A stretch of DNA of 37,190 bases from assembly GCA_013152215.1 (NCBI GenBank), contig JAADGT010000352.1, positions 1 through 37,190 on the forward strand, written 5' to 3'. Positions within the stretch are counted from its first letter, which is position 1. Every line of letters begins with the position of its first letter. This document shows positions 1 through 37,190 of this stretch, piece after piece. The stretch comes from Deltaproteobacteria bacterium (lineage in GTDB: Bacteria > Desulfobacterota > Deferrisomatia > Deferrisomatales > Deferrisomataceae). The notes under the pieces are model-generated. The model was not told the DNA's origin. It did no database searches and saw only the letters and a program-made list of their open reading frames with translations. The position numbers were made by a program, and so were the translations under genes.

Positions 1-1485
1 GAGGAGATGGTGGATCGGTTCGAGGCCGGCCTGCCGCTGAAGGACCCGGACGAGGAGCCCACGGACGAGCTCGGGCGCATCGGGGCGGCCCTGTGCCGGG
101 CCGCCCAGCGCAGGCGGGCGGTGCTGGCCGAGGTCTCGTCTTTGGCCGCCACCCTGCGGGAGCGGGGGGTGGAGGTGCAGATGGCCCTCAGCCGTCTTCG
201 CGAGGGGGTGGAGCGGGGCAAGGGAGTGGCCGGGGCGGTGCTCGCCGCGGTCCAGGGGCTGGACGAGGCGCTGGAGGAGACCCGGTCCCACCTGGACGCG
301 ATCGCATCGTCCACCAGCGACAACTCCACGAGCCTGGTGGAGATGTCCGCCAGCATCGACGAGGTGGCCGGTAGCGCCGACGAGCTGGCCCAGCAGGTGT
401 CGGCCACGGCCGCGAGCGTGCTCCAGATGGTCCAGTCCATCGGCGAGGTGGCCGAGAACGTGGAGGGGCTGGCCCGGGAGACCGAGGCCACGGTCTCGTC
501 GATGAGCCAGATCGAGGCGTCCACCCGACAGATCGAGCGCAGCGCCCGGGACGCGGCAGGGCTGGGGGTGCGGGTGTCCGAGGCCGCCGAGGAAGGGGTG
601 CGTGCCGTGGAGGCCACCCTGGAGGGGATCCACGACTCCTATCAGGTCATCCAGGACACGGCCCGGATCACCGGGGACCTGGCCGAGGCCAGCCGGAGCA
701 TCCAGAGGGTGGTGAAGATCATCAACGAGATCAACGACAAGACCAAGCTCCTGGCCCTGAACGCGGCCATCATCGCGGCGCAGGCCGGGGAACACGGCCG
801 GAGCTTCGCGGTGGTGGCCCACGAGATCCAGGGCCTGTCGGACCGCACGGCCGCAAGCACCGGCGAGATCTTCCGGATCGTCCGGGGCATTCAGGAGCAG
901 GCCGAGGCGGCCAACGAGGCCGTGGCCCGCGGTCAGTCCGCCACCGCCCGTAGCGTGGAGCTGGCCGAGAGGGCCGGCCAGGCCCTCCGGCACATCCTGG
1001 ACACGGCCCGCACCGCGAGCCGGATGAACCAGCAGATCCTCGAGGCCACCGAGGAGCAGGCCCGGGGCAGCCAGAACGTGGTGGGATCGATGCAGCAGGT
1101 GGCGGCCATGGTGGAGCACATCCGCCAGGCGGCGCGGGAGCACCGCCAGAGCGGCGACCTGGTGGGTCAGTCCACCGAGATCATGCGCAACCTGACCGAG
1201 CAGGTGAAGCTGGCCACGGCCGAGCAGGCCGAGGTGAGCCGATATATCTCGGACGCCATCTCCGCCATCGACCGGAACCTGCAGGACCTGCTCGGGGCCG
1301 TGGCCAGGGAGCGGGAGGAGACCGAGCGGATCCTCGGCCACATGCACGAGCTGCGGGCTCGCAGCGGGGAGCAGGAGTCCGGGGTGGAGGAGGTGGAGAC
1401 GGTCATCCGGGAACTCCAGACCCAGATCGACGGCCTGGAGCGCCGGGCCCAGGCCCTCCTGGGTGGACGGGGGGTGACGGCGTGA
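1..1485 (+). CDS. Methyl-accepting chemotaxis protein, long cytoplasmic signalling domain (5' end outside window)
   Basis: Hairpin-tip motif TKLLALNAAIIAAQAGEHGRSFAVVAHEIQGL and extended heptad coiled coil. The frame is open to position 1 (GAG GAG precede ATG at 7). Stop overlaps the cheB start (GTGA). Confidence 0.9.
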   Translation, partial: EEMVDRFEAGLPLKDPDEEPTDELGRIGAALCRAAQRRRAVLAEVSSLAATLRERGVEVQMALSRLREGVERGKGVAGAVLAAVQGLDEALEETRSHLDAIASSTSDNSTSLVEMSASIDEVAGSADELAQQVSATAASVLQMVQSIGEVAENVEGLARETEATVSSMSQIEASTRQIERSARDAAGLGVRVSEAAEEGVRAVEATLEGIHDSYQVIQDTARITGDLAEASRSIQRVVKIINEINDKTKLLALNAAIIAAQAGEHGRSFAVVAHEIQGLSDRTAASTGEIFRIVRGIQEQAEAANEAVARGQSATARSVELAERAGQALRHILDTARTASRMNQQILEATEEQARGSQNVVGSMQQVAAMVEHIRQAAREHRQSGDLVGQSTEIMRNLTEQVKLATAEQAEVSRYISDAISAIDRNLQDLLGAVAREREETERILGHMHELRARSGEQESGVEEVETVIRELQTQIDGLERRAQALLGGRGVTA

Positions 1486-2505
1486 AGAAGGCCCGCATCC
1501 TCGTGGTGGACGACAGCCCGTACGTGCGGCGGTTCCTCCGGCAGGCGCTGGAGCCCGAGCCCTGGGTCGCGACGGTCGAAGGAGCCACCAACGGCCAGAC
1601 CGCGTTGGCCAAGGCCCTGCATGCGCCTCCGGACCTGGTGACCCTCGACCTCCACATGCCGGTCATGGACGGGTTCACCTTCCTGCGGCTGTTCCGGGCC
1701 CGATTTCGGGCGCCGGTGTTGGTGGTCAGCTCCCACGCCGACCTGGAGAACGTGGAACGGGCCATGGACCTGGGGGCCAACGGCTTCATCTCGAAGCCCG
1801 AGGATCCCTACCGTAACCTGGACGCCATCGTCGAGGAGGTGAGGGCCAAGGCCCAGAACGCCCTGGATCTGTGGGTCCCCCAGGCCGGGGACGGGGGGAC
1901 AGCCCGCGGCCGGCGTTCGCCCCCCCGGGACTTCCCGGTGATCGCGATCGGCGCCTCGTCAGGGGGGCCTCCGGGGCTCCAATATCTCCTTTCGGCGCTC
2001 CCCCCGGCTCCCCAGGCCGCGGTGCTGATCGCCCAGCACATGCCTGCTGGGTTCACCGAGGCGTTCGCCAAGCGGCTGGACCGGGTGCTGCCGTTTCCGG
2101 TGCGGGAGGGCAGAGAGGGGGCGGCGGTGGGCCCCGGAGAGGTGTGGATCGCGCCGGGGGGAAAGCACCTAACCGTGGACGCCGGTGGGCGGCTGCGGCT
2201 GGAGGACGGGGCCCAGAGCCTGTACAGCCCCAGCGTGGACCGGCTGTTCGAGACCGCGGCCGCGGCGTTCGGGGCCCGCCTCACCGCGGTGGTGCTCACG
2301 GGAATGGGCCGGGACGGGGCGGTCGGGGTGGAGGCGGTGAAGGCGGCGGGGGGGGCGGTGATCGCCGAGTCGGAGAACACCGCGGTGATCCACGGCATGC
2401 CCCGTCAGGCCGCCGCCACGGGGTGTGTGGACGAGGTGCTGTCTGTTGCGGCTGCTGGGGCTCGCCCGGGGGGAGCCCCTCACCGGATCCACAGCCCTCG
2501 GGTGA
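1482..2505 (+). CDS. cheB: Chemotaxis response regulator protein-glutamate methylesterase CheB; probable frameshift near 2440-2450 (uncorrected ORF runs to 2954)
   Basis: Receiver domain (ILVVDDS, DLVTLDLHMP, FISKP) plus methylesterase motifs IGASSGGP, IAQHMP, PSVD, LTGMGRDG, GMP. A natural-looking tail LRLLGLARGEPLTGSTALG* lies in the +1 frame, ending at TGA 2503-2505. Confidence 0.85.
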
Positions 2506-4195
2506 ACCGGGGGTCGGGAACCTCGTCCGGGGCCAGGTGGCCGAACTCCTCCTCCAGCAGCCCGAAGCACTCTAGCACGAACTCCCGCAGGAACATCCGG
2601 TCGGTCCCCGATAAGGGCAGCAGCAGCTCCACCCATTCCACCGAGGCGTCGGCCAGGCTGGGCTTCACCCGGCGGGGCGGCCGGTCCTCCTCCCACACCT
2701 TTGCCAGACCCTCACGGGCCCGTCGGCGGGGAATCGGGGCGAACCGGAACCCCCGGTCGAGGGCCGCGTTCACGAGCGAGGTGAGGAACACGGTCGAGGT
2801 CTTCAGGTGTTCCGGCTCCAGGTCCCGCAGGGCCTCCTTGCAATCGTCGAGCCGCAGATCCACCACCGACAGCAGGAACCGCCCCAGGAACTCCGCCTTG
2901 TCCACGGCCCGGATCGCCCGGTCCACCTCCGATAGGGCGCGGAACTCGCGGTAGACCGGGGCGGCCTCGTCGCCGGCGTACCACAGGGGGTGGGGCCGAA
3001 GCAGCCCGTCCAGGATCTCCCCCAGGGGCGGGTCGAGGAACAGCAGCCGCTCCTTGTGCCCTTCGGGCCAGCCCCGGCGGAACACGTGGCGGGCCCGGTT
3101 CCGGGCGGTCGCGATCCGGGTCCAACCCACCCGGAACAGGTGCTGGAGCCAGTGGCGTTCCAGGAGCCGGGCCGCGGCCTCCTCGTCGGGGCCGGCCAGG
3201 GCCTCGAGCCCGATCGCCAGGTACCCCGCCACCTTGGCCAGGGCCCGGCCGTAGCTCTCCATCCTGTCCAGGTCCAGACGGTCCGCCACCATCACCCGGT
3301 TCGTCAGCGTGGCCAGCTCCAGCTGGATCGACTCGGCCGCGGCCGGATCCCGCACCCGGCCCAGGGCCTTCACCACCAGGTCGGGCGCCACCGAAGGGGC
3401 CGCGATGGGGTAGCGGGGGGCGGCCTCGGGCTCGCCGTCGGGGTCCGGCGAGGGCGACCCCCCCCGCACCGGCAGCTCCCGGGCGGAGGTCACCTCCATG
3501 GGCACGTACACCTCCATGGCCTCGTCCCACTCCGGGAACCCCCGCATGGCCAGCCGCCGCACCCGCTCCTGGTACACGTGCTCCTCGAGCTCCGAGTCCA
3601 CCTCGCCCAGCAACGCCTCCATCAGCCGGAGGTACCGGTCCGGATCGGCCTGCCGGAGCACCCCGAGGACGGTCTTCACGAGGTCCTCGTGCTCGGCCGG
3701 GCAACGCACGTAGTAGAACCCGTCCACCGTGATCGGGGCCCGGCCGGGCAGATCCTGGAACGGATCCTCGTCCGGCTCGTGGGGCCGCACCACCCGCACC
3801 ACCCGGCCCAGGTAGAGGGTGAGGTCCGCCAGGTCCAGCTCCCGCAGCCACCGGGCCAGGGGGGCCTCGCCGCACGAGGCCAGGAGCCGGAGCCAGGGCA
3901 CGACCCGCCCGGGCCGCACCCGGTCGCCCTTCCACAGCTCCAGGTCCAGGAAGAACTCCACCTGGTCGGCCCGGGCGTGGGCCAGCACCAGGGGCACGTT
4001 GTCCGGGTCCATCTCCTTGAGCGTGAAGTACAGCTCCTCCGGGGGCAGCAGGGCCACCACGGCCGCCAGCCGCGGGGTGGCCAGCAGACGCTCCTCGCGG
4101 GCCTCGCCCCGGAGGCTCAAGATCTCGTCGATCTCCCGGCGAAGCGGGGTGGCGATCACCTGCCCCCGCCGGGCAGGGGTCTGGACGTCCGACAT
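2480..4195 (-). CDS. Conserved hypothetical protein, DUF6178-like (571 aa)
   Basis: Good codon bias; ATG at 4195 preceded by AGAGGA; motifs EELYFTLKE, FFLDLELW, RLAMRGFP. Family assignment is from recall. Confidence 0.65.
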   Translation of the reverse strand: MSDVQTPARRGQVIATPLRREIDEILSLRGEAREERLLATPRLAAVVALLPPEELYFTLKEMDPDNVPLVLAHARADQVEFFLDLELWKGDRVRPGRVVPWLRLLASCGEAPLARWLRELDLADLTLYLGRVVRVVRPHEPDEDPFQDLPGRAPITVDGFYYVRCPAEHEDLVKTVLGVLRQADPDRYLRLMEALLGEVDSELEEHVYQERVRRLAMRGFPEWDEAMEVYVPMEVTSARELPVRGGSPSPDPDGEPEAAPRYPIAAPSVAPDLVVKALGRVRDPAAAESIQLELATLTNRVMVADRLDLDRMESYGRALAKVAGYLAIGLEALAGPDEEAAARLLERHWLQHLFRVGWTRIATARNRARHVFRRGWPEGHKERLLFLDPPLGEILDGLLRPHPLWYAGDEAAPVYREFRALSEVDRAIRAVDKAEFLGRFLLSVVDLRLDDCKEALRDLEPEHLKTSTVFLTSLVNAALDRGFRFAPIPRRRAREGLAKVWEEDRPPRRVKPSLADASVEWVELLLPLSGTDRMFLREFVLECFGLLEEEFGHLAPDEVPDPRFTRGLWIR

Positions 4196-4386
4196 GCGAT
4201 CCTCTTGACGGCAGGGCGGCAGAGGGGAGCGCCACCCGGTTCGTGTTCTGGGGGCCGAGCGGAAGCGTAACACGGGGCCGCAATGGCCGACCAGGGCCGG
4301 TTGCCGGCCCGCGGCGAACCCGGTAGGATCGCGGCCCCAAACCTTCACCGGCCCGGGAAGAGACCCGGCCCAGGAGGGCGTGCGAC

Positions 4387-6024
4387 GTGATGGGAACCTC
4401 GAGGTTGCGAGTTTTGGCAAACCAACGAGTGAACGGCAGCCATCCCCTCCGGGATCGGGGGGCCAAGGGACCTGCCGGAGAGCCGGACGCGGCCCCGCGG
4501 CCCCCCGTACCCCGAACCCCCTGGATCCGGAAGGCGGCGTGGGTCCTGGCGATGTGCCTGGTGGCCGCCACCACGGCCACGGCCAACCCCGGAGGCTCCC
4601 TCGAGGGCCGGGTGCAGGAGCACCGTCTGGCGAACGGGCTCACCGTACTGGCCCTGCGCCGGGGGGTGGCTCCGGTGGTGAGCCTGCAGATGACCTTTCG
4701 GGTGGGCGGGGTGGACGAGCCGTCGGGCTACACCGGCATGGCCCACCTGCTGGAGCACCTCTTGTTCAAGGGGACCCGGACCTTGGGAACCCGGGACTGG
4801 CAGAAGGAGGAGCCCCTGCTGCGGCGGATCGAGCGGGTGGGGCGGGCCCTGGACCGCGAACGGCGCAAAGGGGACCGGGCCGACCCCCGGGAGATCGAGC
4901 GCCTGCGGGCGGAGCTCCGGCGGCTGCAGGAGGAGCACCGGTCCCTGGTGATCAAGGACGAGATCGACGCCATCTACACCCGCAACGGGGCCGTGGGGTT
5001 CAACGCGTTCACCAGCTCGGACCTCACCAGCTACATCGTGAGCCTGCCGTCGAACCGGTTGGAGCTGTGGGCCCGGATCGAGTCGGAGCGGATGCGCGAC
5101 CCCGTGTTGCGGGAGTACTACGTGGAGCGCGACGTGGTGGTGGAGGAGCGGCGCCAGCGCTACGGGTCGGACCCGGACGGCCGGCTCTACGAGACCCTGC
5201 TGTCCACGGCGTTCCGGGCCCACCCCTACCGGGACCCCGTGATCGGCTGGCCGGCCGACCTGGAGACCCTGGACCTGGAAGCCACCCGGCGGTTCTTCCG
5301 GGACTACTACGGGCCCGACAACGCCGTGATCGTGGCCGTGGGCGACGTGGACCCGCCCGCGTTCTTCCGGCTGGTGGAGCGGTACTTCGGCGACCTGCCG
5401 GCCCGAGGGGTGTCGCGCCGGCCGATCACCCGGGAGCCCCCGCAGCAGGGGCCCCGACGGGCCGAGGTGTGGTTCGACGCCGAGCCCCGCCTGGTGGTGG
5501 CGTTCCACAAGCCCACCCTCCCCCACCGGGACGACTACGTGTTCGACGTGATCGAGGCCGTGCTCACCGATGGGCGAAGCTCCCGGCTGGTGCGCGAGCT
5601 GGTGGACCGGCGCCGGGTGGCCGCCTCGGTGAGCGCGGCCAACGGGCTGCCGGGCGCCCGGTACCCCAATCTGTTCGCGGTGTTCCTGACCCCGCTGCAG
5701 GGGGTGGACGTGGGCGAGGCCGAGCGGGCGCTCCTGGCCGAGCTGGACCGGTTGGGCCGCGAGCCACCCACCCGGGAGGAGCTGGAACGGGTGCTTCGCC
5801 GGCTCGAGGCCTCGCGGGTGCGCAGCCTGCTGTCCAACTCCGGGCTGGCTAGGCGGCTGGCCTACTTCCAGGCCCTGACCGGCGACTGGCGCTACATCGA
5901 GGAGCACCCCCGGGTGCTTCGGACCATCACCCCTGACGAGGTGGCCGCGGTGGCCCGCCGGTACCTGACTCCCCAGAACCGCACCGTGGTGGTGCTGCGG
6001 CCCCGCCCGGAGGAGGACCGATGA
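4387..6024 (+). CDS. M16 (pitrilysin) family zinc peptidase, catalytic subunit, exported; true start uncertain (4387-4552)
   Basis: LANGLTV, GMAHLLEHLLFKG (inverted HXXEH), NAFTS, ERDVVVEERR; signal-like stretch IRKAAWVLAMCLVAATTATA. Confidence 0.9.
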   Translation: MMGTSRLRVLANQRVNGSHPLRDRGAKGPAGEPDAAPRPPVPRTPWIRKAAWVLAMCLVAATTATANPGGSLEGRVQEHRLANGLTVLALRRGVAPVVSLQMTFRVGGVDEPSGYTGMAHLLEHLLFKGTRTLGTRDWQKEEPLLRRIERVGRALDRERRKGDRADPREIERLRAELRRLQEEHRSLVIKDEIDAIYTRNGAVGFNAFTSSDLTSYIVSLPSNRLELWARIESERMRDPVLREYYVERDVVVEERRQRYGSDPDGRLYETLLSTAFRAHPYRDPVIGWPADLETLDLEATRRFFRDYYGPDNAVIVAVGDVDPPAFFRLVERYFGDLPARGVSRRPITREPPQQGPRRAEVWFDAEPRLVVAFHKPTLPHRDDYVFDVIEAVLTDGRSSRLVRELVDRRRVAASVSAANGLPGARYPNLFAVFLTPLQGVDVGEAERALLAELDRLGREPPTREELERVLRRLEASRVRSLLSNSGLARRLAYFQALTGDWRYIEEHPRVLRTITPDEVAAVARRYLTPQNRTVVVLRPRPEEDR

Positions 6025-7436
6025 GCACGAAGGGGTGTTTCCGGAAAGCCGTCCTTTTCCTCGCCGCGCTCGGGCTCGCGGCCTGTGCCGGCCGGCGGCC
6101 CCTCGATCCCCGCACTGCCGAGTTCCCCTCGCCCCGCCTGCCCGAGATCCGGGTGGGCCAGGGCTCGCTGGGCCAGGGGCCGACATGGTTCTGGGTGGAG
6201 GACCACGACGTGCCCTTGGTGCGCCTGTACCTGGCCGTGCGGGCCGGTGAGGTGTACGACCCCCCCGACAAGGTCGGCCTGGCCCGGGTGGCGAGCCTGG
6301 CCTGGCGCACCGGCGGGGCCGGGGACCTCTCCCCGGAGGCCTTCGACCAGGCCCTGGAGAGCCGGGGCATGGAGCTCGATCTCCGGTTGGGCCGCGACAA
6401 GGGCTGGATCTCCCTGACCGTGCTGCCCGACGACCTGGATCGAGGCCTGGATCTTTTGGCCCGGCTCCTATGGGACCCGGCGTTCCGGCCCAACCGGGTG
6501 GACTGGGCCAAGGTCCAGGTGGCCGAGGGCCTCCGGCGGGAGGAGGACGACCCCCAGAGCCTGGCGTTCCGGGAGATGCGGCGGGCGCTGTTCCGGGGCC
6601 ATCCCCGCGGCCAGACCCCCACGGAGGGGTCGGTGGCGCGGATCTCCCGGGAGGACGTGATGGCCCTGCACCGGCGCCTCGTGCGCGCCGGCGCCTGGAC
6701 CGTGGGCGCGGTGGGGGACTTCGACCCCGACCGGTTGGGCCGCCGGCTGGCCGAGCTGCTCGGCAGCTTGCCCCGGGACGGCGGCGCATTCCCCCGGCTT
6801 CCCCCGCCCGAGGAGCCTGCCCCCGTCGCGGTGGTGGTCCCCCGGCCCCTGCCCCAGGCCACCGTCGTGTGGGCCCGGCTCGGGCCGGAACGGACCGCCC
6901 CGGACTTCGGGCCCATGGAGGTGTGCGACCACCTGCTCGGAGCCGGGGGGTTCGGATCCCGGCTGGTGCGGGAGATCCGGTCCAACCGGGGGCTGGCCTA
7001 CAGCGTGGGCAGCTTCTACCAGGCCCTGCCGGCCTTCGGGGTGCTGGGCGCCTACGGCCTGACCAAGACCGAGACCGTGGGCCAGGTGGTGGACCTGATG
7101 GCGGCCGAGGTGCGGCGCCTGGCCGATACCCTGAGCCCGGCCGAGGTGGCCGAGGCGCGTCGCAGCCTGGTGACCCGGTACGTGTTCCGGTACGACGATC
7201 CGGCCAACCTGGTGCGGGACCGCATGGGGAACCTGCTGGACGGCCTGCCTTTGGACCTGGGGGATCGGTACCCCGAGACCGTGGCGGCCGTGACCGTGGG
7301 CGCCGCCCGGAGAGCGGCCCGAACTCACCTGGACCCAAGCCGAGGGGTGTGGGTCCTGGTGGGCGACCTGGATCCGGCAGATCCCCGATGGAACCGCCTG
7401 GGGGAGGTGCGGGTGGTGCGGGTGGAGAAGCGGTAG
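6021..7436 (+). CDS. M16 family peptidase, non-catalytic partner subunit, probable lipoprotein
   Basis: Lipobox LAAC; no HXXEH; SRLVREIRSNRGLAYSV (R/Y motif); ATGA overlap with the upstream gene. Confidence 0.85.
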   Translation: MSTKGCFRKAVLFLAALGLAACAGRRPLDPRTAEFPSPRLPEIRVGQGSLGQGPTWFWVEDHDVPLVRLYLAVRAGEVYDPPDKVGLARVASLAWRTGGAGDLSPEAFDQALESRGMELDLRLGRDKGWISLTVLPDDLDRGLDLLARLLWDPAFRPNRVDWAKVQVAEGLRREEDDPQSLAFREMRRALFRGHPRGQTPTEGSVARISREDVMALHRRLVRAGAWTVGAVGDFDPDRLGRRLAELLGSLPRDGGAFPRLPPPEEPAPVAVVVPRPLPQATVVWARLGPERTAPDFGPMEVCDHLLGAGGFGSRLVREIRSNRGLAYSVGSFYQALPAFGVLGAYGLTKTETVGQVVDLMAAEVRRLADTLSPAEVAEARRSLVTRYVFRYDDPANLVRDRMGNLLDGLPLDLGDRYPETVAAVTVGAARRAARTHLDPSRGVWVLVGDLDPADPRWNRLGEVRVVRVEKR

Positions 7437-7472
7437 GGCCTGGAGGGGGACCTGGGGGAGACGGAGGGGGCC

Positions 7473-7916
7473 TTACGCCGTCACATCGATCCGGGCTCCG
7501 GCTCGGCCGTCCCCCGGGTGCTGCAGCAGTTCGACCCGGGCCCGCGCCTCCTCCTGCGCCGCCCGGGCGGCCACGGCCAGGTCCTGGGACGAAGGACGGG
7601 CCGGGGCCAAGGCCGCGCGGCGCACCGTTTCCATCTTTGCGATCGTGGTCTCGGGGTCCCGGGCGGGGGAGGTGTCGATCTGCACCTCACCGGCCACGGC
7701 ATAGGGTCTGCCGTCGGGGCCGCGCACGTACCGGAACGAGGGGCCCCCTCGCACCAGGCCGCCCCCGGCGGCGGCGTGGGCCGCCTCGTGGGCCCGCACC
7801 TCCCGGTCCCGCCGCTGGAGCTCGGCGATCACCGCGGCGGTCTTGAGATCGGCGCCGGGGCGGGCCGGCTGGGAGCCATATCTTACCGGTCTCGGTGCCG
7901 TGGGGTCGACGCGCAT
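7473..7916 (-). CDS. SprA-related family protein / putative metalloprotease (147 aa)
   Basis: RDREVRAHEAAH, GPDGRPYAVAGEVQID, AALAPARPSSQD; ATG at 7916 with GGAGG upstream. Confidence 0.75.
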   Translation of the reverse strand: MRVDPTAPRPVRYGSQPARPGADLKTAAVIAELQRRDREVRAHEAAHAAAGGGLVRGGPSFRYVRGPDGRPYAVAGEVQIDTSPARDPETTIAKMETVRRAALAPARPSSQDLAVAARAAQEEARARVELLQHPGDGRAGARIDVTA

Positions 7917-8000
7917 GGAATCATCGCCTCCCGCAAGGAAACCGATCGGCCGGTCTTGTTGCGGACTTGACCCCACAACTTGATCGTGCTCCTCCTGCCC

Positions 8001-8981
8001 CTAACCCCCTTTCATGGGGCGGCCCAGGGCTCGGGGAGCGGCGCCGCGGAATGCCCCAACCAGGCGCTTGGCCCACGGCCGGCCCTCGGCCCACCGCTCC
8101 ACCGACTCCCGTTGGCTCAGTCCCATGAACAGCAGGGTGAAGATCATCAAGGGGAACGGGGCCACCTGGAACACCTGGGCCGGCACCGACGGGAACGCCT
8201 CCTGGAGGGGGATGCCTGCCACCTGAAGAAGGGCGAACAGCACGGCTCCCAGGGCCACCTTCACGGGGTGCCAGCCTCCGAAGATCACCAGGGCCAGGGC
8301 GATCCATCCGATGCCCTCGGCTCCCTGGGGTCGGCCCCACCCCGGTTTCAGGGCCAAGGAGTAGGCTGCGCCCGCCAGACCCACGAGGGCTCCCCCGACC
8401 ACCGCGCACACCATCTGCACCTGCCGTGGCGCGATGCCCCGGGCGTAGGCCGCCTCGGGATGCTCGCCCACCGCCCGGACCTCCAGCCCCCACTTCGTGC
8501 GGTACAGGACCCACCACAGGGCCGGGACCAGGAGCAGGCTCAGGTACACCACGGCGTTGTGGCGGAACAGGAGCGGTCCCAGCACCGGCAGCTCCGCCAG
8601 GCCCGGCACCGGCAACGGCGGCACCTGGGGCCCCTGGATCCGGGAGTAGGGGTTGCCTAGGAAGTAGGCAAGGTCCCGGCACATCAGGGTGAGAACGAAC
8701 CCCACGGCCACCTGGGACACGCCCAGGATCACGCCGGCAAACCCCACCAGGGCCGCCACGGCCCCGCCCACGGCCGCGGCCGCGGCAAACCCCAGCCCCA
8801 CGCTCCCCGTATCGTGGGCCACCGCAAAAGCGGCCATGGCCGCCAAGAGGATCGTGCCGTCCAGGGAGAGGTTGATCAGCCCGGCCCGCTCGGTGAGGGT
8901 CTCCCCCAGGGAGGCGAGCAGGATCGGAGCGGCCGTGGCCACCACGCTGGCGGCCAGGAGCACGAGGGAGAACTCGTTCAT
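8001..8981 (-). CDS. ABC transporter permease (nucleoside/simple-sugar type)
   Basis: Hydrophobic; LGETLTERAGLINLSLDG, RAVGEHPEAAYARGI; ATG at 8981 overlaps the upstream stop. Confidence 0.9.
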   Translation of the reverse strand: MNEFSLVLLAASVVATAAPILLASLGETLTERAGLINLSLDGTILLAAMAAFAVAHDTGSVGLGFAAAAAVGGAVAALVGFAGVILGVSQVAVGFVLTLMCRDLAYFLGNPYSRIQGPQVPPLPVPGLAELPVLGPLLFRHNAVVYLSLLLVPALWWVLYRTKWGLEVRAVGEHPEAAYARGIAPRQVQMVCAVVGGALVGLAGAAYSLALKPGWGRPQGAEGIGWIALALVIFGGWHPVKVALGAVLFALLQVAGIPLQEAFPSVPAQVFQVAPFPLMIFTLLFMGLSQRESVERWAEGRPWAKRLVGAFRGAAPRALGRPMKGG

Positions 8982-10003
8982 GCCTGCCTCCGTGCCCGAT
9001 GGACGCCCCATCCGTGGGCGAGCAGCACCGCCAGCACCGAGGCCCCCTGGATCACGCCGCTCAGGGACGAGTCCAGCTGCAGGGCCATGGGCAGCTGGAC
9101 GCTGCCCACGTTCAAGCCGGCGAAAAACAGGGCAATGGGCGCCACCGGCCCCAACCGGAACCCGGCCAGCATGGTCACCAGGAGGGCCAGGTAGCCGTAG
9201 TTGCTGGAGATGGCGGGGATCAGCCGGTGGTAGACCGCCGTCACCTGGATTCCTCCGGCCAGCCCCGCCATGCCCCCGGCCATGACCATGGCTAGCAGCA
9301 GGTACCGCTCGGGCGGGAGCCCCAGCAGATGGGCGGCCCGGGGATTGCCCCCCACGGCCCTGAGGAACAGCCCCACCCGGGTGCGGCCCAGGAGCCAAGC
9401 CGTGAGGACGAGGGCGCCGACCGCACAGCCCAGGGCCACAGGGGACAGCCGGCCCCAGGAGAAGTTGGGCAGCCACAGCTCGGGCGGGAACGGCACGGTG
9501 CCGCTCATGGAGGCTACCCCGGGTCGCTTCCAAGGGCCGAAGATGAGCCACAGCACGACGCCCTGGGCCACGAAGTTCAGCCCCAGCCCGGCGAAGATCT
9601 CGTTGACCCCGCCGCGGGTCCGCAGCACCCCGGCCGCCAGGGACCACCCGGCTCCCAGCAGCACGCCGGTGGCCATGGCCAGGGCCAGGAGCACACCCGG
9701 CGGGAGGTGGCCCGCTCCGGCACGCAGGGCCCAGGTGGTGCCCACCGCCCCCAGGATCACCTGGCCTTCCACCCCGATGTTCCACAGGCCGATCCGGAAC
9801 GTGTAGATGAGCCCGCAGGCGCACAGGGTCAGCGGCACCCACACGGTGAGGACCCGGGCGAGCTTCGACACCGACCCGAAGGATCCGCGGACGAGCAGGG
9901 AGAACGCCTCCAGGGGCGGGGCGCCGGTGAGCAGGAGAACCGCCGTGGTGAAGATCAGGACGAGCCCGGCGGCCACCAGGGTCTCGAACGAGCGGGACCT
10001 CAC
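8978..10003 (-). CDS. ABC transporter permease (nucleoside/simple-sugar type)
   Basis: GLWNIGVEGQ, NEIF, RAVGGNPRAAHLLG; GTG at 10003 with GGAGG RBS. Confidence 0.9.
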   Translation of the reverse strand: MRSRSFETLVAAGLVLIFTTAVLLLTGAPPLEAFSLLVRGSFGSVSKLARVLTVWVPLTLCACGLIYTFRIGLWNIGVEGQVILGAVGTTWALRAGAGHLPPGVLLALAMATGVLLGAGWSLAAGVLRTRGGVNEIFAGLGLNFVAQGVVLWLIFGPWKRPGVASMSGTVPFPPELWLPNFSWGRLSPVALGCAVGALVLTAWLLGRTRVGLFLRAVGGNPRAAHLLGLPPERYLLLAMVMAGGMAGLAGGIQVTAVYHRLIPAISSNYGYLALLVTMLAGFRLGPVAPIALFFAGLNVGSVQLPMALQLDSSLSGVIQGASVLAVLLAHGWGVHRARRQA

Positions 10004-11496
10004 GGCGCCTCCACCACCGCTTCGGGTGAGGGCGTCCGGGCGGGGGCAGGCGGGGTCTTCCCGGCGATGGCGCTTCCGAGCTCGGCCACCGAGGTCTCGG
10101 CCGCCTTCACGTCCGCTACCAGCGCTCCGTCGTGGAACACCAGCACGCGCTCGGCCACCATGAGGATCTCGTCGAGTTCGGGCGAGCTGAACACGATCGT
10201 GGTCCCCCGAGCCTTGTGAGCCAGGAGCTGCTCCCACACCCAGTGGGCCGACTCCAGGTCCAGGCCCCGGGTGGGGCTCTCCAGCAGGAGCAGCCTGGGC
10301 CGCTCGGGCAGGAGGGCCAGCAGCACCCGCTGCTGATTCCCGCCGGACAGTGCCTCCACGGGTGTGCCCGGCTCCCCCCGGATCCGGTACCGGCGGATGG
10401 CACCCTCGGCCCGTTCCGCTGCGCCCCGCCAGGGGGCCAAGAAGGGAATGCGGGTCCGGCCGAGGGCGAAGTGGTCGAGCACACTCAGGCCGGCGACGAG
10501 CCCCTCCTCGAGCCGGCCCGACGGCAGGAACGCCACGCCCCGCTGCCGGAGCCTGCGGTACCCTTCCGCCGGCGCCCCGCACACCTCTACTCCGCCCCGG
10601 TACGGCCGGTTCAGGCCTGCGGCCAGGCGCAGGAACGCGTTCTGCCCGGCGCCCTCCACCCCGGCGAGGCCCACCACCTCGCCCTCCCGGATCGTGGTCG
10701 AGCAGCCCCGGAGGCCGGCGCGACCGCCGGTGGCCCATGCGTCGCGAAACACCAGGACGGGTTCCCCCGGTGCCCCGGCCACCCTCCGGGGCACGGCCGG
10801 CGGCTGGCCGAACATCATCTCCAACAGCTCCCGGGTCCGGAACGGCCGCTCGGCCCGGCCAGCCACGGCGCCCTGTCGGAGCACCGTGACCTCGTCACAC
10901 AGGGCCTCCACGTCCTCGAGCTTGTGCGACACCAGCAGCACGCTGCGGCCCTGCTCCGCCAGGCGCCGGAGCGCCGCGAACAGAATCTCGCGCTGAACCC
11001 CCGAGATGCCGGTGGTAGGCTCGTCCAGGATCAGCACCCCAACGCCCAGGCTGAGCAGCCGCAGCAGCTCCAGCTGCTGGCGTTCGCCCACGGTCAGCCG
11101 CTCCAGCGGCATCTCGGGGTGCACGGCAAAGCCGAGCTCGGCGGCCCGGGCCTCCAGGTCCCTACGGAGTTCCCGTGCGGGCACCCACGGCCGGCCCAGG
11201 GCGTAGTTCTCCAGGGCGGTCATGGCCAGGAAGTCCATGGGGTCCTGGTACAGCATGCCCACGCCCCGGGCCACGGCCTCGGCCGGGGTGCGCCACCGAA
11301 CCTCGTCGCCGTCCAGCAGGATCCGGCCCGAGGTCGGACGGGTGTACCCCGCCAGGATCCGCATCAGGGTGCTCTTGCCCGCGCCGTTCTCCCCCAGCAC
11401 CCCGTGGATGGTGCCGGCGCGCACCTCGAGGCTCACGCCCCGGTTGGCGTGCACCCTGCCGTACCGCTTGTGGATGTCGTCCAGAACGATGTGCAT
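10000..11496 (-). CDS. ABC transporter ATP-binding protein, tandem NBD (CUT2/nucleoside type)
   Basis: GENGAGKST, LILDEPT, LSGGNQQR, PTRGLD; start MHIVLDDI at 11496. Confidence 0.92.
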   Translation of the reverse strand: MHIVLDDIHKRYGRVHANRGVSLEVRAGTIHGVLGENGAGKSTLMRILAGYTRPTSGRILLDGDEVRWRTPAEAVARGVGMLYQDPMDFLAMTALENYALGRPWVPARELRRDLEARAAELGFAVHPEMPLERLTVGERQQLELLRLLSLGVGVLILDEPTTGISGVQREILFAALRRLAEQGRSVLLVSHKLEDVEALCDEVTVLRQGAVAGRAERPFRTRELLEMMFGQPPAVPRRVAGAPGEPVLVFRDAWATGGRAGLRGCSTTIREGEVVGLAGVEGAGQNAFLRLAAGLNRPYRGGVEVCGAPAEGYRRLRQRGVAFLPSGRLEEGLVAGLSVLDHFALGRTRIPFLAPWRGAAERAEGAIRRYRIRGEPGTPVEALSGGNQQRVLLALLPERPRLLLLESPTRGLDLESAHWVWEQLLAHKARGTTIVFSSPELDEILMVAERVLVFHDGALVADVKAAETSVAELGSAIAGKTPPAPARTPSPEAVVEAP

Positions 11497-11503
11497 GTTT
11501 TGT

Positions 11504-11554
11504 GGCTGGAAGGCTAGAAAGCTAGAAGGCTGGAAAGCTGGGAGGCCGGGAGGC
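11504..11554 (+). repeat. Octamer tandem array (RGCTRGRA)x6
   Basis: GGCTGGAA GGCTAGAA AGCTAGAA GGCTGGAA AGCTGGGA GGCCGGGA. Confidence 0.85.
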
Positions 11555-11568
11555 GAAAGCCTTCGGCC
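11544..11568 (-). terminator. Intercistronic GC stem-loop after the substrate-binding gene
   Basis: GGCCGGGAGGCGAAAGCCTTCGGCC inverted repeat; no U-tract, so possibly mRNA-stabilising rather than terminating. Confidence 0.4.
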
Positions 11569-11615
11569 ACCGGGCCGAGTCTCCCAAGATCCAGCCTCTA
11601 GTCTCCAGTCTCTCG

Positions 11616-12791
11616 CTACTTGGCGCTGCTCTGGCCCTCCATGCCCTGGAGGAGCTGCTTCATGTACCAGATCTGTTGGTCCGTGGCGGTCTGGCCCGCG
11701 GCCAGGAACGTGGAGCCGTCCTGGTAGTTGAGCGGTCCCTGGAACAGGTTGAGCTTTCCGCTCCCCAGGTCCCGGACGAACGCATCGAGCTGGGGGCGCA
11801 CTTCGGCCGGAAGGGCCGGGCCCGGTAGGAACCCCACCGAGCTGGTCTGGTGGTCGTTGATGTCCTTCCAGTCGGGCCCCAGCCACAGCCACTGGGACTT
11901 CCACTTGCCGGCCATGGCCGCCTGGATCAGCATCTTGTACCCCGGGAACCAGTTGAAGTAGGGCACCCCCAGGCACACGTCACCCGCGCCCTCGCACGCC
12001 CCGGCGTAGTCGTAAGGGACCGCCCAGACCTCCTTGCCCTCCTTGCGCTTCTGCTGGGCGACCACCACGGCCTCGGTGGTGTCGATGCCCGACACGAGCA
12101 CGTCGTAGCCCGAGTTGAAGAAGTTCTGGGCCACCTGGGTGGGGTCGGCGGTCACACCCGGGATGTTGAACCAGAACCCGATCCAGTTCACCCGGAACTT
12201 CAGCTCCGAGGCGGGACGCTTGCGCACGTGCTCCCAGGCGTAGCGGGCCCCCAGGTAGGAGGACACGGCCAGCCGGCGGGTCTCGTCGTTCACGAGGGGG
12301 CCGAGGTAGCCGATCTTGCCCGTGCGGGTGGTGAGGGCGGCCACGAACCCCGCCATCATCTTGGCGTATTCCATCCTGCCCATGAGGTTGCTCAGGTTCT
12401 TGGGCGCGTTGCCCGCCAGCACGTGGTCGCCCGAGACGTGCACGAAGTACACGTCCGGGTGCTCCAGGGCCGCCTCCACGATGCCGTCCTTCATGTCGTC
12501 GGAGTTGGCGATGATCAGGCGGCATCCCTTCTCCACCATGTCGTCCACGAGCTGGGGGATGGTGACGCCGGGGCGATCCGCCGGGTTCACCTTGTCGATG
12601 TAGATCATCTCGGTGCCCGGGATCTCCTTCTCGATCCGGCGGCCGGCCTCGTAGTGGGCCTGGCTCCAGCCCCGGTCGTTGTACGGGCCCACCAGGAGCA
12701 GGCCGAACCGGAAGGTGCCCGCGCCGGCGCCAGCCGGCAGGAGCACCGCTGCCGCCGCGATGAGCGCGATGGTCTTGGTCAGCGTCCGCAT
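11616..12791 (-). CDS. BMP family ABC transporter substrate-binding protein
   Basis: Signal peptide; GPYNDRGWSQAHYEA, GKIGYLG; AGGAGG RBS; operon with ATPase and two permeases. Confidence 0.88.
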   Translation of the reverse strand: MRTLTKTIALIAAAAVLLPAGAGAGTFRFGLLLVGPYNDRGWSQAHYEAGRRIEKEIPGTEMIYIDKVNPADRPGVTIPQLVDDMVEKGCRLIIANSDDMKDGIVEAALEHPDVYFVHVSGDHVLAGNAPKNLSNLMGRMEYAKMMAGFVAALTTRTGKIGYLGPLVNDETRRLAVSSYLGARYAWEHVRKRPASELKFRVNWIGFWFNIPGVTADPTQVAQNFFNSGYDVLVSGIDTTEAVVVAQQKRKEGKEVWAVPYDYAGACEGAGDVCLGVPYFNWFPGYKMLIQAAMAGKWKSQWLWLGPDWKDINDHQTSSVGFLPGPALPAEVRPQLDAFVRDLGSGKLNLFQGPLNYQDGSTFLAAGQTATDQQIWYMKQLLQGMEGQSSAK

Positions 12792-12898
12792 GGTCCTTTC
12801 CTCCTGTGTAACGGGAGCGCCGTGGGAAAGCTAGAAGGCTGGAAGGCCAGAGGGCCTTCGGTCCGCCGGGCGGCTCTCGAACCGCGCCAAATCTCGGT

Positions 12899-13082
12899 GG
12901 GCGTGGGGTCTGCTGGAGAGCCGCGTGCGGCTCCTTGGCTCGCCGCGCAGCGCCTCCAGCGCTCGCACCGTGAATTCGTTCAGGCCCCACCAAACTGTCA
13001 TGAACCCCCCGCCCGTGTCCCGTGCCTGCGCGGCGAATCTCATGCCCGGCTTCGCGCGCGGCCGGAAGCAGACCCCACGCCC
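12899..13082 (-). repeat. ~184-bp structured dispersed element, copy 1 (candidate ncRNA or MITE)
   Basis: 16-bp perfect terminal inverted repeat GGGCGTGGGGTCTGCT/AGCAGACCCCACGCCC; reverse complement aligns with 24382-24552. Confidence 0.85.
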
Positions 13083-13178
13083 CCGCCGCCGCCAAGGCCC
13101 CAGGATCACTGAACGTTACCCTTCCCCGTTGCCGAGCCCCGCAGGGCCTGACGATTCTTCCAAGCCGCGAGCTCCACT

Positions 13179-13928
13179 CTAGTCTCCAATTAAGGCCAGG
13201 GCCTGGTCGGCCAGGTCCTGGAGCACGCGGCCCGCCCTTCCCTCGAGGAACACGTCGGTCAGGGACTCGGTCAGGTGGGTGGGGGCCAGGTTCACCTCGA
13301 TCACGGCCGCGCCGGCCTGCTTGGCCACCCAGGGCATCTGGTTGGCCGGGGCCACCTCGGCCGAGGTGCCGACCACCAGCATCACCCGGCACGAAGCGGC
13401 CATCCGGTACGCTTCGCGCAGGGCGTGCTCGGGGATCGGCTCCCCGAAGAACACCACGTCGGGCTTGAGCAGGGCCCCGCACTCGCAGACCGGCGGTTGC
13501 CCGCGTTGCCGGGCCTCGTCCCGGGAGACGCGCACCCCGCACGCCAGACACGAGAGCGTCCGGTGGCTGCCGTGGAACTCGACCACCTTCCGGCTGCCGG
13601 CGGCCTGGTGCAGGCCGTCGATGTTCTGGGTGATCACCCCCGTGACCACCCCGCTCCGCTCCAGCCGGGCCAGGGCCTCGTGGGCCGGGTTGGGACGGGC
13701 CGCGTCGAGCACGGCTTCCATCTCGGCCAGCATCTTCCAGACCTTGGCCGGGTCGGCCCGGAACGCCTGGATGGTGGCGTACTCGGCCGGGTCGAAGCGG
13801 TCCCACAGGCCGCCGCGGCTGCGGAAGTCCGGGATCCCGCTCTCCACGCTGATGCCCGCGCCGGTGAGCACCGCCACCCGCCGGCGCACGGCCATGAGCC
13901 TCGCGGCCTCGCTCAGACGCTCTTCCAC
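13179..13928 (-). CDS. cobB: NAD-dependent protein deacylase (sirtuin)
   Basis: TGAGISVESGIPDFR, TQNIDGLHQ, EFHGS, zinc ribbon CLAC...CECG, LKPDVVFFGE, VGTS; GTG at 13928. Confidence 0.9.
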   Translation of the reverse strand: MEERLSEAARLMAVRRRVAVLTGAGISVESGIPDFRSRGGLWDRFDPAEYATIQAFRADPAKVWKMLAEMEAVLDAARPNPAHEALARLERSGVVTGVITQNIDGLHQAAGSRKVVEFHGSHRTLSCLACGVRVSRDEARQRGQPPVCECGALLKPDVVFFGEPIPEHALREAYRMAASCRVMLVVGTSAEVAPANQMPWVAKQAGAAVIEVNLAPTHLTESLTDVFLEGRAGRVLQDLADQALALIGD

Positions 13929-14755
13929 GGCTGGCCTCCCGCGCGGAACTGCCCGATGCGCTCGCGGATCTCCCGGATCCGGGCCTTGAACCGGGGGCCC
14001 GAGGGCAGGATCCGCTCCTCGAAGTGGTGCCGCATGCTCCCCGGGCTCCAACGGGGCTCGGCCCCCGGAGCCGGCACGAACCGCCGGCCGCCGTCGCGGT
14101 CCTCCCACGTGCCCGGCAGGTCGCACAGCAGGCAGTGGGCCGCGCCGTCGGGCCGGGTGGTCACCAGATCCATGTGACACACCGGGCAGGCGCCCGGGTC
14201 GCCCCGGTAGGCGGTCTCGCCCCGGCCCAGGGCCCGGCCGGCCTCCAGGGCCCGGTCGCAGGCCACCGGGTCGTCGAAGATCTCGCCGGGGCCTTGGGCG
14301 TGGCCGATGAACTGGTCCACCACCGGCATGCCCAGGAACAGGAAGAACAGGCTCACCTGGGACAGGGCCAGGGGCTCCCAGCCCGGCACGCCGGCGGCCA
14401 CCAGGGCGAGCCCCGGTTTCCCGACGAACTCCCGGCGGATCCCGAACCGGATCATCCGATCGTGGAGGTTCTTGACCTGGGCCGTGGCGCCGAGCACGTA
14501 GCAGGGCGAGCCCAGCACCACCGCGTCGGCCCACCGCATGGCCTCGAGGAACTCGGGGAGCCGGTCCTTCTGCACGCAGTCCCGGTCCTTGAACACGCAG
14601 GCCATGCACCCGACGCAGGGCCCGAGCCCCAGATCGGGGATCCGCAGGAACCGGGTCTCGGCCCCCTCTTCGTCCGCGCCCCGCAGGGCGGTGTGCACGA
14701 GGATGTCGGTGTTGCCCCACTGGCGGCAACTGGCACTCAGACCGAGGACGTTCAT
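13913..14755 (-). CDS. Flavodoxin-like iron-sulfur flavoprotein (NADPH-dependent FMN reductase family) with C-terminal Cys motifs
   Basis: SASCRQWGNT, CVGCMAC-x6-C, ADAVVLGSPCY, and C-terminal CPVC...CLLC. Confidence 0.8.
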   Translation of the reverse strand: MNVLGLSASCRQWGNTDILVHTALRGADEEGAETRFLRIPDLGLGPCVGCMACVFKDRDCVQKDRLPEFLEAMRWADAVVLGSPCYVLGATAQVKNLHDRMIRFGIRREFVGKPGLALVAAGVPGWEPLALSQVSLFFLFLGMPVVDQFIGHAQGPGEIFDDPVACDRALEAGRALGRGETAYRGDPGACPVCHMDLVTTRPDGAAHCLLCDLPGTWEDRDGGRRFVPAPGAEPRWSPGSMRHHFEERILPSGPRFKARIREIRERIGQFRAGGQPWKSV

Positions 14756-14834
14756 CGGGTTCCCTCCGTGAATCTGGCTGGGAGGCTAGAAGGCTAGGAG
14801 GCAGGTCCCTTGCCCCGCCCTCCGAGGTGTCGCG

Positions 14835-15559
14835 CTACCCTCCCAGATACGCCCGCTTCACCTCCTCGTTGGACAGGAGGTGGTCGGTGGGGCCCTCGGC
14901 CACGATGCGGCCGGTGTCGAGCACATAGCCCCGGTGGGCGAACTTGAGCGCGAGGGCCGCGTTCTGCTCCACCAGGAGGATGGTGACCCCCTCCTGGTTC
15001 AGCCGTTTCAGCGCCCGGAACATCTCGTACTTGAGCACCGGGGCCAGCCCCATGGAGGGCTCGTCCAGCAGCAGAACCCGGCATCCCGTCATGAGGGCCC
15101 GTCCCACGGCCAGCATCTGCTGCTCGCCCCCGCTCAACGACTCGCTGCGCTGTCGGCGCCGCTCCCTGAGCCGGGGGAACAGCTGGAACACGCGCTCCAG
15201 GTCCTTGACCACGCCCGGGTCGCCACGGCGGGCATAGGTGGCCAGCTCCAGGTTCTCCTCCACCGTCAGGTTCCCGAAGATGCGCCGACCTTCGGGAACC
15301 AGGGCCATCTTGAGCGCCCGGACCACGTCGTGGGGTTCCACGGCCAGGATGCTCCGGCCCGCGAACCGGATGTCGCCCTCGGCCACCCGGGGAGCCTCGG
15401 GCGGGGGCAGCCGGCAGATGCTCAGGAGGGTCGTGGTCTTGCCCGCGCCGTTGGCCCCGATCAGGGTGACCACCTCGCCCTCGTCCACGGTGAAGCTGAC
15501 GCCGTGGAGGGCCTCGATGCTGCCGTAGCGGACCACCAGGTTTTCGATCTCGAGAAGCA

Positions 15560-15560
<1 letters not shown>
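14835..15560 (-). CDS. livF: Branched-chain amino acid ABC transporter ATP-binding protein
   Basis: GANGAGKTT, LVPEGRRIF, LSGGEQQMLAVGRALM, LDEPSMGLAP. Confidence 0.9.
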
Positions 15561-16327
<767 letters not shown>

Positions 16328-16335
16328 GGCGCCCC

Positions 16336-17412
16336 TCACTTGAACCGGAAGAACCGCCGGAGGCCTGGGAACACGTCCGCCAGTTCCCGGTTGCCCAGGA
16401 TGCCTTCGGGCCGGAACTGCATCAGGAGGATCAGGAGGAGCGGCACCACGATCCATTTGATGATTTGGAGCGGCCGCAGGGCCTCCAGGAGCAGGGTGAA
16501 CAGCACGGCGGAGAGCACCGAGCCCGACAGGCTGCCCATGCCCCCCAGGTACACCATGACCAGGGCCTCGGTGGACTTGAGGATGCCGAACGATCCGGGG
16601 TTCACGTACCCCACGATGTGGGCGAACAGGCCCCCGGCCACGCCCGCGAGGCCCGAGCTGAGCATGAACGCAGCCACCTTCATGCGGTTCGTGTTCACGC
16701 TCATGATCTCGGCCGCCACCTCGTCCTGGCAGATGGCCATCACGCCCTTACCGTAGGTGGAGTACACGAACCGGCGCAGGATCCACAGGGTGAACACGGC
16801 GAACCCGAACGACCACAGGAGCATCCAGGGCAGGTCCCAGGCCCGGCCCATGGCCTTGACGACCCGCTTCATGCCCATGAACCCCCGGGACCCGCCGATC
16901 ACGTCCAGGTTCTCCACCGCGCTGATCACGATGTAGTTGGCCGCGATGGTGATGATGGCCAGGTAGTCCCCCCGGGTGCGAAACGAGGGGATCGCCACCA
17001 GCAGCCCCGCCAGGGCCGCGGCCAGGCCTCCCACCAGCACGATCAGCGGAAACCCCACCAGGGCCCACTCCGGGGGCAGAAGGGGAGGGCCGAACACCCG
17101 GTCTTTGGCGAACAGGAGCACCCCCAGCACGGACGACACATAGGCGCCCACCGCCATGAACCCGCCGTGGCCGCAGGAGAACTCGCCCATGTACCCGTTC
17201 ACCAGGTTCAGGCTGGCCGACACGATCACGTTGACCGCCATGAACATGATCACGGTCTGGGTGTACTTGGTCAGGGCCCCGCTCTGGCCGACCCAGAGGA
17301 GCACGGCCAGGCCGGCGAGCGTGAGGGCCGGCACGCTCCAACGCTGGAACGCGGTGGGTCGTGCGGCCGTCCCGTCGGGCCGCACCGCAACGCTAGTGGG
17401 TTGTGAGCTCAT
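16336..17412 (-). CDS. livM: Branched-chain amino acid ABC transporter permease
   Basis: SLNLVNGYMGEFSCGHGGF, RGDYLAIIT, VYLGGMGSLSGS, FRPEGILG. Confidence 0.9.
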   Translation of the reverse strand: MSSQPTSVAVRPDGTAARPTAFQRWSVPALTLAGLAVLLWVGQSGALTKYTQTVIMFMAVNVIVSASLNLVNGYMGEFSCGHGGFMAVGAYVSSVLGVLLFAKDRVFGPPLLPPEWALVGFPLIVLVGGLAAALAGLLVAIPSFRTRGDYLAIITIAANYIVISAVENLDVIGGSRGFMGMKRVVKAMGRAWDLPWMLLWSFGFAVFTLWILRRFVYSTYGKGVMAICQDEVAAEIMSVNTNRMKVAAFMLSSGLAGVAGGLFAHIVGYVNPGSFGILKSTEALVMVYLGGMGSLSGSVLSAVLFTLLLEALRPLQIIKWIVVPLLLILLMQFRPEGILGNRELADVFPGLRRFFRFK

Positions 17413-17422
17413 GGTTCCCTAA

Positions 17423-17550
17423 AGTCGGTCTTCGGTCGTCAGTCTGCGGTCGCCGGTCGTTGGGAACTGCCGTGAATCGGGAAGGCCGTAAATCGTAAAT
17501 CGTGAATCGTTGGGACCTTCAAGCCTCCCAGCTTTCTAGCCTTCCCGCCT
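17423..17550. repeat. Heptamer arrays followed by an inverted octamer array, filling the livH-livM spacer
   Basis: CGTCAGT CTGCGGT CGCCGGT CGTTGGG; CGTAAAT CGTAAAT CGTGAAT; then TTCAAGCC TCCCAGCT TTCTAGCC TTCCCGCC. Confidence 0.75.
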
Positions 17551-18463
17551 AAATCTTCGTCGTCTTCGCCACCCCGAACAGCCCGGTGGGCTTGAACGAG
17601 AGGATCACCAGGAGCACGGTGAACGCGATCAGGTCCCGGAACGTGCTCGGGAAGAACGCCACCACCAGGATCTCCACGGCCCCCAGCAAAAACCCCCCCA
17701 CGAACGCCCCTCGGATGTCGCCGATGCCGCCCACCACGGCGGCGATGAACGCCTTCCACCCGATCAGGGCTCCCATGTAGGGCTCGAGCACGGGGTAGGA
17801 CATGGCGAACAGCACCCCGGCCAATCCGGCCATGGACGAGCCGAGGATGAAAGTGAACACGATCACGGTGTCGATGGGTATGCCCATCAGGGGCACGGCG
17901 AACTTGTCGTAGGAGATGGCTCGCATGGCCATGCCGATCTTGGTGCGGGTCACGATGAAGTGCAGCAGCACGAACACGGCGAACGCCGCCAGGATCACGG
18001 CGATCTTGAGGTTGGTGAAGCTGACCCCCCCCACGGTGTACACCACCTCGTTGATGAGCTCGGGGAACTTCTTGCGGCTGGCGCCCAGCAGGGCCAGGTT
18101 GCCGTGCTCCAGGATCAGGCCGGCCATGAGGGCGGTGATCACCACGTACAGCCGGTTCGCGCCCTTGCGACGCAGGGGGCGGTACGCCACCCGTTCCAGG
18201 GTCACCCCCACCACCGCGGTCAGCGCCATGGTGGCCGGGATGGTCACGGCCAGCACCACCCAGCCGGGCAGTCCTGCCGCTTGGGTCAGCAGGAAGGTGG
18301 CCACGAAGAACCCGATGTACGCGCCCACCATGAACACGTCGCCGTGGGCGAAGTTGATGAGCAGGAGCACCCCGTACACCAGGGAGTACCCCAGGGCGAT
18401 CAGGGCGTAGAAGCTGCCCCACTGCAGGGCGTTCAGGAGGTTCTGCACGATGGTGGAGAGCAC
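17549..18463 (-). CDS. livH: Branched-chain amino acid ABC transporter permease
   Basis: YALIALGYSLVYGVLLLINFAHGD, KAFIAAVVGGIG, KPTGLFG; GTG at 18463. Confidence 0.9.
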   Translation of the reverse strand: MLSTIVQNLLNALQWGSFYALIALGYSLVYGVLLLINFAHGDVFMVGAYIGFFVATFLLTQAAGLPGWVVLAVTIPATMALTAVVGVTLERVAYRPLRRKGANRLYVVITALMAGLILEHGNLALLGASRKKFPELINEVVYTVGGVSFTNLKIAVILAAFAVFVLLHFIVTRTKIGMAMRAISYDKFAVPLMGIPIDTVIVFTFILGSSMAGLAGVLFAMSYPVLEPYMGALIGWKAFIAAVVGGIGDIRGAFVGGFLLGAVEILVVAFFPSTFRDLIAFTVLLVILSFKPTGLFGVAKTTKI

Positions 18464-18491
18464 GGTCCGCCTCGCTCGGAGAGGAAGCAAA

Positions 18492-18518
18492 CCGGGGGCG
18501 GCGGGCCGCCGCCCCCGG
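18492..18518 (-). terminator. Stem-loop after the substrate-binding gene
   Basis: CCGGGGGCGGCG-ggc-CGCCGCCCCCGG, 12-bp stem followed by TTTG on the minus strand. Confidence 0.6.
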
Positions 18519-18534
18519 GGGGCTCACAACGGGG

Positions 18535-19695
18535 CTACGGGCACACCGACTCGGTGAACACGAACTCGCCCTGGTCGTTGATCTTCACGACCACGGCGCA
18601 CTTGATCGGGTCGCCCTGCTCGTCGAACCGCATCTTGCCGGTGATGCCGTCGAACTCCTTGATGCTGGCCATGGCGTCCCGGATGGCCTTGCGGTCCTTG
18701 TCCAGGTCGCCGGTGAGCCCGCCGGTGTCCTGGATGGCCTGGAGGACGATCCGGGTGGCGTCCCAGGTCAGGGCGGCCACGTCGTCGGGGGTGTAGCCGT
18801 ACTTGGCTTTGTAGCGCTCGATGAACTCCTTGGTGGCCCCGGTGGCCCCGGCCGCGGCGTAGTGGGTGGAGAAGTAGTGCCCCTTGCAGTCGTCGCCGCA
18901 CAGCTCCATCAGCTCGGCCGAGCCCCAGGCGTCCGACCCCATGAACGGTCCGGTCCAGCCCAGGTTGTGGGCCTGCTTCACGATCAGGGCCACCTGGTTG
19001 TAGTTGTCGGGCACGAAGATGAAGTCCGGCTTAGCTGCGATGATCTTGGTGAGCTGGGCGCTGAAGTCCTGGTCCTTGGTGCCGTGGCTCTCGAACGCCA
19101 CCACCGAGCCGGCCCCGTGCTTCTTCTCGAAGTCGGCCTTGAAGATCTCGGCCAGGCCCTTGGAGTAGTCGTTCGAGAGGTCGTAAATCACGGCGGCGGT
19201 TTTGGCCTGGAAGGTCTTGGTGGCGAAGTCCACGGCCACCGGCCCCTGGAACGGGTCGAGGAACGCGGCCCGGAACACCCACGGCCGGTCCTTTGTGGTG
19301 TCGGGGTTGGTGGACCACGGCGAGATCATCGGGGTCTCGTTGTCGTCGCACACCTGGCCGGCGGGCACGGCCTGCTTGGAGGAGTTGGGCCCCACGATGG
19401 CCAGCACCTCGTCCTGCTCGATCAGCTTCAGGGCCGTGGTCACCGCCGACTCGGCCTTGGACTCGTTGTCCTCGTAGATGAACTCGAGCTTGTAGGTCTT
19501 ATCCCCCACCTTCAGGCCGCCCTTGGAGTTGACGTCCTCCCGGAGCATCTCGGCCGCGTACTTGGACGACTCGCCCACCTTGGGGATGTCGCCGGTCAGG
19601 GGGATGTTGAACCCGATCTTGATGGTGTCGGCCGCCCAGGCCGGCGCGGCCAGGGCCAATCCCAGGGTTGCCGCCAGGATCCAGGACCTTCGCAT
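18535..19695 (-). CDS. Branched-chain amino acid ABC transporter substrate-binding protein (LivJ/LivK family)
   Basis: Signal peptide; IKIGFNIPLTG, VFRAAFLDPFQG, DFSAQLTKI; AAGGAGG RBS. Confidence 0.9.
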   Translation of the reverse strand: MRRSWILAATLGLALAAPAWAADTIKIGFNIPLTGDIPKVGESSKYAAEMLREDVNSKGGLKVGDKTYKLEFIYEDNESKAESAVTTALKLIEQDEVLAIVGPNSSKQAVPAGQVCDDNETPMISPWSTNPDTTKDRPWVFRAAFLDPFQGPVAVDFATKTFQAKTAAVIYDLSNDYSKGLAEIFKADFEKKHGAGSVVAFESHGTKDQDFSAQLTKIIAAKPDFIFVPDNYNQVALIVKQAHNLGWTGPFMGSDAWGSAELMELCGDDCKGHYFSTHYAAAGATGATKEFIERYKAKYGYTPDDVAALTWDATRIVLQAIQDTGGLTGDLDKDRKAIRDAMASIKEFDGITGKMRFDEQGDPIKCAVVVKINDQGEFVFTESVCP

Positions 19696-19770
19696 GGACG
19701 CCTCCTTTCGGTGGATGAAGGAAATCGGAAAGGGGGTGCGGATCATAGAGGAAAAAGCCCCCAAGACGCA

Positions 19771-19806
19771 AAGGAAAACCGGGGTGGACCCCCGGTCCAC
19801 CCCGGT
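19771..19806 (-). terminator. Rho-independent terminator downstream of the HMG-CoA-lyase-like gene
   Basis: 13-bp stem ACCGGGGTGGACC/GGTCCACCCCGGT followed by TTTCCTTT on the minus strand. Confidence 0.7.
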
Positions 19807-19832
19807 CGTTCGCCCCGGCCGCCCGGCTGGGT

Positions 19833-20846
19833 CTACTTTTTCTCGCCCAGGATCCCTTTCTCCTTGTCGTACACGATGCCCTGATGGGGCACGGGGCCGG
19901 CCTGGAGAAAGTTGCTGCGGAGCCGCCGGTTCAGGGTCTGCTCGGCCTTCCGGCCCAGCTCGAGGAGCTTGTCCATGTCGAGCCCGGTACGCACCCCCAT
20001 CTCCTCGAACATGCCCACCAGGTCCTCGGTGCAGGTGTTCCCCGCGTACCCCCGGTGGTACTCGGCCGCCCCGGTCTTGGGCTGGCCGCCGATGGCCCCC
20101 AGCGAGGTGTCGAAGTACCGGAACCCGAAGGTCAGCGCCACCAGCGAGCACGCCACGCCCCATCCCCGGGTGTCGTGGAAGTGCACCACCACCTCGTCGG
20201 TGGTGAACCCCTCGGCCAGCATGTACTCGTAGAACTCGCTCACCTGCCGGGGGTTGGCCACGCCGGTGGTGTCGCCGAACCCGATGAAGGTAGCGCCGAT
20301 GTCCTTCCACCATTTGCCCATCTTCGCCACGTGGTCCAGGGGCACGTCCCCGTTGATGGGACATCCGAAGCTGGTGAGCACCCACCCGAACACGGTGTGC
20401 CCGGTGTCGATGGCCCGTCGGGTCATCTGCTCCAGCAGCTTCTTGTTCTCGTCGTGGGTCATGTTCACGTTGGCCAGGTTGTGGGCCTCGCTGGCCGAGA
20501 TCACCATGGCGATCTCATCGACCCCGTACCCCTCGTCCTTGCTCTTCACGGCCCGCTCCACGCCCTTGAGGGTGGTGCAGATCGCCCGGTAGTCCACCCC
20601 CTCCTTCCGGGGGATCTGCCGGAGCACCTCCTCGGCGTCGGCAAACTGCTGCAGGTACTTGGGATGGGCGAAGTTGGTGGCCTCGATCTTCTTGAACCCC
20701 GCCTCGACCATGCCCGTGATCATCTCCACCTTCTTTCGGGTGGGCACGATCAGGGGCTCGTTCTGCAGCCCGTCGCGGGCCCAGCACTCGCCGATGATCA
20801 CCTCGTCGGGAAGGTCCATCCGGTGAAGCCTCATGGTGTCGCACAT
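19833..20846 (-). CDS. DRE-TIM metallolyase, HMG-CoA lyase-like (paralog 1)
   Basis: ECWARDGLQNE, GDTTGVANP, HFHDTRG, GNTCTEDLV; AAGGAGG RBS before ATG at 20846. Confidence 0.85.
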   Translation of the reverse strand: MCDTMRLHRMDLPDEVIIGECWARDGLQNEPLIVPTRKKVEMITGMVEAGFKKIEATNFAHPKYLQQFADAEEVLRQIPRKEGVDYRAICTTLKGVERAVKSKDEGYGVDEIAMVISASEAHNLANVNMTHDENKKLLEQMTRRAIDTGHTVFGWVLTSFGCPINGDVPLDHVAKMGKWWKDIGATFIGFGDTTGVANPRQVSEFYEYMLAEGFTTDEVVVHFHDTRGWGVACSLVALTFGFRYFDTSLGAIGGQPKTGAAEYHRGYAGNTCTEDLVGMFEEMGVRTGLDMDKLLELGRKAEQTLNRRLRSNFLQAGPVPHQGIVYDKEKGILGEKK

Positions 20847-21141
20847 GGAAGTCCTCCTTTTGTCGGCTGATAAGGCTGGAAAGCTGGGAGGCGTCCCAAC
20901 GTCCATTATTAACCCGGCGGATAAACAGGCGCTATCGCTCCCTGCTCGCTCGGAGGGGCAAGGGACCTGCCGGAGAGCCGGGCGCGGCCAGATCAGGGGC
21001 CAGAATTCAGATGACAGTAGACAGAAAGGGACTACCCCCGGGCAATTGGCGGGCCGTTTTTTCGGAACACCTGTCCTCTGGCCGCTGAAGTCTGTCTCCT
21101 GAAACCCTTGCCCCGCTCTCCGGGGTAACGCGCCTACTTCA

Positions 21142-21924
21142 TTACCGTCCCCGATACTCCGGCTTCCTCTTCTCGCGAAACGCTCTGAGCCCCTCCAGGC
21201 GGTCCTCGGTGGGGATCAGGGTCTCGTAGCAGGTGCTCTCGAACACCAGGGCGTCGGTCAGATCCATCTCCATGCCCCGATCGATGGCCCGCTTGGCCGC
21301 CCGGACGGCCAAGGGGCCGTTGCGGCAGATGGCCTCGGCCAACTCCCGGGCGGTCTCCAGGAGCCGATCGGGCTGGCACACCCGGTTCACCAGGCCGATC
21401 TCCAGGGCCTCGGCCGCGGTGATCCGCTTTGCCGTGAAGATGAGCTCCTTGGCCTTGGCCTTGCCCACGATCCGGGGGAGCCGCTGGGTCCCCCCGGCGC
21501 CCGGGATGATGGCCAGGCTGGTCTCGGTGAGCCCCAGGGTGGCGGTCTCGCTGGCCACCCGCAGGTCCGAGGCCAGGGCCAGCTCGGTGCCGCCGCCCAG
21601 GGCCACCCCGTTCACCGCGGCGATCACCGGCATGGGAAGGTTCTCCACCTCGGTGAAGGTGGCGCGGATCGTGTGGATGTAGCGTCGGACCTGGTCCTCG
21701 CCCATGCCGGCCCGCTCCTTGAGGTCCGCGCCGGCGCAGAACGCCCGGTCCCCGGCGCCGGTGATGATCACGCACCGCACCGAGGTGTCGAACCGGATCT
21801 CGTCCAGGGCCTCGTTGAGCTCCCGGAGCATCTGGAACGAGATCGAGTTCATCACCCGCGGCCGGTTCAGGGTGAGCAGGCAGAGGCTGCCATCCTTTTC
21901 GACGAGAACGGTGGGCTCGCTCAT
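21142..21924 (-). CDS. Enoyl-CoA hydratase/isomerase family protein (methylglutaconyl-CoA hydratase-like)
   Basis: AFCAGADLKER, ALGGGTELALASD, ETSLAIIPGAGGTQRLPR, DRLEGLRAFREKRKP. Confidence 0.9.
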   Translation of the reverse strand: MSEPTVLVEKDGSLCLLTLNRPRVMNSISFQMLRELNEALDEIRFDTSVRCVIITGAGDRAFCAGADLKERAGMGEDQVRRYIHTIRATFTEVENLPMPVIAAVNGVALGGGTELALASDLRVASETATLGLTETSLAIIPGAGGTQRLPRIVGKAKAKELIFTAKRITAAEALEIGLVNRVCQPDRLLETARELAEAICRNGPLAVRAAKRAIDRGMEMDLTDALVFESTCYETLIPTEDRLEGLRAFREKRKPEYRGR

Positions 21925-21944
21925 GACTCGGTCTCCTTGTGAAA

Positions 21945-21987
21945 GGCTGGAAAGCTGGGAGGCTAGAAAGCTAGAAGGCTGGGAGGC
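21945..21987 (+). repeat. Octamer tandem array (RGCTRGRA)x5
   Basis: GGCTGGAA AGCTGGGA GGCTAGAA AGCTAGAA GGCTGGGA. Confidence 0.85.
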
Positions 21988-22228
21988 CTATTAGCCCGAC
22001 GAACACTTAGGCGCTATCGCCCCCTGATCGGAGGGGCAAGGGACCTGCGTTTCAGGAGCCAGAAGACAGAATCCAGAGAACGGGTTGCAACGTCGGATGC
22101 AGGAGCGTGCTCGTGGTCTTTTCCCGTCTCCGGTCTGCTGAATTCTGGTCCCTGACACCTATGCCCCCCGGCCGTGATATGAAGAGGCGTGGTGATGCTT
22201 AGAACGCCTGGAATTAGGTGGTTTTTTA

Positions 22229-22263
22229 AGCCTTCTAGCCTCCCAGCCTTCTAGCCTTCCAGC
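22229..22263 (-). repeat. Octamer tandem array, inverted partner of 21945-21987
   Basis: AGCC TTCTAGCC TCCCAGCC TTCTAGCC TTCCAGC. Confidence 0.85.
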
Positions 22264-22280
22264 GGGCCGAAAGTCCAAGG

Positions 22281-23180
22281 TCACTTGGACGCAGGCCCTT
22301 TGGCCCGGGCGAGGCGCGCCCGGTTCGCCCGCTTCGCTCGGGCCAGGCGGTCCCCGTCCACACCCGTGTCCACCCCCAGGGTCCGGAACAGCGCCGCGAG
22401 CTCCTCCAGGTCCTGGTTGCCCTCCGGCTCGTCCAGGGCGGGGCAGCCCCCCAGCCCGCCCAGGGATCCGTCGAACCGCCGGACCCCGGCGAGCCAGGCG
22501 GCGAACGCGGCCGCACCGGCCGTGCCCACCGGATCGTGGAGGTGAACCCCCAGGGTCTCCAGGGGCATCACCTCGGCCACGGCCCGGACCCGTGCGGCCA
22601 CCTCCACGGGGGAGGCCCCCCCCAAGGTGTCGCAAAGGGTCAGCTCCGAAAACCCCAGGTCCCGGGCGGCCCGGCACAGCGCCACCACCCGATCCTCCGG
22701 CACCGGCCCCTCCACGGGGTCGGCCCAGGCCATGGAGAGCGCCAGACGCATGCGGGCCCCGGCCGCCGCCTCGACCATGGGGCCGAGCTCCCGGAGCACC
22801 TCTTCGATCGGCCGGCCCAGGTTGGCCCGGCTGTGGGCCTGGGTGGCCGAGAGGAGGCACACCACGTTGCGGGCGCCGGCGGCGAGCGCATCCTCCAGGC
22901 CCCGAAGGTTGGGAACCAGCACCCACGCCCGTTCCGCGTGGGTACTGAGCTGCCGCACCACCTCGGCCGTGCCCGCCATCTGGGGCACGCGGCGCGGGTG
23001 CACGAAGCTCCCCACCTCGGCCTCGGGCACCCCGGCTTCGAGCACCTCGGCCACCCACCGCGCCCGCTCGGCCGGCGGGAGCACGGCCGGCACCGACTGG
23101 AGCCCGTCCCGGGCGGACACGTCCACCAGGGTCACCGTGCGCGGTGCGGTGTTTGCCAGTTCACGTAAGGTGGTAGACAC
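22281..23180 (-). CDS. HMG-CoA lyase-like DRE-TIM metallolyase (paralog 2)
   Basis: RDGLQ, GSFVHPRRVPQMA, LCDTLG, HLHD, GLGGCP; GTG with GGAGGAGG RBS. Confidence 0.85.
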   Translation of the reverse strand: MSTTLRELANTAPRTVTLVDVSARDGLQSVPAVLPPAERARWVAEVLEAGVPEAEVGSFVHPRRVPQMAGTAEVVRQLSTHAERAWVLVPNLRGLEDALAAGARNVVCLLSATQAHSRANLGRPIEEVLRELGPMVEAAAGARMRLALSMAWADPVEGPVPEDRVVALCRAARDLGFSELTLCDTLGGASPVEVAARVRAVAEVMPLETLGVHLHDPVGTAGAAAFAAWLAGVRRFDGSLGGLGGCPALDEPEGNQDLEELAALFRTLGVDTGVDGDRLARAKRANRARLARAKGPASK

Positions 23181-23205
23181 AACCGACCCTCCTCCCGGAA
23201 GGGGC

Positions 23206-23235
23206 TGTATACATGGAGCCTTTGCCGCTCGTCAA
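23206..23235 (-). promoter_or_regulatory. Candidate sigma70 promoter for the leftward genes
   Basis: Minus strand TTGACG-18 bp-TATACA, ~26 bp upstream of the GTG at 23180. Confidence 0.55.
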
Positions 23236-23444
23236 CAGTGTATTGCGCGGTACGTCGGGGGCGGCCGGGGGATGTGGCTGGGGCCCGCCCCCATGGTTGC
23301 GGCCGGCCTGCATGAGGGGGGCGGGGAGAACGCCGGGGGGGTGCCTGGAGAGATTGTGTTGCAATGTCGCCGGGTTGTCGGTGCGGGCGGCAGAGTGGCG
23401 GCGGAAAGGACCGCATTCGCACTTGACGTTAGGTGCGTATCGGG

Positions 23445-23474
23445 TTGACCGGAGAAAGCGAACGGTGTTATACC
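23445..23474 (+). promoter_or_regulatory. Candidate sigma70 promoter for the rightward operon
   Basis: TTGACC-18 bp-TATACC with extended -10 TGn; AAGGAGG RBS follows. Confidence 0.55.
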
Positions 23475-23517
23475 ACTCCGGCCGCGATACCGACCGTAGG
23501 GTGGATAAGGAGGCGAC

Positions 23518-24312
23518 ATGGACGAACGGCCCATCCAGCTCCAGGTGGACGACATCCATCTGAGCTTCGGCGGAGTCAACGCCCTGATGGGCGTGGGGTT
23601 CCAGGTGTACAAGGGCGAGATCTTCTCGATCATCGGCCCCAACGGCGCGGGCAAGACGAGCATGCTCAACTGCATCAGCGGCCGGTACCACCCCCAGCGG
23701 GGCCGGATCGTGTTCGAGGGGCGGGAGATCACGAACCAGCCCCCGGCCACCCGCGCCGAGATCGGGATCTCGCGGACCTTTCAGAACATTGCGCTGTTCA
23801 AGGGGATGACCGTGCTCGACAACCTACTGATCGGGCGTCACATCCACCTGAAGACAGGGTTTCTGAAGGGTGGCATCTACCTGGGCCCTTGCCAGCGCGA
23901 GGAGATCGAGCACCGGAAGTTCGTGGAGGACATCATCGACTTCCTCGAGATCGAGCACATCCGCAAGAAGATCGTGGGTACCCTGGCCTACGGTCTGCAG
24001 AAGCGGGTGGAGCTGGCCCGGGCCCTGGCCCTCGATCCCAAGCTGATCCTCCTGGACGAGCCCATGGCCGGCATGAACCTGGAGGAGACCGAGGACATGG
24101 TGCGCTACATCCTCGACATCAACCAGGAGCGGGGGATCACGGTGATCCTGGTTGAGCACGACATGGGCGTGGTCATGGACATCTCGGACCGCATCGTGGT
24201 CCTCGATTTCGGCCAGAAGATCGGGGAGGGCACGCCCGACGAGGTGCAGAAGAACCCGGACGTGGTCCGGGCGTACCTCGGGGCCGAAGACGAAACCTTC
24301 TTGGGCCGGTAA
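23518..24312 (+). CDS. ABC transporter ATP-binding protein (LivG-like)
   Basis: GPNGAGKTS, SRTFQNIALF, YGLQKRVELARAL, LDEPMAGMN, VEHDM. Confidence 0.92.
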   Translation: MDERPIQLQVDDIHLSFGGVNALMGVGFQVYKGEIFSIIGPNGAGKTSMLNCISGRYHPQRGRIVFEGREITNQPPATRAEIGISRTFQNIALFKGMTVLDNLLIGRHIHLKTGFLKGGIYLGPCQREEIEHRKFVEDIIDFLEIEHIRKKIVGTLAYGLQKRVELARALALDPKLILLDEPMAGMNLEETEDMVRYILDINQERGITVILVEHDMGVVMDISDRIVVLDFGQKIGEGTPDEVQKNPDVVRAYLGAEDETFLGR

Positions 24313-24381
24313 GGCCGGGGGGCCGTCTGTTCGCGAAACGGGACTCGCACCGGCCCCCACGCTCCTCCGGCAGCGGGGTCC

Positions 24382-24552
24382 GGGGCCTGCTTCCGGCCGC
24401 GCGCGAAGCCGAGCATGAGATTCGCCGCGCAGGCACGGGGCATCAGGGGTGGCTTCATGATAGAGCAGTTGACACGAACGATTTCGCGGTGCGAGCGGTG
24501 GAAGCGCTGCGCGGCGAGCTAAGGAGCCGCACGCGGCTCTCCAGCAGGCCCC
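24382..24552 (+). repeat. Structured dispersed element, copy 2 (candidate ncRNA or MITE)
   Basis: Terminal inverted repeat GGGGCCTGCT/AGCAGGCCCC; scaffold nearly identical to the reverse complement of 12899-13082. Confidence 0.85.
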
Positions 24553-24691
24553 ATGCCCCCGGACCGTAAGGTCGAGGCGAAGAGGCATGGTGATTCCTAG
24601 AAGGCGTGGGAATCCGGGAGGTTTTCAAGCCTCCTAACGTCCCAGCCTCCCAGCGTCCTAGCGGAAGTTACATGGAAGGGAGGAACAGCGG

Positions 24692-26611
24692 ATGGTCGAC
24701 CTTCCCCTCGACACCTTTCCCAAGCTCCTTCGCCACAACGCCCGCAAGTGGGGCGACGACCGGGTGGCCATGCGGGAGAAGGAGTTCGGGATCTGGCAGC
24801 CGTACACCTGGAAGGACTACTACGAGCACGTGAAGTACTTCAGCCTCGGCCTGGTGGCCATGGGGCTGAAGAAGGGCGACACGATCTCGATCATCGGCGA
24901 CAACCGGCCCGAGTGGCTCTGGGCCGAGCTGGCCGCCCAGTCCGCCGGGGCGATCGGCATCGGCATCTACCAGGACTCGATCCTGAAGGAGGTGTCGTAC
25001 ATCATCAACCACGCCGCCTCCCGGTTCGTGGTCGCCGAGGACCAGGAGCAGGTGGACAAGGTGCTCGACATGGGCGACGAGATCCCCACGGTGGAGCACA
25101 TCATCTACACCGACCCCCGGGGCATGCGCAAATACGACGATTCCCGGCTCATCTACTTCCCCGAGGTGGAGGAGCGGGGCCGGGAGTTCGAGAAGAAGAA
25201 CCCCGGCATCTTCGACCAGATGGTCGACGCCACCGATCCGGAGGCCTGCGCCCAGATCTGCACCACCTCGGGCACCACGGGCAACCCCAAGCTGGCCATG
25301 CTGAGCCACCGGAACATGCTGAGCATGGCCGCGAACCTGGGCAAGGTGGACCCCAAGTACGAGTCGGATGAGTTCGTCAGCTTTCTGCCCCTGCCCTGGA
25401 TCGGCGAGCAGATGATGTGCGTGGCGAGCGCCCTGCTGTTCGGGTTCACGGTGAACTTCCCCGAGGAGCCCGAGACCGCCACCGAGAACATCCGGGAGAT
25501 CGGGCCCCACGTGATCTTCAGCCCGCCGCGCGTGTGGGAGAATCTGGCCGCCACGGTGCAGGTGAAGATCATGGACGCCTCGCCGTTCAAGCGGTTCCTG
25601 TTCCACAAGTGCCTGCCCATCGGGTACATGTGGGCCGACCTCAAGTTCCAGAAGAAGGAGCCCACCTTCTGGCAGAAGGTCCAGTACGGGCTGGCCTACC
25701 TCATCATGTTTCGGGCCCTGAAGGACCGGCTGGGGTTCTCGAACATCCGCTCGGCCTCCACGGGCGGTGCGGCCCTTGGGCCCGACACCTTCCGGTTCTT
25801 CCACGCCCTGGGCGTGAACCTGAAGCAGATCTACGGCCAGACCGAGATCTCGGGGATCTCCTGCATCCACCACGACGGCGACATCAAGTTCGACACCGTC
25901 GGCAAGCCCATCCCGGAGACCGAGATCCGCATCCACAACCCCGACCCCAAGGGCGTGGGCGAGGTGATTTCCCGGAGCCCCGCCCTGTTCATGGGCTACT
26001 ACAAGAACGAGGAGGCCACCCGCGAGACCATCGTGGACGGGTGGCTGTACTCGGGAGACGCGGGGTACTTCGACGAGGACGGCCATCTGGTCATCATCGA
26101 CCGGATGAAGGACATCATGACCCTGAAGGGGGGCGAGCGGTTCAGCCCCCAGTTCATCGAGAACAAGCTCAAGTTCAGCCCGTACATCAAAGAGGCCGTG
26201 TGCATCGGCCACGAGCGCGACTACATCATCGCCATGATCTGCATCGACTACGGCATCGTGGGCAAGTGGGCCGAGGACCGGCGGATCAACTACACCACCT
26301 ACACCGACCTGGCGTCCAAGCCCGAGGTGTACGGGCTGATCGAGGGCGAGGTCCGCAGGGTCAACGAGAGCCTGACCGAGCACCAGCGGATCCGCAAGTT
26401 CGTGCTTCTGTACAAGGAGCTCGACGCCGACGACGACGAGCTGACCCGTACCCGGAAGGTGCGGCGCCGCTTCATCGACCAGAAGTACGCGGACATCATC
26501 GAGGCGATCTACGCGGACCAGCCCGAGATCCACATCGACACGGTGATCCGGTACCAGGACGGCAAGACCTCTCAGCTCAAGACCACCTTGGCCGTCCGCA
26601 CCCTGGAATAG
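24692..26611 (+). CDS. Long-chain-fatty-acid--CoA ligase (AMP-binding)
   Basis: TTSGTTGNPK, FLPLPW, QIYGQTE, GWLYSGDAG, IIDRMKD, ELTRTRKVRR. Confidence 0.9.
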   Translation: MVDLPLDTFPKLLRHNARKWGDDRVAMREKEFGIWQPYTWKDYYEHVKYFSLGLVAMGLKKGDTISIIGDNRPEWLWAELAAQSAGAIGIGIYQDSILKEVSYIINHAASRFVVAEDQEQVDKVLDMGDEIPTVEHIIYTDPRGMRKYDDSRLIYFPEVEERGREFEKKNPGIFDQMVDATDPEACAQICTTSGTTGNPKLAMLSHRNMLSMAANLGKVDPKYESDEFVSFLPLPWIGEQMMCVASALLFGFTVNFPEEPETATENIREIGPHVIFSPPRVWENLAATVQVKIMDASPFKRFLFHKCLPIGYMWADLKFQKKEPTFWQKVQYGLAYLIMFRALKDRLGFSNIRSASTGGAALGPDTFRFFHALGVNLKQIYGQTEISGISCIHHDGDIKFDTVGKPIPETEIRIHNPDPKGVGEVISRSPALFMGYYKNEEATRETIVDGWLYSGDAGYFDEDGHLVIIDRMKDIMTLKGGERFSPQFIENKLKFSPYIKEAVCIGHERDYIIAMICIDYGIVGKWAEDRRINYTTYTDLASKPEVYGLIEGEVRRVNESLTEHQRIRKFVLLYKELDADDDELTRTRKVRRRFIDQKYADIIEAIYADQPEIHIDTVIRYQDGKTSQLKTTLAVRTLE

Positions 26612-26647
26612 GACCCCTGCAACCCCGTCGCCGGTTTCGGAGGCATC

Positions 26648-27538
26648 ATGGAATTCTACGTTCAGCTCTTGATCAGCGGGCTCGTGTTGGGCTCGATCTA
26701 CGCCTTGGTGGCCCTCGGGTTCGCCATCATCTACAAGTCCACCAGCGTGGTGAACTTCGCCCAGGGCGAGTTCCTCATGGTGGGCGCCTACTTCTGCTTC
26801 TCGATGGTGGTCCAGTACCACGTCCCGTGGCTGTGGGCCTTCTTGATCACCATGGTGTTCTCGGTGGTGCTGGCCCTCCTGGTGGAGCGGTTGGTTCTGC
26901 GGCCCATGATCGGCGAGCCGGTGATCTCGATCATCATGGTCACCATCGGGCTGTCGTCGGTGCTGCGCTCCGTGGTGACCGCAGTGTGGGGCACCCAGAT
27001 CAAGACCTACGACCCGCCGTTGTTTCCGGACACGCCGATCAACCTGGCGGGCATTCCGATCAGCCAGGTGTACCTGTGGAGCTTCGGGCTGTCGATCGTG
27101 CTGCTGGTGCTGTTCGGGCTCTTTTTCAAGTACACCAAGGCCGGGATCGCCATGCGGGCCACGGCGTTCTCGAACCAGGTGGCCCTTTCGATGGGCATCA
27201 GCGTGAAGCGCATCTTCGCCCTGGCCTGGTGCATCTCGCTGGTGGTCTCGTCGATCGGCGGCATCCTCATCGGCAACATCAACGGCATCAACATCTCCCT
27301 GGGCCACTTCGGGCTCAAGGTGTTCCCGGCCGTGATCCTGGGCGGGCTCGACTCGATCCTGGGCGCGGCCGTGGGCGGCATCATCATCGGGGTCCTCGAG
27401 AACTTCTCGGACGGCCTCCTGAAAACCTGGTTCGGGCTCCAGGGGATCAAGGAGGTGGCTCCGTTCGTGTTCCTGGTGATCATCCTGATGGTGAAGCCCT
27501 ACGGCCTGTTCGGCACCGAGGAGATCGAGCGGGTGTAG
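26648..27538 (+). CDS. ABC transporter permease (LivH-like)
   Basis: YALVALGFAIIYKSTSVVNFAQGE, ILGGLDS, KPYGLFG. Confidence 0.9.
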   Translation: MEFYVQLLISGLVLGSIYALVALGFAIIYKSTSVVNFAQGEFLMVGAYFCFSMVVQYHVPWLWAFLITMVFSVVLALLVERLVLRPMIGEPVISIIMVTIGLSSVLRSVVTAVWGTQIKTYDPPLFPDTPINLAGIPISQVYLWSFGLSIVLLVLFGLFFKYTKAGIAMRATAFSNQVALSMGISVKRIFALAWCISLVVSSIGGILIGNINGINISLGHFGLKVFPAVILGGLDSILGAAVGGIIIGVLENFSDGLLKTWFGLQGIKEVAPFVFLVIILMVKPYGLFGTEEIERV

Positions 27539-27618
27539 CAGGGGCGGGTTGCGGACAGCGGGGTGACGGATCCACACGCGGCGGCCCGGCCGCCCATGCC
27601 TGAAAGCAGGAAACCGAC

Positions 27619-28671
27619 ATGAGCGTGAATCACTGCGGTGATTTCAAACAGACCTACAAGGACGACATGCGGGTGCTCCAGACCCGGTTCATCCGGTTCT
27701 GGGTGTACGGGTTCGTGGTGTTCCTGTACGTGTTCCCGCTGATCGCCTCGACCTACGTGGTGAGCCTCACCAACATGATCGGGATCGCCGTGATCGGCGC
27801 CCTGGGCATCAACATCGTCACGGGGTTCACCGGCCAGATCTCTCTGGGGCAGGGGGCGTTCCTGGGGGTGGGGGCGTTCTCCTGCGCGTTCTTCATGAAC
27901 GAGTGGGGGATCCCGTTCTGGCTTGCCATGCCCATGGCGGGGCTCGTGACCGCGGCCGTGGGCATGATCTTCGGTATCCCGAGCCTGCGCTTGAAGGGCC
28001 TGTACCTGGCCATCGCCACCCTGGCCGCCCAGTTCATCCTGGAGTACCTGTTCCTGCACCTCGAGGGGATCACGGGCGGCTCCAACGGGGTGATGTTCCC
28101 CTCGCCCCAGGTGGGGGAGTTCTACTTCGACACGGACCAGAGCATCTACTACGTGATCATCACCGTGGCGGTGCTCACCACCATCTACACCACGAACCTG
28201 TTCCGGTCCAAGGACGGACGGGCCTTCGTGGCGGTGCGCGACCACTACCTGTCGGCCGAGATCATGGGGATCCACCTGTTCAAGTACCGGCTGCTGTCGT
28301 TTGCGATCAGCTCGTTCATCGTGGGCATCGCCGGCAGCCTGTGGGGCGCCTACACCCAGTACATCACCCCCGAGCACTTCACCATCGCCGAGTCGATCAA
28401 CTACCTGGCCATGATCATCATCGGCGGCATGGGCAGCGTGCTGGGCTCGATCTACGGCGCCATCTTCATGACCCTGGTGCCGAACCTGCTGAGCTACGGC
28501 ACCTCGGTGCTGGCCAACGTGTGGTCGGGCGCGGGCGATCTGATCATGAGCCTGAAGGAGGGCATCTTCGGGCTGATCGTGGTACTGTTCTTGATCTTCG
28601 AGCCGGACGGGCTGGCCCACCGGTGGAAGCTGATCAAGGCGTACTGGAAGCTGTATCCGTTCAGCTACTGA
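27619..28671 (+). CDS. ABC transporter permease (LivM-like)
   Basis: GFTGQISLGQGAF, PSLRLKGLYLAIATLA, IIGGMGS, FEPDGL. Confidence 0.9.
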   Translation: MSVNHCGDFKQTYKDDMRVLQTRFIRFWVYGFVVFLYVFPLIASTYVVSLTNMIGIAVIGALGINIVTGFTGQISLGQGAFLGVGAFSCAFFMNEWGIPFWLAMPMAGLVTAAVGMIFGIPSLRLKGLYLAIATLAAQFILEYLFLHLEGITGGSNGVMFPSPQVGEFYFDTDQSIYYVIITVAVLTTIYTTNLFRSKDGRAFVAVRDHYLSAEIMGIHLFKYRLLSFAISSFIVGIAGSLWGAYTQYITPEHFTIAESINYLAMIIIGGMGSVLGSIYGAIFMTLVPNLLSYGTSVLANVWSGAGDLIMSLKEGIFGLIVVLFLIFEPDGLAHRWKLIKAYWKLYPFSY

Positions 28672-28800
28672 TCGGGAAAGGAGGTGAACCGGGAGCGGAA
28701 ACCCAAAGGAACGTCGCTGGTGCACGTCGAGGGAGGGATTTTCGGTTTCGGTTTCGAAAAACGTGGCCCTGTGCCAACCCATGGGAAGAGGAGGATGGAC

Positions 28801-29970
28801 ATGAAACGCTGGATCCGTGCCCTTTCGGTCGCCGCGGCCGTCGGTTTCGCCGCGAGCGCCACGGCCGCCGACACCATCGTCATCGGCCACATCGCCGACC
28901 TGACCGGTCCCACCTCGGCGGTGGGCAAGCCCTACGCCGACGGCGTGCAGGCCTACGCCGACTGGCTGAACTCCCACGGCGGGGTGAACGGCAAGAAGGT
29001 GAAGCTGCTTCGCTCCGACTACGCCTACAAGATCCCCGAGGCCCTGAACCTGTACAAGAAGTTCAAGACCGTGGACAAGGTTCTGGCGATCCAGGGGTGG
29101 GGCACCGGCGACACCGAGGCCCTGACGAAGATGGTGGGCAAGGACAAGATCCCCTACTTCTCGGCCTCGTACTCGGCCCACCTGACCGACCCCAAGAAGG
29201 CCCCCTACAACTTCTTCATCGCGGCCGACTACTCCACCCAGCTTCGGGCCGGCCTCAAGTATCTCAAGGACAACTGGAAAGAGAGCCGCAAGCCGAAGAT
29301 CGCCTTCATCTATCCCGACCACCCCTACGGCAAGGCTCCGATCCCGGCCGGGAAGAAGTACGCCGAAGAGCTGGGCTTCGAGATCGTGGGTGAGGAGAAC
29401 GTGGGCCTGCGGGCCATCGAGGCCACCACCCAGCTGCTGAACCTTAAGAAGAACGAGCCCGACTTCGCCTGGATCGGCGGCACCACCCCCTCGGCGGCCG
29501 TGATCCTGAAGGACGCCAAGAAGCTGGGCCTCAAGACCAAGTTCCTCATCAACATCTGGGGCAACGACGAGAACCTGTTCAAGCTGGCCGGCGACGCGGC
29601 CAACGGCGCCCTGGGGCTCCAGGCCGCGGCCGTGTACGGCGACGACGTGCCGGGCATGAAGACCATCGTGGAGGTCACCAAGGGCGAGCACCAGATGACC
29701 CACTTCATCCGGGGCTGGGTGTCGATGATGGTCATGGCCGAGGGCCTGAAGCGGGCCGACGCGGCCGGCGACCTGACCGGCCCGGGCCTCAAGAAGGCCC
29801 TGGAGACCCTCAAGGACTTCGACACCGGCGGGCTCACCGCGCCCATCACCTACACGGCCGACGACCACCGGCCGAACCTCTCGGCCAAGATCTACGAGTA
29901 CCAGGACGGGAAGATGGTCTACCGGGCCACCGTGGAGCTGCCCCGGCGGTCCGACTGGCTGGGCTTCTAA
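28801..29970 (+). CDS. ABC transporter substrate-binding protein (Leu/Ile/Val-binding-like fold)
   Basis: Signal peptide MKRWIRALSVAAAVGFAASATA; DLTGPT, GGVNGKKV, QGWGTGDT; GAGGAGG upstream. Confidence 0.88.
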   Translation: MKRWIRALSVAAAVGFAASATAADTIVIGHIADLTGPTSAVGKPYADGVQAYADWLNSHGGVNGKKVKLLRSDYAYKIPEALNLYKKFKTVDKVLAIQGWGTGDTEALTKMVGKDKIPYFSASYSAHLTDPKKAPYNFFIAADYSTQLRAGLKYLKDNWKESRKPKIAFIYPDHPYGKAPIPAGKKYAEELGFEIVGEENVGLRAIEATTQLLNLKKNEPDFAWIGGTTPSAAVILKDAKKLGLKTKFLINIWGNDENLFKLAGDAANGALGLQAAAVYGDDVPGMKTIVEVTKGEHQMTHFIRGWVSMMVMAEGLKRADAAGDLTGPGLKKALETLKDFDTGGLTAPITYTADDHRPNLSAKIYEYQDGKMVYRATVELPRRSDWLGF

Positions 29971-29984
29971 GCCGGCATCCCGGA

Positions 29985-30008
29985 GGGGAGGCCCCCTGGG
30001 GCCTCCCC
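29985..30008 (+). terminator. Stem-loop after the substrate-binding gene
   Basis: GGGGAGGCCCC-ct-GGGGCCTCCCC followed by CCCTTT. Confidence 0.55.
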
Positions 30009-30083
30009 CCCTTTCGAGGGGCCGCCGGCCCGGTGCCGGCGACCCGCCGAAGGGGAAACACCCGCCTCACGGAGCAGACTCCC

Positions 30084-30878
30084 ATGCTGAAGGTCAACAA
30101 CATCGAGGTCGTCTACAACGACGTGATCCTGGTCCTCAAGGGGCTCTCGCTGGAGTGCGAGGAGGGCAAGATCACCACCCTGCTGGGGGCCAACGGGGCC
30201 GGCAAGTCCACCACCCTCAAGGCCATCTCGGGGCTCCTAAGGAGCGAGGAGGGGGAGGTCACCGAGGGCACCATCGAGTTCAACGGCGAGAAGATCAACG
30301 GGAAGGACCCCGAGGATATCGTGCGGATGGGGATCTTCCAGTGCATGGAGGGTCGCCGGGTGTTCGAGGACCTGACCACCCACGAGAACCTGCTGTGCGG
30401 GGCGTACACCCGCAAGGACAAGGCCGGGGTTCGCCGGGACTTGGACCTGGTGTACGACTTCTTCCCGCGGCTCAAGGAGCGGCGCAACCAGCTGGCCGGG
30501 TACCTGTCGGGCGGCGAGCAGCAGATGCTCGCGATCGGCCGCGCGCTCATGGCCCGGCCCAAGCTGATGCTGCTGGACGAGCCGAGCCTCGGGTTGGCTC
30601 CGCTGCTGGTGAAGGAGATCTTCTCCATCATCCAGAAGATCAACGAGGAGGAGAAGACCACCATCCTCTTGGTGGAGCAGAACGCCAACCTGGCCCTCAA
30701 GGTGGCCACCTACGGGTACATCATGGAGAACGGCAAGGTGGTGCTCGACGGCCCCAGCGAGAAGCTCAGGGAGAACGAGGACGTGAAGGAGTTCTACCTG
30801 GGAGTGGGCGAGAGCGGCCACAAGCGCTCGTTCAAGAACGCCAAGCACTACAAGCGCCGGAAACGGTGGCTGTCGTAG
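30084..30878 (+). CDS. ABC transporter ATP-binding protein (LivF-like)
   Basis: GANGAGKST, EGRRVF, LSGGEQQMLAIGRALM, C-terminal YKRRKRWLS. Confidence 0.92.
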   Translation: MLKVNNIEVVYNDVILVLKGLSLECEEGKITTLLGANGAGKSTTLKAISGLLRSEEGEVTEGTIEFNGEKINGKDPEDIVRMGIFQCMEGRRVFEDLTTHENLLCGAYTRKDKAGVRRDLDLVYDFFPRLKERRNQLAGYLSGGEQQMLAIGRALMARPKLMLLDEPSLGLAPLLVKEIFSIIQKINEEEKTTILLVEQNANLALKVATYGYIMENGKVVLDGPSEKLRENEDVKEFYLGVGESGHKRSFKNAKHYKRRKRWLS

Positions 30879-30913
30879 GAAGGCTGGAAAGCTAGGAGGC
30901 TGGAAGGCTGGAT
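30874..30913 (+). repeat. Octamer tandem array directly after a stop codon
   Basis: GGCTGGAA AGCTAGGA GGCTGGAA GGCTGGAT. Confidence 0.85.
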
Positions 30914-31058
30914 GGCCACAGATCGGCACAGATTTGCACGGATTTTGGGAGGGACGAGGGCTCCCTGCCGTGGAGAGGTAGCCGGCGGAACCGGCTGCTG
31001 GTGGGGTTGAGACCTCCGCTTTTCCTCCATCTGTGTTCATCTGTGTAAATCTGTGGCC
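30914..31058. repeat. Inverted pair of 9-bp tandem arrays (CACAGATNN)x3
   Basis: GGCCACAGATCGGCACAGATTTGCACGGAT ... ATCTGTGTTCATCTGTGTAAATCTGTGGCC. Confidence 0.8.
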
Positions 31059-31213
31059 GATGGGTTGCGAAAACGCTGGAAGGCCGTTCGTCGCGGGGCG
31101 CTGGTCGTTCGTGGCGCGGGCGCACCGATGCCTTCGATGGGGTTTCCCAACCACCAACGACTGACGACCAACGACTGACGATTGACAACCGCATTTCCGG
31201 AGGGGATCCAGAC

Positions 31214-32470
31214 ATGGACCGGACGACCGGGTTTTTGAACGAAGAGCTCGAGACCCAGAGCTGGGAGGCGCAGCAGGAGGCGCTGTCGCGCCGGCTCAGG
31301 GAGACCGTGGCCCACGCGTACGAGCACGCCCCGTACTGGCGGCGGATCATGGACGAGGCCGGGGTGTCGCCCTCGGACATCCAGGGAGTGGCCGACCTGC
31401 CCAAGCTCCCCGTGACGCCCAAGGCCAAGCTGGTGGAGATCCAGGGGGCCGAGCCGCCGTTCGGGGGGCTGCTGGGCATGGCCGTGGAGCGGATGCAGCG
31501 GGTGTTCCGGTCGCCCGGGCCGATCTACGACCCCCAGGGGCCCGGGGAGGGCTGGGGCTGGGAGGAGGCCCTGTTCGCTGCCGGGTTCCGGTCGGGCGAC
31601 ATTTCCATCAACACCTTCAGCTACCACATGACCCCGGCCGGCATGATGTTCGACGACGCCCTGCGGAGCTTGGGGTGCCCCGTGGTGCCTACCGGGGTGG
31701 GGGAGCGGGAGACCCAGGTGGAGATCATGCAGCGCCTCGGGGTCAAGGGGTTCGTGGGCATGGCCTCGTTCCTCCTGCAGATCGGCGAGAAGGCCAAGGA
31801 GCTGGGCGTGGAACCCCGACGGGACCTGGGCCTGGAGGTCGCGTTCGTCACGGCCGAGCCCCTGCCCGACAGCCTCCGCTCGTCGGTGGAGGAGATGTTC
31901 GGGCTGATCCTTCGTCAGGGCTACGGCACGGCCGACTGCGGATGCATCGCCTACGAGTGCTTCCACAAGGGCGGCATGCACGTGGTGAACCGGGCCGTGG
32001 TGGAGATCGTGGACCCCACCACCGGCCAGCCCGTGCCCGAGGGGGAGACCGGCGAGGTGGTGGTCACCCTGTTCCACAAGGCCTACCCGCTGCTGCGGTT
32101 CGGCACGGGAGACCTCTCGGCCTTCCAGCCGGGTGGGTGCGAGTGCGGCCGGGCCACGCCCAAGCTCAAGGGGTGGCTGGGCCGGGCGGACCAGCTCGTG
32201 AAGGTGAAGGGCATGTTCGTGCACCCGGGCCAGCTCCAGGCCGTGTTCCGGGAGTTCCCCGAGGTGGAGGGGTTCCGGGCGGTGGTGAGCCGCGAGAACA
32301 ACCGCGACCGCCTGGCCGTGCGGGTGGTGAGCCGGGAGCGCTCCGAGGGCTTGGCCCAGAAGATCGCCGGCCGGCTGCGGGACGTGCTGCGGATCGGGGC
32401 CGAGGTGGAGTGGGTGGACCGGCTGCCCGACGACGGAAAGGTCATCGAAGACACCCGCACCTGGGACTGA
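31214..32470 (+). CDS. Phenylacetate--CoA ligase family (PaaK-like) protein
   Basis: FRSPGPIYDP, FSYHMTPAG, QGYGTAD, YPLLRFGTGD, GRADQLVKVKGMFVHP. Confidence 0.85.
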   Translation: MDRTTGFLNEELETQSWEAQQEALSRRLRETVAHAYEHAPYWRRIMDEAGVSPSDIQGVADLPKLPVTPKAKLVEIQGAEPPFGGLLGMAVERMQRVFRSPGPIYDPQGPGEGWGWEEALFAAGFRSGDISINTFSYHMTPAGMMFDDALRSLGCPVVPTGVGERETQVEIMQRLGVKGFVGMASFLLQIGEKAKELGVEPRRDLGLEVAFVTAEPLPDSLRSSVEEMFGLILRQGYGTADCGCIAYECFHKGGMHVVNRAVVEIVDPTTGQPVPEGETGEVVVTLFHKAYPLLRFGTGDLSAFQPGGCECGRATPKLKGWLGRADQLVKVKGMFVHPGQLQAVFREFPEVEGFRAVVSRENNRDRLAVRVVSRERSEGLAQKIAGRLRDVLRIGAEVEWVDRLPDDGKVIEDTRTWD

Positions 32471-32473
32471 GGC

Positions 32474-32869
32474 ATGGGTCAACCGGCGCGAAACGGCGGC
32501 CCCCCGCCTCTCAAGATCGGGGAACTGGCCCGGAGGGTGGGGCTCACGCCCCGCACCATCCGCTACTACGAGGACATCGGGCTCCTGAACAGCGTGCGCC
32601 GGGTAGAGGGGGGGCGCCGGATCTACACGGACGACGACGTCCGGCGGCTCAAGTTCATCAAGCGGCTCAAACTCCTGGGGCTGAGCCTGGAGGAGATGAA
32701 GGAGCTGGAGGAGCTGTACCGGACCCACCGGAGCAACGAAAAGGTCCTACCCCGGCTCCTGGAGCTCCTGGATCATCACCTGGAGGAGATCGAGCACCGG
32801 ATCGACCAGCTCCGGATGCTCCAGCGCGACATCGAGGCCTACCGCGAACACATCCGTTCGAAGCTGTAG
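32474..32869 (+). CDS. MerR family transcriptional regulator
   Basis: KIGELARRVGLTPRTIRYYEDIGLL, RIYT, LGLSLEEMK; no metal-binding Cys. Confidence 0.9.
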   Translation: MGQPARNGGPPPLKIGELARRVGLTPRTIRYYEDIGLLNSVRRVEGGRRIYTDDDVRRLKFIKRLKLLGLSLEEMKELEELYRTHRSNEKVLPRLLELLDHHLEEIEHRIDQLRMLQRDIEAYREHIRSKL

Positions 32870-32945
32870 GGGCGGTTGTTGGCGCCTGGCCGCGGGCCCT
32901 CGGTCCGGGCTGGCCGACGCGCCGAATCATTGAGGAGTCTATTCC

Positions 32946-34100
32946 ATGGCACTGTCGTTCGATCTGACTGCAGAGCAGAACATCCTTCGCCAGAGCGTGC
33001 GCGAGTTCGCCGAGAAGGAGATCCGGCCGGTGGCCCGCGAGCTCGACGCGAAGGAGGAGTTCAGCTACGAGCTCACCCGGAAGATGGGCGAGATGGGGCT
33101 GTTCGGCATCTTCGTGAGCCCCGAGTACGGGGGCAGCGGGCTGGACTACGTATCGTACATCATCGCGGTGGAGGAGATCGCCCGGGTGGACGGGTCGCAG
33201 GCGGCCACCGTGGCGGCCGGCAACTCCCTGGGGATCGGCCCGATCTACTACTTCGGGAGCGAGGAGCAGAAAAAACGCTGGCTCCCCAAGCTGTGCACCG
33301 GCGAGATGCTGGCCGGGTTCGGGCTCACTGAGCCCTTGGCCGGCTCGGACGCGGGCAGCTCCCGCACCAAGGCCGTGCTCGACGGCAACGAGTGGGTCAT
33401 CAACGGCAGCAAGATCTTCATCACCAACGCGGCCACCGACATCACCGGGGTGATCGTGGTGCAGGCGGTCACGGGCAAGAAGAGCGACGGCCGAAACGAG
33501 CTCTCCTGCTTCCTGGTGCCGGCCGACGCGCCAGGGCTGACCCGCAAGGCCATGCACGGCAAGATGATGTGGCGCTCGTCCAACACGGCCGAGCTGTACT
33601 TTGACGACGTACGGCTGCCCAAGGACGCCATCCTGGGGAAGAAGGGCGACGGGTTCCGCCAGATGCTCTCCACCCTGGACGGGGGCCGGCTCTCCATCGG
33701 CGCCATGGGGCTGGGGGGCGCCCAGGGCGCGTTCGAGCTGGCCCTGCGCTACGCCCAGGAGCGCCGACAGTTCGGCCAGCCGATCTTCGACTTCCAGGCC
33801 ATCCAGTTCAAGCTGGCCGACATGGCCATGGAGATCGAGGCGGCCCGAAACCTGCTGTACAAGGCCTGCTGGCTCAAGGACAACGGCCGGCCGTTCGGCA
33901 AGTACGCGGCCATGGCCAAGCTGTACTGCTCCGAGGTCATGGGCCGGGTGGTGGACGCCGCGGTCCAGATCCACGGCGGCTACGGCCTGATGCAGGACTA
34001 CGACGTCGAGCGGTTCTACCGCGACCAGAAGCTCCTGACCATCGGCGAGGGCACGAGCGAGATCCAACGCCTCGTGATCGCCCGCCACCTCAAGGACTGA
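32946..34100 (+). CDS. Acyl-CoA dehydrogenase (short/branched-chain type)
   Basis: FGLTEPLAGSDAG, INGSKIFITN, QERRQFGQ, AVQIHGGYG, IGEGTSEIQR. Confidence 0.92.
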   Translation: MALSFDLTAEQNILRQSVREFAEKEIRPVARELDAKEEFSYELTRKMGEMGLFGIFVSPEYGGSGLDYVSYIIAVEEIARVDGSQAATVAAGNSLGIGPIYYFGSEEQKKRWLPKLCTGEMLAGFGLTEPLAGSDAGSSRTKAVLDGNEWVINGSKIFITNAATDITGVIVVQAVTGKKSDGRNELSCFLVPADAPGLTRKAMHGKMMWRSSNTAELYFDDVRLPKDAILGKKGDGFRQMLSTLDGGRLSIGAMGLGGAQGAFELALRYAQERRQFGQPIFDFQAIQFKLADMAMEIEAARNLLYKACWLKDNGRPFGKYAAMAKLYCSEVMGRVVDAAVQIHGGYGLMQDYDVERFYRDQKLLTIGEGTSEIQRLVIARHLKD

Positions 34101-34143
34101 CTGACCTGCCGACCCTCCGCCACCGCACAACCTTCTCGGGCCT

Positions 34144-34204
34144 CACGCCACGCTCGCCACGACGCCACGGGTTCTGGGGTTGAGATTCCCGTGGCGTTCG
34201 TGGC
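34144..34204. repeat. Inverted short tandem array (CGCCACG-based) / hairpin after the acyl-CoA dehydrogenase gene
   Basis: CACGCCACGCTCGCCACGACGCCACGGG ... CCCGTGGCGTTCGTGGC. Confidence 0.6.
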
Positions 34205-34397
34205 ATAAGCCTCCGCAGTCCGCCCTTTCGCCCCGGCCGGGCGGACGGGGTGGAATGCAAGGACATTTGATTTCCCTGGTGGACAGGGAACACCTTTTCC
34301 GCCCATAAGTGGAAAAGGTTTTCCCTCTACAACCCGCACCTGTCTCGTTGAGACCACCAAAGCCCTGGTGCGCCGAGCTCCCCGCCTCAGCCGCCTG

Positions 34398-34414
34398 TTG
34401 GTACGCTAGTTGCA
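34398..34414 (+). promoter_or_regulatory. Sigma54 (-24/-12) promoter of the PEP-CTERM gene
   Basis: TTGGTACGCTAGTTGCA matches TGGYAC-N5-TTGCW with exact GG-N10-GC spacing. Confidence 0.75.
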
Positions 34415-34519
34415 AGTTGAGATGCCAGACGTCGGGAAGAAGCCTGGGGGAGGTCCCTGGGTCAACCATTGCTCGGATGTGACGGCATCCGCGGCGGCAC
34501 CAGACAAAGGAGGAGAAAC

Positions 34520-35521
34520 ATGAGACGGAGATGGCGCAGCTTATGGGGAGCAGGGATGGCCGTGCTCTTGGGCGCAGCCCTGACAGCGGGGCCTGCGGGG
34601 GCCGTTCAGGTAAAAACCCAGTTCGACCCGACCGGATCCGGCTCGTGGTCGATCACCGGTATCACCTCTTGGGATTGGGAGGACACGGGCACTTTGGTGA
34701 TCGAAAACAATCTCGCATATAGCACCACCGGGGATACTACGCTCGACGATTTTTTTTCGAATGCTGGTGTCGGCGACATCGCCCAGTTCTATATCCACGG
34801 TCAGGCTAGGCTGAAGGGGTTCACTGGAGGGACCGACGCGTCGGGGAAGACCTTGTACACCGAGGGCGCCAGCTCCGCCGACTACGAGGTCACCACGACG
34901 TTCGACGCGCTGGAAACAGCTATACTTGACTTTGACCTTTTCGGTAGGCCCCGACTAAATTTTGTCGGAATTAGCGGCACGTTTCAGTATTATTTGGACT
35001 CGACTTTTGACTCGGTGGTAGAAACAGGCGCTGGCTTCAGGGACGGCGATCCCGCCGCGAATCCTTTCTTGTGGGGTACCATCGACGCCGTGAGTGGTGA
35101 CTTCCTAGCGGATACTGCTGACTCATCCAATACCGGCGGCAATAGCAACCTGACTCTAACGATTACTGGTTACAACTCGAGCGTGATCGAGACCGATCCA
35201 GCTTCCTCAGGGGTCTGGCTGGTGGGGACCACTTTCAATACGAATATTGATATCACTGCGAACATCGGAACCACAAACTACTTGGGTAATGGCCTTTCCT
35301 CTGGGACTTCTGTTGCGGTAGGTGATAGTCCTTATTCTTTCAATGTAGGTACCTTTGACACCACTTTGGGAACTCTGCGAGGCCAGAACGGGGAGTTGAT
35401 CCTTCGGGCCGATGCGTCATCCACGTTCTCAGCGGTGCCGGAGCCCGGCACGATGATCCTCCTCGGCTCCGGTCTGGTGGGCCTTGCGGGGGTCAGCCGG
35501 CGCCGGAGGAAGTCCGCGTAG
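34520..35521 (+). CDS. PEP-CTERM sorting domain-containing surface protein (Thr/Ser/Gly/Asp-rich)
   Basis: N-terminal signal peptide; C-terminal VPEPGTMILLGSGLVGLAGVSRRRRKSA; AGGAGG RBS; lower GC. Confidence 0.92.
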   Translation: MRRRWRSLWGAGMAVLLGAALTAGPAGAVQVKTQFDPTGSGSWSITGITSWDWEDTGTLVIENNLAYSTTGDTTLDDFFSNAGVGDIAQFYIHGQARLKGFTGGTDASGKTLYTEGASSADYEVTTTFDALETAILDFDLFGRPRLNFVGISGTFQYYLDSTFDSVVETGAGFRDGDPAANPFLWGTIDAVSGDFLADTADSSNTGGNSNLTLTITGYNSSVIETDPASSGVWLVGTTFNTNIDITANIGTTNYLGNGLSSGTSVAVGDSPYSFNVGTFDTTLGTLRGQNGELILRADASSTFSAVPEPGTMILLGSGLVGLAGVSRRRRKSA

Positions 35522-35551
35522 GCGAACAGAACGACCCGATGCTGACAGATG

Positions 35552-35590
35552 GGGCCGCCCCCCCACGAGAGAGGGGCGGCCCTCTCCTTT
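35552..35590 (+). terminator. Probable terminator after the PEP-CTERM gene
   Basis: GGGCCGCCCC...GGGGCGGCCC followed by TCTCCTTT. Confidence 0.55.
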
Positions 35591-35775
35591 GTAGCGTGCC
35601 GGGGGAGGAGCTGTGCGCAAGCGTTTTGCAAGCAGGCGTGGCGAAATCCGACCGTGTCCCCGGGATGAGAAGCGACGGACCGCGCAAGTTTGACACTTTC
35701 TGGTGAACGAGTTCTGTGATTTCAGTGGGTTAAGTTTTTCGGGACCGCGGTTTTTACACTACATCTCGTCACTCC

Positions 35776-36503
35776 TCACAGGGTCTTGGGAATCGGGGGC
35801 AGGCTAAGGGCCTTAAGAATCCGGGCTTGTTCCCTCGGGGGCCGGGTCGGTAGGCGCGTCGGCGTGGCTCCCACCACCAGTTCCACCACCTTGTTCCGCT
35901 GCAGAAGAGCCACGGCCCGGGGTGCCGATAGCCCCAACGGCCGGAGTCGGTTGCGCATCCAGCGCTCCATTTGCAGCGCCAACACGCACACGAAGATGTG
36001 GGCCCGGATCCGACGCTCGGTCCAGTGGTACACGGGCCGGACTTTCACGGTGCTCTTCAGGTTCCGCCACCCTCGCTCGATCTCCGCCAGTTCCTTGTAC
36101 CGGACGACGACCTCTTCTGGCGGGAGATTCATGTCTGTTGTTTCCACGAGCAGCACCCCGTCGATTTTTGCCTCCCACAGGAGGGCCCTGCGGTTCTTGG
36201 TCACTTGGAAGCCGTCGGTCTCCGAGGGCGTGAGGTCGTAGAACTTCAGCAACCCCTTGTCCCGGAAATAGTCCCGAATCCGATGGTACGTTCCCTGTGG
36301 GGTGGGCCGACGCCCCCGCCCCGAGGGCCGGGCCAAGGCCTCCAGCCGTTCCCGGATCCATGCGTCGGCCTGGGTCAAGCGGTCTTCCCGAGCCTTTTGG
36401 GTCTCCCGTGCGATTGTGGGTGAATAGGCGGCGACGAACCGTACCCCTGCCGGACGTCCTCGAAGAACTGCTCCGTTGTACCTCCCGAAAGAGTGGGTGA
36501 ACG
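35776..36503 (-). pseudogene. IS1634 family transposase, C-terminal fragment
   Basis: IDGVLLVETT, YKELAEIERGWRNLKS, VRPVYHWTERRIRAHIFVCVLA; N-terminal half missing. Confidence 0.8.
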
Positions 36504-37110
36504 TGTGGTGTCCCGGATAAAGCAAGACACTTTTTGCCGGAGGAAATCCCCTTGTGAGTGATCATGCTGCGGCTTGCAGCCTAAGATTCCGGGCCCGCCG
36601 CTCTACCGGCGTCTCCCATCCGAGCGCCTGGTGAGGTCGACCGTGGTTGTACTCGATCAGCCATGCCGCGATGGCCGCCCGAAGCTCCGTGATCGACTCC
36701 CAGTCATGCGTCCAGATCAGCTCCACCTTCAGCGTCTGGATGAACCGCTCCGCCACCGCATTGCCCGTGGGCCGTCCCACAGGCGCCAGCGTGTGCTCCA
36801 GCCCCCAATGCCGGCACAGATCCTCGCAGTCCTTGCCCGTGTACTGACTCCCATGATCCGTGCGCAGTTCCAACCCCCAAGGCACGTTCCCGGGCTCGGC
36901 GAACTCTCGTACCAGGGATCGGGCTACCGGAGAGAGCACCATCGCGGCCTCCCGGCTTTTCATCACCTCGCACGCCAACGCGTAGCGATCCCCACAGTCG
37001 ATCACCGGCACCACCGTGACCCAGCCGTCCCGGACAGTCCACACGCTCGTCAGGTCCGTTGCCCACCGCCGGTTAGATTCTCTCACGGCCACCTGGCCTG
37101 TTGGCACCTT
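36504..37110 (-). mobile_element. IS3 family element remnant: integrase-core (DDE) ORF 36562-37107 plus terminal repeat at 36504
   Basis: WATDLT, LRTDHGSQY, GNAVAERF, YNHGRPHQALG; the end begins TGTGGTGTCCCGGA (IS3-type 5'-TG); OrfA and N-terminus absent. Confidence 0.8.
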
Positions 37111-37190
37111 GTGGTGCGGCGTTCGGTGCGAGCGCCGCAGGAGATCACGTACACGCTCACCAACGCCCCGGCCGACACGCCGTTGGAACG
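37108..37190 (+). mobile_element. IS701 family transposase internal fragment (runs off window)
   Basis: Manual translation LVVRRSVRAPQEITYTLTNAPADTPLE resembles the IS701 Y-x-L-(S/T)-NAP-x-DTPL motif; not in the ORF track. Confidence 0.55.

What the first reader, a model, noticed from the sequence alone, without database searches (positions are those of the whole stretch)
12899..13082. Two-copy ~180-nt structured element with compensatory mutations and two variable 14-16 nt segments (copy 1)
Seen: the reverse complement of 12899-13082 aligns with 24382-24552. The closing stem covaries (GGGGtCTGCT/AGCAGaCCCC vs GGGGcCTGCT/AGCAGgCCCC), as does an inner hairpin (tGAA-cgaa-TTCa vs cGAA-cgat-TTCg). 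Invariant helices are TCGCCGCGCAG/CTGCGCGGCGA and GAGCCG-cacg-CGGCTC. Most divergence falls in two blocks flanking a fixed TTCATGA: ACACGGGCGGGGGG vs GCATCAGGGGTGGC and CAGTTTGGTGGGGCCT vs TAGAGCAGTTGACAC. Both copies lie sense to the surrounding genes, ~110-140 nt before a start codon, with a pyrimidine octamer array in between. Inference: an unannotated structured RNA or non-autonomous mobile element; a conserved scaffold with variable loops is what a guide-bearing RNA would look like, but relaxed selection on loops explains it too. I do not recognise it as a known family.
Basis: partly seen in the sequence, partly recalled or inferred. Interest (0 to 1): 0.85.

Follow-up and report, generated by a model that had tools for sequence, protein, structure and literature searches.

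The report
Shared hairpin core of mosaic MITEs
The two stretches are copies of a non-coding hairpin that occurs over 120 times between the genes of this bacterium, sits inside several kinds of tiny gene-less mobile units and is present or absent at the same sites in close relatives, so it is likely parasitic repeat DNA and not a guide RNA.

Summary
The genome holds 126 near-full copies, a complete relative 142. Matches are confined to the host family. Of 80 orthologous intergenic regions carrying it, only 10 carry it in both genomes. Window copy 2 is a 362-bp insertion absent from five relatives.

The 185-nt hairpin is a passenger core inside three unrelated wrappers. W1 is TA-flanked, with ends matching an IS630 in the relative. 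W2 makes a 3-bp TNA duplication. W3 is asymmetric, bounded by GGAAG, mobiliser not found; it holds both window copies.

The variable blocks are subfamily-typed arms around one conserved loop and do not match their flanks: no guides. Orientation follows replication.

Verdict: a new MITE/BIME-like mosaic repeat family. This scan noted one wrapper end and similar mosaics before, on other DNA.

The parts
12897..13082 (-).
   Evidence: shared with G001 and G002 at 97-98% identity
12801..13161 (-). W3-type wrapper around copy 1: GGAAG at 13161-13157, left small hairpin and GTAAC arm, core, GAA mini-hairpin at 12852-12864, octamer array, degenerate right end touching the ribosome-binding site of the Bmp-family gene (ATG 12791)
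24376..24560 (+). Type-A hairpin core, copy 2
24312..24673 (+). Whole inserted unit carrying copy 2 (362 bp; W3-variant left arm, core, octamer array, GAAGTTACAT end), placed before the GGAAG/Shine-Dalgarno of the AMP-binding-enzyme gene; absent at the orthologous site in G001-G005
20893..21139 (.). Relative of the same superfamily: W1 (IS630-type) end and core arm with a different, heptamer-rich interior
21940..22280 (.). Another superfamily member: octamer arrays, core arm and D-type interior
4443..4507 (-). Isolated right half of the core arms
14797..14834 (-). Isolated left core arm with part of a W1 end and an octamer array

Best explanation
The element is the shared 185-nt hairpin core of an abundant, family-restricted set of gene-less intergenic repeats; it likely spreads as a passenger in small non-autonomous mobile wrappers moved by transposases in trans, and is likely swapped between wrappers by recombination in its conserved outer arms. 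Shown: the copy number, the filled and empty sites, three wrappers with three different target signatures, the IS630 whose ends match wrapper W1, different interiors inside one orthologous wrapper, and the replication-linked orientation. Inferred: IS630 transposase moves W1; another DDE transposase moves W2; W3, which holds both window copies, is moved by a single-strand (IS200/IS605-like) route inserting after GGAAG; exchange of cores is by recombination or gene conversion. The variable blocks are the fast-evolving arms of the innermost hairpin. Any effect on mRNA (most copies would be co-transcribed) is inferred to be a by-product.
For: Copy number: 126 near-full copies in G000; 142 motif matches in G002, control 0; the repeat superfamily covers 4.6% of G000 and 30% of its intergenic DNA. 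Mobility: of 695 orthologous intergenic regions the core is in both genomes in 10, in G002 only in 38, in G000 only in 32; copy 2 is absent from 5 of 5 relatives. W2: 3-bp duplication identical on both sides in 77 of 107 end pairs (most elements counted on both strands) against 34 shuffled, with clean filled/empty cases. W1: G002 holds three intact and one interrupted 1107-bp element with nearly the same terminal repeats, TA on both sides, and a DDE_3 transposase. W3: GGAAG-like pentamer outside the left end and at the tip of the right end, host-like bases before the left one, small hairpins near both ends, as described for IS200/IS605 in PMC5027513. Exchange: the same arms enclose at least five interiors; of 70 one-sided sites 19 hold another core and 19 only the arms in the other genome; one orthologous wrapper has core A in G000 and a 20-nt interior in G002. 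Orientation in G002: 66 of 87 on the leading strand (genes 61%); sense:antisense 36:4 in leading-strand operons but 6:8 in lagging-strand ones.
Against: No mobiliser was found for W3 or W2. The IS200 in G002 has unrelated ends; IS110 is in 2 of 5 relatives only; no IS630 was found in G000 (82% complete) or G001. The TA duplication of W1 cannot be told from a fixed motif (12 of 26 vs 9.5 shuffled). Whether W3 duplicates its pentamer is unresolved (19 of 57 vs 15.7 shuffled, p 0.08). Wobble pairs are kept on the strand opposite to the one that an IS200/IS605-type route would use, which a pure passenger model does not explain. Only 23 orthologous regions gave a clean single gap; many sites are too rearranged to read. 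Half of the G002 stretches were chosen because they held the element, which inflates the G002-only count.
Confidence: 0.8

Rival explanations
1. The core is not a mere passenger but an active single-stranded module: its fold on the strand opposite to the reader's (as ssDNA or antisense RNA) is recognised by an unknown protein that copies it from wrapper to wrapper.
For: On that strand 98.3% of cells pair over 48 pairs, and 13 pairs change on both sides (0 of 500 shuffles). Length is nearly fixed (114 of 173 arm pairs at 180-189 nt, most of them this type). The same core sits in three unrelated wrappers. The substitution skew holds in both replication orientations.
Against: The same G>A/T>C skew is seen outside the three main helices, so a mutational bias can produce part of the signal. 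Most double changes separate two subfamilies and are few independent events. No partner gene was found.
Confidence: 0.2
2. A host-selected cis-regulatory RNA (mRNA stability or processing element) spread to many leaders.
For: 49 sense against 14 antisense copies between co-directional genes, and 1 of 123 overlapping a gene. The W3 right end lies within 13 nt of a start codon in 32 of 124 cases. Related repeats act on mRNA (PMC2229807, PMC3049150).
Against: Only 10 of 80 sites are shared between close relatives. Neighbouring genes are unrelated. The sense bias vanishes in lagging-strand operons. The better-kept fold is on the antisense strand for most copies.
Confidence: 0.08
3. A guide-bearing RNA (bridge-RNA-like) whose two variable blocks address target or donor DNA.
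For: Size and layout (scaffold with two variable blocks around a small loop). In one subfamily (50 copies) an arm plus the loop resembles the left end of wrapper W2 (0 of 1000 shuffles; 1 of 30 comparisons). The 12-mers of the second arm occur elsewhere in the genome more often than shuffled ones (0.51 vs 0.38). A non-autonomous sRNA unit of an IS110 element is known (PMC12288879).
Against: No match to own flanks. Arms are shared by up to 20 copies and change by point substitutions. The arms pair with each other in several subfamilies. IS110 is missing from 3 of 5 relatives searched, including element-rich G001; where present it has inserted into the repeat rather than carrying it. The W2 likeness is absent from the subfamily of the window copies and is also explained by an old nested MITE end.
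Confidence: 0.04

Closest known systems
IS630-derived MITEs (RUP; TA-flanked ERIC and Correia elements; PMC2229807, PMC3184786)
   Same: Gene-less, intergenic, long stem-loop, TA-flanked terminal repeats matching an IS630 (wrapper W1); short and long forms that differ by an internal module.
   Different: Here one core is shared by three wrappers with different ends and target signatures; it is GC-rich; the two window copies are in a wrapper without terminal inverted repeats.
BOX elements of Streptococcus and BIMEs/REPs of Proteobacteria (PMC3049150, PMC3184786)
   Same: Modular mosaics with variable tandem modules, nested in one another, targeted by IS110-family elements.
   Different: Modules are longer (140-200 nt interiors); no flanked RAYT gene was found; no sequence relation was tested or seen.
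IS200/IS605 elements and their non-autonomous derivatives (PMC5027513; the term PATE is recalled)
   Same: W3 has a target-like pentamer before its left end, a similar pentamer at its right tip, hairpins near both ends and a leading-strand orientation bias.
   Different: No TnpA with matching ends; some copies suggest a true short duplication; wobble pairs of the core favour the other strand.
MITEPpu9/ssr9 of ISPpu9 (PMC12288879)
   Same: A small structured unit hitchhiking on the ends of an IS.
   Different: Ssr9 is a shown sRNA in 8 copies flanked by IS110 ends; here over 120 copies, no RNA evidence, other ends.
Multicopy intergenic sequences of Geobacter (PMC2700814) and TAACTGA heptamer repeats of Beggiatoaceae (PMC4679880)
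   Same: Heptamer and octamer arrays and palindromic families in intergenic DNA, often just before start codons.
   Different: Those papers read them as regulatory sites; here the arrays are parts of wrappers that are shown to come and go. I saw passages only, not the supplementary alignments.

Membership tests
MITE (wrappers W1, W2 with the core) | Terminal inverted repeats around a non-coding core | tested here: met
   W1 and W2 end pairs mostly 250-300 nt apart when they hold a core, no gene inside
MITE (wrappers W1, W2 with the core) | Target-site duplication | tested here: met
   W2: 77 of 107 vs 34 shuffled, and filled/empty pairs; W1: TA on both sides in 12 of 26, not separable from a fixed motif
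MITE (wrappers W1, W2 with the core) | Ends shared with an autonomous IS | tested here: met
   W1: IS630 in G002. W2: none seen in 24 loci from other genera, judged from the first residues of the longest frames only
MITE (wrapper W3, the window copies) | Terminal inverted repeats and a copy-specific duplication | tested here: not met
   ends are asymmetric; pentamer match 19 of 57 vs 15.7 shuffled
IS200/IS605 non-autonomous derivative (W3) | Left end 3' of a fixed tetra- or pentanucleotide, subterminal hairpins | tested here: met
   definition from PMC5027513
IS200/IS605 non-autonomous derivative (W3) | Active strand on the lagging-strand template | tested here: inconclusive
   W3 right ends 63 leading vs 23 lagging, left ends 26 vs 18; W1, B, C and D parts show the same bias
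IS200/IS605 non-autonomous derivative (W3) | Cognate Y1 transposase with matching ends | tested here: not met
   Y1 hits in G000 and in 4 of 5 relatives, none with W3 ends
REP/BIME with RAYT | RAYT gene flanked by the repeats | tested here: not met
   one repeat beside a RAYT-like gene in G001 only
IS110 bridge RNA | Variable loops matching target and donor DNA | tested here: not met
IS110 bridge RNA | Lies in the non-coding end of an IS110 element | tested here: not met
Known Rfam family | Covariance-model match | tested here: not met
   0 of 5 weak matches lie on the element
Expressed structured RNA | Discrete transcript | not testable with these tools
   no RNA holder listed

The most novel reading that the evidence does not exclude
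The core is a selfish single-stranded hairpin module: folded on one defined strand, it hops between unrelated miniature transposons (an IS630 MITE, a TNA-duplicating MITE and a GGAAG-targeting HUH-like unit) with the help of an undescribed enzyme, which would make it a parasite of MITEs and the engine of intergenic mosaics in this phylum.
Probability: 0.2. Interest if true: 0.65.

Novelty: new member of a known kind. Interest (0 to 1): 0.32.

Why it matters
It removes a guide-RNA candidate and explains about 5% of this genome as fast-turning mosaic repeat DNA. It is a clear natural case of one structured core riding in three unrelated miniature elements, one with its parent IS630 in hand, so how bacterial mosaic repeats (BIME, BOX) exchange modules becomes testable. 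It also warns that covariation in such repeats does not show a functional RNA, and that the folded strand can be the one opposite to the genes.

Tried and rejected
Rfam over the window: 5 weak matches, none on the element.

Viral contigs: 4 exact 18-mer matches, all inside unrelated sequence without the rest of the element.

GTDB scan for both arms with a 71-131 nt interior: 1 match, another member of the same superfamily.

Covariance model: 0 of 15 genomes of the order outside the family, and only family members among 151 phylum genomes, with 17 candidates scored per genome. W3 left-end pattern: 4 of 401 genomes, all in the family.

Partner-gene search: 71 of 2759 genes have repeats on both sides, no family enriched; the 18 short ones are ordinary or without a Pfam match.

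Candidate mobilisers rejected or unproven: IS200 of G002; RAYT-like genes (the conserved single-copy one has His where I recall the catalytic Tyr); IS110; the multi-copy DDE_Tnp_1 element of G002, whose ends are unrelated; DDE_Tnp_4 0 of 6; Y2_Tnp 0 of 6, but its control did not ring, so uninformative; one group II intron-type RT.

Expression: no RNA holder listed; three metatranscriptomes gave no cover of the element, which says nothing. No promoter-like or terminator-like site at copy 1.

The arm-pairing energy test was weak (own -10.5 vs cross-subfamily -9.8 kcal/mol). The ARAGORN count was not interpretable and is not used. The W3 duplication test was off by one base and was repeated.

Literature searches found no description of this family. 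The supplementary MITE catalogue of PMC11602168 and the Geobacter supplements were not opened and may hold related units.

Full report
Observation. A covariance model built later places them at 12897-13082 and 24376-24560. They fold better than shuffles (z -5.06 and -2.43), and none of 5 weak Rfam matches in the window lies on them. Their neighbours are ordinary genes: Sir2 and a Bmp-type binding protein for copy 1, an ABC ATPase and an AMP-binding enzyme for copy 2.

It is a large family. Genome G000 (3.05 Mb, 82% complete) has 313 blastn hits, 126 of them over 140 nt, and 246 nhmmer hits, 148 covering at least 160 positions. A 17-nt motif occurs 142 times in the single-contig relative G002, its reversed control 0 times. 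The covariance model finds 124, 125 and 125 of 125 scored candidates in G000, G002 and G001, 51 in G004, 10 in G003 and 2 weak ones in G005. It finds none in the 15 other genomes of the order, and only family members among 151 phylum genomes. The same outer arms also enclose other interiors of about 188, 203 and 143 nt and a 53-nt minimal form. Repeats with 5 or more hits fill 140,523 nt, 30% of intergenic DNA and 4.6% of the genome.

It comes and goes. I compared 80 stretches of 20 kb of G002 (1.6 of 4.2 Mb; 40 of them chosen for holding the element) with G000. Of 695 orthologous intergenic regions, 10 have the core in both genomes, 38 in G002 only, 32 in G000 only and 615 in neither. At the 70 one-sided sites the other genome has no repeat part in 27, only the arms in 19, another core in 19 and only a wrapper end in 5. 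One orthologous wrapper holds core A in G000 and a 20-nt interior in G002, which shows exchange or loss inside a fixed wrapper. Copy 2 is part of a 362-bp unit (24312-24673) that is absent in G001, G002, G003, G004 and G005, so it is a derived insertion. Copy 1 is shared by G000, G001 and G002 and has drifted, including in its loop.

Three wrappers. W1 has inverted ends and often TA on both sides (12 of 26; 9.5 expected after shuffling, because TA is nearly fixed). G002 carries three intact and one interrupted 1107-bp element with nearly the same ends and TA flanks. Its 345-aa protein matches DDE_3 and HTH_33, an IS630-type transposase (family label from my knowledge of these domains). None was found in G000 or G001. 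W2 has inverted ends and a 3-bp TNA duplication, identical on both sides in 77 of 107 end pairs, most elements counted twice, against 34 shuffled. Its end occurs in 28 of 401 phylum genomes, where it wraps other hairpins and showed no obvious transposase in 24 loci. W3, around both window copies, is asymmetric. A GGAAG-like pentamer precedes its left end with host-like bases before it, the same pentamer closes its right end, and small hairpins lie near both ends. Copy-specific duplication is not shown (19 of 57 vs 15.7, p 0.08). Core subfamilies are enriched in, but not confined to, one wrapper: subfamily 2 has 44 W3 and 2 W1 of 65; subfamily 9 has 30 W1, 8 W2 and 1 W3 of 50.

The variable blocks. 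Among 176 full copies the inner region forms 16 clusters (65, 50, 19, 13, 10, 5 and smaller). The commonest left arms are shared by 20 and 17 copies. In several subfamilies the two blocks pair around the loop, though the energy test across subfamilies is weak (-10.5 vs -9.8). They match their own flanks no better than foreign flanks. Inner columns deviate from the subfamily majority at 0.10, stems at 0.034. Two results lean the other way. The 12-mers of the second arm are found elsewhere more often than shuffled ones (0.51 vs 0.38; first arm 0.50 vs 0.48). In subfamily 9 an arm plus the loop resembles the W2 left end (0 of 1000 shuffles, 1 of 30 comparisons). I read the latter as an old nested MITE end (inference).

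Strand and orientation. On the opposite strand 98.3% of 1920 cells pair and 13 of 48 pairs change on both sides (0 of 500 shuffles, relatedness not controlled). Against over-reading this: the same G>A/T>C skew is present outside the main helices (overall 218 vs 132), and single copies fold about equally on both strands. In G000, 49 copies are sense and 14 antisense between co-directional genes, 14 convergent, 14 divergent, 31 at contig edges and 1 overlapping a gene. In G002, with replichores assigned from third-position skew, 66 of 87 lie on the leading strand; sense:antisense is 36:4 in leading-strand operons and 6:8 in lagging-strand ones. So replication, not only transcription, sets the orientation.

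Mobiliser search. No gene family is bracketed by the repeats. The IS200 of G002 has other ends; RAYT-like genes are not flanked. An IS110 has inserted into a repeat arm in both G000 and G002 and an IS630 into a core, so the repeats are also targets.

Mechanism. Most likely the core is parasitic passenger DNA: wrappers are moved in trans (IS630 for W1, inferred from the ends; unknown enzymes for W2 and W3), and cores are exchanged through the shared arms (inferred). For W3 the closest route is single-strand insertion 3' of a fixed pentamer on the lagging-strand template, as for IS200/IS605 (PMC5027513 passages), but membership fails for want of a cognate transposase. An active single-stranded module (0.2), a host regulatory RNA (0.08) and a guide RNA (0.04) are the rivals.

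Literature seen. Passages of PMC2700814, PMC3184786, PMC3049150, PMC12288879, PMC4679880, PMC5027513 and PMC11602168; the first third of PMC2229807. They describe MITEs, BOX/BIME mosaics, heptamer arrays and an sRNA-bearing MITE. Searches found no account of this family; supplements were not opened. Earlier notes of this scan describe what looks like the W3 right end in another genome and similar mosaics elsewhere. Verdict: real, new as a sequence family, ordinary in kind; interest 0.32.

Noticed in passing
G000:C119:1-358 and L155:935-975 (G002): An IS110-family element is inserted in the GGGGCA arm of a W2 unit in both genomes, at different genes, like IS110 elements that target REPs.
   Followed up: partly
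L163 / L244 (G002:C1 about 715.4-720.1 kb): A pile-up of elements: W2 unit, IS110, an IS630 interrupted by a DDE_Tnp_1 element and an IS200, then a type-A core.
   Followed up: partly
L108:745-1845 (-), L101, L046, L099: A single-copy RAYT-like (Y1_Tnp) gene kept in four genomes of the genus; in G002 it has His where I recall the catalytic Tyr; possibly a domesticated, inactive HUH protein.
   Followed up: partly
L089:1400-1900: A four-helix-bundle (23S rRNA IVP) gene is bracketed by the same octamer arrays, in inverted orientation, that occur in the wrappers; three such genes in G000.
   Followed up: partly
L250-L273: The W2 terminal repeat occurs in 28 of 401 genomes of the phylum and wraps many different hairpin interiors; its parent transposase is unknown.
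   Followed up: partly
L049 and L033 (orthologues of window 12860-12870): In G002 (and, as far as shown, G001) a further 243-bp hairpin element sits in the right arm of copy 1, inside the octamer region; G000 lacks it.
   Followed up: no
window 35776-37107: DDE_Tnp_1 remnant and an integrase-core (IS3-like) fragment at the contig end, next to a PEP-CTERM gene.
   Followed up: no
L091:919-2625: A group II intron-type reverse transcriptase, the only RVT_1 match in G000.
   Followed up: no
window 17416-17550 and 30879-31201: Heptamer and 10-mer tandem arrays of the kind found in the wrappers, without a core.
   Followed up: no
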